From contig DOSG01000008.1 of the NCBI GenBank assembly GCA_003514055.1, forward strand, positions 121,229-185,228: a stretch of 64,000 bases of DNA. The letters run 5' to 3'. Numbering within the stretch: the first letter of the stretch is position 1; the number at the start of each line of letters is the position of its first letter. The notes beneath the pieces are model-generated. The model worked only from the letters and a program-made list of their open reading frames with translations. It was not told the origin of the DNA and searched no databases. Shown piece by piece: positions 1-64,000 of the stretch. A program made the position numbers and the translations under genes. The stretch is from Candidatus Yanofskybacteria bacterium (lineage in GTDB: Bacteria; Patescibacteriota; Minisyncoccia; 2-02-FULL-40-12; GWA2-44-9).

Positions 1-416
1 TGGCAAACGCTTTCGATAGCCCAAACAATATTAAATGATGCATCTGGGAAATTAGTGTGCGTATAATCTTGCAGATAGAATTCCGTCTTGTCTTCAACCC
101 TCAGTCGTTTTTGTAGCTTCTTTGCTTTGGCTAATTGTTTCTCGCTGATCGTAATTCCTACACCCTGGATTCCCTTGTTCTTAACAAGCCAGAAGAGGCT
201 CCCACCGACTCCACATCCGGCGTCTAAAACCCTGTCTCCAGATTTAATATTGGCTTGGTCGGCTAAAAATCTGTTCGTATTTAATAACGCTTCTCGGAGA
301 TTTCTCGTATGGCTATCCCAAATGCCATAATGAACCGCACGCGTATCTCCATGCCAAAAAAATCTATATAAATTCAGTGTATAATCGTAATATGCTTTGA
401 CTTCGTCTTGATACAT
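1..416 (-). CDS. SAM-dependent methyltransferase (class I, cyclopropane-fatty-acid-synthase-like), 3' end truncated by window edge
   Basis: Reverse-strand translation from the ATG at about 416 gives MYQDEVKAYYDYTLNLYRFFWHGDTRAVHYGIWDSH...VLDAGCGVGGSLFWL..., a glycine-rich SAM-binding motif I. A stop codon lies in frame upstream of this ATG. Not in the ORF track because it runs off the window. Confidence 0.55.
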   Translation of the reverse strand, partial: MYQDEVKAYYDYTLNLYRFFWHGDTRAVHYGIWDSHTRNLREALLNTNRFLADQANIKSGDRVLDAGCGVGGSLFWLVKNKGIQGVGITISEKQLAKAKKLQKRLRVEDKTEFYLQDYTHTNFPDASFNIVWAIESVC

Positions 417-481
417 ATTTATTTTACATGGCTACGAGCTATTGAGCCTGCTACAGCCTGGATCTGCGGAAATTATGACAC

Positions 482-1144
482 TTATTGCGCTCCGATCTTT
501 CTGATTATTACCTGCCATTCAGACTTATCTTCATTCTCGCTATTTGTGTGTTTATCTTCTCTTACCTCAAGGATTTCAAAGCCGTGACGATCAGCTAAGC
601 CTCGGATTTCCGATTCGGTAAAATAGTGCTGAACTTCTTGGCTATCAGCGACCACGAAGGACTTGCCGCCGTTTTCATTCTCAACAATTAATTCTTCTCC
701 TTTCTTGGGCGCTTGGGAGATTGAGCGAACAGTTATGAGAGCTAAGGCGCCATTTTTAAGGACTCTCTCGATTTCTGAAAAAGAAGTTTCCAGACCCTCA
801 TCATCGTTATAGTCTAAGACGCGATTACAAACTAATGAATCAAAAGACTCGCGATCAAATGGAAGCTTGTGAATGTCGCCAACCAAGACGTGAGCATTAG
901 AAAAATCTTTAAGTACCTCATTTGCTCTATTTATCCCAGCTTCTGACAGGTCAATTGCCGTAACGTCTATGCCCTTCTCTGCAATATATCTACTATGTCT
1001 TCCGGCCCCTGCTCCCAAATCAAGACATTTTTTAGTTCCAGCTAAATATTTATCAACAAAATACGTGACCACGCTTCGTGGCTTTGTTTCCTCCTTTGAG
1101 GCATATTTCCTATCATACATGTCCGTCCCAAATCTTTCTTTCAT
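482..1144 (-). CDS. class I SAM-dependent methyltransferase
   Basis: Motif I LDLGAGAGRHSRYIAEKGIDVTAIDLS and post-I acidic residue, 220 aa. Small-molecule/RNA MTase fold rather than a DNA MTase. Confidence 0.65.
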   Translation of the reverse strand: MKERFGTDMYDRKYASKEETKPRSVVTYFVDKYLAGTKKCLDLGAGAGRHSRYIAEKGIDVTAIDLSEAGINRANEVLKDFSNAHVLVGDIHKLPFDRESFDSLVCNRVLDYNDDEGLETSFSEIERVLKNGALALITVRSISQAPKKGEELIVENENGGKSFVVADSQEVQHYFTESEIRGLADRHGFEILEVREDKHTNSENEDKSEWQVIIRKIGAQ

Positions 1145-1189
1145 AATCTTGACCTCATGTGCCTAGAACTATAGATCTAGGACGGCATT

Positions 1190-1489
1190 CTAGGATTTAA
1201 TGTAGACCAATTCTATAGGTTGGAAAATAATCTGAACAGTTACTTGCTTCATTTTTATCTTGATCTCTTCCACAATATTAATAACAGCCTCTCGCCACTT
1301 CGTAGATTCAGTAGTATGGAAGGGATTTCTAGTACCTTGAAGGATGAGGACATCTTCACCATCATCGGGACACCCTTTCTCGGTTTGATAAACAACCTTG
1401 CCCATGTTCACTCTAACAGTTACAAAGATGCCAGTTTCTTTCTCAACTTCTAGAGAAATATTTCTCCAAAGTTCAATAAAATTTTTCAA
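1190..1489 (-). CDS. hypothetical protein
   Basis: 99-aa ORF with no recognisable motif; coding call from ORF length and packing only. Confidence 0.25.
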   Translation of the reverse strand: MKNFIELWRNISLEVEKETGIFVTVRVNMGKVVYQTEKGCPDDGEDVLILQGTRNPFHTTESTKWREAVINIVEEIKIKMKQVTVQIIFQPIELVYIKS

Positions 1490-1662
1490 ATGGTGGCCGT
1501 AAATTGTTCTGTCTTATATTCAAATTTATTCATATGTATTCGTTTTTGGTCTATATCTAAATACTCCTAGGATGAAACGACTTATACCATGACTTAACTA
1601 ATATCTCCTGCCTGGAGCTACCCATTTTAAATTAAAAATAATTAGAAGATGCTCTGATATTA

Positions 1663-2400
1663 TCATATAAATTTTAATTGGATTAGGGTCAAGAGCAATA
1701 TTACCAAAGTTAGAGCATAAGTAATCGCATAGTTCCTAAGAACTATCCAGTTTTCAGCTGGCGACACTCGAAGCTTTTGTTTTAACATGCTCTCTGAGAT
1801 AGAGCCACCGTATTGTTTGAGATCATTGATTTTATAAAAAAGCGTTATTGGTTCATATTCACCAGGAGAATTAAAAATAATTGATGCCCTGGCTTTTAAC
1901 TTTTGCGGACTCAAGCTAATTCCGCCAGCCTGAGGTTGGCCTTCCAAAAACTTACCATCTTCTACGGGTACCCCAATAGAACTAAAGAAAGCGAAATTGA
2001 ATTCTCTGTATATACCTTTGAATTCTTCGAATGAATTTTCGTTGGCACCCAAATTCATGACTTTGGCTCTTAGGCTAATGATCCTACCAGCAATAAAACC
2101 ACCCCTCGATTCCAAATCCAAATGAAGTGGTATACCAGGATGATTAGGTCCCTTGCTACCTGGTATGCCTATCGTCCAGCCTTCCCTTACAATGGGTATA
2201 AAAAAACCTTGCATGGCAAGGAAAGCCCAGAACAAAAAGAGTGAAAGAATATAATTTCTAATCTCAAAATTAAAATAATTTATGTGTTTTAAAAAAAGTA
2301 ATATTGCTATTACAAAGGCAAATATAAGCTCGAAAACCGTAGTTCTTGATATATCATACCTAAAAAAAGTTTTTATATTAGACAAAATGACTTTAAACAT
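1663..2400 (-). CDS. hypothetical membrane protein
   Basis: 245 aa; N-terminal hydrophobic helices and a C-terminal TM (ITYALTLVILLLTLIQL). Confidence 0.3.
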   Translation of the reverse strand: MFKVILSNIKTFFRYDISRTTVFELIFAFVIAILLFLKHINYFNFEIRNYILSLFLFWAFLAMQGFFIPIVREGWTIGIPGSKGPNHPGIPLHLDLESRGGFIAGRIISLRAKVMNLGANENSFEEFKGIYREFNFAFFSSIGVPVEDGKFLEGQPQAGGISLSPQKLKARASIIFNSPGEYEPITLFYKINDLKQYGGSISESMLKQKLRVSPAENWIVLRNYAITYALTLVILLLTLIQLKFI

Positions 2401-2558
2401 TTAGACCTAAATAACTCTTAGTTACTGTCTAATCTTCCTGGTTGTTATAAATTTAATCAATTTGGCTGGCATCCCCGGTCTAGAACCAGTGGTATTCAAG
2501 TATTGTAAGGATTTTTGAGGGGTCTTTCCAGAGGCGATTTAACACGTCTCGGTCATCA

Positions 2559-3263
2559 TCAGATTCTCCTATTAATAAGATTTTCTTGATGAGCTTTTAT
2601 AACCTGCTCTGAAATATCAAAACAATTAAAGTACTCAAAAGCCTCTTTAATAAATGACCTGCTCACAGATAAGTGGTCAAACAAAATTTCTCTATCAATT
2701 TTATTAGAAACAACAATGCTATCTATTTTACAAACATACTCTTGCCAGAAAGGAATTATGTTGGAACTAAAAATAGTTTGGAGTTTTCTATCTTTTGTTC
2801 CATTAACTTTAATAGTTAGCTTGCCTTTATCTATATTAGTATTTTCAAGCAAATTTTTAATAAACAAAACAATCTCCGTGAATTTATATATTGTACTAAT
2901 GAAATCCAGGTATTCGCCTGGTTTAAGTTCTTTATTGTTTAGCTTACCAATCGTATCCTCGTATAGTGCAAATCTTGCCAAAAACTGGCCACTTTGATAT
3001 AAGCGAAACATCTCGATAAATTTATCCCAATCGGTAAAAAATTCTAATCCAGATTCAAAAATGTAGGGTCTTTTTGTGTGTTCTAGGTCTTGATTCGGTA
3101 TATGAGGAAAACTCCAGCCCCGAAGGCTAACTACCGATTTTTCTAAAATATCTTTGAGCTTTGCTTTCGAAATTAAGTTCTTCTCAAAAGCTTGTGATGG
3201 CTCAAAAATAACTTCCATATTCCCCACGGTCTTAAGTTTGTTTCTAACATCTGCGATATTCAT
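2559..3263 (-). CDS. hypothetical protein, co-oriented partner of the AlbA_2-like gene
   Basis: 234-aa ORF ending 18 nt before the start of the upstream gene on the same strand (operon-like). Confidence 0.3.
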   Translation of the reverse strand: MNIADVRNKLKTVGNMEVIFEPSQAFEKNLISKAKLKDILEKSVVSLRGWSFPHIPNQDLEHTKRPYIFESGLEFFTDWDKFIEMFRLYQSGQFLARFALYEDTIGKLNNKELKPGEYLDFISTIYKFTEIVLFIKNLLENTNIDKGKLTIKVNGTKDRKLQTIFSSNIIPFWQEYVCKIDSIVVSNKIDREILFDHLSVSRSFIKEAFEYFNCFDISEQVIKAHQENLINRRI

Positions 3264-3280
3264 AATATATCTAATTTTTA

Positions 3281-3895
3281 TTAAAAACCCTTTCTTTCTT
3301 TCTCAAAAAGAGAACTAGTATCTTCACTTTTCTCCGAAACATGTCTCCACCCCCTCTTGTGGTAATTTGTTATTTGTTTATCCATACCCCTAGTCATAAA
3401 ATCTTGTACATCAACCGGATTAATTAATTTTATAGAAGATGGTTTGTCTTTAAGAGTTCTTATATAGATGGCTCCTTCCTCTAAAATTTTATCTTTATGC
3501 TCCCCATTTTTTCGACAAATTATTGGATTTAAATAAAATTCTCTTATATCAAAGATTAGATACCGTTTTTTTCGATAGGTACCAATACCTATTTCGTAGT
3601 CAGCTTGAAAATTAGCAAACGATTCAACTTTTGCTTTAAGCTCTTCTATTTTTGTCACGAATTTGTTTAAGTGCTCCGCAGTAACGCCAACAAAATCAAA
3701 AGGTTTGTTATCTTTTATACCAACTATAACAAAACCTCCACTTTTTGTATTAGACATCGCTAAAATTGCCCGAATGAGTTTTTCTCTTGCCCAAACACTT
3801 TCTTCAAAATCAAAACTTTCCTTAAATTCTAGATTCAAGTTTTCAGTGTTTCCTTCTAAAATTTTCTCCATACTATCCTCGCTTATCTCCTTCAT
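3281..3895 (-). CDS. AlbA_2/Schlafen-like putative DNA-binding domain protein
   Basis: N-terminal stretch EGNTENLNLEFKESF...REKLIRAILAMSNTKSGGFVIVGIKDNKPFDFVGV matches the shape of the AlbA_2 (divergent RecG-like) domain. Confidence 0.45.
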   Translation of the reverse strand: MKEISEDSMEKILEGNTENLNLEFKESFDFEESVWAREKLIRAILAMSNTKSGGFVIVGIKDNKPFDFVGVTAEHLNKFVTKIEELKAKVESFANFQADYEIGIGTYRKKRYLIFDIREFYLNPIICRKNGEHKDKILEEGAIYIRTLKDKPSSIKLINPVDVQDFMTRGMDKQITNYHKRGWRHVSEKSEDTSSLFEKERKGF

Positions 3896-3955
3896 ACCTT
3901 AAAAATTATAAACTAAACCGATGCTCTCCGATCTCTCGATACTACAAGCTAGATG

Positions 3956-4026
3956 CTGCGAGGCTTGGATTCGGACCAAGATACCCGGCTTCAAAGGCCA
4001 GTGTCCTACCATTAGACGACCTCGCA
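3956..4026 (-). tRNA. tRNA-Gln (anticodon TTG)
   Basis: Reverse strand reads TGCGAGG-TC-GTCT-AATGGTA-GGAC-A-CTGGC-CTTTGAA-GCCGG-GTAT-CTTGG-TCCGAAT-CCAAG-CCTCGCA-G. Acceptor 7 bp, D stem 4 bp, anticodon stem 5 bp, T stem 5 bp; no encoded CCA. Confidence 0.75.
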
Positions 4027-4029
4027 ATA

Positions 4030-4281
4030 TTATTTTATCTTCTCAAGTATTCTCAACTTCTCCCTCGATCCTTCATAACTTTTGAAATATTTCTCCCTCT
4101 CTCTGGCAAATATCCTTGTGCTAAATTCTTCAGAATGCACTAGCTTAAATGGTCTCCTGGATTTAGTAGATCTGACTCGACCAGCATTGTGGCAAGTCAA
4201 CCTATCCTTAAGGTTATTTGTCATACCGACATAATAACCTCCATCTTTATCGCTTCTCAGTATATATACAAACTGTGCCAT
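4030..4281 (-). CDS. GIY-YIG nuclease family protein (small, URI-domain type)
   Basis: MAQFVYILRSDKDGGYYVGMTNNLKDRLTCHN carries the GIY...YVG motifs. Chosen start is the internal ATG preceded by AGGA. The longer track ORF (to 4317) would translate through a tRNA-like fragment. Confidence 0.65.
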   Translation of the reverse strand: MAQFVYILRSDKDGGYYVGMTNNLKDRLTCHNAGRVRSTKSRRPFKLVHSEEFSTRIFAREREKYFKSYEGSREKLRILEKIK

Positions 4282-4284
4282 ATG

Positions 4285-4329
4285 TGTCCTACCATTAGCC
4301 TGCCCGGCCAGGGACAACCTCGCAATATT
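4285..4329 (-). repeat. partial duplicate of the tRNA-Gln 5' portion (acceptor 5' strand plus D arm, with a 16-nt insertion)
   Basis: Segments TGTCCTACCATTAG and ACCTCGCAATATT occur at about 4002-4015/4019-4031 and again at about 4285-4298/4317-4329, bracketing the GIY-YIG ORF. Confidence 0.5.
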
Positions 4330-4376
4330 TAAGATTATGCCCTATTTTGGCATTTTTCTCAAGAGTTGACTTACTT

Positions 4377-4416
4377 AACAATGGCGGTCTTTGCCGCCTA
4401 AAAGGCCGCCATTGTT
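4377..4416 (-). terminator. stem-loop immediately downstream of dnaX (alternative nested hairpins)
   Basis: AACAATGGCGG...CCGCCATTGTT outer stem with an inner GGCGG-TCTTTG-CCGCC hairpin; weak U tract. Confidence 0.35.
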
Positions 4417-4422
4417 GAAGAG

Positions 4423-5505
4423 TTAACTAAATCCGAGGACGTCCATCACGGCCAATTCAAGAGATAGTGTCGGGATCGGAGACGTCTTCATCTCATTCCT
4501 GGCATTCGAGAAAGATGCGATCATCCTTACTACTAGCTTAGGGTCAATCTGATGAGTGAAATTAGCATCGCTCGAAATTTCTACATCGGAAAAATAGGCC
4601 GCCAAAGTCGCTGGACTAATTTTCGATATCAATACTTTGCGTAAATATTCTATTAATCCTTTCGAGAAGTTATCCAAATCAACTCCAGAACCATGGATAT
4701 CGCTTATAAATTCAATCGCCTTCTCTTTCTCGCTATTAAATATGAGAGACACGAACTTCGGGAAATAATCGGCGGGAATAAGACCCAAAGTTTCAATTAC
4801 GTCTTTAGCCGTGACTTCTTGGCCAAGAGGATATGCAGCCCTTATTTTAGATAAATAAACCTCGGCATCTCTTAGCGCACCATCAGCCGAGATAGCCATA
4901 GAGCGTAAGCTGTCATCTCCGATCTTTATCTTTTCTATGCGCGCGACATCTTTTATCTTATTAAAAATTTGATCGGTAGTAAGTCTCTTAAAATCAAATC
5001 TCTGAACGCGGGATAATACCGTTGGTAAGATCTTGTGCGATTCGGTGGTGGCTAGAATAAAGATTACGTGAGCCGGCGGCTCTTCTAAAATCTTAAGTAG
5101 TGCATTGAATGCGTCTTTGCTTAGCATATGAACTTCATCAATGATAAAAACCTTGTATTTACCGCTTGGAGCCGCGACTAGGGCCGATTCTTTAAGGTTG
5201 CGTATATCCTCGATGCCTCGATTTGAGGCGGCATCAATTTCAATTAAATCCATCGAACGGCCTTCATTCATTATCGAACAACTATCGCATTTATTGTCGG
5301 GATTTCCATCTTTGGATAGATTGTGGCAGTTCAAAGATTTAGCGAATACTCGCGCGACAGAGGTTTTACCGGTACCCCTGGGTCCGGTAAATAAATAAGC
5401 GTGGCCTATTCGGCCGCTTATTAATCCCCCGGTCAAAGTTTTTATTATATGATCCTGCCCCACAACTTCAGCAAACGTCTGGGGTCTATATTTTCTATAT
5501 AGCAT
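4423..5505 (-). CDS. dnaX: DNA polymerase III subunit gamma/tau
   Basis: MLYRKYRPQTFAEVVGQDHI...FTGPRGTGKTS Walker A and clamp-loader N-terminus. Confidence 0.85.
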   Translation of the reverse strand: MLYRKYRPQTFAEVVGQDHIIKTLTGGLISGRIGHAYLFTGPRGTGKTSVARVFAKSLNCHNLSKDGNPDNKCDSCSIMNEGRSMDLIEIDAASNRGIEDIRNLKESALVAAPSGKYKVFIIDEVHMLSKDAFNALLKILEEPPAHVIFILATTESHKILPTVLSRVQRFDFKRLTTDQIFNKIKDVARIEKIKIGDDSLRSMAISADGALRDAEVYLSKIRAAYPLGQEVTAKDVIETLGLIPADYFPKFVSLIFNSEKEKAIEFISDIHGSGVDLDNFSKGLIEYLRKVLISKISPATLAAYFSDVEISSDANFTHQIDPKLVVRMIASFSNARNEMKTSPIPTLSLELAVMDVLGFS

Positions 5506-5537
5506 AGTAGTACCCGAAAAAACTAAACTATCTTACA

Positions 5538-6158
5538 TTAACTTGTAGCACTTTTCTTAAAGACTGCCAACTTGTAACCTACAAAACTAAACACCAGCGA
5601 GACAGCTGATCCGACAATAGAAGCAATAGTTCCCCAAGCCTTAGCGTCAAGTCCGAATTGAGGACCTATGAATCTGGCCACAAATGAAGCTGTCGCCGTA
5701 TTCACGATTAGAGCCAATGCCGTAACGGCTATAAATTTAGCGAACTCCTTTCCACCTTCGCCGCTCTGCGAAGCATTAAAAGCCCAATACTTATTCCACA
5801 TATAGCTCGTCAAAAGAGCCACTATAACCGAGACCGTCTTGAAAGAGGTAAACCAATTGCCAGTAGAATGTCCGGATAATGCAAAAAGCAAGTTCAATAC
5901 TCCAATGTCTACGGCGAAATTGGTAAATCCGACCGCAACGTATTTGCCAAACTGATTGAAGAAAGCTACCCATCTTCCCAAGAAATATCCTAGATTAACC
6001 CCAAATATCCATAGAATCGGAATGATCAAGACTAGCCATGAGACATTCATTCCGAGGAATATTGGTGTGCCAAGAAACTCCAACACTCTCCAGCCAATAA
6101 AGCCGGCTATTAATCCGGTTATCACAGAGAAAACAAAATCTTTTTTTGTAAACTTCAT
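5538..6158 (-). CDS. GtrA-family polytopic membrane protein
   Basis: Four or more TM helices, C-terminal YKLAVFKK typical of the GtrA family. Confidence 0.45.
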   Translation of the reverse strand: MKFTKKDFVFSVITGLIAGFIGWRVLEFLGTPIFLGMNVSWLVLIIPILWIFGVNLGYFLGRWVAFFNQFGKYVAVGFTNFAVDIGVLNLLFALSGHSTGNWFTSFKTVSVIVALLTSYMWNKYWAFNASQSGEGGKEFAKFIAVTALALIVNTATASFVARFIGPQFGLDAKAWGTIASIVGSAVSLVFSFVGYKLAVFKKSATS

Positions 6159-6192
6159 TTATTTTTTAGCAGTTAATTTCGGAACGAAATCG

Positions 6193-8676
6193 TTACTTAA
6201 CCGGATCAAATTTAGCTTTAATCTCAGCCTCAACTTCATCTCTTGGTCGACCGTACTTTAGCTTGGACATATTATTGATCGCATCAAACATCTCCCTAGA
6301 ACCAGCACCGAAAACCTTCTCAGTCTCTAATCTGAGGCTAAATGGTTTCTCTACCTTATTATTTAATATCAGGCTAACATAGGCATTCAAGTTGGCTATA
6401 TTGGTCATATCCTGCGGAGTAAAGCTGGCTGCAAATTTATTTTTCATCGATGGATCCTCCGCGTCATCTGGACCAAGTCTTAGTGCAAAAATAGAGCCAA
6501 CATTACCGAATATTGCGTTTCTTATATTCTCTTTCAATTGCTTTACGAATTGGTGAGCGATAATCAGGCTGAGCCTATATTTTCTAGCCTCTGACAATAT
6601 CTTAGATATGCTGTCCGTAGAAAAATTCTGAAATTCGTCTATGTACAGGTAAAAATCTTTTCTTTGTTTCTCATCCACTATGTCCACTCTGGACAATGCG
6701 GCCATCAATAATTTACCTATTACGATCATGCCGAGAAGCGCAGCGTTAATTTCGCCAAGCTTACCCTGGGACAGATTAACAACCAAAATTTTGCCATTAT
6801 CCATAACCTCTCTGAAGTTGAAAGCGCTTTTCGGTTGATTAATGACTGGCCTAAGAAACTCATTGAATACAAAAGACGTGATCTTGGATGTTATATATGG
6901 GGCCATGTTGGCGAGACTCTGATCACCGCCGGCTTTCTCGGCCTCTAGCTTCCAAAATTGGCTCACCAGGGGGTTCATTTCCATGGTTAGTAGTTTAGCC
7001 CTATAAGCATCGTCGACTAGAACTCGGCTAACGTCAGCCAATACCGGAATATAGCTATCCTTATCTGGTAAGTTGCTTCTAAACGCATGTTCATAGGCGT
7101 CCATCAGTAATAAAGCCGAATTCTTAAAGTACTTTTCAAACATTGGTCCGCCGGTAGTTTTCAGATCGTATAACTTATCGAATATTCCGAACAATTCGTC
7201 TATAACCATAGATTTTTGTTCAGAATGATTTGGATCGAACTCCATCATGTTTAAGCCCATTGGCCTTGATATATCTCCAGGGTCAAAGTATATTACATCA
7301 TCAATCCTTTCTTTTGGAATAATGCCCAGGACAAACTCAGAGAATTCACCATGAGGATCAATTAGACATAATCCTTTTCCATTTTCGATATCCTGTCGTA
7401 AAAGCGATTTAAGAATAGTTGTTTTTCCAGTACCAGTTTGTCCGATCACGTACAAATGCCTTCTTCTGTCTTCGTCAGGCATATGCACAGGAGTCTCTTG
7501 CCCCCTATAAACATTAACTCCCAAGACAATCCCTTCTCTTGGTAGATCAGATGGTGGTTCAGATGGCTTGGCATTTAGATATTTGACCTTCGGCGCCGAA
7601 GTAGTCGCTAATGGGAAATGCATCAAACTCGCCAGCTCTTCACTAGAAAGTAAAATGGATTGCCTATTGTCGAATACCCTAAAGGCAAACTTGAAAAGAA
7701 GCTTATTTAGATAGCTCCCCTTAAGCTTATTCATCTTGACCGAATTGGCGTCTGAGCTAGACAACTGTACGAATGAATTGCTAATCTCGTTAAATATTTG
7801 CTCCGCTCGTGATTGATCCGTCGAAGAAACGATTACTCTAACATCTGTATCAAACAATGGCTTTGAAGCTTTGGTCTGGATACTTTTTATGACTTCCTGA
7901 TCAAATTGAGTTATCTGCTTAGGCCCTTCAGCTGGCTTATTTTCATCTTTCTTAGCCGGAAAGAATATATTAAAAATTGAGTTTGCTTTTTGAGCTTTTG
8001 AAAGTGCGCTCGAGAACTTAGCACCATTTTGCATATCACGAGCAACTTTCCCTGCGATTTTTCTGGCCGAGTCCTCGTGTGATGGTCTAATTAATATTTG
8101 CATGGAAGCACCCTCGCCTTGCCCGTCAAGTTTAGAAAATGCTGTCAGAATCAATCCCAAAGGATCAGACTCGAGACTTTGATAAGTCTTGAATGGTAAT
8201 ATAGCATCACCCTTTAGTGCCATGTATCCTCCAACATGAGCACCATTAGGATTAAAAATATTATAATCCTTAACTTTCGCCACTTCCGCCGTTGGGTAGA
8301 GCCCGTGGACCAGTTTCTCAAAGATATCTTCGAATGATCTTGGCACAGAAGCGTAGAAATGTATCTCTTCGCCAATATGATGCACGGCCATCTCAAAGGA
8401 TAGATATGGCTCACCATACTCAAATTTATTCCACCCTTTTGAATGAATATTGGTGAACGAAGAGTACAACTGCTCCATGACCATAATTAACTCTTTGTCT
8501 TGCTTCTGTGGGCCATTCGAAGATTGAGTTTCTCTAGGCAAGACTATGGAGAATAACGACATATTCAGAGCTCTCGCAATACTACCTTTGGTTCTGAAGG
8601 AATTAATTACAATAAGAGTAGCTATTAAAATCATAGCTGCGACGACTAGGTATATGGCTAGTAGTATTGGAGACAA
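6193..8676 (-). CDS. type IV secretion-like P-loop ATPase (VirB4/TraG-superfamily, AAA_10/DUF87-like), fused two-domain form
   Basis: 827 aa; N-terminal TM; Walker A GQTGTGKTT near residue 410; DPHGE; Walker B-like YLYIDEFQNF; ARKYRLSLIIAHQ. The N-terminal half is homologous to ORF 61992..63260 and the C-terminal half to ORF 60284..61990. Confidence 0.5.
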   Translation of the reverse strand: MSPILLAIYLVVAAMILIATLIVINSFRTKGSIARALNMSLFSIVLPRETQSSNGPQKQDKELIMVMEQLYSSFTNIHSKGWNKFEYGEPYLSFEMAVHHIGEEIHFYASVPRSFEDIFEKLVHGLYPTAEVAKVKDYNIFNPNGAHVGGYMALKGDAILPFKTYQSLESDPLGLILTAFSKLDGQGEGASMQILIRPSHEDSARKIAGKVARDMQNGAKFSSALSKAQKANSIFNIFFPAKKDENKPAEGPKQITQFDQEVIKSIQTKASKPLFDTDVRVIVSSTDQSRAEQIFNEISNSFVQLSSSDANSVKMNKLKGSYLNKLLFKFAFRVFDNRQSILLSSEELASLMHFPLATTSAPKVKYLNAKPSEPPSDLPREGIVLGVNVYRGQETPVHMPDEDRRRHLYVIGQTGTGKTTILKSLLRQDIENGKGLCLIDPHGEFSEFVLGIIPKERIDDVIYFDPGDISRPMGLNMMEFDPNHSEQKSMVIDELFGIFDKLYDLKTTGGPMFEKYFKNSALLLMDAYEHAFRSNLPDKDSYIPVLADVSRVLVDDAYRAKLLTMEMNPLVSQFWKLEAEKAGGDQSLANMAPYITSKITSFVFNEFLRPVINQPKSAFNFREVMDNGKILVVNLSQGKLGEINAALLGMIVIGKLLMAALSRVDIVDEKQRKDFYLYIDEFQNFSTDSISKILSEARKYRLSLIIAHQFVKQLKENIRNAIFGNVGSIFALRLGPDDAEDPSMKNKFAASFTPQDMTNIANLNAYVSLILNNKVEKPFSLRLETEKVFGAGSREMFDAINNMSKLKYGRPRDEVEAEIKAKFDPVK

Positions 8677-8686
8677 ACTTTAGGTA

Positions 8687-9118
8687 TTATTTAATCTTTT
8701 CTAACTTATTTCTCTCAATTAGAGTGTCGTATAACTGGTCAACTATGATGTCGTGAAAAGCGTCCATCAAGGCTGGGTTATTCTGGCCTTTAGCTGCTTT
8801 CACGGCATCTGCCAAGCTCTTACTAAAAACGATATTCACCAATGCCTGGACGGCGTCTTTAAGCTCGGGCAGTAGATAGGTTTGGTCATCATCCTTGGGC
8901 GTGGAATTAGCGCCCGAAGTAGCTGTTTGAGTATACGCCTTGGGCTGATACTCAGGAGCGTGCTCCTGTATTTTTTCTCCAACAGCTTCGTGAAGTATTT
9001 CTTTATCGGCTGCATTGTCTCCCTCAGACTGGCCCAAAGCCGCTCTCTTTTCTCGCAACCGCATCTCTAGATCAGCAATTTCTTGTTGTAGTGCCGGCGA
9101 AGTCTCTTGCATTTTCAT
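8687..9118 (-). CDS. hypothetical protein (predicted helical)
   Basis: 143-aa ORF between the ATPase and the small upstream ORF; no motif. Confidence 0.3.
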   Translation of the reverse strand: MKMQETSPALQQEIADLEMRLREKRAALGQSEGDNAADKEILHEAVGEKIQEHAPEYQPKAYTQTATSGANSTPKDDDQTYLLPELKDAVQALVNIVFSKSLADAVKAAKGQNNPALMDAFHDIIVDQLYDTLIERNKLEKIK

Positions 9119-9180
9119 ATTGTTACTTTACCTAATTATAGTCTTTTGTATTAATAATAAAACGTCCGTATCAACAGTTG

Positions 9181-17782: not shown

Positions 17783-19057
17783 CTATTTCGATTTAATTTC
17801 TTTTACTCCATTCATATATTTATGGAGGACTTCGGGGATCCTTACGCTACCATCTTCCTGCTGAAACTGCTCCAGGATGGCTGGTAATAAACGACTCGTG
17901 GCAAGACCAGAAGCATTGAGCGTATGCACGAATTCATTTTTTCCAGTCTTAGAACTCTTATATTTTATATCCGCCCTTCTGGCCTGGTAATCGATTGCGT
18001 TCGAAGCACTACTTACCTCTTTATATGTATTCATGCTTGGTATCCAAACTTCAATATCACAAGTCTTAGACATTGAGGCCGAGGCATCTTGAGCGGCCAG
18101 CTGAACAGTCTGATAATGAAGCCCGAGGCCCTCGACTAGTTTTTCAGCGTTCCCAACAAGTTCTTCAAAACCACTCCACGAATCTTCGGGTCTAGTAAAC
18201 TGAAACATCTCTATTTTATTAAACTGATGGCCACGAGTCGTACCCTTCTCTCCAGCACCATAGCCCCCCGGCTCTTTTCTAAAACACGGCGAATAGGCAA
18301 AGTATTTTAAAGGTAGATCAATTTCATCTAACACCTCATTACGATGCAAGTTGTTGATCATCATCTCACTGGTGGCATTAAGGCAAAGACTGTCGCCCTG
18401 CTTATTTTCCGATGATCGCGATGTCCAAAAAAGATCGTCTCTGAATTTGGGTAAATGGCCAGAGGCGTAGGCCGAATCTTCGTTAAGTAAGAATGGCGGC
18501 AAAATAAAAGTGTAGCCATTAGCGACATGAAAATCTTTGAAATAATTTAATAATGCCCACTCCAACAGAGCGCCGTTACCCCTATAGCACCAAAAGCCAG
18601 ACCCAGCTATTTTAACACCGCGGTCGTAATCGATAAGATCCATTCTCTTGGCCAGCTCGACATGATCAATTGGCTCGAAACTAAATTCCGGTTTCTCACC
18701 GAATGTTTTTACCACCTTGTTATTCTCTTTCCCGCCCGGAAGAACGTCTTCGGCCGGTATATTTGGTAACTCCGACAGCTTCTCCTTTAATTGATCTTCA
18801 ACATTCCTGAGATTGGCCTCTAACTCTTTTACTTCTTCGCCAATCTTTTTCATCTGTTCAATTATCTCTGGCGTCGGCTTAACCTTGGAGTTCTTATTCC
18901 TCTCGGCCTTCAATGCTTCTAGGCCAATAAGTATCTCCTTTCTGTTATCATCTAGCGCGATAATCCCGCCCAAATTTAGGACATCCTTGGCCACTCTTTT
19001 CAATAAAGCCTTCTCTACCTCATCTCTTTTATCTCTTATTAATTTTATATCTAACAT
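17783..19057 (-). CDS. serS: seryl-tRNA synthetase
   Basis: Coiled-coil N-arm followed by class II core (SPCFRKEPG, GHQFNKIEMF). Confidence 0.9.
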   Translation of the reverse strand: MLDIKLIRDKRDEVEKALLKRVAKDVLNLGGIIALDDNRKEILIGLEALKAERNKNSKVKPTPEIIEQMKKIGEEVKELEANLRNVEDQLKEKLSELPNIPAEDVLPGGKENNKVVKTFGEKPEFSFEPIDHVELAKRMDLIDYDRGVKIAGSGFWCYRGNGALLEWALLNYFKDFHVANGYTFILPPFLLNEDSAYASGHLPKFRDDLFWTSRSSENKQGDSLCLNATSEMMINNLHRNEVLDEIDLPLKYFAYSPCFRKEPGGYGAGEKGTTRGHQFNKIEMFQFTRPEDSWSGFEELVGNAEKLVEGLGLHYQTVQLAAQDASASMSKTCDIEVWIPSMNTYKEVSSASNAIDYQARRADIKYKSSKTGKNEFVHTLNASGLATSRLLPAILEQFQQEDGSVRIPEVLHKYMNGVKEIKSK

Positions 19058-19109
19058 ATACGTAATGATTAATTAAAGTTGTAGGTTTCTACTCTAGCCA
19101 TGCGAAATT

Positions 19110-20585
19110 CTATCCCTTTCGGGAGTTAGACTTCATCAACGGAAAGATCTGACATTCGCGGATAGATTTATTCATGAGGAAAGAGAATAGCCTCTCACTA
19201 ACACCAAAACCACAAGTTGGAGGCATACCGTATTCCAATGCTTCCACGAAATCATAATCATACATCTGGGCCTCTTCGTCGCCAGATTCTCTGAGCTTAA
19301 CTTGGTCTTCGAAACGGTTAGCCTGATCAATCGGGTCGTTCAATTCGCTGTAGCCGTTACCAACTTCAGAACCAGCGATAATTACCTGGAACCTCTGGCT
19401 CAATTCCGAATTATTCTGATCTCTCTTGGCCAATGGTGACAGCGCCACCGGAACGCCTACCAAAAACCCAGGCCCAGTGATTTGCTTTCGACAATACTTC
19501 CAAAGATTATCTAGCGCTCGCGTTATATTAAAACCCTTTCTGTCATATTTTATTTTCAGTTCAATAAGTTTAGCCTCAACCTCTTCAAGCTTGGCGCTTA
19601 AAATATCCACCCCAGTAAATTTCTTTATAGTTTCTCGGTAGTCATATCTCTCCCACTCGCGGCCTAGGTCGATTTCGAAATCTTTAATTTTAAATTGTAG
19701 AGTGCCAAAAGTTTCTTTAGCAACGTATTTATACATTTCTTCTACTAGCTCCATGCCATCATTGTAGTCGGCATAGGCCCAGTAAAATTCCATCTGGGTA
19801 TAATCCTGAGCATGTTCACTATCCATGCCTTCATTTCGAAACTGCCTTCCGATTTCGAAGGTTTTGGCGTAACCAGCAACCATTAATTTCTTTTGCCACA
19901 ATTCGCCCATGGAGATTCTAAGATAGACATCAAGATCGAGCGCATTGTGATGGGTAATGAAGGGCTTGGCATCAGCTCCGCCGGTCGTACTCTCGAGAAC
20001 TGGTGTTTCAACTTCCAAGAACCCCCGATTCAATAGGAATTCGCGAGTTGATTGCCAGAACTTAGACCTTTTTACGAACATCTCTCTGGTTTCTGGATCA
20101 AATAAAATATCTAAATATCTTTTTCTTAACTTGTCCTCTTCATCCTGGAGTCCATGCCACTTCTCTGGCAACGTTAAAATGGCTTTGCTTAGAAGCCTGC
20201 ACTCTTCGACTTCCAAAGTTTGTTCTTCCTTTTTGGTTCTAAAAAGTGTTCCTTTGATTTCTATAAAATCACCGATATCTATGAATCTTTGGAATTTATT
20301 AAAGGCATCTTCACCGACCACGTCTTTCTTGATGTGCCCCTGGATCTTACTACCGTTATCATAGACATCCAGAAAAGCCGCGCCACCATGCCCCCTGACC
20401 GCCATCAACCTCCCAGCTATGACTATAGTCTTTTTCTCGTCAGACAATGACCCAAAATTGGATATCGCTTCAGCGACGGTATGTGTGCGATTAGACTTAG
20501 CCGGATATGGGTCTATACCCAACTTTCTCAGCTCTTCAACCTTTTGAATTTTAGTATCTCTTATTTCATCTATTGGCATATTCAA
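19110..20585 (-). CDS. lysS: lysyl-tRNA synthetase (class II)
   Basis: OB-fold N-domain and class II motifs (FLEVETPVLESTTGGADAKPFITHHNALD, GREWERYDYRE...). Confidence 0.9.
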   Translation of the reverse strand: MNMPIDEIRDTKIQKVEELRKLGIDPYPAKSNRTHTVAEAISNFGSLSDEKKTIVIAGRLMAVRGHGGAAFLDVYDNGSKIQGHIKKDVVGEDAFNKFQRFIDIGDFIEIKGTLFRTKKEEQTLEVEECRLLSKAILTLPEKWHGLQDEEDKLRKRYLDILFDPETREMFVKRSKFWQSTREFLLNRGFLEVETPVLESTTGGADAKPFITHHNALDLDVYLRISMGELWQKKLMVAGYAKTFEIGRQFRNEGMDSEHAQDYTQMEFYWAYADYNDGMELVEEMYKYVAKETFGTLQFKIKDFEIDLGREWERYDYRETIKKFTGVDILSAKLEEVEAKLIELKIKYDRKGFNITRALDNLWKYCRKQITGPGFLVGVPVALSPLAKRDQNNSELSQRFQVIIAGSEVGNGYSELNDPIDQANRFEDQVKLRESGDEEAQMYDYDFVEALEYGMPPTCGFGVSERLFSFLMNKSIRECQIFPLMKSNSRKG

Positions 20586-20735
20586 ATGATAGCAAATTGG
20601 CCAAAAAAGTGAACCCGGCCAATCGGCCGCTCCCTATACGCTAAAAATTAGTACCCCTCTCCTCGCCATTAAACTAGCTGGACAACAAAAAAGCCCTGTC
20701 TACGCCATTCAGCGTAGACAGGGCTTTTTAAAAGA

Positions 20736-21194
20736 TTAACCGATATCTACGATTTTATATTCAACTTCACCCTTTGGAGTAACAACTCTTACGGCTTCGC
20801 CTTTTTTACGGCCGATAAAAGCTTTTCCAAGGGGAGATTCATTAGAGATAAATCCGGCGACCGGATCTGATTCTGCGGCGCCAACAATCGAATAAGTGTG
20901 CGAACCAACTTCAGATTGAACTTTGAGGGTTGACCCGACCTGGACGAAGTCTTTATCGCCGTTATGATTAATAACCACGGCCTTCTCCAATATGTTTTTT
21001 ATCTCCTCTATCCTGCCTTCATTGAAAGCTTGAGCTTCTTTAGCTGCATCGAATTCGGCGTTCTCAGACAGATCTCCTTGCTCCTTAGCTTCCTTGATTC
21101 TAAGAGCAATCTCGGGTCTCAAAACACTGAGTCTCTCTTCGAGCTCATTCTTTAGTTTCTCTAGGCCTTCCTTACTGAAATATTGGTTATCCAT
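20736..21194 (-). CDS. greA: transcription elongation factor GreA
   Basis: LSKEGLEKLKNELEERL coiled coil plus C-terminal FKBP-like domain; 152 aa. Confidence 0.85.
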   Translation of the reverse strand: MDNQYFSKEGLEKLKNELEERLSVLRPEIALRIKEAKEQGDLSENAEFDAAKEAQAFNEGRIEEIKNILEKAVVINHNGDKDFVQVGSTLKVQSEVGSHTYSIVGAAESDPVAGFISNESPLGKAFIGRKKGEAVRVVTPKGEVEYKIVDIG

Positions 21195-21300
21195 AATTTT
21201 TGCCTTATTTCTAGATAATGACCAGAAACGGGCGTTACTTAATTATATAAAGTAGAAGTCTACAACAATACTTTGTTTTTGGCAATTCTCTTGTTGATAA

Positions 21301-23244
21301 TCAAAGTGCAGGCGAGATAGATGGCTCGGGACTCTCCGCAGGAGATATCGAGGGCACGACATCTAGCACTTTATCCTTAGAAAAATACCATTTCATGAAT
21401 TCGTTAACTGTACGGGTGGCATATCCTTCATTTGAAGACGAGCCTTCGGTCAGAACAGTGACAACAATCTCCGCATTATTTAAAGGGGCAAAAGCCGTAA
21501 ATAAGGAGTTGATCCTCTTGCCCTTTACAATCTCTGACGTTCCGGTCTTTGCACCAACTCTGACCGGTATGTCTTGTAGCAACTTGGCCGTACCAGATAT
21601 AACCGTCTCCTCCATATCTCTTCTCATCTCGTCTATTATGTCCTCCCTGAATGGCAACTTCTTAAGAACTTCTGTCTTAAAAATTTTCAATGTATTATTC
21701 TTTCCGTCCACAATTCTATTAGCTATCCTAGGACGATATATAGTCCCGCCATTAGCGATAGCCGCTATATAACTATTAAGCCACAACGGCGTAACGGATA
21801 GGTCTCCCTGGCCTATGGATATATTGTAAGTATCTCCTGGATACCAAGACTCACCCCGTTCAGTTTCCTTCCATGCAGGAGTGGGAACAAAACCCTTACC
21901 CTCATTCGGCAGATCAATTCCCAAGACGACATCAGCTAGAGCGTTCTTTAAATAATTAGCTATCCTATCAACTCCCAGTCCAGAGATTTTTCCATATCCG
22001 CCGCCGCCAATAAAAAAGTATATGTTGCAAGAATCTGCTATGGCACGCCTTAAATTAAATTGCCCCAAATCTACACGCCAATTTTTGAAAGTACGGCCAG
22101 TATCGCCGCCACTTGAATCAGGAACAGTTAAGCTGACGCAATCTTTTATGGTGTCGCTAATTTTAAATATGCCCTCCTGTAGAATAGCCATGCCCATGAA
22201 TGGCTTTATCGTAGAACCCGGATTATAGACGCCACTTACTACTCTATTAAAAAGTGGCTTTGAGCTATTATCAAACAATTTTTTGTATTCAGTCTCAGAT
22301 AGGCCATCTCGAAAAAGATTATTATCAAAACTGGGAAAGCTTACCAAAGCCAGCACCTCGCCATTCTGCGGGTTCTGCACAATAGCAGCGGCTTTATCTA
22401 ATGATGTCGGCTTCAATATATTAAAAAGAGAATTATATAATACTTTCTGCATGTCATAATCTATATTCAACACAATATTATTGCCGGGTAGTGCTTCTTT
22501 TTGATCGCCGCTAGCTCCGCCACTGAAAAATACGCGCCCATGCTCCCCCCTCAAATATTCTTCATATTCGTCTTCTAGGCCGGCACGACCGATCGTATCT
22601 GTAGATAGATAATACGAATCCCGAGCTAGGTCATCTTTAGAGACCTTGCCGGTATATCCAATTATTTGAGAAAATTGAGAGCCATCAACATAGTACCTCT
22701 TAGTGTCTGCTATTACATAAAATCCTTGAGGATTTAGAAAATTTATCTCTAATAGCTGCTCTTTGGATAGATCTTTAGCTATAAAAAAGATTGAGCTTGA
22801 TTTCATTTGATCGGCGACTTGGCTGGCTAGGATATCTCTATCTAGGCCAAGTGCCTTCGCAATCTTACCTAGATTAACATCGTAATCTTCCTTGTGCTCC
22901 CTAATCTCTTTGGAAATAACCAATAGATCAAAACTTGGCAGATTCTTCGTAAGCGGCTTGCCAGAACGATCTAATATTATTCCTCTCGGGGGCGGAATTT
23001 GAAAATTAGCCGAACGGTTTTGATTGGCAACTATTGATAAGCTTTTATGATCTACGATTGATATCTTGAAAGAAAAAGAAAGTATAACCCCTATCAACAG
23101 AATGAAAGATATCCAAATAATCCTAAAAGCTAGATCCGATATCGGCCTTTCTAGATCTGAAAGATCACTGCCGGAATCTAATAATGTTTCTTCCGGCGTT
23201 ATTAAATCATCCCTATCGATTGATATTCTATAGTCTCTCTTCAT
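21301..23244 (-). CDS. mrdA: penicillin-binding protein 2 (class B transpeptidase)
   Basis: STIKPF (SxxK), SGN-like and KTGT motifs; N-terminal TM; sits in the mreBCD cluster. Confidence 0.8.
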   Translation of the reverse strand: MKRDYRISIDRDDLITPEETLLDSGSDLSDLERPISDLAFRIIWISFILLIGVILSFSFKISIVDHKSLSIVANQNRSANFQIPPPRGIILDRSGKPLTKNLPSFDLLVISKEIREHKEDYDVNLGKIAKALGLDRDILASQVADQMKSSSIFFIAKDLSKEQLLEINFLNPQGFYVIADTKRYYVDGSQFSQIIGYTGKVSKDDLARDSYYLSTDTIGRAGLEDEYEEYLRGEHGRVFFSGGASGDQKEALPGNNIVLNIDYDMQKVLYNSLFNILKPTSLDKAAAIVQNPQNGEVLALVSFPSFDNNLFRDGLSETEYKKLFDNSSKPLFNRVVSGVYNPGSTIKPFMGMAILQEGIFKISDTIKDCVSLTVPDSSGGDTGRTFKNWRVDLGQFNLRRAIADSCNIYFFIGGGGYGKISGLGVDRIANYLKNALADVVLGIDLPNEGKGFVPTPAWKETERGESWYPGDTYNISIGQGDLSVTPLWLNSYIAAIANGGTIYRPRIANRIVDGKNNTLKIFKTEVLKKLPFREDIIDEMRRDMEETVISGTAKLLQDIPVRVGAKTGTSEIVKGKRINSLFTAFAPLNNAEIVVTVLTEGSSSNEGYATRTVNEFMKWYFSKDKVLDVVPSISPAESPEPSISPAL

Positions 23245-23752
23245 TGTAGATATTAAATATGCGAGTCAGCAGAAAATATTCTATAGCGATTATTATATAT
23301 GAATGAATATAGAACCTATAATCTTTCAGATGATTCCCAAATTTGAACGCATTTAAGCTCTCGCCGGAGATAAACTGTTGAGAGTAGTGACTAATAATCA
23401 ATATCGCGACAGTAAGGGCCAGTCCCAGTATAGGCATCGCAATAAAGCTCATATATCCGCTACGTTCAGAGAATATATTAAAACTGATAATTCTATCCAT
23501 CCCAAACAATACCAAGATAATTAAGCTCATAGGAAGAATAATTGAGCCGAGCGGATAACCAAGAATCAGCTCATACAGAATCGAAAAGAATGGAAGAAAA
23601 ATGAATACTCTTTTTCTAGGACCGAAAACCAGTAGACAACTTGCCAGATATGTAATTACTAAAAAATTAAAATACGCACCGTAAAGAGCTGGCCCGATTA
23701 GTCCATCAACAGCGATACACAATAAAAATATCAATAGGAACCACAAGAACAT
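23228..23752 (-). CDS. mreD: rod shape-determining protein MreD-like membrane protein
   Basis: 174 aa, 5 TM; position between mreC and PBP2. Confidence 0.45.
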   Translation of the reverse strand: MFLWFLLIFLLCIAVDGLIGPALYGAYFNFLVITYLASCLLVFGPRKRVFIFLPFFSILYELILGYPLGSIILPMSLIILVLFGMDRIISFNIFSERSGYMSFIAMPILGLALTVAILIISHYSQQFISGESLNAFKFGNHLKDYRFYIHSYIIIAIEYFLLTRIFNIYNEERL

Positions 23753-24540
23753 TATTTTTTTATAATTAAGACTCTTGAGAATCTTATCTGATCAAATGCT
23801 GGCTTAATTCTCACCTTCTTAAACAATTCTCCGGCTTTAGTCTCAACCAAATCAACTGTACCTATAATCAAAGCTGCTGGGAAAAGGTCATCACCAGAAG
23901 ACACAATAAGATCCCCCTCCCTTACGTCATCGTCCTCAACGATCAAATCTAAATTTAAACCATTACGCACAGCTCCGACAGCGATACCTCCAGCTCCAGA
24001 TGCCGCATCCCTAGCCGTAACCTTGAAAGAACTGTCGATTACCGAAACGACTCTAGAAAAAGTCTCAAAGACATCTCCGATTCTACCTATTAGTACACCC
24101 TCGTCAGTCACAACAACGAGGCCACTTTCTAACCCGTCGCTAGAACCCTTATTAATTAAAAAATTTAAACCGTCTAAAGATGCCGAACTGCTGAATATGC
24201 TGGCATCCACGAATGAAAATTTATGTTTTTCTGCTAAATTTAAAGATTTTCTCAAATAATTATTCTCTTCTTCTAAATTCTTAAATTTAGACAATTGACT
24301 AGTAAGATCGTCAACTTTCTCGCGCAGGGCCACGTTATCATTAGAGACTTTTCCCAATCTTCTAAATTCATCCCAGAACATTCTGAAGCCGTTCATCTTC
24401 TCAAATAGATAAACTGCCGGCCTTTGAATTATCCCTACGTTTGGAACAATCTGCCCAATCCAAAAACGACTGGCTAGAGCCATCGCCAATAAGATAAAAA
24501 TTAAAAATATTAGATACGCCAGGAACTTATTCCTCATCAT
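23752..24540 (-). CDS. mreC: rod shape-determining protein MreC
   Basis: N-terminal TM, coiled coil, C-terminal beta domain (GDLIVSSG...FPAALIIGTV). Confidence 0.7.
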   Translation of the reverse strand: MMRNKFLAYLIFLIFILLAMALASRFWIGQIVPNVGIIQRPAVYLFEKMNGFRMFWDEFRRLGKVSNDNVALREKVDDLTSQLSKFKNLEEENNYLRKSLNLAEKHKFSFVDASIFSSSASLDGLNFLINKGSSDGLESGLVVVTDEGVLIGRIGDVFETFSRVVSVIDSSFKVTARDAASGAGGIAVGAVRNGLNLDLIVEDDDVREGDLIVSSGDDLFPAALIIGTVDLVETKAGELFKKVRIKPAFDQIRFSRVLIIKK

Positions 24541-24543
24541 GGT

Positions 24544-25593
24544 TTATATATAAGCCTCTCTCTCGGTTGAGACTAATACGTTCTTGAGCTGATCCACGTT
24601 TTCCAAGACAAAACCGCAACCACGAGCAACGGCCGTTAACGGATCGTCGACAATTTTAACAAACAGCTTAGTCTCTTGAGCTATGAGCCTATCCAACCCA
24701 CGCATCATCGCTCCACCGCCGGCAAGATATATGTGCCTATTTATAAGATCAGCCGTAAGCTCTGGCGGCGTCTCTTCGATTGTGCTTTTAACCGACGCAA
24801 CAATTAGGGCTATAGACCTCTGCATTGCTTCGCGAAGATCATATGACGTGATCGGCAGCTCCTTAGGCAGCCCAGAAACCAGGTCTCGACCCCTAACTGT
24901 ACCTTCTAGCTCATCTTCAAGCGGAGAAGCCGAACCAAACATAATTTTCAGATTCTCAGCCGTTGCATCACCTATTAGAAGATTCTTCTGCTCTCTCATA
25001 TATCTCACAATATCTTCACTCAATTTATCTCCGGCTATTCTAAGAGATCTAGACGCTATAACGCCTCCCATAGAAATTACAGCCACCTCCGTAGTCCCAC
25101 CACCCATATCGACGATAACATTGGCTACAGCGTCCTGGACTGGTAATCTTGCCCCTATAGCCGCGGCCATAGGCTCTTCTATCAAATAGACCTCTCTCGC
25201 ACCAGCATTATATGTTGCATCTTCGACTGCACGCCTCTCAACTTCGGTCACGCCAGAAGGTATGCCCACAACTACACGTGGCCTCGGAAATAATGCAAAT
25301 CCTTCCTGATGGACTCTGTCTATGAAGTACTTGAGCATCTGCTCGGTAACCTCGAAATCGGACACCACACCGGAAACCAATGGCCTAGAGACCATGATAT
25401 ATCCAGGCGTACGCCCTACCATTTTCTTAGCTTCTTCGCCTATGGCTAAAATCTTGCCAGTTTTTTGATTAACTGCGACTATCGATGGCTCATTGATGAT
25501 AATACCTTTGCCCCTAACATAAACTAAGGTATTTGCAGTACCCAGATCAATACCAATATCTTTTGACCAAAAACCAAAAAGTTTGTTTAACAT
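24544..25593 (-). CDS. mreB: rod shape-determining protein MreB (actin-like ATPase)
   Basis: IGIDLGTANTLVYV...DMGGGTTEVAVIS. Confidence 0.9.
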   Translation of the reverse strand: MLNKLFGFWSKDIGIDLGTANTLVYVRGKGIIINEPSIVAVNQKTGKILAIGEEAKKMVGRTPGYIMVSRPLVSGVVSDFEVTEQMLKYFIDRVHQEGFALFPRPRVVVGIPSGVTEVERRAVEDATYNAGAREVYLIEEPMAAAIGARLPVQDAVANVIVDMGGGTTEVAVISMGGVIASRSLRIAGDKLSEDIVRYMREQKNLLIGDATAENLKIMFGSASPLEDELEGTVRGRDLVSGLPKELPITSYDLREAMQRSIALIVASVKSTIEETPPELTADLINRHIYLAGGGAMMRGLDRLIAQETKLFVKIVDDPLTAVARGCGFVLENVDQLKNVLVSTEREAYI

Positions 25594-25680
25594 CCTCGTT
25601 TAATCCTTATCTTTCAATAACATAACATATCAAAAATGATATGAACAATCAAAAGACGTTCCACCCCTTCCATCTCCTCA

Positions 25681-25848
25681 TCGTGTCCTCGCCTGCATCA
25701 TTGACTATCGAGTTGCCTAGGCAAGAATAAGCCAAAAAGATAGGTAACCCTCGCACTATCAATTTCTTATAGGTGTTGCCCTCGACCTATCTTTTTGGAT
25801 TCTTGATTCTAGTCACTCTACAGTCAATGATTTAACTGCGGATGATTC
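25681..25848 (-). ncRNA. conserved-block element R2 (inverted homolog of R1), positioned as a sense-strand 5' leader about 90 nt upstream of mreB
   Basis: TAGGTAACCCTCGCACTATCA, TTGCCCTCGACCT and CTGCGGATGATTC are reverse complements of the R1 blocks. Same block order when read on the minus strand. Confidence 0.35.
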
Positions 25849-25883
25849 GGAGATGGAAGGAGCTTCGCTTGAGATAGAACTTT

Positions 25884-25927
25884 ACATACGAAAAAGCGAG
25901 CCTAAAACTCTCAAAAAATTTTTAGGC
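25884..25927 (-). terminator. rho-independent terminator of proS (bidirectional hairpin)
   Basis: AAAAGCGAGCCTAAAA-(12 nt loop)-TTTTAGGCTCGCTTTT with T tract on the minus strand. Confidence 0.55.
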
Positions 25928-25939
25928 TCGCTTTTCTAA

Positions 25940-27205
25940 TTATATTAGAAATTTCTTGAGATCTTTTATCTCAATCAGTTCTAGCTCGCTAGACTTTCTG
26001 TGCTTAAGCTCTACCGAATCTTTGGCTAGAGTTTTTTCACTAACTACTAGTCTGATTGGACAACCTATCAAATCAGCATCAGCAAATTTTTCACCTGCAC
26101 TCTTGTCCTCTCTATCGTCACATAAGACTTCTAAGCCAGATTCAGTTAATGTATCATATATAGCCCCAGCTTCGTCATTCTTGCCTAACGATACTAAATG
26201 TATCTTGAATGGTGCTATGCTATCAGGCCAAATAATACCCCTATCATCGTGCATTACCTCAACAATTGTGCCCATCAATCTACTGAGTCCAATGCCATAA
26301 GAACCCATAAAAATGTGTTTCTTATTTCCAGTATCATCGATAAAATCCAAACCAAAAGGTTCTGAAAATCTAGTTCCCAAGGTAAAAATATTACCAACTT
26401 CAATAGCCTTCTCTTCTACAAAGTCATTTCCTAGACCCAAATCCTTCTTAATATTATCGGTAAAAATCTCTTTATTTATGGCAGCTCGGCCTCTTTCTAT
26501 TTCTAGTCCCTTACCGTAATCTTTTTTAGATATATAGATAAGGTCTTCTCCGGCTTCGCAAATAGTTTGGAATTCGTGGGAAAATTTGGAGAAAGTTCCA
26601 CCAGATGCAAGGACTAAGTATGTCCTATTTCCAATGCCAACTCGATTAAAAACATTCTTATACGCCTCAGTAGCTTTTTCATAAAATGCCATATGCTCCT
26701 TTTCATCTTTGGAAAATGAATACAGAGCCTTCCAATAGAACTCTCTCCCTCTTAAGATACCGGATTTGCTCCTGGCTTCATTTCTAAAGATTTCCTTAAA
26801 ATCATATGCATATATCGGCAAATCTTTATATGAGCTTACGTGCTGAGTCAAGATATTGGAATAATCTTCTTCGTTGGTAAACGATAAGCCGGCTTCACCG
26901 CCATTTTTTAGCTTCGTCTTAAACCAGCTATCTACCACCTCATCGCTCCATCTACCTGATTTCTCCCAAGTTTCCTTATTCTGAAGTATAGACGTCTTCA
27001 TTTCTACGCCATCAATTCTGTTCATTTCTTCCCTGATTATCCCTTCAATCTTTTTTATAACCCTCAAGCCAAGAGGAAGAAATGAATATACTCCAGCCAT
27101 TTCCTTATACACGAAGCCGCCACGAATAAGAAGTTGAGCATTTACAGCTGTCTCATCGGCTGGAGCCTCCTTGATTGTTTTAGTGAATAATTTAGATATT
27201 CGCAT
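25940..27205 (-). CDS. proS: prolyl-tRNA synthetase, short form without INS editing domain
   Basis: Class II core and C-terminal anticodon-binding domain in 421 aa. Confidence 0.8.
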   Translation of the reverse strand: MRISKLFTKTIKEAPADETAVNAQLLIRGGFVYKEMAGVYSFLPLGLRVIKKIEGIIREEMNRIDGVEMKTSILQNKETWEKSGRWSDEVVDSWFKTKLKNGGEAGLSFTNEEDYSNILTQHVSSYKDLPIYAYDFKEIFRNEARSKSGILRGREFYWKALYSFSKDEKEHMAFYEKATEAYKNVFNRVGIGNRTYLVLASGGTFSKFSHEFQTICEAGEDLIYISKKDYGKGLEIERGRAAINKEIFTDNIKKDLGLGNDFVEEKAIEVGNIFTLGTRFSEPFGLDFIDDTGNKKHIFMGSYGIGLSRLMGTIVEVMHDDRGIIWPDSIAPFKIHLVSLGKNDEAGAIYDTLTESGLEVLCDDREDKSAGEKFADADLIGCPIRLVVSEKTLAKDSVELKHRKSSELELIEIKDLKKFLI

Positions 27206-27223
27206 ATGTTTAATATACCCAAT

Positions 27224-27742
27224 TTACGTAATTGAGGCAATCTGAGGAGTGACGATCGCTTTATAATCTTCAGACTTCATGGCAATCGAAAAGCATCTGT
27301 CGCCGGCATTAAAAACTATTTTTTCATTGTCGAAAAGTTTTGGATCAGCTACCACCTTAATACAAAATAAATTACCAAAAGGCGGTACGCCGCCAACCCT
27401 AACACCATTTGTTATTTGCGATACCTCGTCTTCTGTGACAAATCTTATCTTTTTAGCGCCCAGCACCTCGCAAGCCTTTTTAGAATCTAGCTTTAGATCG
27501 GCCGGCATTATTAGCATAAGAAATTTCTCTTCGCTATCAGCTAGATAGGCCTTAACAATTAAGGCCTTAGCTCCCTGCTCTAACTTATATTCTGGTCGCA
27601 TTTTGGCCGCCTCTTCACTTGTTCTAACTTCGTCGTGTTCGAAGGTCTCAAACCAAAAACCCCCGCTCTTTAATATTCTGAGTATTTTATCAACCGCTAA
27701 GTGATAATTAGAAGAATTTAACGAGGTCTCTGAATGTGACAT
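27224..27742 (-). CDS. ybaK: YbaK/ProX-type aminoacyl-tRNA trans-editing deacylase
   Basis: GAKALIVKAY...GGVPPFG..FNAGDRCFSIAM pattern of the YbaK family; 172 aa; immediately upstream of proS. Confidence 0.65.
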   Translation of the reverse strand: MSHSETSLNSSNYHLAVDKILRILKSGGFWFETFEHDEVRTSEEAAKMRPEYKLEQGAKALIVKAYLADSEEKFLMLIMPADLKLDSKKACEVLGAKKIRFVTEDEVSQITNGVRVGGVPPFGNLFCIKVVADPKLFDNEKIVFNAGDRCFSIAMKSEDYKAIVTPQIASIT

Positions 27743-28790
27743 AGAACATGAGAAGTATTAGAAGTCCAAAACCAATAGCATTCATGCGGCCTTCTAGCTT
27801 TTTATTTATGGGAGAACGTTTTATCTTCTCGACTAGCAGAAGTAAGGCCCGGCCACCATCGAGAGCTGGGAATGGTATAAAATTGAGAACTGCAAGATTG
27901 ATAGATATCATAGCTACGAATTGCATGAGATAGTTAAAACCGATTCTAGCCGCTGAACCAGTAAGTGTAGCAATGCCTATCGGTCCAGAAACATCTGACA
28001 TCAATTTACCGCTCACTACTAGCGTCTTAATGAGAGTATAGTATCCCATTACGGTATTGATCAATAAATAATAAGCATCGTAAACGCCACGCCAAACCGC
28101 CTCATACCAAGGATATTTAACAATTCCCGTAAGGGCTAATGATATTCCAAGAGCACCTTCGCCTGCAGGCGGATTTTTTCTAGGCTCAACGATTTTCTCA
28201 ATCACTAAGTCGCCTCTTTTGATGAGCATGGTCACCCGATTACCGGCATTATCGACTATATATGACTGCACCTCTCCAACGGAACTTGCATAGATCAGCT
28301 TATCGCCACTCTTGAATCCCACGATAGTATCCAACAGCTTGAGGCCAGACATATCTGCCGGACTCTTAGCATTAACTTGGATTATTTGGACTTGGAGATC
28401 TTTCACTTTAGACGTATCACTGCCGTCGGTCACGCCAATTCTAAGACCAAAAAAATTAACCACCATTAGAAGGAAAATGGCTAAAAATAAATTCATGACG
28501 ACTCCAGCAGAGATAACTACAAATCTTTGCCATATAGACTTCGAGGAGAAACTTCCTTCTTTATTCTTTTCTTCGCCGTCTTCTCCCAGAATCTTAACGT
28601 AGCCGCCAAATGGAATAAGATTAATGGAATATACTGTTCCACCTTTCTTTATGCTCCATAGCCGAGGCGGAAACCCAAATCCAAATTCCTCAACAGTCAT
28701 ACCTGCCCTCTTCGCAAATATAAAATGGCCAAGTTCGTGGACTAGGATTAGTATCCCGAGGACAATAATGAAAATTATAGCAGTCAGCAT
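27708..28790 (-). CDS. rseP: site-2 zinc metalloprotease RseP-like (M50)
   Basis: HELGHF motif in TM1, PDZ region, C-terminal FIPFPALDGG. Confidence 0.75.
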   Translation of the reverse strand: MLTAIIFIIVLGILILVHELGHFIFAKRAGMTVEEFGFGFPPRLWSIKKGGTVYSINLIPFGGYVKILGEDGEEKNKEGSFSSKSIWQRFVVISAGVVMNLFLAIFLLMVVNFFGLRIGVTDGSDTSKVKDLQVQIIQVNAKSPADMSGLKLLDTIVGFKSGDKLIYASSVGEVQSYIVDNAGNRVTMLIKRGDLVIEKIVEPRKNPPAGEGALGISLALTGIVKYPWYEAVWRGVYDAYYLLINTVMGYYTLIKTLVVSGKLMSDVSGPIGIATLTGSAARIGFNYLMQFVAMISINLAVLNFIPFPALDGGRALLLLVEKIKRSPINKKLEGRMNAIGFGLLILLMFYVTFRDLVKFF

Positions 28791-28934
28791 AGGTTAAGCT
28801 TAGAAATGCCAATTAGCATGTGCGGGTATGGGTTTCGAGAGGCTCTCGGAGCGCGACTGGCGCGAGAGAGAGGGTGATTTTCAGTAGAAAATACAGCCCG
28901 TACTCGAGAAATCCATACCCGCATCTGATATTTT

Positions 28935-29492
28935 TTATGACGTCATTAGCTCTTGCTCCTTCTTCTTGGCCAGCTCGTCAAACTTTTTGTTTAGATCGTC
29001 TATAATCTTTTGCAATTCATCTTTGGCTTTATAATTATCGTCTTCTCGGGCTTTCTTTTCTTTAACTTCTTGCTGAACTTTTTTTAGAATATCTTCTCTT
29101 ATCTGCCTAACCTTGATTTTACCTTCTTCTACTTTCTGGCCAAGCAATTTTATAAACTCTTTTCTTCGATCTTCTGTGAGGGCAGGCAATACGACCTTAA
29201 CACCATCCCGATCAGATGATGGGCTAAGAGACGCGGCACCATCTTTAATACCTTTCTCTATATACGGAATCGCTTGTTTGTCCCAAGGCACTATGAGAAT
29301 AACTCTAGGCTCTGGTATTGAAATCGTTGCCAACTCCTTTATCCTCATCCTTGAACCCATATATTCAACCTGAATCTCTTCCACCATGGAAGTATTCGCA
29401 CGACCAGTTCTTATCGAGGCAACTTCGTTCTTCGCATGCATAAATGCACCCTCGAAATCGCCCTTTCTTTGATTGATTAAGTCCTTATACAT
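28935..29492 (-). CDS. frr: ribosome recycling factor
   Basis: 185 aa, characteristic charged helical C-terminus (KELATISIPEPR...). Confidence 0.85.
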   Translation of the reverse strand: MYKDLINQRKGDFEGAFMHAKNEVASIRTGRANTSMVEEIQVEYMGSRMRIKELATISIPEPRVILIVPWDKQAIPYIEKGIKDGAASLSPSSDRDGVKVVLPALTEDRRKEFIKLLGQKVEEGKIKVRQIREDILKKVQQEVKEKKAREDDNYKAKDELQKIIDDLNKKFDELAKKKEQELMTS

Positions 29493-29514
29493 ATAAAGAT
29501 ATTATATCATTAAG

Positions 29515-30414
29515 CTAATCATTTTCAACATTAATGAAAAAAGTCTCGAGAGCTAGCCGATGATTAAATTGTGGTTCAGATATGATCGGGTAGAGACGGC
29601 TCAAGCCACTCAAAATCCGGACGCATAAAGCTGTCTTAGCGCCATGACTCAAATAGTTCATCCATTCATCAATACGTTGAAGGTAGTCTCCAGCTTCATA
29701 GAATTTTTTAACAAAATTGATCTTATCTGCCACGCTCATGTTGATGGCTTCGTTAAGGCTATCGATAGATCTCTTAACTCCTTTAATTTTTTCGTCGTCC
29801 ACACAATTTATTGCCCAGCCGAGACGACCATTCGCAACTCTCATTATAAAATCAGCATCTTGGCCATTAATGCCTCTCTCGTTTAAATAATCTCCTATCA
29901 TTTTATCAGCGATGGACACAAATTTAACAGATTCACATCTCGATCTTATAGTTGACAACATAGCCTGAGGTCTTGAAGATATTAACAGTAATATTGAGAA
30001 CTTGTTTGGCTCTTCTAAGATTTTAAGGATAGCGTTGGCGGCATCAGTAGTTAATCTGTCAGCATCATTTATAATTATAAATTTATATGGCCCATGATAT
30101 GGCTTTAGCGTCATGAACTTTCGCATATCCCTAGAATCATCAATATAAATCTTAGTTTCGCCGTCAATTATTTTAGGTGACAATATCTTTAGGTCAGGAT
30201 CTGCGTCAGAGATATCAGCTCGATTATTAGCCAATTTGTACACTTCCAAGGCAAAAGTTCTTTTACCGATCATCTCTTGTCCCCAAAACAAATAAGCATG
30301 GTTCATGCTGCCATCTTTAATCATGCTTTCAAAGTATTTCTTATTTTTACTGAAACCTATTGTCGCCCACTTCATAATTTCATTAAACAAGAAAAGAGCC
30401 GCCTTTGCAATCAA
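29515..30414 (-). CDS. holB: DNA polymerase III delta-prime-like clamp loader subunit
   Basis: HAYLFWGQEMIGKRTFA ... FIIINDADRLT ... STIRSRC. Confidence 0.55.
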   Translation of the reverse strand: MIAKAALFLFNEIMKWATIGFSKNKKYFESMIKDGSMNHAYLFWGQEMIGKRTFALEVYKLANNRADISDADPDLKILSPKIIDGETKIYIDDSRDMRKFMTLKPYHGPYKFIIINDADRLTTDAANAILKILEEPNKFSILLLISSRPQAMLSTIRSRCESVKFVSIADKMIGDYLNERGINGQDADFIMRVANGRLGWAINCVDDEKIKGVKRSIDSLNEAINMSVADKINFVKKFYEAGDYLQRIDEWMNYLSHGAKTALCVRILSGLSRLYPIISEPQFNHRLALETFFINVEND

Positions 30415-30441
30415 AAGCGGCTCTTTTAGATACTTATGATT

Positions 30442-30654
30442 TTACTGAGCTGGATTGAGAGGTAGATTATTATTCTCCTCTTCTGGCGTCTCTGCTCCTG
30501 ACGTAACCTTATCGGAGTTGCCCTGTTCTATGTTAGCTGGCAAATTAACATCCTCCGATACCATGGGCAAGTTCTTCGACTTATTGTCGTTGAGTGCGAC
30601 ATATATAATGACTAGCACTATTATCGCTCCTATTATTAAAGCTGTAATTAACAT
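30442..30654 (-). CDS. small single-TM protein
   Basis: MLITALIIGAIIVLVIIYVAL hydrophobic start then acidic tail. Confidence 0.3.
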   Translation of the reverse strand: MLITALIIGAIIVLVIIYVALNDNKSKNLPMVSEDVNLPANIEQGNSDKVTSGAETPEEENNNLPLNPAQ

Positions 30655-30663
30655 ATTTTCGTA

Positions 30664-31806
30664 TTAACGATCGTTATTGTTTAATAACAAAATTTGTTCG
30701 GCGACCTTATCAGCGGCATCGACCAATGCAAATGATTTTATTTTCTCGCTGACATTGAGATAATTTTCTGGATTTAATAAATTCTCAATTTGATTGAGTA
30801 TTATATGCGGCGTTAAATTCTGCTCTTCGATCATAACCGCACCAGACTGGCTGAACTCCTTCGCATTTAAAAACTGGTGGTTTGAGGCTGAATTTCCGAG
30901 GGGAATAATGATGGCAGGTTTTCCAAGTGCGGCAATCTCAAATATATTAGCTGCACCCGCACGAGAGATTATTATATCGGCGACCGCATAAGCCAATCTC
31001 ATCTCTGAAACTCCAAAGAATGGATAGAGACGATAATTATTCTTAATCAAATCGGCATAATGAGTTTCACCTTCTTTCGTTATCTTCTCAACCTCGGACT
31101 TCACAACGTCCAATTGACCGTCCCCGCATTGATGGATAATTTGATAATCCTTGGCAATTATGACCAAGGACTGAGTGATCGTATCGTTTATGATTTTAGC
31201 TCCCTGGCTTCCGCCCAAGACTAAGATAACCTTCTTGTCCGATTTTAGATTAAACGCTTTAAGAGCTTCTTCTTTGCTACCATTTAATAAATCAGTCCTT
31301 ACAGGATTACCGGTTAGAATGGCTTTATCTTTCACAAAATAGTCTCCAGCAGATTTGAAAGATATAAATATCCCATTTGCCATTTTGCCAATCCATCTAT
31401 TCGTTAGTCCTGGAACCGCATCCGAATCATGGGTCAAAAGTGGTATTGCGTATATTTTTGCCACAATCGCAGGAATAAAAGACGCATATCCCCCCTTGGT
31501 AAAAACCACATCTGGCATAAACCAGAATATATACCAAAGAGATTGGATAAAACCGATAGGCATCTTCAAGATATCAAGGAGATTGAGGAAGCTAAGATAT
31601 CTGCGAAATTTGCCAGCCACCACGCTTTTAAATTTAAGCGAGTTATCGATGCAAGCATCCCTCAGCATCTTTCCGTCTCCCAACACTAATAAATCTAAAT
31701 CAGCTCCTGACTGTTGAGCTTTGTTCTGTAACGAATTGGCCACTGCTATCAATGGAAAAACATGGCCACCCGTACCGCCACCGACTAATAAAATTCTAAA
31801 AGCCAT
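30664..31806 (-). CDS. murG: undecaprenyl-PP-MurNAc-pentapeptide UDP-GlcNAc transferase
   Basis: LLVGGGTGGHVFPLIAVANSL N-terminal G-loop and GT28 C-domain. Confidence 0.8.
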   Translation of the reverse strand: MAFRILLVGGGTGGHVFPLIAVANSLQNKAQQSGADLDLLVLGDGKMLRDACIDNSLKFKSVVAGKFRRYLSFLNLLDILKMPIGFIQSLWYIFWFMPDVVFTKGGYASFIPAIVAKIYAIPLLTHDSDAVPGLTNRWIGKMANGIFISFKSAGDYFVKDKAILTGNPVRTDLLNGSKEEALKAFNLKSDKKVILVLGGSQGAKIINDTITQSLVIIAKDYQIIHQCGDGQLDVVKSEVEKITKEGETHYADLIKNNYRLYPFFGVSEMRLAYAVADIIISRAGAANIFEIAALGKPAIIIPLGNSASNHQFLNAKEFSQSGAVMIEEQNLTPHIILNQIENLLNPENYLNVSEKIKSFALVDAADKVAEQILLLNNNDR

Positions 31807-31843
31807 ATGTTATTTATATATTATCAGAATAATCAACGACCAA

Positions 31844-32947
31844 CTATGGCTGGAGCACGTCATCCTTACTGCCATCGATTAGAATATCTACCTTTTTCAC
31901 TGAGCTAAATTGTTTTATCGTGTTCTCTATCTGCGATCTTATCGCAGCAACCTTGCAAGATCCACCACCATACGCAGATAGGGCCGAGTTGAAATCGATT
32001 GTGGCCAATCCATTCTCTATGACTAGCTTATTTATCTCTACCCTAGGAACCTGAGGTATGGAGCTAAAATAGCCAGCTCTACCTTCATCAGTTAGCACGC
32101 CCCTAATTAGCTCCTCGAGAGCTGTCCTACCCGGAGCCTCAGACTTGGGGACTCTTCTCTCGACTGGATATGTTCTAGCGCAATAATCAGCCCTGGGATC
32201 TTTCTTAGAATTAGAGAAATAGACCTTTAAAATCTGCGCTTCTACGTTCTCGAATTTAATCGGAGAAGAAACTAAGTTTTCAATTGATCCGTCTTTGGCG
32301 CTGTAATTGAAAGCCTCAACATATCCCGTACTAGCTGTCGGCTCGCTGTAATTTAAATCAATAGCAAAGACTCCGTATTTGCCCATATCGGGGCTATTAG
32401 CCATGGTAAATGCCTCTGCAAGTACCTTGCCGTTACTATCTTTAACTCGAACGTTCAGATTATTTTCAAAAACCCTTGCAACGCCCCTTATCTCAACCGG
32501 AAGACCAGCCTCGTCTCCACTTCTGGGACTCATTAAGATTATATTTGGAGATTTAGTCACCCTAAGCTCAGTGACGATTAACTTATCTTCCGCAACCACG
32601 CTACCCTTCCCAGAGACCTCAAAAGATTCGTACAAATCACTTATTGGGATATCCATCCCTGATCCGTCGAATAGTTTTGCTTCCGCATGAAGCACGAGCT
32701 CGATCTTAGAATCAGATAACTCAATAAATATTACGCCACCATCAATATCGACTTTCGATATGGTCCCGTTGAATTCTCTAATTTCCCCGCAAACTCCAGC
32801 CGGCTTGGCCTTAGAAGGATTACCATGCTTAACCCATTCCCCAGATTGACATACCCAAGAATCTTCGCCACTCCATAAGCGCATACCAAATAGGATAGCC
32901 ATTCCAGCCACGATCAAGAATACGACCAGGGCAATAAATTTTTTCAT
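31844..32947 (-). CDS. secreted/membrane-anchored hypothetical protein (GerMN-like C-terminus)
   Basis: N-terminal TM then beta-rich domains; C-terminal AAIRSQIENTIKQFSSVKKVDILIDGS resembles GerMN/Gmad2. Confidence 0.3.
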   Translation of the reverse strand: MKKFIALVVFLIVAGMAILFGMRLWSGEDSWVCQSGEWVKHGNPSKAKPAGVCGEIREFNGTISKVDIDGGVIFIELSDSKIELVLHAEAKLFDGSGMDIPISDLYESFEVSGKGSVVAEDKLIVTELRVTKSPNIILMSPRSGDEAGLPVEIRGVARVFENNLNVRVKDSNGKVLAEAFTMANSPDMGKYGVFAIDLNYSEPTASTGYVEAFNYSAKDGSIENLVSSPIKFENVEAQILKVYFSNSKKDPRADYCARTYPVERRVPKSEAPGRTALEELIRGVLTDEGRAGYFSSIPQVPRVEINKLVIENGLATIDFNSALSAYGGGSCKVAAIRSQIENTIKQFSSVKKVDILIDGSKDDVLQP

Positions 32948-32968
32948 GATTTTTAAATTATTTTTATA

Positions 32969-33592
32969 TTAAGATTCTGAGCCACGATCTGGCTGAGGTT
33001 TAACATCATCACGCTTGACTCGTTTTTTAATATCATCAAATATTCTGATTTGTTGAACAGCGCCGAAAAGGGCAATAATACCACCAATTATAAACACGGC
33101 CTGGAATCCAAATTTTTGAGCAAGGAATCCGCCCAGAGCGGCGGCAATAGCACCGGAAATACCTATGGCCACAGAGTCCATAGACCATTCAACATTTTCT
33201 TTCAACTTGTCCAAATGCCTAGAGAAAATAGCATACCAAGGAGGTATAGAGAAAGCTGCCCCGATTCCATATAGAGCCTGGATAATATATATATGAATCG
33301 GAGTCTTTGCAAAGAGATACAGAAAAGGAATGATGCCGACAATAGCGCTTCCAAATATCATTGAATAGAAATCATCTCTCTCGCCATGATTTCTATCTAG
33401 TATCCTAGAAACCGGGATTTGAAAACCGACTTTAAAAACTTGAAAGATTGCGGCGGCGAAACCGATGACCTCCAAAGAGCCCTGGATTTGATTAGTAACA
33501 AATATCGCGAACACTGGAGCGAATATACTAAAGCCAGAGTTTATAAAAAAATCTGATACAACTAGTGTTCTTATAACATGATTAACCTTCAC
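32969..33592 (-). CDS. 6-TM membrane protein (MFS-like half)
   Basis: Hydrophobicity pattern; 207 aa. Confidence 0.3.
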   Translation of the reverse strand: MKVNHVIRTLVVSDFFINSGFSIFAPVFAIFVTNQIQGSLEVIGFAAAIFQVFKVGFQIPVSRILDRNHGERDDFYSMIFGSAIVGIIPFLYLFAKTPIHIYIIQALYGIGAAFSIPPWYAIFSRHLDKLKENVEWSMDSVAIGISGAIAAALGGFLAQKFGFQAVFIIGGIIALFGAVQQIRIFDDIKKRVKRDDVKPQPDRGSES

Positions 33593-33663
33593 ATATCCAT
33601 TCTAGCAATAAACGAAAAAATGGCCAACGGCCATTTCTAGAACACAACATTAGTTGGATGGTA

Positions 33664-34860
33664 TTAGAGCCTAGGCAATCCCCAACCCGTCGATCCATCG
33701 TCAGCTGAAGATATTTTCTGTGAAAACTCCTTAAGTAATTCAAAAGTAGAAACTGCTGGATTCTTGTCATCTTTCTGCCAAAGCTTAGTTGCCAAGCCAG
33801 CAACATGCGCGGCGGCCATAGATGTGCCAGACGACACGACATAGCCACCATCTCTAGACAAAGATTCTATGCCGACTCCAGGAGCCACGAAATTGACATA
33901 ACCGTCCTCATTGACATTCGTCTCTTTATCTTCGTCTTCGCCTCTAGCGCTCCAATCCGGCACTTTGTCGCTAAAATCAATAGCACCCACAGAGACAACG
34001 CTTTTGTCTGTCGCAGGATAATCAATACTTCCAGCATACGGACCATCGTTGCCCGCAGCGGCTACGAATAAAACATTTTTGCCAATGCCATAAGCTATTG
34101 CGTCTCGGATCAAATTACTTTCGATATCTGAACCCAATCCCAATACTATAACGTTAACCTTTTGATCAACCGCTGTTATAATCCCGGCTGCGACATCGTC
34201 AGCCCAGCAAGAACCATTGTCTAAGCAGACCTTATAAGCGTAGAGTTCCGCCTCTGGAGCCATGCCCCAAATACCATTGCCCTCGCTACCACCATTGGCA
34301 AGAATAATACCGGCCATGTGAGTACCATGTCCATTGTTATCGTCGCATTTATCCTCAATCATGGGCTTCGATCCTGTAAAGTCTCTGCATTCTTTAATTT
34401 TAATATCAGGATGTTTTGCAACGCCAGTATCTAAGACAGCAACCTTCACGCCATCTCCACCAGAAGATTTAGTTATAGTTGGATCGCTATATAAAGTTTT
34501 TACTCCCCAAGGGATACTATCTACCGGAGCTTGATAAGCGGCCTTTAATTTAGGGGCAACCTTAGTTTCTAGAATATTTAGCCTATTAACTGACGTAATC
34601 TCAACGCCAAATATTTTAGTTAGTCTAAGCTGCCAATCGGTTAAATCAGCGGTGAAACCCACATCAAAAATCTGCCTTACATTGAAGGATTTCTTCCAAA
34701 AAGAAGCGTTCGATTTTACTAAATAGCGAGTATTGTTAGCCGCTGCATTAGCGCCAAATGCTACCCCAAATACTGCAATAATGGCTAAAACAGGCACTAT
34801 TCTCTTTATATTCATGTATGGATCTATTTTACCACATCGCCACCCCCTAGGGCAATCCAC
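33664..34860 (-). CDS. subtilisin-like serine protease (peptidase S8)
   Basis: Catalytic triad contexts VAVLDTGV (Asp), HGTHMAGII (His), SGTSMAAAHVAG (Ser). Likely true start at the internal MNIKR (about 34815) preceding a signal peptide. Confidence 0.8.
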   Translation of the reverse strand: MDCPRGWRCGKIDPYMNIKRIVPVLAIIAVFGVAFGANAAANNTRYLVKSNASFWKKSFNVRQIFDVGFTADLTDWQLRLTKIFGVEITSVNRLNILETKVAPKLKAAYQAPVDSIPWGVKTLYSDPTITKSSGGDGVKVAVLDTGVAKHPDIKIKECRDFTGSKPMIEDKCDDNNGHGTHMAGIILANGGSEGNGIWGMAPEAELYAYKVCLDNGSCWADDVAAGIITAVDQKVNVIVLGLGSDIESNLIRDAIAYGIGKNVLFVAAAGNDGPYAGSIDYPATDKSVVSVGAIDFSDKVPDWSARGEDEDKETNVNEDGYVNFVAPGVGIESLSRDGGYVVSSGTSMAAAHVAGLATKLWQKDDKNPAVSTFELLKEFSQKISSADDGSTGWGLPRL

Positions 34861-34863
34861 AGC

Positions 34864-35571
34864 CTACTTGCTTTTTGCGTCATTATTTTTTGTCATTTCT
34901 TCAGTAGAAAGTAGTTTGTCTATGCCATCCACAACTAGATCGCCTATTTCTTTAATCTTCTCGTTCGCTCTGAAAATCTTCTCAAAAATTTTATTCGTGA
35001 ATTTAAATATCAGATAACAAACGGTAACAATTAGAATTAAACCCAGCAAGACCATAGTCGCATTAGCGACGTATTGAAAGATATATCTGAAACCCTCTCC
35101 AAAGAAATATCCGAAACCAATCGTTATGGCGGCCCAACCGATGCCACCTATTAAATTATAGAGGCTAAACTTCTTTAAATTGTATTTTAGCATCCCCGCC
35201 GTAATCAATGTGGCCACAGTGAAAGAGACGGTCATTCTCGTAAAAATTATGGCCTTACCGCTATGCTCTGTAAAATAAGTCCTAACCCATCCCACGATTC
35301 TCTTGCCGCTCTTAGTCTTGCGTGCCCAATAATCCAAAGTTTTAGCACCGGCAAAATAACCAATTCCATACCACATAAAACCATTTACGAATTGCCCGGC
35401 GATAGTAACCAAAAACGTGGGGATAAAACTTAAGCCACCGACACCTACCAAGAATCCGGCCAATATCTGCGTATTAAAACCCTCGATGGCAGCGCCAGCA
35501 AAAACAAAAAAATATTTGTGAGAAAATAGAACTGGAAAATTATCTTTTAGAAAATAGAAAATTGTTTCCAT
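34864..35571 (-). CDS. DedA/SNARE-associated (VTT domain) membrane protein
   Basis: FMWYGIGYFAGAKTLDYWARK core typical of the DedA family. Confidence 0.55.
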   Translation of the reverse strand: METIFYFLKDNFPVLFSHKYFFVFAGAAIEGFNTQILAGFLVGVGGLSFIPTFLVTIAGQFVNGFMWYGIGYFAGAKTLDYWARKTKSGKRIVGWVRTYFTEHSGKAIIFTRMTVSFTVATLITAGMLKYNLKKFSLYNLIGGIGWAAITIGFGYFFGEGFRYIFQYVANATMVLLGLILIVTVCYLIFKFTNKIFEKIFRANEKIKEIGDLVVDGIDKLLSTEEMTKNNDAKSK

Positions 35572-36167
35572 TAAGACTTCTTTAGTATCCGAAAATCAGA
35601 TTTTAGAACAGATTTGGTGTTAGAATTATAGATTGCTACGGCTGGATGATAGAGTGGGACGATCCTAACCTTACCATATGAGGCATCGGTTTCAAACACC
35701 TTGCCGTGCATCTGACTAATGGGCTTTAGATGCGACTCTAAGCCGAATCTTTTCATAATATATTCCATAGAAAATCTACCCAAAGTAGCAATCGTTTTGG
35801 GTCTAATTATTTCCAACTGCCTATCTAGAAATGGACCATATATTTCTATTTCTCCCGGTAGTGGATCTCTATTTAGCGGCGGCCGATCCTTAACAATATT
35901 CGTCACGTATACATCCGCTCGATCAATACTAGCTGAGGCCAATAGCTCATTCAATATCCTGCCCGAAGCGCCACAAAACGGCTTACCAGTCGCAGCTTCA
36001 TTTTTTCCAGGAGCTTCGCCAATAAATACAATCTCTGCATAATGACTACCTTCGCCAATTACTGGAAAAACATTATTTTTAATCCTTTCGGCATAAAGAG
36101 GAGACTCCTTCAGGGCCATGATCTCGTCTTTTATTATACGTAATAGCTCATCTCTATCCTCTGACAT
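35571..36167 (-). CDS. uracil-DNA glycosylase, family 4
   Basis: FIGEAPGKNEAATGKPFCGASGRILNELL motif. Confidence 0.7.
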   Translation of the reverse strand: MSEDRDELLRIIKDEIMALKESPLYAERIKNNVFPVIGEGSHYAEIVFIGEAPGKNEAATGKPFCGASGRILNELLASASIDRADVYVTNIVKDRPPLNRDPLPGEIEIYGPFLDRQLEIIRPKTIATLGRFSMEYIMKRFGLESHLKPISQMHGKVFETDASYGKVRIVPLYHPAVAIYNSNTKSVLKSDFRILKKS

Positions 36168-36217
36168 ATGTACTTAATACTATTTTATTAGAGCGCAGAT
36201 CGCAAGTATTTTTGTCA

Positions 36218-37540
36218 CTAGCCCATAATTAGTTTCTTCGAACTAATTAGACCAGCTACCAGCCAGAAGACTAATCTCCCCTGCTGTAGAGTCCAAAAGA
36301 AATGATCGAATAGTCCGATTAAGAGCAATGATCCAAAAAGTATTATAAAAGAATAGTGGTACATTTTTTTAAACCTAGTATCCAGGACATACTCGCCGAT
36401 TATTAAAACCAAAAAGGCTATGAACAATATGCAGCCGATCAAGCCGACTTCGTTATACGCCAGTAGATAAATGTTATGCACGGGCTGGTAGTAATAACTT
36501 GGGAGATGCGGGCTCTCGTACATAAGCCATGGTACAAAATTGCCCAGACCATATCCAACTATATTGATATCCGAGCTCAGAGATTCTTCAGCGTAAAATA
36601 ATCGCATCTGCACGGCCTCCTCCTCGTAAGACATAGTGATTCTACTAAGTACGCTCGGCCAATATAAAACGCTCACCATGAGAATTACCAAGAGCGTTGA
36701 AGCCAGGATGAGCTTCAGCTTAATTTTGTTCTCGGATTTAGCCCAAAACAGCTCTCGAAAATTAGTCTTAAAAGCTAAGAGCCCTCCTCGCAAAACAAAT
36801 CCTAATGCCCAAAAGAAAATAATTGTTCTCGAGAACGTCAGCAGTAATCCAAGTAAAAGAATGCTATGAATCGTAAACAATATATAATTCATTCCGTTCT
36901 TCGCAGTATCACGATAGGACCAATAATTATACAAACAATAGATGGCCAAAAATAGAAAAATTGCCAAAACATTTGGATGAGGCGTAGTTCCATAAGCCCT
37001 GATAATTCTTTCTCCGACAGTATTTGTGAATATCGCCACGCCATTCATATATAGGCCCAGAGGACTTTCACCTAGATATCTAAGTCCCAGATCTCCTTGT
37101 TTTAAGAATTGAGCAATGGCTATGATCGATTGCAACAATCCACCTGCTACAATTGCGACCAATCCCCTGGAAAAGTTGAATCTGGATGTGGCATAATTTT
37201 TTATATAGAAATACAGACCGATAAACTCTATTAGCTTAATAAGTTGGAATATCGCCACGCCTCGATCTAGAGATTTAAAAATCGATAATGCGCCTATAAC
37301 GACAAGCCCAAACAACACGTACGATGGCTTATCGATCTTTGGATAAAATCTATAATTATTCTTGGCCCATAAATATATCGCCACTATTAACAATAAGCAC
37401 AAGATTATATCACTTAGGTACACGGACATAGATAACCATTCATTGTAGCGCCATCCCGGGTAGTAAAAAATCTTCCTCGTCTGAAGTGGAATAGAAAATA
37501 AGAATATGTAGAATAGATACCTCTCTAATTTATCCAACAT
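36218..37540 (-). CDS. polytopic membrane protein, possible O-antigen ligase/polymerase (Wzy_C-like)
   Basis: 440 aa, 10-12 TM with a large periplasmic loop; assignment by architecture only. Confidence 0.3.
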   Translation of the reverse strand: MLDKLERYLFYIFLFSIPLQTRKIFYYPGWRYNEWLSMSVYLSDIILCLLLIVAIYLWAKNNYRFYPKIDKPSYVLFGLVVIGALSIFKSLDRGVAIFQLIKLIEFIGLYFYIKNYATSRFNFSRGLVAIVAGGLLQSIIAIAQFLKQGDLGLRYLGESPLGLYMNGVAIFTNTVGERIIRAYGTTPHPNVLAIFLFLAIYCLYNYWSYRDTAKNGMNYILFTIHSILLLGLLLTFSRTIIFFWALGFVLRGGLLAFKTNFRELFWAKSENKIKLKLILASTLLVILMVSVLYWPSVLSRITMSYEEEAVQMRLFYAEESLSSDINIVGYGLGNFVPWLMYESPHLPSYYYQPVHNIYLLAYNEVGLIGCILFIAFLVLIIGEYVLDTRFKKMYHYSFIILFGSLLLIGLFDHFFWTLQQGRLVFWLVAGLISSKKLIMG

Positions 37541-38702
37541 CTAAAAATAATTTCAGAATAGCTCCTAAAGCAAAAAGGAGCATCATGCCATATAAAATCC
37601 AGTGCGGCATGGACAATCTGGACTCTGGTACTCGATTACCCTTTTTCTTCGCTTTTAAATATATATAAATTATTACTATCGCTTCAAAACCCAAGGCAAC
37701 AGCCCCACCTAAACCGATGACGCTTACAAAATCACGCAAACCAAGGAAATAAAGAACAATTGGCGGCGCCACGACCAACAGCCAAGACCAGAATCTGTTA
37801 AAGCCAAAATCGAGAGTAAATATCTCCTGGAAAGCTGATCCCAGCATCAGGAAACAACTGCCTATAGCCAAAATACCAAATAAAGAGCACAGAACCATCA
37901 TCTTATCGCCAAGGATGATGAACAAATCAGCTATAGAATCATCGCCGGCAGATCCACCAGTTACCCCAACAACGCCAATAACGAAAAGAAGAAAAAGCAC
38001 CGCCACGAAAATCATGGCAATCAATATAGCCTTAAATAGCTTCTTCTCTTGTCCCTTTAATATCTGCCGCTGGATTGGAATTGCGCTTAAACCACCAAAA
38101 GCAAATAATAAAACGCCATACGGCAAAAACCAGTACCGAGAGGTCGAGGAAAAATCTATTAAATGGCCCAAATCTATCTTGGGAATACTAAAACCCAAGA
38201 TGATGATTACAATTCCTAAGAAAAGTATAGAAAACGCTATCTCTAAAAAAGAGATTCTCTTGATGCCCATAAGCAAAATTGCCGAGAATACGACAACGAA
38301 TAAAATACTATAGAAATCAATCGACTGATAGAAGAAAAAAGAGAAAATATTACTTAAAAATTGTCCGGATATCAACATGTAGGCCAATAGGCCGGCGTAA
38401 CCATTCAAAGCAGCCGAGAAGAAAAGGGCTCGTCTTAGGCCCTTCCCTGCATACATCTCAGCATAGCCGACCAGCTGATGATCTTCTTTGGTCCTAAGTA
38501 TTATCTCGGCATACATTAGATCAACAAGAAGCACTAGTCCACCAACGAAGAAGAGGAATGCGACTCCGACCACAAAACCAGCTCTGCTGAAAGCTAAGGG
38601 CAAGCCAAATAATCCAACGCCAACCATAGCGCCAATCAGAACTGACGTGGCCGAAATAAGCTGCCTATTTCCTTTTATCCAATTTAGATACTGCACAATC
38701 AT
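37530..38702 (-). CDS. amino-acid permease-like transporter
   Basis: 11 TM; GAMVGVGLFGLPLAF resembles the aromatic/hydroxy amino acid permease family. Confidence 0.4.
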   Translation of the reverse strand: MIVQYLNWIKGNRQLISATSVLIGAMVGVGLFGLPLAFSRAGFVVGVAFLFFVGGLVLLVDLMYAEIILRTKEDHQLVGYAEMYAGKGLRRALFFSAALNGYAGLLAYMLISGQFLSNIFSFFFYQSIDFYSILFVVVFSAILLMGIKRISFLEIAFSILFLGIVIIILGFSIPKIDLGHLIDFSSTSRYWFLPYGVLLFAFGGLSAIPIQRQILKGQEKKLFKAILIAMIFVAVLFLLFVIGVVGVTGGSAGDDSIADLFIILGDKMMVLCSLFGILAIGSCFLMLGSAFQEIFTLDFGFNRFWSWLLVVAPPIVLYFLGLRDFVSVIGLGGAVALGFEAIVIIYIYLKAKKKGNRVPESRLSMPHWILYGMMLLFALGAILKLFLDVG

Positions 38703-38766
38703 TAAATTATATCAGGGAATAAGATAAACAAAAAACGGCCGCCTGGCCGTTTTTTGTTTATCTCGT

Positions 38767-41097
38767 CTATCTAAACGCCACTTTCAACACTTCATCTACA
38801 TGGCTCACGAAAACAAATTTAGCATTTCTTTTAACTTCTTTCGGTATATCAATCATGTCTTTCTTGTTCGCAGCTGGCAATATAATTATTTTAAGACCAG
38901 CTCGATGAGCTGCTAAGACCTTCTCCTTAACTCCGCCAATTTCTAGAACCTTTCCACGCAAAGTTACTTCACCGGTCATGCCAACTTCTTTCCTAACTTC
39001 CTTTTTCAGGAATATAGATATCAGAGCCGTGGTGATAGCTGAGCCAGCCGAAGGACCATCTTTCTTTATAGCGCCAGATGGAACATGAATATGAATATCG
39101 TCCTTGTTGAAATCCTCCTTAATCCCCAATTTTGAAGCATATGCTCTAGCGTAGCTCAATGCCGCCTGGGCAGATTCTTTCATTACTTCACCAAGTTGAC
39201 CAGTCAGAATCAACCTACCACGTCCGGGCATCTTGCTTACCTCGATAGTCAAAACTTCTCCACCAACGGGAGTCCAAGCCAGACCCGTTACGACTCCAAT
39301 CTCATCTTTAACCTCCGCCATTTGATGAGTATATTTGGCTGGGCCTAGATATTTGTGAATTATTTCTTTGGTTATTGTAGCCTGTTTTTTCCCATTATTG
39401 TCAGAATTCCTTCTTAAATATTTTCTAATTATTGAGGCCAACTGTCTTTCTAGCTCTCTGACCCCAGCCTCTCGGGTATGCTGTCCAATAATATCGACTA
39501 AGGCTGGATCATTAAACGTCAACGTATTCTTTTTAATACCATGATCTTTGAAGAGTTTAGGTATCAAAAATTTCTTCGCGATATGAAGCTTTTCCTCTTC
39601 AGTGTAACCAGCAAAATCAATAATCTCTAATCTATCTCTTAATGCCGGCGGGATAGTATCTAGAACATTAGCCGTAGCTATAAATAAGACATCCGATAAA
39701 TCAAAAGGCGCCTCCAAATAATGATCAGAAAAAGCGTTATTCTGTTGAGGATCCAACGCCTCAAGTAGCGCCGATGACGGGTCACCCCTAAAATCCATGC
39801 CAATCTTATCGATCTCATCAAGCATGAAAACGGGATTTTTTGTTTTGGCGTTGTGAATGCCTTGTATAACTCTACCCGGTAAAGCGCCAATGTATGTTCT
39901 CCTGTGACCCCTAATCTCGGCCTCATCTTTTATGCCACCCAGGGAAACTCTGATAAATTTTCTACTCAGAGCTCTGGCAATCGATTGACCAATAGAAGTT
40001 TTACCAGTTCCCGGTGGGCCAACTAGACATAATATCGGCCCCTTCACTTTACCAACTTGTTTTTGAACAGCTAAATATTCTAAAATCCTCTCTTTTACAT
40101 TAGATAGTCCGTAATGATCTTGATTCAATATCTTCTCGGCTGATTTAAGATCTATTTTTGCATCATCTTTTGTATTCCACGGCATCTCAGTCATCCAATC
40201 CAAATATGTTCTAATATAAGAAACCTCTGGACTAAATGGTGGCATCTTCGATAATCTATTTAGTTCTTTTAGCGCCTTGTCTTTTACTTCTTTCGGCATG
40301 CCAGCTTTATCTATCTTGTCTTTGACGATATCTAATTCACCACGCTCATCGTCGACGCCCAATTCTTTTTCGATACTCTTCAATTGCTCGCGCAGAAAAA
40401 GCTCTTTCTGCATTTTGCCTATCTGTTTCTTGGTTTCCTTGGCCACGCTTTTTTCGGCTTCCAATATCTCCGCCTCTCTGGCAATTAAAATATTTAACTC
40501 CCTCAATGCGTCCATGGCACTCTCAAATTCCAATATTCTTTGCTGATCATCTAAAGATAAATTCAAATTAACCGTAACTAAACTTAATATTTGCTCAGTA
40601 TCTTTGAGCTGCATCATCATGTATATGACCTCTGGCAATACATTTGGAAAAGACTTGGACTCAGATATATTCTTAAATTGGTCGATAGCTGATCGAACTA
40701 AAGCCTTCTCGTCTAGATTATTCCTGAGTATCAAATTAAATGGCTCGGCCTGAACTTTAAAATATGGTTCAGTTTTTGTGAATTTAGTAATTCGGGCTCT
40801 TACTAATCCTTCAACGTCAACTTTCGACGATCCATCTGGCAATTTAAAAACCGATATAATCCTACCAATGGTACCAATTTCAAAAATGTCTTTAGTATCC
40901 ACGTCATCATCTATGTTCTTTTGAGAAGCAAAAAAGACTAATTTGTCTTTAGTCATAGCCTCTCCGAGGGCAGTCATGGATTTAGACCTCTGGACTAATA
41001 ACGGGATTATGAGCTTAGGAAATAAGACCGTATTCTTGAGGGCAATTAGAGGTAACTCGTTAGGAATAATTGTGTTGTTTTCTTTAAATTCAGCCAT
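38767..41097 (-). CDS. lon: ATP-dependent Lon protease
   Basis: LON N-domain, AAA+ (GPPGTGKTS), proteolytic Ser/Lys (PSAGS...K). Confidence 0.9.
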   Translation of the reverse strand: MAEFKENNTIIPNELPLIALKNTVLFPKLIIPLLVQRSKSMTALGEAMTKDKLVFFASQKNIDDDVDTKDIFEIGTIGRIISVFKLPDGSSKVDVEGLVRARITKFTKTEPYFKVQAEPFNLILRNNLDEKALVRSAIDQFKNISESKSFPNVLPEVIYMMMQLKDTEQILSLVTVNLNLSLDDQQRILEFESAMDALRELNILIAREAEILEAEKSVAKETKKQIGKMQKELFLREQLKSIEKELGVDDERGELDIVKDKIDKAGMPKEVKDKALKELNRLSKMPPFSPEVSYIRTYLDWMTEMPWNTKDDAKIDLKSAEKILNQDHYGLSNVKERILEYLAVQKQVGKVKGPILCLVGPPGTGKTSIGQSIARALSRKFIRVSLGGIKDEAEIRGHRRTYIGALPGRVIQGIHNAKTKNPVFMLDEIDKIGMDFRGDPSSALLEALDPQQNNAFSDHYLEAPFDLSDVLFIATANVLDTIPPALRDRLEIIDFAGYTEEEKLHIAKKFLIPKLFKDHGIKKNTLTFNDPALVDIIGQHTREAGVRELERQLASIIRKYLRRNSDNNGKKQATITKEIIHKYLGPAKYTHQMAEVKDEIGVVTGLAWTPVGGEVLTIEVSKMPGRGRLILTGQLGEVMKESAQAALSYARAYASKLGIKEDFNKDDIHIHVPSGAIKKDGPSAGSAITTALISIFLKKEVRKEVGMTGEVTLRGKVLEIGGVKEKVLAAHRAGLKIIILPAANKKDMIDIPKEVKRNAKFVFVSHVDEVLKVAFR

Positions 41098-41179
41098 ATA
41101 TGCGTATTAATTAGCCCCAGTATTATAATACAAAAAAAGCCACAGATCAACTCTTCGTTGATTGGGCTTAAATTAGAAG

Positions 41180-41211
41180 AGGCCTGACACACGCGCTTGT
41201 GTGTCAGGCCT
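41180..41211. terminator. perfect 12-bp GC-rich hairpin (GGCCTGACACAC-GCGCTT-GTGTGTCAGGCC)
   Basis: Read directly; lies between the GC-rich ORF stop (41234) and the lon start; partial T run on the minus side. Confidence 0.4.
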
Positions 41212-41233
41212 CGATGGCCTGCCGGCCGATCGG

Positions 41234-41650
41234 CTACTCGCCGAACAGAGCGGCGACCGCCGTGGCCTGGACCTTCTCGAGCTCGGCTGCAGCAGCGGTC
41301 CGATTGGCATTCGCAATCATGGCCTGTTGCTGCAGGATCTCGTTCTGCGCAGCCTTGGACCGTTCACCAGCCGCCACGATCTGGTTGTCCCGCTCCGTAA
41401 GGAGCGCCTTCAGGTCGGCGCCGACCCGACTCTGAATCTCCATCATCGCGAGGACGCCCATCGCGATCTTCGCGCCCAGGCCAGCCTGATCACCGAGCTG
41501 CTGGAACATGGGTGCGGCTTTGGCGGCCTGCGCCAGGCCGAATGTCTTGACCGGCACCGGCTTGGGTGCCGGAGGCGGAGGCGTCAGCTTCCGCATGACG
41601 ATGAACGTGATGACCGCAACGACCACTGCGACGAGAAAGTAGTTGACCAT
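41234..41650 (-). CDS. GC-rich membrane-anchored protein with Pro-rich linker and helical domain
   Basis: From the internal ATG: MVNYFLVAVVVAVITFIVM (TM), PPPPAPKPVPVK linker, helical C-domain. GGGAGA SD 6 nt upstream. GC about 62 %. Confidence 0.4.
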   Translation of the reverse strand: MVNYFLVAVVVAVITFIVMRKLTPPPPAPKPVPVKTFGLAQAAKAAPMFQQLGDQAGLGAKIAMGVLAMMEIQSRVGADLKALLTERDNQIVAAGERSKAAQNEILQQQAMIANANRTAAAAELEKVQATAVAALFGE

Positions 41651-41736
41651 CTTGATTCTCCCTGAGCCATTTCTTCTTTCCCCACCGACTGGCTCTACGT
41701 CGGGTGGGGCTGGACACAACAACGAACTGTACTTAC

Positions 41737-41765
41737 ATTATACCGCATACGCGCTGAAAAGTCAA
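41737..41765 (-). promoter_or_regulatory. near-consensus sigma70 promoter TTGACT-17-TATAAT driving the GC-rich ORF
   Basis: Minus strand reads ATGCTTGACTTTTCAGCGCGTATGCGGTATAATGTAAG; 5'-UTR hairpin follows. Confidence 0.45.
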
Positions 41766-41834
41766 GCATAATTTTCTCACCAAAAAACGGCCATTTAGGC
41801 CGTCTTCGGGATGAAATACCTTATACAATAAATT

Positions 41835-43187
41835 TTACAGCTCGAAACTCTCGTCTTGCGCCGGAACAATCGCCTCTACGCCAGTGCTGGTTTTGATTCT
41901 CTGAGCTAAGGCCGTTGCCGCATCTTCTTCTCCTTGAACAACAAAAACTCTTCGTAGATTCCCACCCTCGGCAATTGATCCTATCCATTCGGCTAACATG
42001 TTCTGATCAGCATGAGCAGAATACCCACCGATAGCTACTACCTCACAATTAACCGCTACGTTCTCACCCATAATTTTTACCGATTTCTCGCCCTCTAGAA
42101 TCTTTCTACCCAAGCAGCCTTCAACTTGGTAGCCGATAAAAATTATCATCGAGTCCTTGTCAGATAAGTATCTTCTTTCGTGATGCAAAATTCTTCCGCC
42201 ATTAGACATTCCTGCTCCAGCGATAATTATCTTCGGCCCGACGATATCATTTATAGATCTTGACTCCTGAGAAGTTACGGTAAAGCGCAGACCAGGAAAA
42301 TCAAATATATCATCGCCCGAATTAATTATATAATTCGTCTTAATATTCATGTAGTCAGAATATCGCCTGTAAACTTCCGTAAGCTTAATGGCTAGCGGCG
42401 AATCGACAAATATAGGGATGTGCGGAATCTTTTTTTCATTTATAAGATTGTTAAGCTCGTATAATAGTTCCTGAGTACGCTCAATGGCAAACGAAGGTAT
42501 CATAATCGTACCGCCACGCGTTATGGCCTTCGAAATCGAACTTAAGAGAATATCCCTTCTCGTCTCCCTATCTTCGTGAATCCTCCCACCGTAAGCTGAC
42601 TCGATGACGGCATATTCGCCATCGTGAGGCATAAACGGATAATTTAATAGTGGCGTCGGAGGATTACCCAAGTCTCCGGAGAAATAGATCTTCTTACCTT
42701 CAAATTGAATCTCAATGATAGCCGACCCTAGAATATGTCCAGCGTCGTGGAATTTGATTTTTATACCACCGAGAGCCTTCTCTTCTTCGTAGTTAACTGG
42801 CTCAGCTAAAGATAATATGCCATCAAGATCTTCCGCATTAAAGAGCGGCTCATGATTATGCTTGACAGCTTCATCAGAAATCAATCCCAGATTGTCTGGT
42901 AAAGCTCTTGTTATTAAACCAAGAGTAGCTTCGGTAGTAATTAACTTACCCCTAAAACCATCTTTATATAATTTGGGCAACCTGCCCACGTGATCAGCGT
43001 GGCTATGAGTTATCAAAACGTAATCTATCTCTCCAGGAATATAAGGGAAAGGAGCATAATTTAAGTCTTCGGAGTACTTTGATCCCTGAAACAATCCGCA
43101 ATCAATCACCAGCTTTAAACCACCCACTTCTAGCAGGTAATTCGAGCCAGTTACCGACTTTGCTCCACCATAAAAAGTTATTCTCAT
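41835..43187 (-). CDS. beta-CASP metallo-beta-lactamase ribonuclease (RNase J-like)
   Basis: HSHADHVG motif, beta-CASP region, 450 aa. Confidence 0.65.
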   Translation of the reverse strand: MRITFYGGAKSVTGSNYLLEVGGLKLVIDCGLFQGSKYSEDLNYAPFPYIPGEIDYVLITHSHADHVGRLPKLYKDGFRGKLITTEATLGLITRALPDNLGLISDEAVKHNHEPLFNAEDLDGILSLAEPVNYEEEKALGGIKIKFHDAGHILGSAIIEIQFEGKKIYFSGDLGNPPTPLLNYPFMPHDGEYAVIESAYGGRIHEDRETRRDILLSSISKAITRGGTIMIPSFAIERTQELLYELNNLINEKKIPHIPIFVDSPLAIKLTEVYRRYSDYMNIKTNYIINSGDDIFDFPGLRFTVTSQESRSINDIVGPKIIIAGAGMSNGGRILHHERRYLSDKDSMIIFIGYQVEGCLGRKILEGEKSVKIMGENVAVNCEVVAIGGYSAHADQNMLAEWIGSIAEGGNLRRVFVVQGEEDAATALAQRIKTSTGVEAIVPAQDESFEL

Positions 43188-43193
43188 GCAGAA

Positions 43194-43487
43194 CTATTTT
43201 TTATTCGAACCAAGCCATGGCTTCTGAGGATATTTATCAAATACGTAGTCGTACCTCTTATCTCCTGGAATTTTAATGCCATAATCAATAATCCAGTCAT
43301 CTATCAAAGACATCTCTAACGGAGAAACGTTCTTGGCCACTCCAGTATTGGACTCTATGATCAGGGTGTCGGATTCAAGGTTCTTCATTTGAATAAACAA
43401 AAAACCAATTAAAAAGCCCGACAGCAATGCTAGAAAAATAGCTCCAATGATCGACTCAGTTCGAAACGTTGCGAAACTTTTTAACAT
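43194..43487 (-). CDS. small membrane protein
   Basis: N-terminal TM (AIFLALLSGFLIGFLFI). Confidence 0.3.
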   Translation of the reverse strand: MLKSFATFRTESIIGAIFLALLSGFLIGFLFIQMKNLESDTLIIESNTGVAKNVSPLEMSLIDDWIIDYGIKIPGDKRYDYVFDKYPQKPWLGSNKK

Positions 43488-43575
43488 TTGTTTTTAATTC
43501 CTGGCAGGCCTCCAAACGAAAGTTCATTTTCGTACGGGACAAGCAATGGAATTCCAAGCGCCATGTAGGCGCCTA

Positions 43576-44049
43576 TTACCTAACAATAATTGTACCAGTT
43601 TCATTTAAATTTTTCTCGTTGTGATATCCGAATATCCCCTTAGCGGCAAAAGTGAACGAGAAAAAGCTATTTTGTGGAACATCGCCAACGCTGTCGAAGC
43701 CAACTAAATTATTATGCTCTGGGTGGGGATCAGACACTACTCTTATGCCAGAATAGCCATCATTTTTGAATTTAACCGTATCGCCAGAATGAATTCTTAA
43801 ATTTGTGGGACTAAAAACTCCATTTTTATAAGACACTGTGTATATCCTAAGAATTCTAGTGTCAGTGGGCTCAGGCGTCGGAGTAGGAGACTCCACCACA
43901 ACCCCATTGCCACCAGCCTTACTAAAAAATCCAACCGAGAGAGCAAGAAATAAAAGCATTAAAATAATCAGCATCCAGACCAAACCGGGCCCGTTGATCG
44001 GCTCTATTTTTTTCCTCTTGACTGTCAATTGGATTTCTGGCCCGTCCAT
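43576..44049 (-). CDS. membrane-anchored cupredoxin-like beta-sandwich protein
   Basis: TM, Thr/Pro linker, then IHSGDTVKFKNDG...GFDSVG pattern suggestive of a cupredoxin-like fold. Confidence 0.25.
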   Translation of the reverse strand: MDGPEIQLTVKRKKIEPINGPGLVWMLIILMLLFLALSVGFFSKAGGNGVVVESPTPTPEPTDTRILRIYTVSYKNGVFSPTNLRIHSGDTVKFKNDGYSGIRVVSDPHPEHNNLVGFDSVGDVPQNSFFSFTFAAKGIFGYHNEKNLNETGTIIVR

Positions 44050-44099
44050 ATTAAGATTTTAACACCATTTGGAATATATGCAAAAAAATAAAGTCTCCA

Positions 44100-44708
44100 C
44101 TATTGGAGACTGGAAGAATGATTCAGTAATTTAGCAATTTTCTTCTTAACGTAGCTGGTGCCACGATTTTTGCCGAATAGAATATCAAATGCCCTCACCC
44201 GCCACTCATGAACTCCGCGAGAATGGCCATTGATCGCCGCCTCGACATAATTAGTATCGAGATAGAATGTTGGCCTCCTAACTCTAGCGCCGAAGATCAT
44301 GACTAGCATCATCTTACCCATCAAGGTCTTGGCGGCGACGATATCGTCACTGTCAAAGCACTCCGTCCACCGCTCTCTCAATTTCTTAACAGAAATATTT
44401 CGATTCTTTCTATTATATATATTCCTTTGGGTTGCGCCGGCCAACCAAAGCTGGGCAACATTATCGTGAGGCTTCTCGCAGAATATGACCCCATGGACGT
44501 AATCGATGATATCCCAAACCTCAAACAGAGTTAAGTTTTGGAACAGAGCGTGCCAAGCACGATGAGATCTGACAGTCCACCGAAATTCGTTGAACTCAGA
44601 CATAATGAATTCAATATCGTCATTTTTGCGTCCACCATCTTCACGTACACGACTGCGAGGTATAATATGATGTGAGCTAAGATTCTTCCTAGTCTTAGCC
44701 ACAATCAC
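44100..44708 (-). CDS. HNH endonuclease family protein
   Basis: SSHHIIPRSRVREDGG...HRAWHALF resembles the HNH His-Me finger (HH...N...H). Confidence 0.45.
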   Translation of the reverse strand: MIVAKTRKNLSSHHIIPRSRVREDGGRKNDDIEFIMSEFNEFRWTVRSHRAWHALFQNLTLFEVWDIIDYVHGVIFCEKPHDNVAQLWLAGATQRNIYNRKNRNISVKKLRERWTECFDSDDIVAAKTLMGKMMLVMIFGARVRRPTFYLDTNYVEAAINGHSRGVHEWRVRAFDILFGKNRGTSYVKKKIAKLLNHSSSLQ

Positions 44709-44769
44709 CCCTTTTTCAATGTCCTACCTTGATAATATTACTTTAAAAAAAGAGGTCAAATATAAATAC

Positions 44770-46035
44770 TTATCTATCTTGCAGATTCATAAATTCTTCG
44801 ACGACTTCCTTGTCGGACCATCCAATCTTCTTACCGCCAGCAATCGCCATGGTTGTTTCCGAGCCCTTACCAGTGATAATCACCACGTCACCATTCTCAG
44901 CCATAGACATACCAACACCAATGGCTTCTCTCCTATCCATGATTCTCTCTACCTTATTAATAGACTTAATACCTTCCATGATTCCATCCAGTATGCGCCC
45001 AGGATCTTCTTCATAAGGATCTTCGTTTGTTAAAATCACATGGTCACAATACTCATCAGCTATTTTGCCAAATTCAGATCTTTTCCATTTATCTCTCCCT
45101 CCGCCAGCGGCACCAAGTACGGAAATTAATTTACCGCTTTTCGGTTTTAACGCGGCATAGACTTGTCTTAATGAATCTGGAGTATGAGCATAATCGACAA
45201 CTACAGAGAATGGCATCCTTTGAATAAACTCCATTCGCCCTGGGATATATTTAATCTCTTTAAAAATCGACGCTGAGCTTGGTAGATCAATATTATACAT
45301 GGCTGCGATTGTCGCCGCCGCCAGAACATTAGACACGTTGAATTTGCCGCTTAGATTAATATCAAATTCAGTACCATAACATTCAAACGAAGCCCCATCC
45401 GATCGCAATTCTAATTTTTCTGCCCGGATATCACCTCGCTCCACGCCATAGGTTATTTTCTTATTGGCTGGATAGTCCCAGAATAGACCCACGTGAGGAT
45501 CATCAGCATTAAAAACGTGAATATTCTTCGAAACCTGAAATAGTTTTTGCTTAGCTCGATAATAGTTCTCAAATGAACCATGACTTTCAATATGTTCTTT
45601 GTGCAAACCCGTGAACACGACACAATCAAAATCGATACCGAGATGTCTATTCTGTTTTATACCCTCAGAGGTTACTTCCATAATAAAGAATTCGCTACCG
45701 ACTTTTTGGGCCTGAGCCATATATTTATGAATCATAAATCTACCCGGCATAGTCATCTTCACTGTATTTGGCCATTCCTTTTCTCCAATTCTGAAACCCA
45801 TCGAGCCAAGCACCGCTACTTTTTTATGACCAGATCTCTCCAGGATCTTGCCCGTCAGATATACTACCGACGACTTGCCCTTGGTTCCAGTCACTCCGAT
45901 AACCTTCATCTTCTTGGAAGGGAAACCATAGGCTAGCGCTCCAGTATAAGCCCAACAAGCATGATAAGCCGGCGCGATCAAACCGAAAACTTCTCGCGGC
46001 ACAATTTTCCTAATTATATTCAAAACACTATTCAT
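44770..46035 (-). CDS. Mur ligase family protein (MurE/MurF-like)
   Basis: VIGVTGTKGKSS P-loop, central and C-terminal Mur ligase domains; 421 aa. Confidence 0.65.
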   Translation of the reverse strand: MNSVLNIIRKIVPREVFGLIAPAYHACWAYTGALAYGFPSKKMKVIGVTGTKGKSSVVYLTGKILERSGHKKVAVLGSMGFRIGEKEWPNTVKMTMPGRFMIHKYMAQAQKVGSEFFIMEVTSEGIKQNRHLGIDFDCVVFTGLHKEHIESHGSFENYYRAKQKLFQVSKNIHVFNADDPHVGLFWDYPANKKITYGVERGDIRAEKLELRSDGASFECYGTEFDINLSGKFNVSNVLAAATIAAMYNIDLPSSASIFKEIKYIPGRMEFIQRMPFSVVVDYAHTPDSLRQVYAALKPKSGKLISVLGAAGGGRDKWKRSEFGKIADEYCDHVILTNEDPYEEDPGRILDGIMEGIKSINKVERIMDRREAIGVGMSMAENGDVVIITGKGSETTMAIAGGKKIGWSDKEVVEEFMNLQDR

Positions 46036-46039
46036 TTAT

Positions 46040-46231
46040 TATTTAATATATTGAGCTAGCCATTAAGCCCAACCGTTTCTGGGCAAATTTCGGAGGCATT
46101 TCGGCTTGAACAGAATTGATATAGCCTCGAAGAGGCGATAAAGTCGGATCTTCGAAATGCCGAGAATTTAGATAGCAATCGGCCGCAGGAGCCGATTGAC
46201 TATCGGTGCCAAAGAAACGGGTAGGCTTAAG
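46040..46231 (-). promoter_or_regulatory. structured 5'-leader candidate upstream of the Mur ligase gene
   Basis: Closing helix TTAAGCCCAACCGTTTC / GAAACGGGTAGGCTTAA; inner helices GGCATTTCG/CGAAATGCC and CAATCGG/CCGATTG. Confidence 0.3.
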
Positions 46232-47155
46232 TTAAAAAACTTTTCTCGCTATTTTATATATCCAATACCAGAAGCTGGATATAGGCAAATCAAATGACCC
46301 GGGATATTCGATCTGATTACCACCCCAACCTAATTTAAATCTAGTCACGCCAGGCCATTTCTTTGAATCAATTCCCCAGAAATCATAGAACATATATCCC
46401 CCGTTCTTAAATAGCTTCATAGCCTCCCAATGCATTAGATATGGTGCCATCATTGGCTTATATTCTCTATCCATCGCTCCGTGCAAATAATAAACAGTAT
46501 CACCATAGGTCATGGCCATCATTCCAGCAACGGGCTTATCTTCAAGTTTGATAAAATACAATTTGGCCCTAATTTCTCCGTCTCTGAAAAAGTTTAATAG
46601 CTTTTCATAATAACCCTTCTCGTGAGTATTAAATTGATCTTTCTCTGAGGTCTGTTTAAGTAATTTCCAGAAATCTTCAAAACTACCATCTTCAGAGAAT
46701 CTTAGTCCATGTTTCTCGGCAACTTTTATGTTGTACCTGGTCTTATGGTGCATCAAAGACAAAAGTTCTTCCTCCGACGCCTTTAAATTCACAACTATGG
46801 TCTTCGCTGGTTGAATTTCTTTCTTGGATTTCTTAATCCGACGACTGCCGGACATGCCATATAGCAATTCCACCGTTGAACCATTCAACGGCTCCATCTT
46901 AACAAAAAAAGATTTATTTTCCTTGCCAAGTTTCTTTATGCCATTTACGAATGCAGCTAATTCATTTTTTAAACCAGCTTCAATATCTTCAAATGAAATT
47001 TCCGGACCATGAGGTATGTATAAATAGTTTTTGCCAAACGGCAAATCGTGCTTAACTATATTGGCCTTTATTTTGCCATTATCGTAATTAAAAACTTGTC
47101 GCCCCAGCGACTTCTGAAACTCCATCCACTCTTTTGTCTGTAAAAACGATTTCAT
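46232..47155 (-). CDS. FemAB-family aminoacyl-tRNA-dependent peptidyltransferase
   Basis: 307 aa; FemAB-like N-terminus (MKSFLQTKEWMEFQ...); GNAT-like duplication. Confidence 0.6.
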   Translation of the reverse strand: MKSFLQTKEWMEFQKSLGRQVFNYDNGKIKANIVKHDLPFGKNYLYIPHGPEISFEDIEAGLKNELAAFVNGIKKLGKENKSFFVKMEPLNGSTVELLYGMSGSRRIKKSKKEIQPAKTIVVNLKASEEELLSLMHHKTRYNIKVAEKHGLRFSEDGSFEDFWKLLKQTSEKDQFNTHEKGYYEKLLNFFRDGEIRAKLYFIKLEDKPVAGMMAMTYGDTVYYLHGAMDREYKPMMAPYLMHWEAMKLFKNGGYMFYDFWGIDSKKWPGVTRFKLGWGGNQIEYPGSFDLPISSFWYWIYKIARKVF

Positions 47156-47254
47156 AATTCTATATAGAAATGGTGAGAGATTGTGACTTCATGCAATTCT
47201 CGCAGGAGAAAAACGCAACCCGTACCCGAGAAAGTCTTAAGTCTGGCCTCGACC

Positions 47255-47866
47255 TCATTTTTTACCTAATATTTTCAAAGCCTCACGGACCCTTTCTTCT
47301 AACGACTTACCTCCGCCCACTTCTTTCAATGCATTCGTGGCTTGGCTGGTACTGTAGCCGAGTGCCACTAAGGCCTCCACCACACTACTATCTTCACCAA
47401 GATTCATTCCGGTCACGTCCGCCGCATCTATGTAATCAACCTTAGTCTTGAGTTCCAAAACAAGCCTCTGGGCAAGCTTCCCACCGAAACCCGACACCTT
47501 CTTCAAGTAATCGGCATCCCCGTTCATAACAGCCGCTTTTAGATGCTGGGGCTCAACTACGGTTAGAATGGCCATAGCATTCTTGGAACCGACACCGTTT
47601 ACTGTTTTTAACAGATGAAACAACTCTAAATCCTGCCGCCTATCGAAACCGTATAGGTCAAAAGTGCCCTCGCGCATATTGAGCTGAGAATGGACGTATA
47701 GCTTAATTTTCCTATTGACATCGACCTTTTCTTTTGATACAATATTAAGCAATTTGGGGGATACTATGACCCTATACCCTATACCGCCCTGGCCGGGCAG
47801 GCCGGCATTCAAAATCAGGTACTTATCGCCCAAATATTCTATTGTTCCCTCTAGAAACGAGATCAT
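47255..47866 (-). CDS. ruvA: Holliday junction branch migration protein RuvA
   Basis: MISFLEGTIEY N-terminal OB, HhH pair, C-terminal RuvB-interaction domain. Confidence 0.85.
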   Translation of the reverse strand: MISFLEGTIEYLGDKYLILNAGLPGQGGIGYRVIVSPKLLNIVSKEKVDVNRKIKLYVHSQLNMREGTFDLYGFDRRQDLELFHLLKTVNGVGSKNAMAILTVVEPQHLKAAVMNGDADYLKKVSGFGGKLAQRLVLELKTKVDYIDAADVTGMNLGEDSSVVEALVALGYSTSQATNALKEVGGGKSLEERVREALKILGKK

Positions 47867-47904
47867 ACCTTAAAGATACCATTGAAATTTGAATAAAAAA
47901 AGAG

Positions 47905-47935
47905 GGCCCGCGCACGCGCGGGACCCTTCGACGGA
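47905..47935 (-). terminator. intrinsic terminator of the GC-rich small ORF
   Basis: GGGCCCGCGC-ACGC-GCGGGACCC imperfect hairpin followed on the minus strand by CTTTTTTTATTC. Confidence 0.45.
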
Positions 47936-48121
47936 CTACTTGCCGTCCTTGATAGCAGCACCGACAATCGTAGCCGCAGCAATCAAGGAAGTCATGATCG
48001 ATAGCAGCGCCATCGTCGCAGCCATCCAGGGTACATTAGCCCAGAGAAAGGCACCGGTCGCCAGAGCGAAACCAGCTGACGCCCTCGCCGCACGATAAAC
48101 CTGATCTACGCTCACGTTCAT
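47936..48121 (-). CDS. GC-rich small two-TM membrane protein
   Basis: From the internal ATG: MNVSVDQVYRAARASAGFALATGAFLWANVPWMAATMALLSIMTSLIAAATIVGAAIKDGK; GGAGGGGGG SD upstream. Confidence 0.35.
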   Translation of the reverse strand: MNVSVDQVYRAARASAGFALATGAFLWANVPWMAATMALLSIMTSLIAAATIVGAAIKDGK

Positions 48122-48148
48122 GTCTCTACCCCCCCCTCCAGTATTCAT

Positions 48149-48177
48149 ACCATAACATATTTCACATATAAGGTCAA
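48149..48177 (-). promoter_or_regulatory. sigma70-like promoter TTGACC-17-TATGGT for the GC-rich small ORF, abutting the uvrB start codon
   Basis: Minus strand reads TTGACCTTATATGTGAAATATGTTATGGTATGAATACTGGAGGGGGG. Confidence 0.4.
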
Positions 48178-50202
48178 ATGTTTAAGCTTTCGTCAAAATA
48201 TAAGCCCACCGGCGACCAACCGACAGCCATAGAAAAATTGGTCAAAGGATTAAAATCCAAGAAGAAACATCAGGTACTTTTGGGCGTAACAGGCTCGGGT
48301 AAAACATTTACTATAGCCAAGGTGATTGAACGTCACCAGAAACCAACTCTTATTATATCTCATAATAAAACCCTGGCCGCTCAGCTATATCGAGAATTCA
48401 AAGAATATTTTCCAAACAATGCCGTCCACTATTTCGTCAGTTATTATGATTACTATCAACCAGAAGCATATCTCCCCCATTCCAATACATACATCGAGAA
48501 AGACTCTAAGATAAACGAGGACATTGATCGTCTTAGACACGCTGCCACTCAGGCCCTGATCGGTCGCGACGATGTAATCATCGTCGCGTCAGTATCTTGC
48601 ATCTACAACCTTGGTTCGCCAGAAGAATACAAGGATCTCGGTCTTGAGATATTTGAAGGTCAAAAAATAAATCCTTCGGACCTAGGCCGAGGACTGCTTA
48701 GACTTCAATATGCCCAAGATATCGAGTTAAAAAGAAGTTGCTTCAGAAAGACTAAAAATGAATTTGAAATAGTTACGCCAAGTGGCCAGGAGATCATTAA
48801 AATAATCTTCTCTACTAAAAGCGAGAAAGAAGACCTAATCGAAAAAATATATAGGGGCTCCGTGGATGATCCAGAAGATATGGAAATGCGAGATATAAAA
48901 TACGAAAGGATTGCAGCCACTGTCATATTTCCGGCTAAGTATTGGATCACCTCCGGTGACAAATTAGCTTTAGCAATTGAGAATATTAAAAGCGAACTCC
49001 AGCGCCATGTGAAGCATCTAAAAAAAGAGGGTAAGAACGAAGAAGCATTCCGTCTTCAAGCTAAAACACTTCAGGATGTCGAGATGATGCGCCAAACTGG
49101 CTACTGTCATGGCATAGAGAATTATTCTCGCCACCTAGACTTCAGAAAACCAGACGACCCGCCATACTCCCTACTAGACTTCTTCAAATCAAAGGGGAAA
49201 TTTTTAACTATAATCGACGAGTCTCATATAACTATTCCCCAACTCAGAAGTATGTATAATGGTGATCATTCCAGAAAAAGTACTTTAGTCGAGTACGGTT
49301 TTAGATTGCCCTCGGCCATAGACAATAGACCCCTAAGATTCCCGGAGTTCGAGAAGAGAGTTCAGGAAACAATATATGCTTCGGCCACTCCGGGCAAACA
49401 CGAATTAGCAAAAGCCGGCAAAGATAATGTCGCCGAACAGCTGGTACGGCCAACTGGGCTATTGGATCCGACAATCGAGATACAACCAACCGATAATCAG
49501 ATACCCCACCTACTCGAACAAATCAGACAAAGAGTATCCAAAAACGAACGAGTTTTGATTACGACTTTAACTAAGAGAATGGCAGAAGACCTATCAGAGC
49601 ACTTGGCCGATCAAGGCATTAAGGTAAATTACCTTCACTCAGAGATAAAAACATTAGACAGAATTAAGATTCTTAAAGACCTGCGCCTTGGCACTCATGA
49701 CGTCATCGTAGGTGTTAATCTATTAAGAGAAGGCCTCGACTTACCCGAAGTTTCGCTTATCGCCATCCTAGACGCCGACAAAGAAGGCTTCCTTCGCAAC
49801 TACACAACTTTAATTCAAACCATGGGCCGTGCCGCCAGAAACGTAAACGGCCACGTGATCATGTACGCCGATAAGCAAACTAAATCTATAAAAGAAGCGG
49901 TTCAAGAAGCCACGCGAAGAAGAAAGAAGCAAGAGCTATACAACATCGATAACAACATTACTCCCGCAACCATAATCAAAGAAATAGGTAAATTTGATTT
50001 GCCAATTTCAAAGGCAGCTTCATATAAGATGGATAACCCCGACTCCAATAATAATGAGGATATTATCTTCTACGGCAGTGCCAGCAAGCAAAGAGTGCTA
50101 AAACAACTAGAGAAGATGATGGAGCGAGCCATGCGAAAATTTGAATACGAAACGGCCATGGAGCTAAAAGAACAGATTCGCAAGCTCAAGGGCCAAGAAT
50201 AA
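48178..50202 (+). CDS. uvrB: excinuclease ABC subunit B
   Basis: GVTGSGKTF Walker A, helicase motifs, C-terminal UVR domain (YETAMELKEQIRKLK). Confidence 0.9.
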   Translation: MFKLSSKYKPTGDQPTAIEKLVKGLKSKKKHQVLLGVTGSGKTFTIAKVIERHQKPTLIISHNKTLAAQLYREFKEYFPNNAVHYFVSYYDYYQPEAYLPHSNTYIEKDSKINEDIDRLRHAATQALIGRDDVIIVASVSCIYNLGSPEEYKDLGLEIFEGQKINPSDLGRGLLRLQYAQDIELKRSCFRKTKNEFEIVTPSGQEIIKIIFSTKSEKEDLIEKIYRGSVDDPEDMEMRDIKYERIAATVIFPAKYWITSGDKLALAIENIKSELQRHVKHLKKEGKNEEAFRLQAKTLQDVEMMRQTGYCHGIENYSRHLDFRKPDDPPYSLLDFFKSKGKFLTIIDESHITIPQLRSMYNGDHSRKSTLVEYGFRLPSAIDNRPLRFPEFEKRVQETIYASATPGKHELAKAGKDNVAEQLVRPTGLLDPTIEIQPTDNQIPHLLEQIRQRVSKNERVLITTLTKRMAEDLSEHLADQGIKVNYLHSEIKTLDRIKILKDLRLGTHDVIVGVNLLREGLDLPEVSLIAILDADKEGFLRNYTTLIQTMGRAARNVNGHVIMYADKQTKSIKEAVQEATRRRKKQELYNIDNNITPATIIKEIGKFDLPISKAASYKMDNPDSNNNEDIIFYGSASKQRVLKQLEKMMERAMRKFEYETAMELKEQIRKLKGQE

Positions 50203-50220
50203 TTGTGCCCAAGTGGCTAT

Positions 50221-50249
50221 TGACATCGTAGGGCCAATGTGCTATACTT
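50221..50249 (+). promoter_or_regulatory. consensus sigma70 promoter TTGACA-17-TATACT
   Basis: TTGACATCGTAGGGCCAATGTGCTATACT; AAGGAGG SD at about 50317-50323, 6 nt before the ATG at 50330. Confidence 0.5.
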
Positions 50250-50329
50250 GACACAAGCTAGGAGTGGCTAGTGGACAGCGCCCGATATTGGGAATGCCAC
50301 AAGGTCGCTCTTTCACAAGGAGGCAGGAC

Positions 50330-50722
50330 ATGGGATGGACCAAGTCGAAGAAGTCATCGTTCAAGGCCGGCGACCGCGTCACCGTCCCCGGTGGGTACGG
50401 AGACGGCACAATCACCGAGTTCGAGGATGGCTGTGGCGGCGGAGAGCTGGCGAGCGTGAAGCTCGACAGCGGCCGACAGGAGTGGGTCGGCGTCAGCCGC
50501 CTCAAGGCGGCCGGACCGAAGAAGTCCACGGACAAGAAGGCCGACGACTACGAGCTCTACGTCCGTGACGTCATCAGAACGTCCGACGGCCGGCTCGGCC
50601 TGATCAAGGACTTCACGTACGGCGGGTGCAGCGACCAGTACGCCGTCGTGATGTTCCACGACGGTCAGACCCGCGAGTACAACGTCTCGCGGGTGACGCT
50701 GGTGGCGGCCGCAACGCGGTAA
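50330..50722 (+). CDS. GC-rich cytoplasmic protein with two KOW/Tudor-like beta repeats
   Basis: MGWTKSKKSSFKAGDRVTVPGGYGDGTITEF... and ...YELYVRDVIRTSDGRLGLIKDF...YAVVMFHDGQTREY. Start chosen at the SD-preceded internal ATG; the track ORF begins at an upstream GTG. Confidence 0.45.
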   Translation: MGWTKSKKSSFKAGDRVTVPGGYGDGTITEFEDGCGGGELASVKLDSGRQEWVGVSRLKAAGPKKSTDKKADDYELYVRDVIRTSDGRLGLIKDFTYGGCSDQYAVVMFHDGQTREYNVSRVTLVAAATR

Positions 50723-50779
50723 CGCCCCCCACCTCGCCCACCCAGGGCCGCCTCATCGACGAGATGAGGCGGCCCCCAA

Positions 50780-50824
50780 CCTCGCACAGAGTCAGCGATG
50801 ACTTATCCACGTGCGAGGTTTTTA
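50780..50824 (+). terminator. intrinsic terminator (CCTCGCAC...GTGCGAGG + TTTTT), preceded by a second 12-bp hairpin at about 50745-50775
   Basis: Read directly. Confidence 0.55.
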
Positions 50825-50917
50825 AATACAATAAATCGGTTAGTAACTCTTAATACTACGCTTACAATGGTAAATAACATCATAAAAACCCGACATTTTT
50901 GATTAATACCCAACGAC

Positions 50918-50946
50918 TTGATTTATCCTAGATTATATGTTATAAT
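50918..50946 (+). promoter_or_regulatory. consensus sigma70 promoter TTGATT-17-TATAAT
   Basis: TTGATTTATCCTAGATTATATGTTATAAT; AGAGAGGAG SD ending 4 nt before the ATG at 51005. Confidence 0.5.
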
Positions 50947-51004
50947 ACACGTACGGAGTGACCTTTTACAACCATTGCCGATACAACGTTAAGAGAGGAG
51001 ACAG

Positions 51005-51571
51005 ATGAGACAAGTACTCGTCGATAACTGTGGCTGGTTTTCGTTGTTGGCCTTCTTCGTAATGGGGTGGGCCTACTACATGACGGCCACGATCCTCATG
51101 CGAGGATCGCTGTTCATCGGCCTCCGCGGCCGAATCGACCAGATAGCCGAGAGCGGCTCGTGGCTCTGCACGAAGATTCGCGAGATGCTGGGATGCCTGA
51201 TGTGCACGGCCACCGAGGCGGCCATCTGGACACTCGGCATCGCGACTCTCGGACTCGGCCTGTGGTACAACGTTCCCGACGCGATCATCGGCGCGGCGCT
51301 CGAGAAAATCGGGGCGATTGGCTCCGATAAAATGATCGCGCTGCCGTGGTACGCAAGCGTGGCCATTATGGCCGGCGTATCGTTCGCCCTATCCCTGGCC
51401 GTCGCTGGTCAGGCCTGGGGCATCAAGTGCATCGTTGAGCATCAAGAGGTCAAGTTCTTGGAGCTTCGGAAAGGATCCCGAGCTCGAGAGATTGAACTCC
51501 TCGAGAGGATCAGCGAGCTCGAGAGAACTCCTGGAAAGAGTTGCGAGAAGTACGAATACGATCTGTCCTAA
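51005..51571 (+). CDS. GC-rich polytopic membrane protein with C-terminal charged coiled tail
   Basis: 4-5 TM (FSLLAFFVMGWAYYMTATIL...), then EIELLERISELERTPGK; 188 aa. Confidence 0.45.
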   Translation: MRQVLVDNCGWFSLLAFFVMGWAYYMTATILMRGSLFIGLRGRIDQIAESGSWLCTKIREMLGCLMCTATEAAIWTLGIATLGLGLWYNVPDAIIGAALEKIGAIGSDKMIALPWYASVAIMAGVSFALSLAVAGQAWGIKCIVEHQEVKFLELRKGSRAREIELLERISELERTPGKSCEKYEYDLS

Positions 51572-51584
51572 CGAAGGAGCTGAA

Positions 51585-51926
51585 ATGAAAGTTAAAGCCA
51601 TTATTCCGTTCGCTGAGTTCGCGACAATCTATGCCGCCCTACCTCGTTCCGAGAATTGCGCAACCGTAAGGTGCGCATTCAGCAAGACAACCTGCCACGT
51701 TCGGGAGGCTCGCGAAGCCTGCCGCGAGTGGTGGAAGCGCACCAACGACGGTGCGCCAGGATTCTCGAATTACGAGGCCACGTTCCAGAATGCGATCGAT
51801 GCCGAGAACGCCATCTACTGGTGTTTCCGGACTGGCGACATGGAACCGGCCCAAAAGGCATACGATCTTTTGACCGACGAGCTTCGTGCTCGATTCAGCG
51901 GTCAGCTCCGGATGTCCGGTAGCTAG
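51585..51926 (+). CDS. GC-rich small Cys-containing protein
   Basis: MKVKAIIPFAEF...ENCATVRCAFSKTTCHVREAREACREWW (4 Cys, possible metal site); AAGGAG SD 6 nt upstream; 13 nt after the previous stop (operon). Confidence 0.4.
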   Translation: MKVKAIIPFAEFATIYAALPRSENCATVRCAFSKTTCHVREAREACREWWKRTNDGAPGFSNYEATFQNAIDAENAIYWCFRTGDMEPAQKAYDLLTDELRARFSGQLRMSGS

Positions 51927-51954
51927 ATCTGGCATTCACCACCGGCATAGCCGG

Positions 51955-51986
51955 GGCCGCCCCTCAAAAGGCGGCTTTTATTTTTA
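51955..51986 (+). terminator. intrinsic terminator (GCCGCC-CCTCAAAA-GGCGGC + TTTTATTTTT)
   Basis: Read directly. Confidence 0.55.
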
Positions 51987-52039
51987 TACTTGCAAATATC
52001 AATAAAATGTATTAAAGTATGTAAATCAATTTACATATA

Positions 52040-52197
52040 AACAGCGATTCCAATCATTGTTTCAGCTATTAATCGGCAGCCCCTTCGGGGGCCGATAGCT
52101 GATCACTGAATCCTTTTAAAGAAGCAAATCTCTCGGAAGCTTGAACGGGACTTCTTTAAAATGATTCAGCTAACAATAATTTGAACCTTAGCCGAGC
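52040..52197 (+). promoter_or_regulatory. structured leader upstream of rpsT (possible autoregulatory element)
   Basis: UUCG hairpin ATCGGCAGCCCC-TTCG-GGGGCCGAT; long helix TGAATCCTTTTAAAGAAG / CTTCTTTAAAATGATTCA. Confidence 0.3.
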
Positions 52198-52458
52198 ATG
52201 CCAATAACAGAATCAGCAAAAAAAGCCCTAAGACAGTCGAAAAAGAAGAGAATCCAAAATCTTCAGAGAAGCAATGATCTCAAGGTCTCCATGAAGAAAA
52301 TAGAGAGACTCGTCAAAGATGGCAAAAAGGATGAAGCAGCCAAGCTGGTGGCCAAAGCCTACAAGGCCGTGGATAAAGCCGCAAAGACCGGAGTCATAAA
52401 GAAAAATAAGGCCGCTAGATTAAAATCAAAAGCTGCCCGAATGACTTCCTCGAAATAA
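52198..52458 (+). CDS. rpsT: 30S ribosomal protein S20
   Basis: SAKKALRQSKKKRIQNLQ...KAARLKSKAARM; 86 aa. Confidence 0.85.
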   Translation: MPITESAKKALRQSKKKRIQNLQRSNDLKVSMKKIERLVKDGKKDEAAKLVAKAYKAVDKAAKTGVIKKNKAARLKSKAARMTSSK

Positions 52459-52470
52459 GCTTCTAAATAC

Positions 52471-52502
52471 AAAACCCTCGCGCAGTGCGCGAGGGTTTTG
52501 TA
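52471..52502. terminator. bidirectional intrinsic terminator shared by rpsT and ftsW
   Basis: AAAACCCTCGCGCAGTGCGCGAGGGTTTTG. Confidence 0.6.
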
Positions 52503-52503
52503 T

Positions 52504-53580
52504 TTATCTTTTAGCCACGCTAGCCGATATGCCTATACCCGACAAAATGGCCATCATCGCTGAACCGCCATAGCTGATGAATGGCAGAGGCACACCCGTC
52601 AAAGGCGCAATGCCGCAATTGGCGGCGATGTTTAATAATGCCTGAGAACATATCCAAATGTTTACGCCCATCACAAGCAACAATCCAAATTTATCACGAG
52701 TATTTTTAGCTATTCTAGTTAGGGTGAAACATAGCGCAATGAACATCAATAAAGTCGCCACCGCACCGATAAAACCGAGCTCCTCCGCTATCACCGCAAA
52801 GATAGAATCCCCGACAACCTCTGGCAAGAAGCCTTGCTTCTGGCTGCTCTTGCCAAATCCGACGCCAAGTAGCCCTCCAGATCCGATAGCTATAAAAGAT
52901 TGATTGACCTGATAGGATATTCCCCGTGGATCGATATCGGGGTTCATGAAGGTTTTCAACCTATTAAATCTGTACGGTTCAAAAATCACTAACGCAATTC
53001 CGATTAACAAGAATACGCCAATAACCGTAAAAAAGTGTTTCATCTCGACGCCAGCTGCAAAGTAAACGCCTATGGATATAGACGAAACGATGAGCAACGT
53101 TCCAATATCGGGCTGCAGCGCTAATAGGGCGGCCACAAAAGCCAATACAACGAAGAATGGGGCCATCCCATAGGTCCAATTTTTAAGACGCTCATCCCTA
53201 CCACTAAACCAAGCGGCTAGATATATAATCATGGCCATCTTCAGAAACTCCGAAGGTTGGAAACGGAAGCCGAATAATTCTAGCCACCTGGTTGCCCCTT
53301 TCGCACCATGTCCAAATTGTGGCAAGAACACGAACGTCATTAAAAGTAATGCGAAAAATAGTATTGGTATTGCTAATTTCTTCCATACTTTATAATTAAT
53401 CTTAAAGAAAATAAAAAGCAGAGCCAGCCCTGGAAGTACGCTTTGAAGTAATTGATGGTAGAAGTAATAATATGAATTGCCAAATTTCTTCTGTGCGTCA
53501 ATAATCCCGGCAGATGAGAGCATTACCAAGCCAAATACTACCGATACTAGAGTGATCCAGATTAAACTCTTTGCCATCAT
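52504..53580 (-). CDS. ftsW: SEDS-family peptidoglycan glycosyltransferase FtsW/RodA
   Basis: 10 TM; SEDS family assigned from hydrophobicity profile and dcw-cluster position next to mraY. Confidence 0.75.
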   Translation of the reverse strand: MMAKSLIWITLVSVVFGLVMLSSAGIIDAQKKFGNSYYYFYHQLLQSVLPGLALLFIFFKINYKVWKKLAIPILFFALLLMTFVFLPQFGHGAKGATRWLELFGFRFQPSEFLKMAMIIYLAAWFSGRDERLKNWTYGMAPFFVVLAFVAALLALQPDIGTLLIVSSISIGVYFAAGVEMKHFFTVIGVFLLIGIALVIFEPYRFNRLKTFMNPDIDPRGISYQVNQSFIAIGSGGLLGVGFGKSSQKQGFLPEVVGDSIFAVIAEELGFIGAVATLLMFIALCFTLTRIAKNTRDKFGLLLVMGVNIWICSQALLNIAANCGIAPLTGVPLPFISYGGSAMMAILSGIGISASVAKR

Positions 53581-53617
53581 TCAATTCTACCATAATCACC
53601 CGACAAAAAAACCGGCT

Positions 53618-54022
53618 TTAGCCGGCTAGTTTTCTTAACTCATAGTTAAACTCGAAAGACATGCATTGCATTTCCTCACTTACCTGACCAACTTTTTCTG
53701 CCCACATCTTAGCTAGCTCTTCGTCCGAGATATCATGAAAATAATAATTCATCGTAGTCCCATTTCTGCCAATCCAGAGATTAAGCACCGCATTCGTTAG
53801 AAAGAGTCTTAGTCCATTTAATCTTCCATACAAAGTATCGAAGGACATCTCGGCCCTCAACCATGACGGGAAAGCTCCGCTTTCGCATAGATTCCAAATG
53901 GTCCGATCCAGAATATTCTTATCTAGTAATTCGGTGAATCTATCTTTTAGATACGGCTCCATTTTATAAAACAAAATGAGCAAGAAATACTTGGTCCGAT
54001 CGCTGTAAAAGGTCATAGTCAC
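53618..54022 (-). CDS. hypothetical protein at the position normally occupied by murD in dcw clusters
   Basis: 134-aa ORF, no motif. Confidence 0.3.
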   Translation of the reverse strand: MTMTFYSDRTKYFLLILFYKMEPYLKDRFTELLDKNILDRTIWNLCESGAFPSWLRAEMSFDTLYGRLNGLRLFLTNAVLNLWIGRNGTTMNYYFHDISDEELAKMWAEKVGQVSEEMQCMSFEFNYELRKLAG

Positions 54023-54113
54023 TGCCCTTCACGAATCTAGCCCATCTCAAAATATACGAGCTAGGATCTCCTGTCAACCTGCGCAGTTCAATCCCCTTAA
54101 ACAGATAGGGTGG

Positions 54114-55211
54114 CTATTTGAATAACATCGCAGGGATTTTGGAATCAACGAGAAATATAATTAAGCCGATGATCGCGCCGATTGCGGAGATCATCCAAAA
54201 GCGCATTGTGACCTGAGTCTCGTGCCAACCCAAGGCCTCAAAATGATGATGGATAGGAGTAGACAGGAATATCTTTTTTCCTCGTAATTTTTTCGAAGTC
54301 AGTTGAATGATAACGGACCCAGACTCGACTATAAAAATCATGGCAATTGGGATCAATAATAATGGCGTATTAGTGAACATTGCCACAACACCAAGAGTAA
54401 CGCCAAGAGACATCGAGCCCGTATCGCCCATAAAAAACTTAGCTGGATAAATATTAAACCACAGAAAAGCAATCAACGCTCCAATGATAGAAGCCATAAA
54501 CACAACCAGATCTACCCTGCCCTGATCGAAAGCTATCGCTCCATAAGCAACGAACATTGTTAGAAATATGCCGGCGGCCAATCCATCTAAACCGTCAGTT
54601 TCATTAGCGGAGAAAGCGCTAGCAACAATTATAAAAACGAAAAACGGCACATACCACCAACCAATGACCATATCTCCCAGGAATGGGATATTCACAAAAT
54701 TCCAACCAAGTTTTACATAGAACCACCAAGCTAATCCGGCACCAACAAGAACATACATTAAGATTCTGTCGCGCATCTTTAAACCGCCCCCACCGGGGCC
54801 TATCCTTCTTACTCCGAAGTAATCATCCACCAATCCAAAAATGGCGCTGATAATCAAAGCCGCGAGAGGCACCCAAGTCTGAGCTCTAGATAAGAAATTT
54901 AGTTCAGAAAAAACGCTACCTGGGAACAATTTGGCTAGCGCCCAGAACATAACAGTTATAACGACTACGGTCATCCAGATAACCACCCCGCCCATAGTCG
55001 GAGTCCCGACTTTTTTCTTATGCATCTCAGAGAAGATAGGAGCGGTTTCTTTTCGAATGACCTGCTTGCCCAGCTGATACTTGTATAAAACCTTGGTCCA
55101 TATCGGAGTCAATAAAATAGCAACGAAAAAAGAGATCGTTGCCGTACCGGCTATCTTGACCACATTTAGAACACTAAATATTTCCCTTACCTCCATAGAA
55201 TCAATTGGCAA
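54114..55211 (-). CDS. mraY: phospho-N-acetylmuramoyl-pentapeptide transferase
   Basis: 10 TM; DD/DDxxD-type motifs (VDDYFGV, ANETDGLDGLA). Confidence 0.85.
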   Translation of the reverse strand: MPIDSMEVREIFSVLNVVKIAGTATISFFVAILLTPIWTKVLYKYQLGKQVIRKETAPIFSEMHKKKVGTPTMGGVVIWMTVVVITVMFWALAKLFPGSVFSELNFLSRAQTWVPLAALIISAIFGLVDDYFGVRRIGPGGGGLKMRDRILMYVLVGAGLAWWFYVKLGWNFVNIPFLGDMVIGWWYVPFFVFIIVASAFSANETDGLDGLAAGIFLTMFVAYGAIAFDQGRVDLVVFMASIIGALIAFLWFNIYPAKFFMGDTGSMSLGVTLGVVAMFTNTPLLLIPIAMIFIVESGSVIIQLTSKKLRGKKIFLSTPIHHHFEALGWHETQVTMRFWMISAIGAIIGLIIFLVDSKIPAMLFK

Positions 55212-55273
55212 TTATCATTTATCATTTTCCAATTAAATAAATGAGAATTGAAAAATGGTAAATGATAAATGTC

Positions 55274-56236
55274 TTAGTTCCAACGATAAGCTTTTTTGAT
55301 CCAATTTACAAGCTTTTCCGTCTCGCCAAATCTATCTTTCGATCCTAGGACCACGCTTATAATATTATCATCTCTGTCTGGCACGCTTACTACAAGTACT
55401 AAGCATCCTAGAGCAGTATCAGTATAACCAGTTTTGCCTCCCAATATATTGGGGAGAGCTCCTAAGAGCATGTTAGTCGTAGTTGTAATGTGCTCGATCT
55501 TCTCATCGGTTGATCTGACTATCACGTTTTTTTCTCCCAATATCTTCCACATTAAATCGTATTTAAGAGAATACTCAGTTATTCGAACTAAGTCTTCAGC
55601 CGTCGAATACGCCTCGTCATTCAATCCAGCCGGATCTAAGAATTTTGTATTATTCATTCCTAAGGCTAAGCTCTTTCTGTTCATTTCGGCCACGAAATCA
55701 ATTGCCCTAGATCGGCCATATTCTGCAAGCGCATAGGCGGCGTCATTAGAAGATTCTATCAGCATCATCTTCAGTAGATTTTCTACGCTCATACTCTCTC
55801 CGGCGTATAGTGTCTGCTTCTGCCCGTCAACTTTGATAGAAGACTCTCCGACAACGACGACATCTTTTAAGTCAAAGTTCTCCATAACCACAACGGCGCT
55901 CATTATTTTAGTCAATGATGCGACAGGAAGCCTCGCCCTGATGTCTCTATCGAATAGATATCTCTCAGATCTTATGTCGAAAATAGCGATCGACTTAGCC
56001 TCGATGATCGGCTGCTCTACTGCGGTATCGAGCATAGGAATATAACTCGGCTCTGACAACGGTAAAATGTATGCCGCTCGAGTATCGTAAGTAGTCGATT
56101 CGTCATCTTGATCAAATCTGGCCACGCTAGTTTTTGGATACTCGAAAACAAAAAAAGCATTGATGCCGATTAGGGCAATGAGTAATACACCAAGCAACAC
56201 AAGACTGGGACCAATTTTTGGCTCTGAGGCATCCAT
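55274..56236 (-). CDS. D-alanyl-D-alanine carboxypeptidase (peptidase S11)
   Basis: ASLTKIM (SxxK), SSN (SxN), KTGYT (KTG) motifs; N-terminal TM. Confidence 0.7.
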   Translation of the reverse strand: MDASEPKIGPSLVLLGVLLIALIGINAFFVFEYPKTSVARFDQDDESTTYDTRAAYILPLSEPSYIPMLDTAVEQPIIEAKSIAIFDIRSERYLFDRDIRARLPVASLTKIMSAVVVMENFDLKDVVVVGESSIKVDGQKQTLYAGESMSVENLLKMMLIESSNDAAYALAEYGRSRAIDFVAEMNRKSLALGMNNTKFLDPAGLNDEAYSTAEDLVRITEYSLKYDLMWKILGEKNVIVRSTDEKIEHITTTTNMLLGALPNILGGKTGYTDTALGCLVLVVSVPDRDDNIISVVLGSKDRFGETEKLVNWIKKAYRWN

Positions 56237-56240
56237 TGGA

Positions 56241-57650
56241 TTATTTTTCTGGCTTAAGTCGTAACTCCCTTAACTGCTTGAGGCTAATTTCTGATGGTGA
56301 ATCCATTAATAAATCCCTAGCATCTCCTGTTTTGGGGAAAGCCATTACTTCTCGAATATTTGGCTCTTGATGTAGTAAGGTTAATAATCTATCGATGCCC
56401 CAAGCTATGCCACCATGAGGCGGAGTGCCAAACCTGAAAGCTTCTAACATATGGCCGAAATTACTTTCAATTCTTTCCTTCTCAAAACCCATAATCTCGA
56501 ATACGGCCTCGAGAGCTTCGGCTTTATGATTTCTTATACTGCCGCCGCCTATCTCCCAACCATTTAAAACTATATCGTACTGAGTGGTAATTATATCGCC
56601 GACATCTTTCTTATTCATAAGATCATCCATGAATTCCGGCTGAGGCGCTGAGAAAGGATTATGAGTGAATGTCCATCCACCATTGTCTGTTTTCTCGAAG
56701 AATGGAAAATCTATAACCCAACAAAAAGATAGAAGGTTCGGATTACCTTTGTCTTTTCTCATATCCGGCCGATCAATATCATATTTCTCCATGGCATCTT
56801 TGTAGGAAATCCTAGGGAATGGAATCTCTTGTATCTCTTTTTCTGGATAAAGTTGATGAACTAAATCTATTAATAATTTCTCGTTTACCTCCATGACATC
56901 TTCTCTCTTCACGAAACTCATCTCTAAATCCATTTGAGTAAATTCTGGTTGCCTATCACCGCGAGTATCTTCATCTCTAAAACACCTAGCTATCTGGAAA
57001 TATTTTTCTATTCCCGAAGCCATCAATAGTTGCTTATACTGTTGCGGCGACTGCGGTAAGGCGAAAAATTTACCAGGATATAGCCTAGATGGCACAACGT
57101 AATCACGAGCTCCTTCAGGCGTAGACTTAGTTAATATTGGCGTCTCAACTTCTAAAAAGCCCACCTTATCTAGCCAATTACGAATAAATAAAATAAGCTC
57201 ATGCCTCTTGGTCATATTCTTAGCCATTCTCTGGCGACGCAAATCAAGATACCGATATTTCATTCTTGAATCTTCCCCTATCTCTAGACCATTAGTATCT
57301 ATAGCGAACGGAGGGGTCAAGGATTCATTTAACACTTCTAGCTCTGTGGGCTCAAACTCAACATTTCCGGTCTCGATGTCTGGATTAATCATTTTTTCTG
57401 GTCGAGCATTGACCTTCCCTTTTACCCTTATCACCCACTCTGACCTTAATTTCTGAGCCAATTCATAAACTTCTTTATTGGAAGGAACGAAAACAACCTG
57501 GATAACGCCAGATCGATCTCTGAGATCAACAAAGATAATCTTGCCGTGGTCTCTCCGAACATTGACCCAGCCCAATAGTTCAATCTCCTTTCCGACCATA
57601 TCTTTTGTCTCTTTTACGAAAATGCTCTTCATATGACGCAATTTTGCCAT
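56241..57650 (-). CDS. aspS: aspartyl-tRNA synthetase, short archaeal/eukaryote-like type
   Basis: OB anticodon-binding domain plus class II core (FRDEDTRGDRQPEFTQMD, GGGSIRNH); 469 aa. Confidence 0.85.
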   Translation of the reverse strand: MAKLRHMKSIFVKETKDMVGKEIELLGWVNVRRDHGKIIFVDLRDRSGVIQVVFVPSNKEVYELAQKLRSEWVIRVKGKVNARPEKMINPDIETGNVEFEPTELEVLNESLTPPFAIDTNGLEIGEDSRMKYRYLDLRRQRMAKNMTKRHELILFIRNWLDKVGFLEVETPILTKSTPEGARDYVVPSRLYPGKFFALPQSPQQYKQLLMASGIEKYFQIARCFRDEDTRGDRQPEFTQMDLEMSFVKREDVMEVNEKLLIDLVHQLYPEKEIQEIPFPRISYKDAMEKYDIDRPDMRKDKGNPNLLSFCWVIDFPFFEKTDNGGWTFTHNPFSAPQPEFMDDLMNKKDVGDIITTQYDIVLNGWEIGGGSIRNHKAEALEAVFEIMGFEKERIESNFGHMLEAFRFGTPPHGGIAWGIDRLLTLLHQEPNIREVMAFPKTGDARDLLMDSPSEISLKQLRELRLKPEK

Positions 57651-57752
57651 AAAAACTACCTCATCACAAGAGGAAAAGTAGGCAAAGACCGACTCGGAAT
57701 ATAGCTTGAATCAAAGAATTGATTAATCATGTAATTAATTTATAATATATAC

Positions 57753-57965
57753 ATGGCAACACATGGGATAAAATATTTTACTAAGAATATAGTCATCGCC
57801 GTTGGATTGGTCTTAGTCTGGCGGGGAGTTTGGGTTATGTTGGACTTAGTGGATCAGCGACTATTCGGGAATAATCATCTTGCCACTGCTATTATTGGCA
57901 TAATAATTGGCCTCATGTGCATCTACCTCCCCGAAAGAAATCTCAAAACTCTGGAAAGGCTCTAG
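57753..57965 (+). CDS. small two-TM protein
   Basis: 70 aa; hydrophobic helices. Confidence 0.25.
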   Translation: MATHGIKYFTKNIVIAVGLVLVWRGVWVMLDLVDQRLFGNNHLATAIIGIIIGLMCIYLPERNLKTLERL

Positions 57966-57972
57966 TCAGAAC

Positions 57973-58022
57973 AAAATGACATCATAAATATAAAACGCCC
58001 TAAACGGGCGTTTTATATTTAT
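57973..58022. terminator. perfect roughly 23-bp inverted repeat (GACATCATAAATATAAAACGCCC-TAAA-GGGCGTTTTATATTTATGATGTC)
   Basis: Read directly; between the small plus ORF and tRNA-Lys. Confidence 0.45.
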
Positions 58023-58027
58023 GATGT

Positions 58028-58100
58028 CCGCTCACCAGGATTCGAACCTGGGACCTTCTCCTTAAAAGGGAGCAGCTCTACCAACTGAGCTATGAGCGGA
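58028..58100 (-). tRNA. tRNA-Lys (anticodon TTT)
   Basis: Reverse strand reads CCGCTCA-TA-GCTC-AGTTGGTA-GAGC-T-GCTCC-CTTTTAA-GGAGA-AGGTC-CCAGG-TTCGAAT-CCTGG-TGAGCGG-A. Confidence 0.8.
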
Positions 58101-58145
58101 AATAACCACAAAATATTAGCACACAAATCAACTTTCATCAAGCAA

Positions 58146-58166
58146 AAACCCCGATATGGGGTTTTA
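58146..58166 (-). terminator. intrinsic terminator (AAAACCCC-GATA-TGGGGTTTT) downstream of ORF 58167..58547
   Basis: Hairpin with T tract on the minus strand. Confidence 0.5.
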
Positions 58167-58547
58167 TTATTCTGTCTCTAGCCCCTCCGGATGGATCATT
58201 ATTCTTTCCTCGTAGACGATTTCTCTACTCACCATGGGTATATGGAGTCTTAGCTTAAGATCGTGCTCTCGTTTATTTCGCAATATCTTATATCCTGAAC
58301 CCCAGCCATCTTCAGAGATTCCACAATCCCTGCAGACTCTCTTGGGCGGAAGAGCCGAATCGGGATTCATGGGCTGATAATCGCACTCAATTACATTTTC
58401 ATGAGGACAAACACGTTGTAGCTGAGTCACCTCTTCATTAAATCTCGCCTTCAAGATATCAATTTTCGCCTTAAGATTATTGATAGCTCTTCGTTTCTTA
58501 TGGGCATCTCTAGCTGAGATCTTGGCCATAAGTTCTTCCCCTCTCAA
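58167..58547 (-). CDS. zinc-ribbon-like hypothetical protein
   Basis: CPHENVIEC ... CRDCGISE Cys pairs; basic N-terminal coiled coil. Confidence 0.3.
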   Translation of the reverse strand: MRGEELMAKISARDAHKKRRAINNLKAKIDILKARFNEEVTQLQRVCPHENVIECDYQPMNPDSALPPKRVCRDCGISEDGWGSGYKILRNKREHDLKLRLHIPMVSREIVYEERIMIHPEGLETE

Positions 58548-58638
58548 TGAACTAAGTTATTTATACCAGAACTAATCGCAGAGACAATGGCTGTCTTCTT
58601 GTCCGACAATTGCCGGATCAAAGACAGCCATTGTTTTC

Positions 58639-59907
58639 CTAGCTAACCAACTCCTTAATCAAGCTATGTATCTGGTCAGATTTTCGATATACCAACTCTC
58701 GATCGCCGACTATGCATACGCGAACTGCGATGTAGTCGTCTAGCTCAAGTTTGAGAGTCTCAAAATATTCTTTATGAGTCTTCTTCAATGAGAACACTTC
58801 CCCGCCATCGTGATACAGTATGTCTTCGGGTGCAAAACGCCACGGACTCAATATGGGCACCACCACTACGCGCCGAGGATCAACTTTTAATGATTCCGCT
58901 ATTTTTGATTCGATAATCTCTAAGTCCTTAGGCTTTGAATAAGCCGCGAATTTCTCAAAGAATTTTCTGTCTTCACCAATAACTGTTATTTTCTTGCCGG
59001 CAATCCTTTCCTTAAATTTCATATTTCTCAGCCTTATCACCAAGCCAGACATTGGCAACTTGCGACCAATAAAAGATTGATACATGTCTCTGATCTTCTC
59101 ATTGCCGCTCAGATATAAGTGCGCCATAAGCTCGCCATCGTTCATCTTCCACAAATCATCTGGATCAATTTTTGAATCATTTAGCCAGTAGGCAATTATT
59201 TTTTGGAGGTATCTTTGGCTGATGAGTGAAGACTTGTGAAGGTATACCTGTTTAAACATGTAGGTATACAAACTCTGCACTTGTCGCGCCGCCTCTAGCG
59301 ATTTCTTGTCGATTACTAAATTGCCCTTTATAAAAGTTAGATAATTGAGCATAGTCTCGATATCTGGCTTCTGGCCAAATCCCGTGTGATAAATGTCGCG
59401 ATCGAGATAATCCAGCTTATCCATACCCATGTTTTTATCCATAACAATCTTATACAGAGGATTTTTCCTTTCAAAAAGACGCTTTACGTATTCATAATCA
59501 CCGCCGGCTTTTTCTATCTCGTCGCGGAGAAGCTTTATAACCTTGAGGCCAGTCTTGTCGTGATCAATGGTCGTAAGCTCTTCAATTAAATGTGAGAATG
59601 GTCCATGTCCAATATCATGAAGCAAACCGAACATGGCCACATTATATGCCTCATGCTGAGTTAGTACGCCATCATGCATCAATCTGTCGCACAACCTCTT
59701 GGTTTTATTATGGACGCCCATAACATGTTCAAAACGATTGTGCACTGCGCCAGGAAAAATCATTAGCGTCGTACCAAGCTGTGAGATATGCAAGAGCCGC
59801 TGAAATAGCGGATGGTTAACAAGAGAGATTATTCTTCTTACGTCTACGCTTTCGTTGGGAGGAATTCTAATATATTTTCTATAGTATTTATCTTGAGCTT
59901 TAGCCAT
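58639..59907 (-). CDS. HD-domain phosphohydrolase (dNTP triphosphohydrolase-like)
   Basis: FEHVMGVH ... LLHDIGHGPFSH HD motif pair; 422 aa. Confidence 0.65.
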   Translation of the reverse strand: MAKAQDKYYRKYIRIPPNESVDVRRIISLVNHPLFQRLLHISQLGTTLMIFPGAVHNRFEHVMGVHNKTKRLCDRLMHDGVLTQHEAYNVAMFGLLHDIGHGPFSHLIEELTTIDHDKTGLKVIKLLRDEIEKAGGDYEYVKRLFERKNPLYKIVMDKNMGMDKLDYLDRDIYHTGFGQKPDIETMLNYLTFIKGNLVIDKKSLEAARQVQSLYTYMFKQVYLHKSSLISQRYLQKIIAYWLNDSKIDPDDLWKMNDGELMAHLYLSGNEKIRDMYQSFIGRKLPMSGLVIRLRNMKFKERIAGKKITVIGEDRKFFEKFAAYSKPKDLEIIESKIAESLKVDPRRVVVVPILSPWRFAPEDILYHDGGEVFSLKKTHKEYFETLKLELDDYIAVRVCIVGDRELVYRKSDQIHSLIKELVS

Positions 59908-59986
59908 AGTGGCTTCAAATTACCACAATTAATAATAAAATAAAGCCCACGCGAATATGTGTGGGCTTTCTGTTTAATTTTGGCTA

Positions 59987-60223
59987 TCAACCTTTCAGTT
60001 CCAAGTTCTTGGCTTTTTCGAGTGCTAATAGAATTTTTGATATCAGGTCTTGCCTTGAATCGATATAACGTGGATCGAGAAGACCATTTACAATACTTCT
60101 AGCTAAAGCTCTGACTACGATAACCTCTCTCTCCGAGCTATCGCTTCTATGAACCGACTCTAGATCGGCAAGATCATAATCACCACGACAAAGAGCACAT
60201 GACATGTTTAGAGCCTCCTCCAA
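59987..60223 (-). CDS. hypothetical small protein
   Basis: 78-aa ORF upstream of the ATPase. Confidence 0.2.
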   Translation of the reverse strand: MEEALNMSCALCRGDYDLADLESVHRSDSSEREVIVVRALARSIVNGLLDPRYIDSRQDLISKILLALEKAKNLELKG

Positions 60224-60283
60224 AGAAGATCTAAGCGAATTAAACCATGACTTAGCCTTTTTGTATAGTTATCGGAAACATGG

Positions 60284-61990
60284 CTATTCTTTTTTACCTA
60301 GCCCCTTCAATAAATCTCTCAATTCTTCGACGTTAACTTCTTTCTTCTCTTGATTATGATCGCCTTTTCTAGGATCAATCTTTCTACCCTTAAAATCAAC
60401 GGGGCTAGATTGCAGAGCCGAAAGAGATGCTTCGGGTGGCCGACTAGACTGTTGGATGGGTGGTTGGCTACGATTAGGTTGATTAAGTTGACTCGACTGG
60501 ACGGACTGTTTAACTGGCTTTATCTGACTCGGAGAGCGGAAATCTCCACCTCTGCCCCCGCCGCCACGACTATCTCTTCGGTCATCTCGTTTATCATAAC
60601 CACCCGTTTGACCGCTATGTCCACGATCATCCCTCCTTGGCTCTTCTCTCTGAATCGATTGAGATTGCCGAACATCATCCTGACCTACTGGTTTACCACT
60701 TTCGGCAATCATCCATTCCGAGGTTTCTTTCTCGACTTGATCTCGTGGCCTCGTATAGACGCCTCTTGAAGCTTCTACGATCTCATTAACAAAAACTCTA
60801 TCGGGCTTTGAAAATGGTGGCAATGTAGCCGCTGAGAAAGCCTTAGAAGAGATGCCGTTGATCATTAATTTTATATAAACTGTATATTTAGCTAGATTGC
60901 CAATATCTATAGCCGTAAATTCAGGTTCAAACCATCTCTCCAAGAATTCTGCATCTTCGGCACCAACCCTAAAAGTAGCTATGGTACCAACGTTGCCGAA
61001 AACAGCATCTCTAACCGGTTCTTCCATCTGAGTTATATATTGATGGCCCATGATTAGACTTAAGTGATATTTCCTAGCCTCTGACAAAATATTAGCAAAT
61101 GATTCGGTAGCAAAGTGTTGGAATTCGTCTACGTATAGATAAAAATCTCTACGCTCACTCTCGGGTATATCAACGCGAGACATGGCCGCCAGCTGGATCT
61201 TGGTAATAAGCAGAGCACCCAAAAGTCTTGACGCGTCTTCTCCGATCTCACCCCTTGAAGCATTAACCAGCAATATCTTGCCTTCGTCCATTATCTTTCT
61301 GATGTCTAGCTTCGTTTTCGGTTGTCCGATAATGTTTCTGATTAAATTATTGGATGCAAATTGTCCAACTTTATTTTGAATAGCAGCCGTAGCTTCGGTG
61401 GCAAATTTATCAGCATACTTAGCGAATTCATCAGTCCAGAAAGATTTAACTATCGGATCTTTGATATTGGCCACAATCTCTTTACGATATTCTTTACTCG
61501 AGAGCATTCTATTGATGCCGAGCAGAGTCGAATCAGGGTATTCAAGCAATGCCAGAATAGTGTTATTTAAGATGTATTCCATTCTACCAGACCAAGCATC
61601 TACCCAAATCTTTTTAAATACACCGAGAAGACCACTAGCTATTTTGCCGCGATCATCGTAATTTACTTTCTCCATGACATTAAAAGAAATTGGATATTCT
61701 TTATCGCCAGGATTAAAAAATACTACATCTTTTATTCTCTCCTGCGGCACAAAATTCAATAGATCTAAAACTGCATCGCCGTGAGGATCAATATAGCAAA
61801 CACCGCGGCCAGCCTCTATGTCTTGGATACACATGTTCTTCATCATCTCGGACTTGCCCATACCGGTCGCTCCGATAACATACATATGCCTTCTTCTGTC
61901 GAGTGGCTTTATGCCAAATTTGACCTTCTCATTACGAAAGTTTGTTTCTCCTAGGAACACTAACTCTTTATCGTCAGAATGCTCTGCCAT
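60284..61990 (-). CDS. type IV secretion-like P-loop ATPase, ATPase half of a split gene, with low-complexity Arg/Gly/Gln-rich C-terminal tail
   Basis: Walker A GATGMGKSE, DPHGD, YLYVDEFQHF, ARKYHLSLIMGHQ. Homologous across the whole ATPase domain to residues about 400-827 of ORF 6193..8676. Confidence 0.5.
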   Translation of the reverse strand: MAEHSDDKELVFLGETNFRNEKVKFGIKPLDRRRHMYVIGATGMGKSEMMKNMCIQDIEAGRGVCYIDPHGDAVLDLLNFVPQERIKDVVFFNPGDKEYPISFNVMEKVNYDDRGKIASGLLGVFKKIWVDAWSGRMEYILNNTILALLEYPDSTLLGINRMLSSKEYRKEIVANIKDPIVKSFWTDEFAKYADKFATEATAAIQNKVGQFASNNLIRNIIGQPKTKLDIRKIMDEGKILLVNASRGEIGEDASRLLGALLITKIQLAAMSRVDIPESERRDFYLYVDEFQHFATESFANILSEARKYHLSLIMGHQYITQMEEPVRDAVFGNVGTIATFRVGAEDAEFLERWFEPEFTAIDIGNLAKYTVYIKLMINGISSKAFSAATLPPFSKPDRVFVNEIVEASRGVYTRPRDQVEKETSEWMIAESGKPVGQDDVRQSQSIQREEPRRDDRGHSGQTGGYDKRDDRRDSRGGGGRGGDFRSPSQIKPVKQSVQSSQLNQPNRSQPPIQQSSRPPEASLSALQSSPVDFKGRKIDPRKGDHNQEKKEVNVEELRDLLKGLGKKE

Positions 61991-61991
61991 T

Positions 61992-63260
61992 TTAAGCTAT
62001 TGGTAAGTTAATTGGTGGTTCGCCTTTTTTAGCCTCGATTCTCGGTAACGGAGACTCGACTCCTATGTCCGGGAAGTGATATATAGTTGCCAGCTCCTCT
62101 ACATTCAAAACGTAACTCTTGGCAGCGAACATTCTATTCTTAAACTTTTTGTAGAGCTTCACTTTCTTCTTATGTTCCATCATCGATTTAACGGGCCACT
62201 TGCCATCAGGCTTGGTATCGCCATCTATCTTGAATCCATTTAAATTTTGAGATGAGAATTGTTTGAAAGCGCCAGTTATACCAGCCGGCCTGCCCTTATT
62301 AAATTTGGGCCTTTCTGCAAAATATATAAATCTTATATTAGCAGAGAAGCCTATCTTAGCAGTGCTCTTGTCTATGGCTTTTATTTGTTCTTGTTTGCCA
62401 AACTGAAGCTGAGACATAGTCGTCTCTTTGTCATCTTTTTTCTCGGCAGGCGCACCACCAAATATGAGGCCGTCCAACCACCAAATAAATTTCGTGGACC
62501 AATGGCTATCCGCCTTTGGTTTTTTACCCATAAGCTTATCTACTTCTCCTTGGGCAGCCTTAGCCCACTTATCATCAGCAGATTTAATCAAAAGCTGAAT
62601 CGCCATGACCTCACCCGGTTGAATGATAGACAGAGATTGGGATAAAGACGAAAGAGGATCAATTCTCTTTAGATCGTCTTTGCCGGCATTATCTTCTTCA
62701 AACTCTGGATATGTCCTTATTGGGTAAGCATCTGGCTTGGTTAAGATTAACTCGCCAGCGGTTGAATCGAATTCGTCGTTAGGCATAGTGTCTGGATAAT
62801 CTGCCATATAATCAGGAACTTCGAATATTTCAGCATCTGGATATTGTGCATATATCTGAGACTCCAATAAATTACGATTCGCCTCAAGAGTTCTTATTAT
62901 AAAACGGATGTCCCCGCCAATACTCACAATCTCGAAAGAGAACCAATCGCCAACCTTCCCCTTCCAAAATCTATCTTTTGGCTTAACCGATGATCCAACC
63001 GTGTGTAGCGCCGAAAACATTTGTTCGGTAGCTTTGGGACTTTTTCTTGTCTCCTTGGGGACGCTCAATTGAAGAGTTACCCACTTCATCTTCGCAAGGA
63101 AGATCATACGATTATAGCTTTCAAATGAACCAAGAAGAATTGAGAATAAGACCACGGGCATGTATACCCACCAGAAAGAGATGAGGAAACCTAAAACGCC
63201 TATCAATAAACTAAGAATTTCTGAAGCTTGATCCATTAATTTCTCATAACTTAGGTACAC
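61992..63260 (-). CDS. N-terminal-domain half of the split T4SS-like ATPase (membrane-anchored)
   Basis: LSVPKETRKS...WFSFEIVSIGGDIRFII...YPDAEIFEV and C-terminal ...VEELATIYHFPD align with residues about 40-400 of ORF 6193..8676. Its stop abuts the start of ORF 60284..61990. Confidence 0.45.
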   Translation of the reverse strand: MYLSYEKLMDQASEILSLLIGVLGFLISFWWVYMPVVLFSILLGSFESYNRMIFLAKMKWVTLQLSVPKETRKSPKATEQMFSALHTVGSSVKPKDRFWKGKVGDWFSFEIVSIGGDIRFIIRTLEANRNLLESQIYAQYPDAEIFEVPDYMADYPDTMPNDEFDSTAGELILTKPDAYPIRTYPEFEEDNAGKDDLKRIDPLSSLSQSLSIIQPGEVMAIQLLIKSADDKWAKAAQGEVDKLMGKKPKADSHWSTKFIWWLDGLIFGGAPAEKKDDKETTMSQLQFGKQEQIKAIDKSTAKIGFSANIRFIYFAERPKFNKGRPAGITGAFKQFSSQNLNGFKIDGDTKPDGKWPVKSMMEHKKKVKLYKKFKNRMFAAKSYVLNVEELATIYHFPDIGVESPLPRIEAKKGEPPINLPIA

Positions 63261-63368
63261 TAATCGTAAAACATCTTTCTACTATAAGCAAGGAATAGAT
63301 TGACGATAATTAAACCGCCCCATCCGACAGCTGCCGGATGGGGCGGTTTAGATCAAAATAGTTTAGTT

Positions 63369-63962
63369 TTAAGCCTCCTTAAGGACATAGTGTCCATCCT
63401 CATTTTTCTTGAAAATCTTGGAATCTTGGAGATTAAGTAAAATCGTATTCTCCTTGACCATTCTAGAATCCATCACTTTGGCTACTAGAGCGGCTTTAGG
63501 CATAGGCTTACCATGATCCTTTAGTATATCCATCAGAACATCCTTTACGGTACCTGGCTTGTATCCCCACTCATTTAAAGCATACATGCCGCGTCCAACC
63601 AAGACAAACCTATTATCTTTTATTAATTCGTTATGTACAGTCTGTACATTGGCCTTCTTGGAATCAAAGCCGTAGCTATTGATAAGTTTGGCAATATCAC
63701 CAAAATGTTTCGGTAAGCTCTCCTTCTTTAAGACTAAATAGGCTTTGTCGCGAACACCTTTTGGATTTATCTCAGACCAACTTGTCAATCCAACCTGATT
63801 AAAAATATTCTGGCTGATATCTTTGTTAACGGATAGAACCAACTCAATGTGTCTGTCGTCGAGTTGCCCCGATTCAAATGCAGTCACGCCGCTTTTCTTC
63901 GCTAACTGATAGAAATCATCTCTAGAAACAACCTTGCCTGCCTTTGACAGAGTAGCTATCAA
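63369..63962 (-). CDS. HARE-HTH domain protein
   Basis: DNRFVLVGRGMYALNEWGYKPGTVKD matches the HARE-HTH signature (RF..vGRG.Y.L.EWG) seen in RNAP delta subunit N-domains and R-M associated proteins. Confidence 0.4.
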   Translation of the reverse strand: MIATLSKAGKVVSRDDFYQLAKKSGVTAFESGQLDDRHIELVLSVNKDISQNIFNQVGLTSWSEINPKGVRDKAYLVLKKESLPKHFGDIAKLINSYGFDSKKANVQTVHNELIKDNRFVLVGRGMYALNEWGYKPGTVKDVLMDILKDHGKPMPKAALVAKVMDSRMVKENTILLNLQDSKIFKKNEDGHYVLKEA

Positions 63963-64000
63963 TGAAGAGGCGGTATCTTTAAAAGCACCTAGATAATTCT

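What the first reader, a model, noticed from the sequence alone, without database searches (positions are those of the whole stretch)
50205..51990. Two adjacent GC-rich transcription units after uvrB: tandem-KOW-like protein; membrane protein plus 4-Cys small protein
Unit 1 runs from a perfect TTGACA-17-TATACT promoter through AAGGAGG to a 130-aa protein with two KOW/Tudor-like repeats, then a double-hairpin terminator. Unit 2 runs from TTGATT-17-TATAAT through AGAGGAG to a 188-aa polytopic membrane protein with an E/R-rich coiled tail, then 13 nt and AAGGAG before a 113-aa protein with a CxxxxC...C...C cluster, ending in a classic terminator. Together they make 1.8 kb of about 62 % GC DNA with E. 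coli-like signals, between uvrB and the rpsT leader.
Basis: partly seen in the sequence, partly recalled or inferred. Interest (0 to 1): 0.7.

Follow-up and report, generated by a model that had tools for sequence, protein, structure and literature searches.

The report
GC-rich orphan gene cassettes in Yanofskybacteria
Two self-contained, unusually GC-rich gene units sit between uvrB and rpsT of a tiny symbiotic bacterium; they encode three real, conserved proteins of unknown function, and they are old residents of this spot rather than a fresh insertion or an assembly error.

Summary
The window is a Candidatus Yanofskybacteria (CPR/Patescibacteria) chromosome of about 42 % GC. Unit 1 (50220-50823) and unit 2 (50918-51988) each have a near-consensus extended -10 promoter, a Shine-Dalgarno site, GC3-rich coding sequence (0.89, 0.76, 0.66 against 0.37-0.51 in host genes) and a hairpin terminator.

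The locus is assembled identically in more than 50 data sets, so it is not chimeric. It is not recent either: sister Yanofskybacteria carry GC-rich orthologues at the same place, with dN/dS of 0.17-0.32.

- **P1** models as two SH3-like (Tudor/KOW-like) barrels. It has only four or five relatives in 1.8 billion representative proteins.
- **P2 and P3** are an obligate pair, adjacent in every locus where downstream sequence exists and fused twice. They occur at different chromosomal sites in several low-GC CPR lineages, GC-richer than their flanks. They also occur in 50-61 % GC contigs, where their composition is native.
- **P2** has three predicted membrane-spanning segments, a near-invariant CxxC motif and a coiled-coil tail. 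Its membrane part is remotely related to a small membrane protein on a T4-like phage contig.
- **P3** models as a helical bundle.

No curated family matches any of the three. Best reading: old, horizontally spread accessory cassettes of unknown function. Interest is moderate.

The parts
50220..50248 (+). Promoter of unit 1: TTGACA, 17 nt, TATACT, with TG upstream of the -10 hexamer
   Evidence: 11 of 12 matches, one of the five best sites in the 64-kb window.
50257..50312 (+). Long hairpin in the 5' leader of the P1 mRNA, followed by TTTCACA and the Shine-Dalgarno site AAGGAGG (50317-50323)
   Evidence: MFE -25.4 kcal/mol, z only -1.0. The sister genome L017 has a hairpin of different sequence at the same position, followed by (A/C)TT(T/C)ACAG, and uses it in two cassettes. 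Function is inferred (mRNA 5' stabiliser or regulatory), not shown.
50330..50722 (+). P1, 130 aa: two SH3-like (Tudor/KOW-like) beta-barrels joined by a Lys-rich linker. GC 65 %, GC3 0.89.
   Evidence: dN/dS 0.32 against the orthologue in L017. Only 5 hits in 1.84 billion representative proteins, two of them the query's own cluster and a truncated variant. No family match.
50745..50823 (+). Double-hairpin 3' end of unit 1: hairpin 50745-50775 without a T-run, then hairpin 50780-50818 followed by TTTTT
   Evidence: Both hairpins are conserved in L017, and 2 pairs of the first show compensatory changes.
50826..50917 (.). AT-rich spacer between the two units (50826-50990 is 32 % GC). In the sister genome an IS200/IS605 element sits here.
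   Evidence: The Y1 transposase is in L006.
50918..50946 (+). Promoter of unit 2: TTGATT, 17 nt, TATAAT, with TG extension. Shine-Dalgarno AGAGGAG at 50994-51000.
   Evidence: A TTGACA-like hexamer, about 14 nt, then TGnTATAAT-like lies upstream of essentially all 14 P2 homologues examined; 9 have an exact TTGACA.
51005..51571 (+). P2, 188 aa: three predicted membrane-spanning segments (about 12-32, 61-82, 110-144). Near-invariant motif MLGCLMCTATE..W (C67 invariant, C64 in at least 90 % of members) lying in the second hydrophobic segment. C-terminal coiled coil and acidic (Y/F)D-L tail.
   Evidence: dN/dS 0.17. No Pfam hit for any of 21 members. The membrane domain matches a 114-aa protein on a T4-like phage contig (hhalign 98 %, E 1e-13).
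51585..51926 (+). P3, 113 aa: soluble helical bundle. Conserved C-x4-C-x7-C, WW..N..PGF..Y and F motifs. Obligate partner of P2.
   Evidence: AF2 pLDDT 89, pTM 0.83. No significant structural neighbour. Adjacent to P2 in every locus with downstream sequence and fused to it in P0020 and P0024.
51937..51988 (+). Terminator block of unit 2: CACCACCGGCATAGCCGG, then GGGGCCGCCCC..GGCGGCTTTTATTTTT
   Evidence: Nearly identical in L005. It is also found after an unrelated small ORF (cassette A) in L017. It occurs once in the window.

Best explanation
The region holds two old accessory gene cassettes in a Candidatus Yanofskybacteria chromosome. Each is a complete expression unit: an extended -10 sigma-70 promoter, a leader, a Shine-Dalgarno site, coding sequence and an intrinsic terminator.

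The coding parts evolved in, or are repeatedly drawn from, a GC-richer gene pool. That pool is most plausibly GC-richer Patescibacteria and their phages. The cassettes were already in place between uvrB and rpsT before at least three Yanofskybacteria lineages diverged. All three genes are translated and under purifying selection.

- **Unit 1** makes P1, a small cytoplasmic protein of two SH3-like barrels. I infer it acts as a binding adaptor for a nucleic acid or a protein partner.
- **Unit 2** makes a two-protein membrane module. P2 is anchored by three helices and carries a near-invariant CxxC motif in its second hydrophobic segment. Its coiled-coil stalk would dimerise and present the helical, Cys-bearing P3. 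In some lineages P3 is simply fused to the end of that stalk.

I infer a membrane-associated thiol/redox or metal-dependent sensing or exclusion function, inherited from a family of small phage membrane proteins.

Shown: gene reality, linkage of P2 and P3, age, composition, patchy distribution, and the folds of P1 and P3. Inferred: origin by transfer, topology, complex formation and biochemical role.
For: Composition:
- GC3 is 0.89, 0.76 and 0.67 against 0.37-0.51 in host genes.
- The proteins are also GARP-rich and FYMINK-poor (0.28-0.32 and 0.21-0.26, against 0.20-0.26 and 0.28-0.40 in host proteins). The bias is therefore not only synonymous.

Real genes:
- dN/dS is 0.32, 0.17 and 0.19 against sister orthologues.
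- P2 has 25 homologues at 43-74 % identity.

Age and synteny:
- The P1 orthologue follows uvrB in L017-L019.
- P2-P3 precede rpsT in L005-L008 and L038.
- L037 shows the P1 terminator running straight into the P2 promoter.
- Host orthologues are 58-86 % identical and saturated at synonymous sites.

Not an artefact: the same context is found in more than 50 index blocks of assemblies.

Mobility or patchiness of P2-P3:
- Between rpoB and trmD (L011, L014, L015, L043).
- Beside a KTI12-like kinase gene (L009).
- Beside an HpaII restriction-modification system (L013).
- Beside lexA (L016 and the P0021 contig).
- In the low-GC hosts the module is always GC-richer than its flanks.
- Composition is native in 50-61 % GC contigs L016, L035, L036 and L044-L046, which are possible donor lineages.

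Linkage of P2 and P3: adjacent or fused wherever testable.

Phage link: hhalign gives 98 % probability to a protein lying between SbcD-like and SbcC-like genes and near 2OG-Fe(II) oxygenase genes on contig L047.

Literature: gene transfer in Patescibacteria is reported to be mostly between Patescibacteria (PMC12455944).
Against: - No donor has been identified. No P1, P2 or P3 relative was found in 185,579 species-representative genomes, in IMG/VR or in INPHARED phages.
- No integrase, tRNA gene or flanking direct repeat marks the units.
- GC3 has stayed at 0.66-0.89 in both sister lineages despite about 0.7-0.9 synonymous substitutions per site. This is hard to square with simple decay toward host composition, although the polarised counts are too few to decide (S to W versus W to S: 2 v 2 and 6 v 2).
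- The functional proposals for P1 and P2-P3 rest on fold, motifs and topology only. No family, defence-system or solved-structure match exists.
- The taxonomic identity of the GC-rich contigs was not established.
Confidence: 0.6

Rival explanations
1. The genes are native and vertically inherited, and their GC-richness is actively maintained. Candidate forces are selection on mRNA stability, structure or expression, or GC-biased gene conversion at recombination-prone intergenic slots. Under this view the GC-richness is not a trace of foreign origin.
For: - GC3 is about 0.65-0.78 in most deeply diverged P2 genes whatever the host GC (0.33-0.61).
- There is no clear decay in the window lineage.
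- Synonymous divergence of P1 and P2 is lower than in host genes.
- The GC-rich stretch coincides with the transcribed part, while the promoters and the spacer are AT-rich.
- No donor was found.
Against: - The amino-acid composition is GC-type as well.
- The module sits at unrelated loci in different lineages.
- Some members have largely lost the bias: L009 has GC3 0.49, L036 and L039 0.57, L041 0.55.
- Other islets in the window differ between sister genomes.
Confidence: 0.2
2. The units belong to a cassette-exchange system. Circular or linear cassettes carrying standard leader and terminator modules would integrate by homologous (Campbell-type) recombination at those shared modules, which would explain several interchangeable GC-rich islets per genome.
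For: - In L017 two unrelated ORFs (cassette A and P1) have the same roughly 100-nt promoter plus leader as direct repeats flanking the inserted segment.
- Cassette A ends with the same terminator block as the P3 unit.
- In the window a 163-bp, 99 % identical direct repeat brackets another small GC-rich ORF.
- Three of the five best promoter matches in the window head islets.
Against: - Within this window the leader and terminator of units 1 and 2 are single-copy.
- No recombinase is associated.
- Duplication followed by divergence explains the L017 pattern equally well.
- Only two examples exist.
Confidence: 0.1
3. P2-P3 is a DNA-damage (SOS) induced membrane module. It would be analogous to the small membrane division inhibitors that are transcribed divergently from lexA in other bacteria. 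Its position beside uvrB and near ftsW would then be meaningful.
For: - lexA lies divergently and immediately upstream of P2-P3 in L016 and in the P0021 contig.
- In the window the module is about 0.8 kb downstream of uvrB, a classical SOS gene in model bacteria, and about 0.6 kb from ftsW.
- L039 has a perfect palindrome AGAACA-TCG-TGTTCT in its leader.
Against: - lexA adjacency is seen in one clade only.
- No operator-like motif is shared across 14 P2 upstream regions.
- The LexA box of CPR bacteria is unknown.
- Other lineages place the module next to unrelated genes.
Confidence: 0.08
4. Artefact: a chimeric assembly, contaminating GC-rich DNA, or spurious ORFs in a GC-rich structured RNA.
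For: There is an abrupt GC change, and long alternative-frame ORFs are typical of GC-rich DNA.
Against: - The junctions are identical in JGI, NCBI, ENA and Logan assemblies.
- Orthologues occur at the same locus in sister species.
- There is strong codon-position periodicity and dN/dS well below 1.
- There is no Rfam match.
Confidence: 0.02

Closest known systems
Phage 'morons' (autonomous promoter-gene-terminator units of deviant composition, known from lambdoid prophages)
   Same: Each unit is a self-sufficient transcription unit inserted between two unrelated genes. Its base composition differs sharply from its neighbours, and it encodes a small accessory protein, often membrane-bound.
   Different: The neighbours here are housekeeping genes (uvrB, rpsT), not prophage genes. 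There is no prophage in the vicinity. The units are GC-richer, not AT-richer, than the host. They have been conserved in place across species.
DUF1360 (PF07098) and phrog_781-type small phage and bacterial membrane proteins
   Same: The P2 membrane domain shares the layout (first helix, G-S-I-F..R loop, L-G-C-x-M-C-T-x-x-W helix, G-x-x-W-A-I helix) with a 114-aa protein on a T4-like phage contig (hhalign 98 %). That protein has sub-threshold hits to DUF1360 (E 0.16) and phrog_781 (E 0.0012).
   Different: Neither P2 nor any of 21 family members reaches any Pfam threshold. P2 adds a coiled-coil stalk and an obligate partner, P3. Neither family has a known function.
Tandem Tudor and tandem KOW modules (53BP1, SETDB1, SAWADEE; Spt5 KOW repeats)
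   Same: Two consecutive five-stranded SH3-like barrels in about 130 residues. These are the best Foldseek matches.
   Different: TM-scores are only 0.30-0.38, identity is 10-22 %, and there is no Pfam KOW, Tudor or DUF1918 match. All named matches are eukaryotic chromatin or transcription proteins. The relative orientation of the two barrels is not defined (pTM 0.50).
Horizontally transferred genes and genomic islands in Patescibacteria (PMC12455944)
   Same: Compositionally deviant accessory genes. That paper reports that most transfers occur between Patescibacteria, which fits the presence of P2-P3 in GC-richer relatives.
   Different: These are sub-kilobase islets without mobility genes, made of orphan proteins, and they predate speciation. 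I found no paper describing them.
SOS-induced small membrane division inhibitors transcribed divergently from lexA (YneA, SosA, ChiZ, SidA; from general knowledge)
   Same: A small membrane protein with its own strong promoter. It is lexA-adjacent in one clade and uvrB-adjacent here.
   Different: There is no sequence or domain similarity, no LexA box was identified, and a second protein (P3) is always required. This is a lead only.

Membership tests
KOW (PF00467) / DUF1918 (PF08940) / Tudor families, for P1 | Significant match to the family profile HMM | tested here: not met
   hmmscan against Pfam at E <= 1 returns only DUF7141 at E 0.21, far below its cutoff. NCBIfam, PHROGs and PADLOC give none or insignificant hits.
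KOW / Tudor (SH3-like barrel superfold), for P1 | Five-stranded SH3-like beta-barrel, here in tandem | tested here: met
   The AF2 model has pLDDT 86.4 and two blocks of 4-5 strands. Foldseek finds 14 PDB matches at E <= 1e-3, all tandem KOW, Tudor or SAWADEE.
Tudor 'reader' domains, for P1 | Aromatic cage that binds methylated Lys or Arg | not tested
   The model was not inspected residue by residue. No ligand information is available.
DUF1360 (PF07098), for P2 | Profile match above the gathering score (21 bits) | tested here: not met
   0 of 21 family members hit PF07098 at E <= 1.
DUF1360-like superfamily, for P2 | Remote homology through an intermediate sequence | tested here: inconclusive
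   The P2 profile against the L047 114-aa protein gives hhalign 98.1 %, E 1.1e-13. That protein against PF07098 gives only E 0.16, 12.4 bits.
Cys4 zinc-binding small proteins, for P3 | Four conserved metal-ligand Cys or His | tested here: not met
   In 8 relatives only C30 is invariant. C25 and C38 are present in 7 of 8, and C46 and H39 are not conserved. The model is an all-helical bundle, not a zinc ribbon.
Phage moron | Own promoter and terminator flanking the gene, with deviant composition | tested here: met
Phage moron | Located between genes of a prophage or phage | tested here: not met
   The neighbours are ruvA, uvrB, rpsT, ftsW and mraY. No phage match for P1 or P2.
Horizontally acquired genomic islet | Atypical composition, plus patchy distribution at non-homologous loci in different lineages | tested here: met
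   for composition. for loci. This holds for P2-P3 only; P1 is known only from this locus.
Horizontally acquired genomic islet | Identifiable donor lineage, or mobility signatures (integrase, tRNA, flanking repeats) | tested here: inconclusive
   Contigs of 50-61 % GC carry compositionally native copies, but their taxonomy is unknown. There is no integrase, tRNA gene or repeat at the unit borders.
Integron gene cassette | Promoterless ORF followed by an attC site, in an array next to intI | tested here: not met
   Each unit has its own promoter. There is no integrase nearby. The shared 3' block is a canonical terminator.
SOS regulon member | LexA operator in the promoter | not testable with these tools
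   The LexA box of CPR bacteria is unknown. No motif is shared among 14 upstream regions. lexA adjacency is found in one clade only.
Known anti-phage defence systems (PADLOC) | Match to any PADLOC model | tested here: not met
   No hit at E <= 1 for P1, P2, P3 or the fused P0020.

The most novel reading that the evidence does not exclude
The GC-rich islets of Yanofskybacteria (five in this 64-kb window) are a distinct class of genes. Their GC-rich codon usage would be actively maintained over speciation timescales, and they would be driven by the strongest promoters in the genome.

Candidate explanations for the maintained codon usage are:
- The islets are continually re-supplied by cassette exchange from a GC-rich mobile pool.
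- Their transcripts or products act at the interface with the GC-richer host cell. Yanofskybacteria are reported parasites of Methanothrix (PMC10936435).

In this reading, P2-P3 and P1 would be components of host interaction or phage exclusion rather than fading relics of gene transfer.
Probability: 0.15. Interest if true: 0.7.

Novelty: new member of a known kind. Interest (0 to 1): 0.4.

Why it matters
CPR/Patescibacteria genomes are small, and roughly half of their genes have no known function.

This work defines a previously undescribed, obligately paired membrane module (P2-P3). It recurs in several Paceibacteria-like lineages and has a remote link to small phage membrane proteins. It also defines a near-orphan tandem-barrel protein (P1). 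Both have clear expression signals and evidence of selection, which makes them concrete targets for structural and interaction studies.

The second point of interest is evolutionary. Sub-kilobase islets keep a GC3 of about 0.7-0.9 inside a 42 % GC genome, although the surrounding genes are saturated at synonymous sites. If this persistence is confirmed genome-wide, it would bear on how fast foreign genes drift toward host composition, and on whether selection or gene conversion can hold local composition in reduced genomes.

Tried and rejected
**Searches that found no match**
- Pfam, PHROGs, NCBIfam and PADLOC scans of P1, P2, P3, the fused P0020 and three other islet proteins gave nothing significant.
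- PDB sequence profiles for the three families gave nothing below E 0.02.
- tblastn of P1 and P2 against 50,697 phage records gave no match.
- IMG/VR scans with the P2 and P1 profiles gave none. The P3 alignment was too variable to scan.
- A scan of GTDB species-representative genomes with the P2 profile gave none.
- The 20-nt terminator core found only chance hits in unrelated GC-rich genomes.
- The afdb50 library was unavailable.

**Ideas tested and dropped**
- The L017 leader motif is absent from the window.
- I suspected a tmRNA gene with an island in its 3' end at 15135-16264. Neither ARAGORN nor Rfam supports this.
- I looked for a shared operator (LexA box) upstream of 14 P2 homologues. 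Only the promoter hexamers are shared.
- My first argument was that GC3 persistence excludes decay toward host composition. A rough two-state calculation of my own (not a tool result) shows that decay from a very GC-rich ancestor cannot be excluded, except for P1 in the window lineage. The polarised counts are too small to decide.

**Technical limits**
- MAFFT misaligned P3 against P2 when all rows were pooled, so the fused protein was not modelled.
Full report
**What the window is.** Exact-sequence look-ups place the locus on contigs of Candidatus Yanofskybacteria. These include GCA_001795995.1 MGLH01000010, JGI 3300025095 and the GW2011_GWE2_40_11 / GWF1_44 genomes. There the three proteins are deposited as 'hypothetical protein'. 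The window averages 41.8 % GC. The gene order is lon, RNase J, murE-like, femAB, ruvA, uvrB, [finding], rpsT, ftsW, mraY.

**Check of the observation.**
- **Unit 1:** TTGACA-17-TATACT with TG extension (50220-50248); a roughly 80-nt leader that folds into a long hairpin (50257-50312); AAGGAGG; P1 (50330-50722, 130 aa); two hairpins, the second followed by a T-run (50745-50823).
- **Unit 2:** TTGATT-17-TATAAT with TG (50918-50946); AGAGGAG; P2 (51005-51571, 188 aa); 13 nt; P3 (51585-51926, 113 aa); terminator (51953-51988).

- The whole span is 56.8 % GC, not 62 %. It consists of two GC-rich blocks (62.6 % and 57.2 %) separated by a 32 % GC spacer.
- Only three of the four Cys of P3 recur in relatives.

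The anomaly is far beyond chance. GC3 is 0.89, 0.76 and 0.67, against 0.37-0.51 in eight host genes. The proteins are enriched in Gly/Ala/Arg/Pro and depleted in Phe/Tyr/Met/Ile/Asn/Lys.

**Not an artefact, and not recent.** P1 and P2 are each indexed in 52-56 blocks of independent assemblies, always in the same context. Sister genomes carry orthologues at the same place:
- A 135-aa protein, 56 % identical to P1, follows uvrB in L017-L019.
- Proteins 73 % and 64 % identical to P2 and P3 lie directly upstream of rpsT in L005-L008 and L038.
- A third lineage (L037; P2 77 % identical) shows the end of the P1 terminator running into the P2 promoter.
- In L005, L006 and L017 an IS200/IS605 element has landed in the AT-rich spacer, which is why those assemblies break there.

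Host orthologues in these genomes are 58-86 % identical, and their synonymous sites are saturated. P1, P2 and P3 have dN/dS of 0.32, 0.17 and 0.19. They are therefore real genes under purifying selection that predate the split of these lineages. The orthologues are GC-rich too: GC3 is 0.73, 0.72 and 0.72.

**P1.** The word-indexed search of 5.8 billion proteins found only the protein itself. A full HMMER pass over 1.84 billion representatives found five proteins:
- two are the query's own 90 % cluster and a truncated variant of it;
- two are orthologue-like proteins at 56 % and 42 % identity;
- one is a 169-aa protein at 38 % identity that is encoded elsewhere in the same genome.

An AlphaFold2 model built from four sequences has pLDDT 86. 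It shows two beta-barrels joined by a Lys-rich linker. Foldseek against the PDB returns tandem KOW (Spt5), tandem Tudor (SETDB1, 53BP1) and SAWADEE modules at E about 1e-4, with TM-scores of only 0.30-0.38. No profile library recognises it. The 'tandem KOW/Tudor-like' description is therefore right for the fold and unsupported for family membership.

**P2 and P3 are one module.**
- P2 has 25 relatives at 43-74 % identity and 13 further loci in JGI metagenomes.
- Near-invariant motifs are G-W-x-Y-Y-M-V-A-T-I-L-M-x-G-S-I-F, E-M-L-G-C-L-M-C-T-A-T-E-x-x-x-W-T-L-G and F-A-L-S-L-A-V-A-G-E-A-W-x-I-K. These are followed by a heptad-like charged stretch and a terminal (Y/F)-D-L.
- Hydropathy gives three membrane-spanning segments. 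Applying the positive-inside rule, I infer that the tail is cytoplasmic and that the CxxC sits near the cytoplasmic end of the second segment.
- A P3 homologue follows P2 in every locus that has downstream sequence: the window, L005, L009, L013, L014, L016, L035 and L037-L043, L045 and L046. The two are fused into one polypeptide in P0020 (L011, L012) and P0024 (L036).
- The P3 model (pLDDT 89, pTM 0.83) is a helical bundle without significant structural neighbours.
- No Pfam model matches any of the 21 P2 members.

One distant relative is informative. It is a 114-aa protein on the AT-rich contig L047, lying between SbcD-like and SbcC-like genes and near 2OG-Fe(II) oxygenase genes, which is a T4-like phage context. 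It aligns with the P2 membrane domain at 98 % hhalign probability. It gives sub-threshold hits to DUF1360 and phrog_781, and neither family has a known function.

**Distribution and composition of the module.** P2-P3 occupies unrelated sites in different lineages:
- upstream of rpsT in Yanofskybacteria;
- between rpoB and trmD (L011, L014, L015, L043);
- next to a KTI12-like kinase gene (L009);
- next to an HpaII restriction-modification system (L013);
- divergent from lexA (L016 and the P0021 contig).

In hosts of 33-41 % GC, the module is 44-60 % GC. In contigs of 50-61 % GC (L016, L035, L036, L044-L046) it matches its surroundings. Every copy has its own TTGACA-like plus TGnTATAAT-like promoter and its own terminator. 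The simplest reading is spread by gene transfer among Patescibacteria from GC-richer lineages, followed by vertical descent within clades. A published survey reports that most transfers in this phylum are internal (PMC12455944). No donor is proven. The species-representative genomes, IMG/VR and the phage collection hold no relative.

**What remains odd.** GC3 has not visibly decayed.
- At four-fold sites within conserved residues, 43-71 % differ between the sister orthologues, yet GC3 is 0.66-0.89 on both sides.
- A rough two-state calculation of my own, not a tool result, shows that slow decay from an extremely GC-rich ancestor cannot be excluded for P2 and P3. It fits poorly for P1 in the window lineage.
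- Polarised counts (S to W versus W to S: 2 v 2 in the window lineage, 6 v 2 in L005) are too few to decide.

This keeps alive the rival that composition is actively maintained.

**The units are part of a wider pattern.** The window has three further GC-rich islets: 14707-16550, 41130-41720 and 47900-48150. Each has a small orphan ORF, a promoter and a terminator. Sister and other CPR contigs have their own islets (L005 4796-5500; L011 7500-8700). Three of the five best promoter matches in 64 kb head such islets.

In L017, two unrelated ORFs share an identical promoter plus leader, present as direct repeats. One of the two also borrows the terminator of the P3 unit. In the window, a 163-bp repeat brackets another islet ORF. 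These hints of modular cassette formation are recorded as a rival explanation, not a conclusion.

**Verdict.** The finding is real and correctly described in its anatomy. It consists of two old, autonomous accessory cassettes with foreign composition.
- P1 is a near-orphan tandem SH3-like protein.
- P2-P3 is an undescribed but recurrent two-part membrane module, with a remote link to a small phage membrane protein.
- Function is unknown. My best guess is a membrane-anchored thiol- or metal-dependent sensing or exclusion complex for P2-P3, and a binding adaptor for P1. Both guesses are inference from fold and motifs only.

The finding is a new member of a known kind, namely horizontally spread orphan gene islets. 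Interest is moderate, mainly because of the conserved module and the persistence of GC-rich codon usage.

Noticed in passing
window 14707-16550: This is the largest GC-rich islet. A perfect TTGACA-16-TATAAT promoter with TG (12 of 12) on the minus strand (16546 to 16519) points into about 1.5 kb of GC-rich sequence. The only convincing ORF there is an 81-aa signal-peptide, Cys-rich protein (15777-16019, minus strand, GC3 0.84). A 163-bp, 99 % identical direct repeat (15589-15751 and 16102-16264) brackets that ORF. There is a bidirectional terminator at 14979-15043. No Rfam or tmRNA hit. It may include a long non-coding RNA or a duplicated insertion site.
   Followed up: partly
window 14707-14890: A hairpin-dense GC-rich stretch lies immediately after the 594-aa membrane glycosyltransferase-like ORF (12922-14706). 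It is closed by GGCCCAAGCCTAC...GTAGGCTTGGGCC. It looks like a structured RNA or a complex terminator. No Rfam match.
   Followed up: no
window 41130-41765: A GC-rich islet between lon and the RNase J gene. It holds a 138-aa protein with an N-terminal membrane helix (41237-41650, minus strand, GC3 0.81), a TTGACT-17-TATAAT promoter (41765 to 41737) and a strong terminator. No family match.
   Followed up: partly
window 47900-48177: A GC-rich islet between ruvA and uvrB. It holds a 61-aa two-helix membrane protein (47939-48121, minus strand) with a GGAGGGGGG ribosome-binding site and a GC-hairpin terminator. The sister genome L017 instead has an unrelated AT-rich 107-aa membrane protein gene at this site, so this slot is variable.
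   Followed up: partly
L017 7290-8000: The sister genome has an extra cassette between uvrB and the P1 orthologue. It has the same promoter and 45-nt leader hairpin as the P1 unit, a 42-aa ORF, and the same terminator block as the P3 unit. An 87-aa helix-turn-helix-like gene follows on the opposite strand. The arrangement looks like a Campbell-type insertion or a module duplication.
   Followed up: partly
L005 7346-7800, L006 614-1042, L017 8500-8646: An IS200/IS605 (Y1 transposase) element is inserted right after the P1 terminator, in the AT-rich spacer. It breaks the sister-genome assemblies at this point.
   Followed up: partly
L016 6739-7166 and the P0021 contig: lexA lies divergently and immediately upstream of P2-P3, with a glutaredoxin gene a few genes downstream, in one 54 % GC lineage. 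L016 carries frameshifts that split lexA and P2, probably long-read errors.
   Followed up: partly
L047 1929-6474: This is a T4-like phage contig. A 114-aa protein resembling the P2 membrane domain is encoded between the SbcD-like and SbcC-like recombination nuclease genes. It has no match in the INPHARED phage collection.
   Followed up: partly
protein P0032/P0039 (169 aa, same genome, locus tag UW46_C0008G0020): A distant paralogue of P1 with two similar barrel repeats is encoded elsewhere in the same Yanofskybacteria genome. Its context and composition were not examined.
   Followed up: no
window 52044-52196: The rpsT leader in the window contains about 150 nt, including a strong hairpin (CAGCTATTAATCGGCAGCCCCTTCGGGGGCCGATAGCTG), that are absent from the sister genome L005. 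There rpsT starts about 70 nt after its promoter.
   Followed up: no
L005 4796-5500 and L011 7500-8700: Other low-GC CPR contigs have their own GC-rich islets (59-66 % GC) encoding orphan proteins of 128 and 72 aa (L005) and 366 aa (L011). The phenomenon is therefore not confined to this genome.
   Followed up: no
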